Below, one piece after another: positions 1 through 13,245 of a stretch of DNA of 13,245 nt; position 1 is the stretch's first letter, and every line of letters begins with the position of its first letter. The stretch lies in contig JANOQV010000161.1 in NCBI GenBank assembly GCA_031414955.1, forward strand, positions 1 to 13,245. Direction: 5' to 3'. This DNA is from Pedosphaera sp. GTDB lineage: Bacteria > Verrucomicrobiota > Verrucomicrobiia > Limisphaerales > SIBH01. The notes under the pieces are model-generated. The model was not told the origin of the DNA. It was given only the letters and a program-made list of their open reading frames with translations, and made no database searches. The position numbers were made by a program, and so were the translations under genes.

Positions 1-1
1 G

Positions 2-2170
2 GAAGGGTTCTACCTCTACCTCGAAGCCATCCGGCCCAGCGCCGCCCCCGGCGATGTGCGCCTCGAACTTTTCGTCGATCCCGACGGCGACGGCCCGGCC
101 GGCTTCATCGGCTTTGATGCGCTGCGTTGCACGATTTTGGAGAACCGCCTGGTGAAGGTGAACCAGGACAACTCGATTGTCCCGGTCACGAAGCTCGAAT
201 CTTCCCACGCCTCGCCGGTGATTTCAGTGAGTTCCCTCGCCGTGAGCGGCGTCGGTTCCCCGGCTCCGGACTATGCTTCCATCACAGGACGCGTCTCGAT
301 TGCCGGTTCCATCACCTGCGCCGCGTGCGACGCCTACCCGGATGGCGTGGTCACGCAAGTCGTCGTCTTCGTCAACAGCTACGACATACCAACGGCGGTG
401 CTGGCCGTGAATGGTACCAAGGGCTACGACGCTTCGTCCTTGATCCATCGCTATCCGTTCAGCGGCACGTTCTCGGCGAACATTGCGGCTGAGTTGGACC
501 TGGGCGTGAACCTGGTTCGCGTGGTGGCCATCGACAACGTGATGGGCATCGCCGGGTACTCGGAGTGGACGGTGGAAGTGACCGGCCAGTACAACGCTCC
601 CTTCTCTCTGGCCTTCACGCCGGTGGGCTATTCCAGCGGTTCCATGCCCAATGCCCTCAGCGCCGTGATGGGCTTGCCCGGCGGGCTTTCCGCCGCGGCA
701 GTGCTGACAAATTCCCCGGCCCTGCCGAATACTTTTGTGGGCTACACCAGCATTGCGGTCGCTGATCCTGGACCCGGCGGCGGTGGGGGCGGTGGAGTGA
801 GCGGGCTGTTCAAGCTCGTCTTCGATTACCTCACGCCCTTCGACGACAATTTCGTGGATCTCTACAGCGGGAGTGTGACCAGCGACAATCTGGGTGTCTC
901 CCAATCACCCATCGTGGTTGTGGAAGGCAGCGAGAGTTCGCGGAGCTTCACCCACGATGGCACCTTGTTGCCCTCCTGGATCAACTGGATCTTCAACACC
1001 GGCCCACCATCCCTCCAGGACGTCTCTGACGGCGGCAAGGCCGTTTTCCATTCCTTCAACGTGCGCGGTCCCAAATCCTACCTGGATCAAGTGAAGTGGA
1101 CCGTCTTGAGCGATCCGAACTCCGGGGTGGAGAGCGTGCGCTACTTTTTCGAATCGCCCGACGGGCAAAAGTTCATTGGCGGCTTGGAGACGAACCACGT
1201 CGGCCCGGCCATGATCTTCAGTTGCCCAGTTCGGAACGTGGCCACGATGGCCTGGGAGGCCAGCCAGGGCAACACGGCCCAACTCAATTACAACCTCGGG
1301 TTCGGCGTGGGCTTCGCTGGCGGGGCCGGCTCCCTGGTCGAAGGCACGCTGCACACGACCTTCGTGTGGATGCCCGGCATGGGTATCAGATACGGGCGGG
1401 AAAGACTCCAGATGTGCGTGGACATCGCGCGGGTGGAACTCACCGCCGCCGGAGCGGTCGTGGCCGTCGCGCAATTCTGGGCCGAGTGGCGCCTGCGCCA
1501 ACTCAGCGACGTATACGTGCTGGGGCTCAGCCCGGCCGAAGCCGAGCTGAAGATAATGAGCGAAGACGGGCGGCTCATGGCTGAGTTCTGCAAGGAACTG
1601 GTCATCTTCCTCAACCAGCACGCGCCCGGAAACACCTACGACTCAGGCAAGCTGCACGGGCGGGTGGCTTTCGAGGCGGCCGCGGTGCTCGTCGGCAGCG
1701 GAGCGGCCGGCCTGACCAAGGCGCAATTCTTTGCCAGACTGGCCACCCGGCTGGAGACGAAAAGTTTTCCACTCGTGGCCGAGGCAAGGGCGGCCACGGC
1801 GGCGGCGGCTCAAGCATCGCGTAGGTTGCCAGCAACCTTTGGGCACGCTACATCGGATGCTTACAGGCAGACATTCTTGGCCGCGTATCCAGAACTCGAT
1901 GGGCATGTCGTTGTTCACCATGCTGTCGAGCAGCGAATTCTGAGGCGCCCGGAATATGCCGGAGTAGTAACGAAGGAAGAGATTCATTCTTTAGAAAATC
2001 TACGCGGCATACCGGTTCCCAAAGATCCAGAGTTGCACAAGAGTATCATCCGAATGGAGTGGAACAAATTTTACCGAGAACATCCCAACGGTGCGATGAA
2101 ACAGCAGCTTCTCGACAAAGCAACTGAAATTGACCAAAAATATGGGCACTTGTTCACTCCAGCAAGATGA
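2..2170 (+). CDS. Polymorphic-toxin-like protein, 5'-truncated by the window edge: Ig-like/beta-rich stalk, hydrophobic pre-toxin region, C-terminal HNH/EndoVII-like nuclease tip
   Basis: The frame of ORF 56..2170 is open back to position 2 (EGFYLYLEAIRPS...), so the true start is outside the window. The C-terminal ~110 aa (VVVHHAVEQ...IHSLENLRGIP...LHKSIIRMEWNKFY) have the HH...N...H spacing of HNH-fold toxin tips. They follow a G-K-L-H-G-R-V-A-F-E pre-toxin-like motif and an Ala-rich linker. GC is 79/180 (44%) in 1981-2160 versus 70-77% in sampled lines at 1441-1500 and 1621-1680. Confidence 0.75.
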   Translation, partial: EGFYLYLEAIRPSAAPGDVRLELFVDPDGDGPAGFIGFDALRCTILENRLVKVNQDNSIVPVTKLESSHASPVISVSSLAVSGVGSPAPDYASITGRVSIAGSITCAACDAYPDGVVTQVVVFVNSYDIPTAVLAVNGTKGYDASSLIHRYPFSGTFSANIAAELDLGVNLVRVVAIDNVMGIAGYSEWTVEVTGQYNAPFSLAFTPVGYSSGSMPNALSAVMGLPGGLSAAAVLTNSPALPNTFVGYTSIAVADPGPGGGGGGGVSGLFKLVFDYLTPFDDNFVDLYSGSVTSDNLGVSQSPIVVVEGSESSRSFTHDGTLLPSWINWIFNTGPPSLQDVSDGGKAVFHSFNVRGPKSYLDQVKWTVLSDPNSGVESVRYFFESPDGQKFIGGLETNHVGPAMIFSCPVRNVATMAWEASQGNTAQLNYNLGFGVGFAGGAGSLVEGTLHTTFVWMPGMGIRYGRERLQMCVDIARVELTAAGAVVAVAQFWAEWRLRQLSDVYVLGLSPAEAELKIMSEDGRLMAEFCKELVIFLNQHAPGNTYDSGKLHGRVAFEAAAVLVGSGAAGLTKAQFFARLATRLETKSFPLVAEARAATAAAAQASRRLPATFGHATSDAYRQTFLAAYPELDGHVVVHHAVEQRILRRPEYAGVVTKEEIHSLENLRGIPVPKDPELHKSIIRMEWNKFYREHPNGAMKQQLLDKATEIDQKYGHLFTPAR

Positions 2171-2601
2171 AGCAAAGGAATTACGTCATTCTCGAACCTG
2201 AAGTCGCTGGCGGCGTCGGCCCCGGTACTGAGTACGACATGACGGTTTCACCGCCTCGCATCACACGCCTCAACTATGAGTTCGATGGCTGGCTGGGGGA
2301 TGATGTCCTGGAAAGTTTTCCGAGCTTCATCATCACTGAGCGCGGTCGGAAACTGCTTGAACAACTTGCTGCCACGGGAATGATCTTCGCAGATGTGCAA
2401 GTCAGCAAGTCCGACGAATTTCATGAACTGCACGGGGATAAAACCCTCCCGAAATTCTATTGGATGCAAGTCCACGGAAAGCTCGGGGCTGATGACATCG
2501 CGCTCGTGTCCGATGGACGACTTGCGGTGGATGCGGGTTTGTTTGCCCGTTTGAATTCTCTTTTGTGGACGCATTGTGATGTAGCACCGCTGAATAGTTA
2601 G
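2167..2601 (+). CDS. Putative cognate immunity protein (144 aa)
   Basis: ATGA start/stop overlap with the toxin gene at 2167-2170; small soluble protein. LEPEVAGG...YEFDGWLGDDVLESFPSFIITE reads like a conserved family, and the FIITE...LE...TG..F..V segment loosely resembles Imm11/DUF1629-type proteins. Function is inferred from position. Confidence 0.72.
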   Translation: MKQRNYVILEPEVAGGVGPGTEYDMTVSPPRITRLNYEFDGWLGDDVLESFPSFIITERGRKLLEQLAATGMIFADVQVSKSDEFHELHGDKTLPKFYWMQVHGKLGADDIALVSDGRLAVDAGLFARLNSLLWTHCDVAPLNS

Positions 2602-2606
2602 TCTCT

Positions 2607-2659
2607 GAAAAGGGGTCGTCACATTTGACATTGGCGGCACGGTCTGCGGGCTGCGGCAT
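2607..2659 (+). repeat. Degenerate copy of the transposase element left end
   Basis: AAAGGGGTC-GTCACAT-TTGACA...GCTGCGGCAT aligns with 3127-3182 (AAAGGGGTCAGTCAATGGTATTGACA...GCTGCGGCAT). The TTGACA-to-GCTGCGGCAT spacing is 19 nt versus 20 nt. Confidence 0.6.
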
Positions 2660-2753
2660 CGGGACTTTAATTCGACTGCGGATAACGCCGGGAGCATGAA
2701 GCACCGTCTTGGGACGGCGCGGCCTTCCCGGCTCAGGAAAAGGACAATCCACC

Positions 2754-3056
2754 ATGCAACTACACGACGGCCTCAGCCCCATGTTCAACGTCGGCGATCC
2801 CGCCACCCTGAAACAAATCGAACATTCCCACATCCGGTATTGGATGGAGGAAAAAGGCAGTCAGAAGGAGGCCGCACCCATCCTGGGCCTGAACCCCGGC
2901 TCACTCTCGCGCAAGATTGCCAAAGAGAATATCAAGTATATCAAGAACGCCCAGCGCAAGCCGGACCTGGACCCTCCCTCCACTCGCCAGCATGACGAAG
3001 CGGAACGGGGTCAGTTCCTAACTTCTACAACTTTTGGGAACGGGGTCAGTTCCTAA
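2754..3056 (+). CDS. Small Fis-type helix-turn-helix (HTH_8-like) protein, C-terminus formed by repeat DNA
   Basis: TLKQIEHSHIRYWMEEKGSQKEAAPILGLNPGSLSRKI matches the Fis/NtrC C-terminal HTH pattern (L..LE...I...L....AA..LG.....L.RK). ATG 2754 is preceded by AGGAAAAGGA at 2735-2744. The last ~17 codons and the stop come from the 35-bp tandem repeat. Confidence 0.62.
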   Translation: MQLHDGLSPMFNVGDPATLKQIEHSHIRYWMEEKGSQKEAAPILGLNPGSLSRKIAKENIKYIKNAQRKPDLDPPSTRQHDEAERGQFLTSTTFGNGVSS

Positions 3057-3071
3057 CTTCTACAACTTTTG
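3002..3071 (+). repeat. Perfect 35-bp tandem duplication (2 copies) containing the GGGGTCAGT end motif
   Basis: GGAACGGGGTCAGTTCCTAACTTCTACAACTTTTG at 3002-3036 and 3037-3071. GGAAC/GTTCC can pair, leaving GGGGTCA in the loop. Confidence 0.95.
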
Positions 3072-3108
3072 GGGTTGAAATTCTGCCAGCGAAGTCCAGC
3101 CTCCTTTC

Positions 3109-3126
3109 ATGGCCCGCAAGCTCCGG
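3109..3126 (+). pseudogene. 5' stub (MARKLR) of an older paralogous Y1 transposase gene, interrupted by the intact element; continues at 4180
   Basis: ATG GCC CGC AAG CTC CGG = MARKLR, the same peptide as the start of 3181..4116 but with different codons. It is preceded by its own GGGGTCAGT motif (3042-3050) and TTGAAA-16nt-CAGCCT (3075-3102). Joined to 4180 onward it reads MARKLRLEAEAAL. Confidence 0.7.
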
Positions 3127-3146
3127 AAAGGGGTCAGTCAATGGTA

Positions 3147-3175
3147 TTGACACATTGCCAGGCGGCTCACACGCT
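3147..3175 (+). promoter_or_regulatory. Putative sigma70-type promoter in the left end, likely giving a leaderless transposase mRNA
   Basis: TTGACA (3147-3152), 17-nt spacer, CACGCT (3170-3175), ATG at 3181; no Shine-Dalgarno sequence. Confidence 0.5.
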
Positions 3176-3180
3176 GCGGC

Positions 3181-4116
3181 ATGGCTCGCAAATTGCGCGT
3201 GGAATATCCGGGGGCGATCTATCACGTCCTGAATCGCGGGGATCGGCGGGAGGACATCTTCAAGGACGATCCGGACCGGCAGCGTTTCCTGGCCACGCTG
3301 GGCGAGGCCTGCGCCAAGACCTCCTGGCAGGTGCTGGCCTTCTGTCTCCTGCCCAATCATTTTCATCTCGTGGTCGAGACGCCCCAGGCCAACCTGGTGG
3401 CGGGCATGAAGTGGCTGCTGGGCACCTACACCAGCCGCTTCAACCGCCGGCACAAACTCTTCGGGCATCTGTTCAGCGGACGCTACAAGTCGCTCGTGGT
3501 GGACGGGAGCGGCGACGGTTATTTGAAAACGGTCTGCGATTACGTGCATCTCAATCCGGTGCGGGCCCGCCTGCTCGCGCCCGCCGAACCGCTCCAGACC
3601 TATCCGTGGAGCAGTTACCCGCTCTATTTACAGGCTCCGGCACGCCGTCCGGAGTGGCTGCGGGTGGACCGTTTGCTCGGCGAATGGGGCGTGGCGGCGG
3701 AGAGCGCGTCCGGCCGGCGGCGGTTCGCGGCGGAGATGGAAGCCCGGAGGCAGGGTGAGGCGGATGAGGAATTCAAGCCGGTGCGGCGGGGCTGGTGTCT
3801 GGGCGGGGAAGAGTTTCGGCGCGGGTTGCTCGAGCAAATTGCCGGGCAACGGTGCGCGAGCCACTATGGGGAGGAACTGAAGGAATCAGCGGCGGCGCAG
3901 GCGCAGCGGTTGATTGACGAGGCGCTCGGGAAGAAAGGCTGGACCATGGAAGACTTGCAGGCGCGGCGCAAAGGGGACGCCTTCAAGGTGCGCCTGGCGG
4001 CCCAGTTGCGGGCGCGGACGACGGTGACGGTGGCGTGGATCGCCGAGCGCCTGTGCATGGGCACGCGCGGGCACCTCACGCACTTGCTCTACCGGCAAGG
4101 CCAGCGAGCAGGATGA
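3181..4116 (+). CDS. Y1 HUH transposase (IS200/IS605 superfamily, RAYT/TnpA-REP-like) with C-terminal HTH-like extension
   Basis: N-terminal MARKLRVEYPGAIYHVLNRG, HUH motif NHFHL, GHLFSGRYKS, catalytic Tyr in DYVHLNPVRA, YPWSSY motif, and helical C-terminal TVAWIAERLCMG. The ORF is intact at 311 aa. Confidence 0.93.
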   Translation: MARKLRVEYPGAIYHVLNRGDRREDIFKDDPDRQRFLATLGEACAKTSWQVLAFCLLPNHFHLVVETPQANLVAGMKWLLGTYTSRFNRRHKLFGHLFSGRYKSLVVDGSGDGYLKTVCDYVHLNPVRARLLAPAEPLQTYPWSSYPLYLQAPARRPEWLRVDRLLGEWGVAAESASGRRRFAAEMEARRQGEADEEFKPVRRGWCLGGEEFRRGLLEQIAGQRCASHYGEELKESAAAQAQRLIDEALGKKGWTMEDLQARRKGDAFKVRLAAQLRARTTVTVAWIAERLCMGTRGHLTHLLYRQGQRAG

Positions 4117-4143
4117 GCCGCAGGATATGCCAATACCATTGAC

Positions 4144-4175
4144 TGACCCCTTCTTGACCCCTTCTTGACCCCTTT
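4144..4175 (+). repeat. 11-bp tandem repeat (x3) of the right-end motif
   Basis: TGACCCCTTCT (4144-4154), TGACCCCTTCT (4155-4165), TGACCCCTTT (4166-4175). Confidence 0.93.
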
Positions 4176-4222
4176 CCGGTTGGAGGCGGAAGCGGCCCTT
4201 GGGCCTTGTCCTAATCACCAAA

Positions 4223-4300
4223 GGATTGGAAAGGACCGGAGCGCGCCGGGGATGATGGTTTGGAAGTGGGGTGTTCTCGCGCGCAGCGTCCTTTCCATCC
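4223..4300. repeat. Long imperfect hairpin/inverted repeat
   Basis: GGAT(T)GGAAAGGAC (4223-4236) pairs with GTCCTTTCCATCC (4288-4300). Inner GCGCGC (4241-4246) pairs with GCGCGC (4279-4284), with further G-U pairing possible. Confidence 0.6.
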
Positions 4301-4303
4301 GGG

Positions 4304-4537
4304 GTTGAACCCGCCCGACGTCGAAGTCACGTTGGAGATTCCAGCCGGGACCGGTGTGCCTCCCCAAGCGACGAGGCTGCCGTCCTTGGGCAGCGCGAGT
4401 GATTGCGGTCCTCCGGCGGCGAGGGCGGTGACGTTCGAAAGTCCACTCGGAACATTCGTTGGTCCGCTGTTGTTGTTGCCCCACGCGATCACGGTTCCAT
4501 TGCTTTCCAGCAAAGCCATATGGTCGCTTGCGCAACC
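4304..4537 (-). pseudogene. RCC1/BLIP-II beta-propeller repeat gene remnant (~2 repeats)
   Basis: SDHMALLESNGTVIAWGNNNSGPTNVPSGLSNVTALAAGGPQSLALPKDGSLVAWG...ISNVTSTSGGF matches the RCC1-repeat consensus (H.LAL..DG.V.AWG.N..GQ..VP....V..IAAG) with decayed residues. It is too short for a propeller, and there is an in-frame stop at 4559-4561 upstream. Confidence 0.75.
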
Positions 4538-4578
4538 TCGGCCCGAGGCCGGGTCGGGTCACGCTCTGACTTCTGGGC

Positions 4579-7500
4579 CTACGGCGAGAGTGGCGTGACC
4601 ACGCGGTAGTAGCGCTCGGGTGGGCCGGGCGGCGCGACCACGCTGTTGAACTGCATGGTCCGCACGAGCGAGGCCGGGAAGATGTTGGTCAGGTTGATCC
4701 AGGGTGCCACCGAGAGATCTGCCCGGCCTTGCAAGGTGTAGGCACGGTTGGTCTGCGCGACGAACTGCAACTGCGTGGTGTTGGTGGCCGAGAGGACCAG
4801 CTTGAGCAGGCTGAACTCATTCGTCGGGTTGGTCCCGGCCAGAAATTCATCCCGGTTGATCATCCCGTCGCCGTCGGAGTCGAGCAACGCATTGGCCGGG
4901 TCATTGGTGCTGCCGAGTCCGAAGTAACCCGACTCCCACAAATCTCCCACGCCATCCTGATCGGCGTCCGTGAGCAGAACCTGGGTGACGGTGGAACTGT
5001 TCACATTGCCGGCGGCGTTGGCCACCACGATGCGCACGCTGGTGTAGCCGATCTGCACGTTGGGGAGGATGAACAGGCCCGTGGAGTTGGTCAACATGCC
5101 CACGCCGTTGGTCAGGAGGCGGAAGGTGAGGGGGAGAAACGGATGGATGGGTCCGGCCGCGACGAAATAGATCGCCGTCTGTCCCGGCAGCACGAATTGG
5201 GAAACCGGCTGGTTGGAAATGCCCGGCCGGACCAGGACGGTGAAGGCCACGGAGGTCGAGGCCGTCCCGTAGGCGTTGGTTACGGTGAATCCGTAGAGGC
5301 CGCTCTGGGCCAGCACCAGGTTGGTCATGGTGAACGACTGGTTGGTGGCGCCGGGGATGTTCACGTTGTTGAACCGCCACTGGTGGCGCAGCGGCGGAGT
5401 CCCCGCCAGGCTCACGGTGAAGGTGACGTTCGAGCCGGCGTTGGTCGAGTAGGTGGCGGGCGGCGCGGTGAGAACTAGCGGCGGCTCCACGATGGAGACC
5501 TGGGCCACGGCGCTGAAGGCCGGGCCGCCGGCATTGCGCACATAGACATCGTAGGCGCCGGAATCATCCACGCGCAGATAATCGAGGAAGAGCCACGAGT
5601 TGGTCTGGCCGGAAAGCTCGACGCCGTTGAAACGCCATTGCCAGGACAGCGGGCCGCTGCCGGCGGCGGCGGCTTGCAGCAACAGATCGGTGCTGACCAG
5701 CACGTTGGCGCTCGCTGGTGACTGGGTGATGGCGGGCGGAGACACGGCGGCGACGGCATTGGTGCGGCCGGCGGTGGGCGCGGCGGCCAGCCAGTTGGCG
5801 GCATCGTGGCCGTAGTTTCCGGCCACGCGGCGCTGGAGTGAAAGCCCGCCGCCATCGACCGCCCCGGAGGGCCACGGCGCGGAGTCGCGATAGGATACTT
5901 TATCCACGCGCACCTGGGGCACGAACGCGCCGTCGGGGAGGTCGGGCTTGAAGAGGTCAATGGTTTCGCCGCCGTTGTCGAGCTGGCCCGAGTAGGGGCC
6001 GAACACGGGCACAGCAGGGGAGACACCGTACTGGGCGCGGAACGACGTGAGCGCGGCCACCTCGACCACGGGATCGAAATTCACCACGAGCAAAAAGCCG
6101 TCCGCCGCCAGCGTGGTGGAGGGCGGGAAGGCAAAGCTCACGCCGTCGCCCAGCCGCCAGGTGTTGGTCGGCCGCGCCGGATCAAACAGGGCGACGTTCG
6201 TCGAGGCGAGGTTGCGCAACTCGATGAACTCGGTCGCGCCCGGCAGGCCGTCGGGCGGGTGGTACATGATCTCGTGGATCACCACCGGGCCGACCAGCGG
6301 CCTGGCATTGGTGTCGCCGAAGGTGCGCGCCGCCTGAGCCGTGAACTCATTTTCGCCACCCACCTCAAAGCGCCCGAATGAAACGTCCGCGGCCGCCGCG
6401 CCGAACTTCACGCGGGTGCGAAAGCCAGTCAGGTTGGTGGAGATGTCCGCCGCCGAGAGCCACAGCTCGCCGCCGCGCGCCCGGTCGAGGACGAACGCGT
6501 TTGGTCCGGTGTTGATCTGTGCTTCGTAGATCAGCTTGAAGCCGCCGCCGGAAACCACCGGCGTGTCGTCCGCGAAGCGGAATTTCTTCAACGCCGCCGG
6601 ATTGTCGCTCAGGAACCATCCGCCCACGGCGACGTCCGCGCCGGTGAGGTTGCGCAGTTCGATCGCGTCTTCAAGCGGCAGGTTGGCGTGGGTCAGGATT
6701 TCGTTGAGGGCCACGTCGGTGATCAGGCGGTAGTTCGATTCCGCCGGCGTGGCCGAGCCGGGCAAGCTGAAGACATTGGTCGAACCATCGGGCACGCGGC
6801 CTTGCGACACGCCGGGCGGTTGCGCGCCAAACGCGACGGTGTCGAGAATGGTGCTGCCGTTGGTGGCGTAGAGGCGGATGCTCTCGCCGAGGGCATCGAG
6901 ATCGAAGTTCACATGATTGCGGCCCTCCTCGGGCTGCGCGTCCGCCAGCCACTGCACGAAGCCGCCGGCGGCGATGAAGCTCAAGGGCGCGGCGCGGAAC
7001 TCGTTCGTGCCCGAGGTGGTGGGGTCGTCCGTGAACACCAGCCCGGCGAGATCGATTGGGAGGTTGGTGGTGTTGAATAACTCGAACCAGTCGGGACCGT
7101 CGGCGGAATTCGCCATCCACACGTTGATGCGCAACGAGGTGGCGGCGCCGAGCGCGGCGAATGCGCCATTGGGCGCTCCGGGTGTCGGGGTCGTGAGCAG
7201 TCGCCAGATGGGAGCGGCGACGTTTGGACCAATGGAGCGGTTGGTGATCTGGAATCCGTACTCGATGGCATTCACCACCTGCCCGGCGGGGTTGAAGAGA
7301 TACACGCCGCCGCTTTCGCCCGCGAGCGACTGGCCCAGATTGTAGAAGCTGGAATTGGTCGAGACCGGCGTGCCGTCGTCGCACCACACCAGCGTGTAGC
7401 CGAGCGCGGGCGTGGCGGCGTCGGGCGGAAAAATCCACCGGCCCGCGTCCGATAGATCGGTGCCCAGGCTGTAACCGGCGAGCGAGACGGGCCCGCCGTT

Positions 7501-10500
7501 GCTGTTGCACAGCTCGATGAAATCCGCAACGCGCCCCGCGCCGTTCGTCACCGCCGAGACATTGCGCGCCAGTACTTCGTTCAGCACCGGCCCGGTGTAG
7601 GTGACAGCATAATTGGTGGTCCCAGGGCTGGCCGATCCGGGGAAATTCATGATGGTGCCGGAGCCATCAGGCAGACGGCCACGCGTCAGTCCCTCGGACT
7701 GGGCGGCGTAGCTCAGTCGGTTCACCTCCGTGGCGGTGATGTCGTAGAGCACGATGACTCCACCCGTGGCCGGCAGCTTGAAGTCGAGGTGATCGGGGCC
7801 GACGCCTTCATCCGCGAAGAACTGGCTGAACCCAAACGGCGCGATGAAAGAGAGCGAGGTGATCTGATGCACGGCGGACGTGTGGGAGAGGAACGTGCCG
7901 CGCAAGGCGACGGGCAGGGCGGAGTTGTTGAACAATTCGATCCAGTCCGGCAACCCGGCGGCGGGGTTGGCCAGGAATTCATTGAGGGAAAGGTTCGCGG
8001 CGTCGCCCACGGTGGCGGCGATGTTCGCGGCGTTGGTCGTCGGCGTGTTCAAGACCCACCCAGCGCCAAGGCGGCCGACGGAGTAATCCGCAAGTTGCAG
8101 CCCGAAGCTGAGGGCGTCGGCCAGGTTGGTGTCGGCGTCGTAGAGATGGACGTTGTCGCCGTTGCGACCGAAGGCGAAACCGCTGTGCAGTCCGGGCGTG
8201 GTGTTGGTCAGGGCGTCGCACCAGACGGTGAGGAAGCCGTTGGCGTCGATGATCGTGCCCGGCGGGAAGACGAACTTCCGCGGATCGCCGTCATCGGTCA
8301 GGCTCCAACCGGCGAGACTGAGGGGCGCGCCGCTGGTGTTGGCCAGCTCCACGTAGTCTGGGAAAGTGCCGGCGTGGTTGACGGCACTGAAGTTATCCGC
8401 CAGCACTTCGTTGAGGCGCACATGGCCGGAGGCCGGGGCCGCGTTGGCCGTGCCCGGGGTTCCGCCGGGAGTGGTGCTCGCGCGCCAGTTCGCCGGATCA
8501 TCGGGATCGCCAGCTGGGTTGATGTTCTCCAGGGAGAATCCACCGCCATCCGCCGCGCCCGGCCATCCGCCCGCGTCGTCGTAATCGAGCGAGGTGATGA
8601 TGTTGCCCGCCGCATCCTTGAGCACCAGGCGTTCGCCACCGTTGTTCAAACCGCCCGCGAAGTAGCCCGCCACCGACACGCCGGAATAGAGCGCCGCGAA
8701 GGCTCCCGGACTCAAATCAGAGGCGAGCACCAGCCGCGCGCCACCGGCCAGGGTGCTGCCCACCGGAAACGTGAAGGTGACGCCCTCGAAGTACAGACCG
8801 CTGAGATTCAACGGAGTGGAGCCGACGTTTTGCAGCTCAATGAACTCGTAGGCGCTCGAGTCGGCCGGGTTGTAGTTGATCTCGGTGATGCGCAAAGGCA
8901 CCCCGCGCGAGGCCACGGAGAAAGTGGCCTCGGTGAGCGCGCTCCAGTTGCCCGCCGTGAGGGTGCGGGCTTTGATCAGGGTGTCCTGATTCAGCACGAG
9001 GGGCGCCGCATAGGCCACGGCGCTGTTCGACACTGCGCCGGTGAACATCACCCGCGGGTCCGCGCCGTCGGTGGTGAAATAAATCGTCCCGCCGCCGCTG
9101 GCCGTCATGGTGAGGCTGAAGCCGGGCGGCACATTGCTGCCATGCTGGCTGAAGGCCGGCGCGGTGTCGGAGCCATACAAGCCGTAAGTGATGAACTGGT
9201 TCAGGAGCGGCGCGCGCCGGTTCGGGATGAAGGTGTTCAGGATGGTCTGGGACAACGTCGGGATCACGCCGAGCAGTTCCGTGCGCAACTGGATGAAGCG
9301 ATTGGCAATGTTGGTGTCGGTCATCGCGCCGCCGTTGAAAAAATGTTTTTGCACGCGATCCGCCCAGAGCAGCCGGAACTCCGCGCTGTTGCGCAGGCGG
9401 GTGTAGAAGACGGGAATCTCGGCCGTGCCGTTCAGGAGCGGGCTGTTCACGCCGGCAGGGTTGATGCCCCGGGCGATGAAGCTGTCCGAGGTCGCGGTGC
9501 TCCCGTCGAATTCACCGAACGCACCTTCGGCGTCCCAGACGTAGAAGCGAAATTTTCCGCCCGGCGCGCGCTCGCGGGCCGCGCGCCAGTTGTTGTGCGG
9601 CCAGTCCCAGGTGCAGCCGTAGGTGTTCACGATCAGGTAGTCGATGAAGTTGACCACATCCATGCGGCGCAGCACCTCGGTGAAGATCGCCGGCTGCGTC
9701 ACATCCTGGCCGCTGACGTAGGTGCGCAGGCTGTTCCATTCCACCGCGTCGCCGCCCTGCACCGCGCTGCCCACGGTGAGGATGTCCCAACTGTTGCTCC
9801 CGCCGTGCCAGTTCTGGAGGAAGCCTTCCTCCACGCGCTCGGTGGGATTGTAGTAGCCCTTGTACACGCCATTGATGAAGAAGTTGACCCAGGTGCCGTG
9901 GCAGGCGACCTGGCCCATGTCGGCGGACAACTGGCGGGCCAGCTCGTCGCGCAGGAAGGGATTCGAGATGTCGTTGTGCCCGGCCCGCAGGACGATCTGA
10001 TCGAAGTCCTGCACCGCCCCGTCCGAGAAGACCGGATACTTCAGCCGGTCGGAGCTGTAATCACCGCGGAAGTAGAGGCGGTAGGAAATCTTGTCCGTGG
10101 CCGCGTAGCGCGGGCGCGTGTAATCGCTACCCTGGACCCTCATGCCGGAGTCGATTTGAAACCCGGAGTTGTCGCCGGGGTGGATGTATTCCACGGACAT
10201 GGGCCGCTCCCAAGCGAGGCCGTTCGAGGTCGTGTTGTGATACTCGCCGGGGACGGCGGGGACAGAGGGCACCCACGGATTGGCCGGCGGGCCGCTGCCG
10301 CCGTTCATGCCGATGATGCCGGTCGGGCCGATCATGTTGTTGCTCAAGGTCTGGATGGAAAGAATGGGCAGCGAGCGAATGGCCGCTGACTGATTGAAGT
10401 AGAACGAGTGTGATTCCACCAGGGCAGGCAGTTCGTTGGTCTTGAAGGCCGCCGCCCGCACCATGAACGTGCTGTTCACCGCCAGCGGCAAGGAGAACGT

Positions 10501-12315
10501 CAGACCGTTCACCAGCGTCGGCTCGCTGCCATTGGTCGAGTAACGGATGACCGCGCCGCGCGTGGCGCAACTCAGGATGAGATTGAACGGCTGACTGAAA
10601 TGACCGCGCGCGGTGCTGAAGTGAACGGGTTCCACGACGCCGGTGATGGTGCTCACCCCGTTGGCCGTGCCGGGCGTGGGCGTGGCGAAGTAGCGCAGGG
10701 CACCGCCGGTCTCCGGGCCGTAAGAGTGGTCGTTGCGCTGCACCGGATACTTGGGCAAGAAGCCGGCGGCGAACTGGCGCGGTGAATCGGGCGTGAACAG
10801 CCCGAGAAAATCCCCCGTGATGGCCAGTTTGAAATTGGTGTGCAACCGGTTCGTGCCCGTGGGCGCGGTGCGATCCTTGGCCGAGGCGAAGACCACCAGA
10901 TACGCGCCGGGGGCCAAAACGCGTTGCGGGAAAACCCAGCGCCCCGGCTCATCCGCCTCATCGCTCAGGGACCAGCCGAGCAAATCCACCGCGTTCGTGC
11001 CGGCGTTGTACAGTTCGATCCAGTCCTGTTCTTCGCCGTCCTCGTCGCGCAATCCGCTTTGATTCGAGGCGTTGATCTCGTTGATGACCACGCCGTAGGT
11101 GTTGGCGTCCGGATCGACGGTGTAGCTCCACGGATCAGCGAGCAAGGCGTTCGGGCCGGCGGCGAAATCCGTGATGCCGTGACCGGGTTGCCACTGGACC
11201 GAGACTGGACCGTTGGGTTGGAGAGCGAATTGAAAAACGAAAACCGCGCCGGGCTGCACGACGACATTCGTGGCCGGCTGACCGTTTACCAAGAGGTCCG
11301 CCGCGTTCACGCCGTTGACCGCTTCGCTGAAGGTCACGGTGATTTGCCCCAGCGCCTGCACCACGGCGCTGGCGGCCGGGAAGCGCGCCGCGACCATCGG
11401 CGGCACCACGTCCAGATGCGTGTAGCTCCAGGTCGCGCCGGGTTGGTTGTCGTCGAAGGCGTTGGGCGGCGCCGCCAAATCCGTGATGCCGTGTCCGACC
11501 ACCCAGGTGATCGGCACGTTGCCATACGGCGCGGACGGAAAAGTGAAGGTGTAAGTGTCACCGCTCCCGCTCAGGCCGGTGGCTCCGATGCCGTGGACGT
11601 TGAGATCGTCGGCGACCAGACCCGTGATCGGCTCGCTGAACTGGATGGTGATCTCGGTGAGATTCGTCAACACGCTGTTCGGCGCGGGCGTAACGCTGAC
11701 GATGGTGGGCGGGTTCGTGTCCACGAGGATCGCGTCGAGCGAGGCGTCGAACACGATGTCGCTGCTGGCGGTCGTGGTGTTGAAGACCTGCACGGCCAGC
11801 GTGTTCGTGCCCAGCACCAGATAGCCGCCCGGGGAGGCCACGGTGTAGAACTGAAATGAGACCGGCTCCGTGGCCCCCGTGGCCAGGTTGGTGAACGTCA
11901 CCGTGGTGCCCGGCCCGCCGGGCATGTTGGTGCGCGCGATCTCCGTGCCGTTGACCCAGGCCACGAAACCGTCGTCCACCTTCGCGCCCAGTTGGAGCGC
12001 GGCGATTTGTCCGAGGTTGGTGATCACGAAGGTGCGGCGCAGGAAGAAGCAACCGTACTGGCTCACCATGTCGTTCAAGTCGGTGCCGTAGCCGTAGCCC
12101 TCACCGTAGGTGAAAGGTGCCGGCGTGTTGGTGAAGGCCGCGTCATTGAAGCCATTCGTCCGCCAGGCCGTGATGTCCGGCAGGGTGACTTCCGTGCGGC
12201 CTTTGAAGAGCGCCCAGGAGGCATTGGTCGAGACGAGAGGGACGAGTTCGGCGGACTGAAGCAGTACACACGAAGCCGACAAGAGTGCCAGGAAGGCGAC
12301 GATTGCATGGGTCAT
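4579..12315 (-). CDS. Giant secreted CotH-family kinase / lamin-tail-domain protein (~2578 aa)
   Basis: Likely start MTHAIVAFLALLSASCVLLQSA (signal-peptide-like) at 12315. Approximate order: jelly-roll-like module (DDGFVAWVNGTEIAR); two Ig-like domains; LTD1 (VVINEINASN...DWIELYN, ~11090-10660); CHB_HEX_C/Fn3-associated (IRYSTNGSEPT); CotH kinase (~10370-9190; RVQG, KISYRLYF, LRDEL, FINGVYKGYY..TE, DWPHNN at ~9600, WDAE at ~9530); second Fn3-associated domain (IYFTTDGADPR); LTD2-8 (ITEINYNP, LNEVLADN, LNEFLANP, LNEVLARN, INVWMANS, LNEILTHA, IHEIMYHP); three Ig domains; DxDxDG Ca-binding motifs; C-terminal ...W....YYRV module. Confidence 0.9.
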   Translation of the reverse strand: MTHAIVAFLALLSASCVLLQSAELVPLVSTNASWALFKGRTEVTLPDITAWRTNGFNDAAFTNTPAPFTYGEGYGYGTDLNDMVSQYGCFFLRRTFVITNLGQIAALQLGAKVDDGFVAWVNGTEIARTNMPGGPGTTVTFTNLATGATEPVSFQFYTVASPGGYLVLGTNTLAVQVFNTTTASSDIVFDASLDAILVDTNPPTIVSVTPAPNSVLTNLTEITIQFSEPITGLVADDLNVHGIGATGLSGSGDTYTFTFPSAPYGNVPITWVVGHGITDLAAPPNAFDDNQPGATWSYTHLDVVPPMVAARFPAASAVVQALGQITVTFSEAVNGVNAADLLVNGQPATNVVVQPGAVFVFQFALQPNGPVSVQWQPGHGITDFAAGPNALLADPWSYTVDPDANTYGVVINEINASNQSGLRDEDGEEQDWIELYNAGTNAVDLLGWSLSDEADEPGRWVFPQRVLAPGAYLVVFASAKDRTAPTGTNRLHTNFKLAITGDFLGLFTPDSPRQFAAGFLPKYPVQRNDHSYGPETGGALRYFATPTPGTANGVSTITGVVEPVHFSTARGHFSQPFNLILSCATRGAVIRYSTNGSEPTLVNGLTFSLPLAVNSTFMVRAAAFKTNELPALVESHSFYFNQSAAIRSLPILSIQTLSNNMIGPTGIIGMNGGSGPPANPWVPSVPAVPGEYHNTTSNGLAWERPMSVEYIHPGDNSGFQIDSGMRVQGSDYTRPRYAATDKISYRLYFRGDYSSDRLKYPVFSDGAVQDFDQIVLRAGHNDISNPFLRDELARQLSADMGQVACHGTWVNFFINGVYKGYYNPTERVEEGFLQNWHGGSNSWDILTVGSAVQGGDAVEWNSLRTYVSGQDVTQPAIFTEVLRRMDVVNFIDYLIVNTYGCTWDWPHNNWRAARERAPGGKFRFYVWDAEGAFGEFDGSTATSDSFIARGINPAGVNSPLLNGTAEIPVFYTRLRNSAEFRLLWADRVQKHFFNGGAMTDTNIANRFIQLRTELLGVIPTLSQTILNTFIPNRRAPLLNQFITYGLYGSDTAPAFSQHGSNVPPGFSLTMTASGGGTIYFTTDGADPRVMFTGAVSNSAVAYAAPLVLNQDTLIKARTLTAGNWSALTEATFSVASRGVPLRITEINYNPADSSAYEFIELQNVGSTPLNLSGLYFEGVTFTFPVGSTLAGGARLVLASDLSPGAFAALYSGVSVAGYFAGGLNNGGERLVLKDAAGNIITSLDYDDAGGWPGAADGGGFSLENINPAGDPDDPANWRASTTPGGTPGTANAAPASGHVRLNEVLADNFSAVNHAGTFPDYVELANTSGAPLSLAGWSLTDDGDPRKFVFPPGTIIDANGFLTVWCDALTNTTPGLHSGFAFGRNGDNVHLYDADTNLADALSFGLQLADYSVGRLGAGWVLNTPTTNAANIAATVGDAANLSLNEFLANPAAGLPDWIELFNNSALPVALRGTFLSHTSAVHQITSLSFIAPFGFSQFFADEGVGPDHLDFKLPATGGVIVLYDITATEVNRLSYAAQSEGLTRGRLPDGSGTIMNFPGSASPGTTNYAVTYTGPVLNEVLARNVSAVTNGAGRVADFIELCNSNGGPVSLAGYSLGTDLSDAGRWIFPPDAATPALGYTLVWCDDGTPVSTNSSFYNLGQSLAGESGGVYLFNPAGQVVNAIEYGFQITNRSIGPNVAAPIWRLLTTPTPGAPNGAFAALGAATSLRINVWMANSADGPDWFELFNTTNLPIDLAGLVFTDDPTTSGTNEFRAAPLSFIAAGGFVQWLADAQPEEGRNHVNFDLDALGESIRLYATNGSTILDTVAFGAQPPGVSQGRVPDGSTNVFSLPGSATPAESNYRLITDVALNEILTHANLPLEDAIELRNLTGADVAVGGWFLSDNPAALKKFRFADDTPVVSGGGFKLIYEAQINTGPNAFVLDRARGGELWLSAADISTNLTGFRTRVKFGAAAADVSFGRFEVGGENEFTAQAARTFGDTNARPLVGPVVIHEIMYHPPDGLPGATEFIELRNLASTNVALFDPARPTNTWRLGDGVSFAFPPSTTLAADGFLLVVNFDPVVEVAALTSFRAQYGVSPAVPVFGPYSGQLDNGGETIDLFKPDLPDGAFVPQVRVDKVSYRDSAPWPSGAVDGGGLSLQRRVAGNYGHDAANWLAAAPTAGRTNAVAAVSPPAITQSPASANVLVSTDLLLQAAAAGSGPLSWQWRFNGVELSGQTNSWLFLDYLRVDDSGAYDVYVRNAGGPAFSAVAQVSIVEPPLVLTAPPATYSTNAGSNVTFTVSLAGTPPLRHQWRFNNVNIPGATNQSFTMTNLVLAQSGLYGFTVTNAYGTASTSVAFTVLVRPGISNQPVSQFVLPGQTAIYFVAAGPIHPFLPLTFRLLTNGVGMLTNSTGLFILPNVQIGYTSVRIVVANAAGNVNSSTVTQVLLTDADQDGVGDLWESGYFGLGSTNDPANALLDSDGDGMINRDEFLAGTNPTNEFSLLKLVLSATNTTQLQFVAQTNRAYTLQGRADLSVAPWINLTNIFPASLVRTMQFNSVVAPPGPPERYYRVVTPLSP

Positions 12316-12322
12316 GGGTAAG

Positions 12323-12331
12323 ACCCTAGCA
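12323..12331 (-). promoter_or_regulatory. Putative extended -10 element (TGcTAGGGT) 7 nt upstream of the ATG at 12315
   Basis: The minus strand reads TGCTAGGGT-CTTACCC-ATG with no SD, which fits a leaderless start. Confidence 0.4.
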
Positions 12332-12402
12332 ATTGTTCCGGGCGGTGGCTTCAAAAAAATGACGTCCGAAGGAACAGGGATCAACTCGACGCCCGCACCA
12401 CT

Positions 12403-12513
12403 CGGAGCGCGGGCTTTCCAGCCCGCAGCGGTGTGGAAAGACGAAAAGCGCTGGCGAGAGCGGAAGCAGTCAGCCGATTGAGCGTTGCTGCGGACTGGAA
12501 AGTCCGCGCTCCG
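12403..12513. repeat. REPIN-like inverted pair of GGAG-type REP sequences
   Basis: CGGAGCGCGGGCTTTCCAGCCCGCAGC (12403-12429) versus the reverse complement of 12487-12513, CGGAGCGCGGACTTTCCAGTCCGCAGC: 25/27 identical, 57-nt spacer. Each copy is a GGAG tetranucleotide followed by a 7-bp stem with a TTCC loop. Confidence 0.85.
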
Positions 12514-12599
12514 GTGCTGGTGTCGAATCGCGCCCAGGAACACACCCACGCGCACGGCGCGGAATGCCCCCCCGCCACCTGTGGCGTCGGCCTTTGGCC

Positions 12600-13033
12600 T
12601 CACTTCACCCGCAGCACCCACACCACTTCGTAATAGGCAGGCAGGCTCGACGCCGGATCACTGATGTAATTCCCTGGAGGGAACACCGTCACATCTGCGC
12701 CCTGCGGCACTGTCCCGCCATTGATGTTCAACCCCAGCCCGTGCCGCCGCTGGCGTTCGCGCCGCGCAGAAAACACGGCACGCCGCCCTGTGCGCCGTTC
12801 AAGTCCGGCGCGTTCAAACCATTCAACGGCGACTCCGCATCGTTGATCGCCTGGCCATTGCACTCGACCCAGGTGCCGGGCAGGGCCGGGACGTTGGGCC
12901 GGCTTTTCAAATAGCCCGTCACGCCCCCGATCGGATGGACCGCGTCGAGCAGCGCCTTGAGGCTGGTGAGTTGCTGGCGCATCTCGCCCGCGTCGAGCGG
13001 CGAGTTATCAGCCGGCTTGGTTGGATCAAACAT
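12600..13033 (-). pseudogene. Frameshifted phage tail-collar-like (microcystin-dependent-protein-like) gene
   Basis: 13033..12728 encodes PIGGV..Y...LPGTWVECNGQ...PDLNG...FLRG...GGTG, a tail-collar pattern, then stops. The expected C-terminus (LPAYYEVVWVLRVK*) lies in the -1 frame ending at 12600. Confidence 0.7.
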
Positions 13034-13044
13034 AAGTCAAGATA

Positions 13045-13105
13045 GGTTGAGGGTTGAAGGTTGAGAGTTGAGGGCGAAGCAATCGGTTGATGGTCTATGG
13101 TTGGC
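13045..13105. repeat. Heptamer tandem repeats (GGTTGAG-like)
   Basis: GGTTGAG GGTTGAA GGTTGAG AGTTGAG (13045-13072), then GGTTGAT GGTCTAT GGTTGGC (13085-13105). Confidence 0.8.
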
Positions 13106-13192
13106 GGCGCAACGCTGGCTTGCGGTGACGGAGCATTACTGAGACTCGGGCCATGGAGTGACAGTCATGATGCGACAGGCGTGTCTGTAGAA

Positions 13193-13245
13193 GGAGCGCC
13201 GAGCATTGCTCGGCCTGAGTGGACCGACGCGCCTTCGTGCCGAGC
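13193..13245. repeat. Second REP type (GGAG + palindrome), partner probably cut by the window edge
   Basis: GGAG (13193-13196), C, then GCCGAGCA-T-TGCTCGGC (13198-13214). GCCGAGC recurs at 13239-13245. Confidence 0.65.

Follow-up and report, generated by a model that had tools for sequence, protein, structure and literature searches.

The window, by which we mean the whole 13,245-nt stretch that was analysed, holds at 3127-4152 (to 4179 with two extra copies of the end motif) what is very probably an intact TIRtron, lying directly 3' of the truncated left end of a paralogous element. The features of the locus are as follows:

3002..3036, + strand: tandem copy (35 nt, no mismatches) of the A-type end repeat
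3037..3126, + strand: truncated left end of a paralogous 'A-type' TIRtron, with the end repeat GGGGTCAGTTCCTAACTTCTACAACTT, a leader, an ATG at 3109 and six codons (MARKLR)
3127..3155, + strand: left terminal inverted repeat, 'B-type', with the outer conserved AAAGGGGTCAGT followed by an element-specific inner part that includes TTGACA (3147-3152)
3181..4116, + strand: TIRYT gene, 311 aa, with an N-terminal HUH/Y1 nuclease domain and a predicted C-terminal DnaA-domain-IV-like helix-turn-helix (HTH, about residues 235-311)
4125..4152, + strand: right terminal inverted repeat, complementary to the left arm at 26 of 28 positions and beginning 9 nt past the stop codon
4155..4179, + strand: two more copies of the outer end motif with an 11-nt period (TGACCCCTTCT, TGACCCCTTT), then CCGG
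4180..4209: unique 30-nt spacer with no detectable likeness to Y1 gene starts
4210..4316: unrelated dispersed repeat (about 106 nt, with a conserved long hairpin) that adjoins the element from outside

The TIRYT protein matched the Pfam family Y1_Tnp (E 2.7e-13); the best NCBIfam model was REP_Tyr_transpos, with 51.8 bits against a cutoff of 80, and transpos_IS200 reached 19.8 bits against a cutoff of 55. W49-Q50, NHFH at 59-62, YVHLNP at 121-126 (with Y121) and W143-S144-S145 are conserved across the 28 aligned copies, and all the key motifs given for subclass 2.1 in Table 1 of PMC6006769 (NH[YF]H, W[EQ], Y[IV]HLNP and SS) are present. The AlphaFold model of the 311-aa protein (pLDDT 88.6) found as its top PDB fold match E. 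coli TnpA-REP (4er8_A, E 9e-7, TMt 0.74), and next the ISDra2 and IS608 transposases. For the C-terminal 80 residues (model pLDDT 82.7), the four best structure matches were all DnaA domain IV, namely 8btg_A (Z 8.1, 77 residues aligned) and 3pvp_A, 1j1v_A and 1l8q_A (Z 7.1 each), with the next match at 5.6; they span 72-78 of the 80 residues, and Z values of 7-8 are middling and could reflect a common helical arrangement. The Foldseek search with the C-terminal model gave no match at E 0.001 or better, Pfam at E up to 1 gave no HTH family in the 28 members, with weak DUF6471 matches in 9 of them, and the family sequence profile gave no match to PDB chains at E up to 10. In the account of subclass 2.1 given by Quentin et al. 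2018, the C-terminal HTH resembles Bac_DnaA_C, HTH_23 or HTH_28, whereas the evidence here consists of the middling DnaA-IV fold matches, with no Pfam HTH; the same paper remarks that the end motif is unlike DnaA boxes (PMC6006769).

The perfect 22-bp inverted repeat noticed in the first-pass annotation (3128-3149 / 4131-4152) is real, and forms the core of arms that extend over 28 nt at 93% complementarity (3128-3155 / 4125-4152). GGGGTCAG lies at 3130-3137, with its complement at 4143-4150, and fits the GGGGWSAS motif as published in PMC3733652. TGACCCC stands three times at the right end, 11 nt apart (4144, 4155 and 4166), and the left side has three GGGGTCA motifs (3007, 3042 and 3130), the first two of which belong to the perfect 35-nt tandem duplication 3002-3036 / 3037-3071. 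Inverted repeats starting with (A)AAGGGGTCAGT were found in 25 of 33 full-length copies, from 14 genomes. In 20 copies the outer 9 nt of the ends showed 0.86 identity between elements; for positions 10-20, identity was 0.88 when both ends of an element were compared with each other and 0.48 across elements. The 38 arms compared share no conserved hairpin (the alifold consensus was empty, with an MFE of -1.87 vs -1.91 for shuffles), and the 6-bp hairpin GTCAAT-GGT-ATTGAC is specific to the window copy. Extra end motifs lay near an end in 7 of 21 copies against 3 of 21 control windows, a weak enrichment in which one of the seven (L002) probably counts its own end motif. Genome-wide (6.5 Mb), GGGGTCAG occurred 132 times vs 424 expected, and AAAGGGGTCA, with 10 occurrences vs 9.1 expected, is not overabundant.

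The two arms differ in one further respect, TTGAC being present in 20 of 25 left arms vs 5 of 25 right arms; in 16 of the 20 TTGAC-bearing left arms it stands 28-31 nt 5' of the ATG. The TTGACA of the left repeat is likely, as predicted from these sequences, the -35 box of the transposase promoter, and the transcript would then have a very short leader. In the window copy the search for a canonical -10 box was negative, a sigma-70 consensus scan of 2950-4350 gave no promoter-like site, and no RNA run with this sequence is listed among the public runs. An Rfam scan of 2600-4700 on both strands, at E up to 1, gave no match.

A Y1/HUH gene with terminal inverted repeats and no subterminal hairpins does stand directly after the first six codons of a paralog, as had been claimed. 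It had also been taken for a new mobile class, which it is not. The names TIRtron and TIRYT were given by Di Nocera, De Gregorio & Rocco 2013 (PMC3733652) to RAYT-like genes that lie between terminal inverted repeats and have the GGGGWSAS end motif. Quentin et al. 2018 (PMC6006769) equated them with TnpA-Y1 subclass 2.1, and they correspond to the RAYT group 1 of Bertels et al. 2017 (PMC5581495). The window element shares with them the HUH/Tyr gene between terminal inverted repeats rather than REPs, the end motif, the roughly fixed short distance of the repeats from the gene and the occurrence of solo, paired and clustered end repeats in the genome, and nothing class-defining sets it apart.

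The first reading saw in CCGG, indeed found on both flanks (3123-3126 and 4176-4179), a target-site duplication of 4-5 bp (CCGG or TCCGG) and, with it, a Y1 element of DDE-like architecture cleanly inserted in codon 6 of a full paralogous gene, the rest of which would still be present downstream. In favour of this, the upstream stub does derive from the start of a paralog and, once the element is removed, the next two codons read L-E, fitting the family's [VIL]-E at positions 7-8. However, CCGG is palindromic and continues the repeat of the element, giving with the end motif a perfect inverted repeat of 14 nt (CCGGAAAGGGGTCA / TGACCCCTTTCCGG). The outermost copy of the right-end motif plus CCG equals the motif that likewise follows the right end of the paralog on contig C99 (TGACCCCTTTCCG), and GG or CGG before AA(A)GGGGTC was seen, by inspection, also at other termini of the same genome. 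Direct repeats of at least 3 nt flank none of the 24 related copies, against 11% of cross-paired controls.

The downstream DNA speaks against the same model. When 4180-4210, 4180-4230 and 4180-4270 were compared with codons 7-36 of 37 family copies, the scores were 9, 9 and 11, no better than the means of the shuffle null (9.0, 9.6 and 10.7), while true codons 7-17 scored 25; a restorable empty site is not supported. GTCCT-AATC (4208-4216), read earlier as the continuation of the host gene, overlaps the start of the unrelated dispersed repeat (4210 to about 4316), of which the genome has 8 aligned copies, 92-99% identical and with different flanks each time. The supposed host gene also lacks its remaining ~900 nt. 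The DDE-like model is largely refuted, and we consider it very improbable.

What lies upstream of the intact TIRtron was correctly recognised as the start of a paralogous transposase. ATGGCCCGCAAGCTCCGG (3109-3126) encodes MARKLR and is homologous to the paralog start, and 3038-3125 aligns at 83% (E 2e-18) with C99:16127-16214, in the same genome. A three-way alignment shows A-type homology running through end repeat, leader and ATG up to 3126, where it stops exactly as the B end motif begins. Most likely, the B-type element came to lie within an A-type element, be it a copy or the remnant of a deletion. The left flank is without counterpart in 11 genomes of the same genus, and flank searches in the genome (for the C99, C162 and window copies) found no paralogous empty sites; as an empty site turned up neither in relatives nor in public runs, we infer the order of events behind the composite. 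The rest of the A-type copy may already have been missing when the B-type element arrived, or may have been lost later, possibly by deletion between the directly repeated terminal motifs of the two right ends.

The composite might instead be an assembly chimera of two repeat families, the window being a whole 13-kb contig of a metagenome-assembled genome with 313 contigs and 5.8% contamination. Public-run contigs do break in the 3002-3036 tandem repeat, where word depth is raised 3-6-fold over the flanks (the unit number is given as assembled), and the runs X3 and X4 do not cover 2700-3147. Nevertheless, contigs of two public runs bridge the junctions of the B element without differences (3044-3449 and 3420-4239 in X1; 3044-3399 and 3664-4239 in X2), and the gene and the right junction were also found in two runs of a second study. 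Since the runs may be the samples behind the genome assembly, this support is not independent. No joint skipping the element was seen in the public runs; the sole joint, from 3518 to 3777 in one contig with a side of 29, is probably from another organism. The misassembly of the junctions that had been envisaged is not borne out, and a chimera appears extremely improbable.

Several observations bear on the mobility of the family. Of 41 related genomes, 32 gave matches, and a single genome gave up to 49. A deletion derivative of about 380 nt with an identical junction lies at 5 places in one genome (G016), at 87-92% identity, and another (G009) has a gene-less B-type mini copy, about 105 nt long and with both ends; no full gene was found there with this query. 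On contig C162 of the genome studied, a copy interrupts an IS4-like transposase gene, between the codons ...TGA and (Y)CQ... of the homologs, which are intact in two same-genus genomes, and in comparison with these no bases are duplicated. The closest relative (84% aa identity, G001) stands in a different, unrelated context. At least 12 of the matches listed begin no more than 14 nt from a contig start, as is the case for assembly-breaking repeats. The deletion derivatives, counted at five or more places in one relative, the gene-less mini copy and the copy inside the IS4-like gene support, at the level of sequence comparison, the mobility of the family.

The repeated deletion derivative, the mini copy, the copy in the IS4-like gene, the unrelated contexts and the matches at contig starts weigh against a different explanation, in which the genes are domesticated and essentially immobile, RAYT-like genes, with regulatory or REP-like repeats, the copies are ancient paralogs and the A/B adjacency arose by ordinary recombination or deletion. 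This has points in its favour: identity among the copies of one genome is only 0.58-0.85, against 0.80-0.88 for lineages that recur in several genomes; two related copies in different families (L004 and L035) have a homologous gene to their right; and PMC6006769 gives low copy number and low within-genome identity for class 2. The maximum nucleotide identity of full copies within a genome is 0.69 here and 0.67-0.85 in five others. Judged on these identities, the within-genome copies are old, recent transposition is not supported and a domesticated role is possible; as a full account of the family, domestication is quite unlikely. The preference for insertion into relatives, suggested by the first-pass annotation, does not emerge either: the N-terminal fragments are mostly internal-deletion derivatives or decayed copies, and among 20 of them from relatives no second clean nesting was found, but internal deletions and decay.

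Compared with other systems, the TIRtron of the window resembles a REPtron (E. coli YafM, PDB 4ER8) in the nuclease domain, of which this is the best fold match, in the Y---NP motif and in the inverted flanking sequences; it differs in that its ends have no GTAG-tagged hairpins or conserved stem-loop, AAAGGGGTCA is not abundant beyond expectation, the protein is twice as long, with the added HTH domain, and the gene is multi-copy. RAYT / TnpA-REP genes with flanking REPs were reportedly described by Nunvar in 2010 (PMC2817692). With IS200/IS605 elements (IS608, ISDra2) it has in common the HUH/Y1 fold, the lack of a target-site duplication and the small single-gene format; on the other hand, class 1 has the motifs DH[VI]H and Y[IV]ENQ instead of NHFH and YVHLNP, and subterminal hairpins on one strand instead of true terminal inverted repeats without conserved hairpins. 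Classical DDE insertion sequences are similar in their terminal inverted repeats (~25-28 nt, the tip conserved in the family and the inner part specific to the element), in the transposase promoter in the left end (predicted here) and in the MITE-like derivatives, but the window element has neither a DDE/RNase H fold nor a target-site duplication.

We infer the steps of a possible mechanism as follows. Like its structural relatives TnpA-REP and the IS608/ISDra2 transposases, the N-terminal HUH/Tyr domain would act on single strands, cutting and rejoining them at the ends. The predicted C-terminal DnaA-domain-IV-like HTH would recognise the conserved end motif AAAGGGGTCAGT as duplex DNA, at times in iterated copies with the 11-nt period, and thereby recruit the enzyme to each end. 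Each lineage may owe a specificity of its own to the element-specific inner half of the repeat, and movement would proceed without target-site duplication, as in other HUH/Y1 elements. A bolder reading goes further: TIRtrons would be active, duplication-free Y1 transposons that read their ends in two ways, the HTH binding an 11-nt motif on duplex DNA that can be iterated like iterons, and the HUH/Tyr domain attacking single strands, possibly where the two complementary ends pair as a panhandle; new copies would land preferentially at the ends of resident ones. This reading is unlikely. If it were true, the three left and three right stacked end motifs would be the fossil of successive end-targeted events.

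The TIRtron class is already described, the two features that were exciting in the first reading, the target duplication and the restorable empty site, are absent, and the window element is a further member of a described family, ordinary as a discovery. To the class as set out in the published descriptions the analysis adds the lack of target-site duplication in 24 copies, the element-specific inner halves, the left-end TTGACA at a fixed distance from the ATG, the deletion derivatives, the mini copies and the stacked end motifs. Although the class was published in 2013, no TIRYT is known to have been shown, by biochemical or genetic evidence, to mobilise its element. The window and its relatives make up a tidy test set, with an intact gene between near-perfect ends, natural mini derivatives, 24 copies free of target duplications, ends split into a family-wide tip and an element-specific inner half, and a predicted duplex-binding domain fused to a single-strand nuclease, which may be used for testing how an HUH/Y1 enzyme works on inverted-repeat ends.

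The complete 13,245-nt contig C161, from a genome of 6.5 Mb in 313 contigs, carries an ORF at 3181–4116 whose 311-aa product contains a Y1_Tnp domain (PF01797, E 2.7e-13). The top NCBIfam model is the REP-associated tyrosine transposase (RAYT; 51.8 bits, under its cutoff of 80), and the IS200 model scored 19.8 (cutoff 55). The gene is enclosed by 28-nt inverted repeats (3128–3155 / 4125–4152, 93%), within which we recovered the 22-nt perfect core reported by the first-pass annotation, as well as the CCGG on both flanks (3123–3126 and 4176–4179). Three TGACCCC motifs with an 11-nt period lie at the right end and three GGGGTCA motifs on the left side, two of the latter inside a perfect 35-nt tandem duplication (3002–3036 / 3037–3071).

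This organisation had been taken for a new class of mobile element; however, it has been in print since 2013, when Di Nocera et al. (PMC3733652) gave RAYT-like genes between inverted repeats the name TIRtrons and called the encoded proteins TIRYT; they give GGGGWSAS as the shared end motif and describe end repeats occurring singly, as dimers and in clusters. Most TIRYTs were equated by Quentin et al. (2018, PMC6006769) with TnpA-Y1 subclass 2.1; its key motifs are NH[YF]H, W[EQ], Y[IV]HLNP and SS (their Table 1), and its proteins have at the C-terminus an HTH that resembles Bac_DnaA_C. The subclass corresponds to Bertels' RAYT group 1 (PMC5581495). A literature search for 'TIRYT' found only the 2013 and 2018 papers. 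The inverted-repeat ends, GGGGWSAS and the key motifs are all present in the window element, and its C-terminal region has a predicted fold that may correspond to the HTH; the element is a new member of the known TIRtron class.

The AlphaFold model of the protein, built from a 28-sequence alignment (pLDDT 88.6), had E. coli TnpA-REP (4er8_A) as its best Foldseek match, ahead of the ISDra2 and IS608 transposases. When the C-terminal 80 residues were modelled separately (pLDDT 82.7), Foldseek gave no significant match, and in a Foldseek-independent search the top four chains were all DnaA domain IV (Z 8.1, 7.1, 7.1 and 7.1, with 72–78 residues aligned; the next chain had Z 5.6), although such Z values can arise from a common helical arrangement.

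Directly 5' of this intact element (B-type) lies the truncated left end of a paralogous TIRtron (A-type). BLAST against the same genome aligned 3038–3125 to C99:16127–16214 (83% identical), where a paralogous copy with one in-frame TGA has its end repeat, leader and ATG. As revealed by a three-way alignment of the window, the C99 copy and a copy from the related genome G016, homology extends through ATGGCCCGCAAGCTCCG and ends at 3126, the exact start of the AAAGGGGTCAGT of the intact element. Since homology stops precisely at the B-type end motif, the placing of the left junction in codon 6 of a paralogous gene was a correct description. Both B-type junctions were bridged without differences by contigs of two public runs, and the gene with its right junction was held in two runs of a second study. 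At the 35-nt tandem repeat all contigs of the public runs break and word depth is raised, so that the two units represent an assembly count.

The duplication at 3002–3071 is the A-type end repeat. Partial end duplications of varied length were also seen in C215 and C61 of this genome and at the left end of the related copy L005, and the right end of another (L034) has three partial copies of the end repeat. A small ORF (2754–3056), in which a Fis-type HTH_8 domain was recognised (E 2e-5), has its final codons and stop within the A-type end repeat; 124 nt upstream of it, at 2608–2630, is a solo left-end-like motif, AAAAGGGGTCGTCACATTTGACA, with a spacing shorter than in full elements. The contig also contains the following ORFs:

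2–2170: 722-aa ORF running off the contig start; no Pfam or NCBIfam match; C-terminus contains HHAVEQ
2167–2601: 144-aa ORF overlapping the 722-aa ORF; no Pfam or NCBIfam match
4579–12621, minus strand: giant ORF of 2680 aa with seven lamin-tail domains and CotH kinase-like, Ig-like, Fn3-associated and CHB_HEX_C domains

The layout of the first two gives the impression of a toxin-immunity pair.

On the right side, excision of the element had been proposed to restore the interrupted gene, with GTCCT-AATC as its continuation. This string overlaps the first bases of a dispersed repeat of about 106 nt (4210 to ~4316), which begins CCTAATCACCAAAGGATTGGAAAGGACC, contains a long conserved hairpin and has no Rfam match. 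Eight aligned copies in this genome (92–99%) have flanks that are all different, more fragments are present, and two same-genus genomes carry the repeat at 85–90%; in four metagenome runs its word depth was ~280–440, versus ~3–13 for the neighbouring element (bins 3084–4171). The 30 unique bases between element and repeat, compared with codons 7–36 of the 37 full-length or nearly full-length family copies, scored 9, as did shuffles (9.0 +/- 1.3), whereas the true codons 7–17 scored 25 in the same test. The A-type gene is cut after codon 6, where the B-type element sits, its other ~900 nt are absent, and restoration of an empty site by excision is not supported. Nor was an empty site found in the relatives and public runs examined, the left flank being without counterpart in same-genus genomes.

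A B-type element entering a full A-type copy in the same orientation would leave both right ends sharing the terminal motif as direct repeats, and deletion between these would remove the rest of the A-type copy and keep its outer flank TGACCCCTTTCCG, a sequence that in the C99 paralog also follows the right end. This route, which we infer, matches the observed layout; equally, deletion may have reduced the A-type copy to a remnant before the B-type element entered it.

The CCGG had been read as a 4–5 bp target duplication. When the repeat boundary was allowed to slide inwards by up to 6 nt, flanking direct repeats of 3 nt or more occurred in 0 of 24 copies (0 nt in 8, 1 nt in 11 and 2 nt in 5), versus 11% of cross-paired controls. 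CCGG is its own reverse complement and so cannot tell a direct from an inverted repeat; together with the end motif it forms a 14-nt perfect inverted repeat. In several copies the sequence beyond AAAGGGG remains complementary, forming an inverted rather than a direct repeat (GT...AC, TG...CA, T...A), and an informal reading of the genome-wide motif list showed GG or CGG before AA(A)GGGGTC at several other termini (C61, C215, C146, C69 and the C99 right end). Moreover, the C162 copy sits within an IS4-like transposase gene; two same-genus genomes have intact homologs with the sequence ...DSRTGA-YCQARARLP, as compared to ...DSRTGA-[element]-(K)SCQRAARWP in C162; no bases are duplicated, but the right flank is decayed, so this comparison is supporting evidence only. 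In the main text of PMC3733652 the terms 'target site' and 'duplication' are absent.

Searching 41 related genomes with the protein gave matches in 32, one genome having as many as 49. Among those listed, at least 12, in several genomes, begin no more than 14 nt from the start of a contig (e.g., G037:C214, C113, C11, C31, C15), resembling repeats that break short-read assemblies, and true copy numbers may exceed the counts. Two related copies in genomes of different families, L004 (G021:C32) and L035 (G037:C285), share a homologous gene on the right flank (TTCAAATACCTG.CCGA.GGCAAAGGCGCG), relative to which the element end is shifted by ~65 nt; this could be an old common insertion with later deletion, or a preferred neighbourhood.

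Clear inverted repeats beginning (A)AAGGGGTCAGT were present in 25 of 33 copies examined. Comparison of 20 well-anchored copies showed the outer 9 nt to be common across elements (0.86), while at positions 10–20 an element's own two ends agree (0.88) but different elements do not (0.48). No conserved stem-loop was detected in the arms, the consensus fold being empty and the energies equal to those of shuffles. TTGAC occurs in 20/25 left arms versus 5/25 right arms; in 16 of these 20 left arms its distance to the ATG is 28–31 nt, in the remaining four 50–55 nt. We only infer from this motif a putative −35 box within the left end, followed by a very short leader, because a consensus scan of the window copy found no −10 box.

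Regarding mobility, G016 contains at five places, with the same junction and 87–92% identity, a ~380-nt internal-deletion derivative joining codons 1–29 to the C-terminal HTH region, besides partial copies. These copies and fragments cluster on its contigs C5 (six places, 19.9–41.3 kb) and C245 (three, 4.4–9.3 kb), pointing to local hopping or to an accessory region rich in repeats. The genome G009 (94% complete) has a ~105-nt unit made of two B-type ends, and the protein query found nothing there; in the genome of the window, C131 and C137 contain solo B-type right ends and C36 has a copy with an internal deletion. Unrelated flanks surround the closest relative of the window gene, which is in G001 (84% aa). 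Full copies within one genome are only 0.58–0.85 identical and the same lineages between genomes 0.80–0.88, which counts against recent activity.

Overall, the gene bounded by inverted repeats and its left junction in a paralog are retained from the first-pass annotation, whereas the target duplication, the restorable empty site and self-targeting, i.e., preferred insertion into relatives, are not supported. The lack of duplications, the two-part build of the ends and the derivatives may add to what is published on the TIRtron class, without amounting to a new kind of element.
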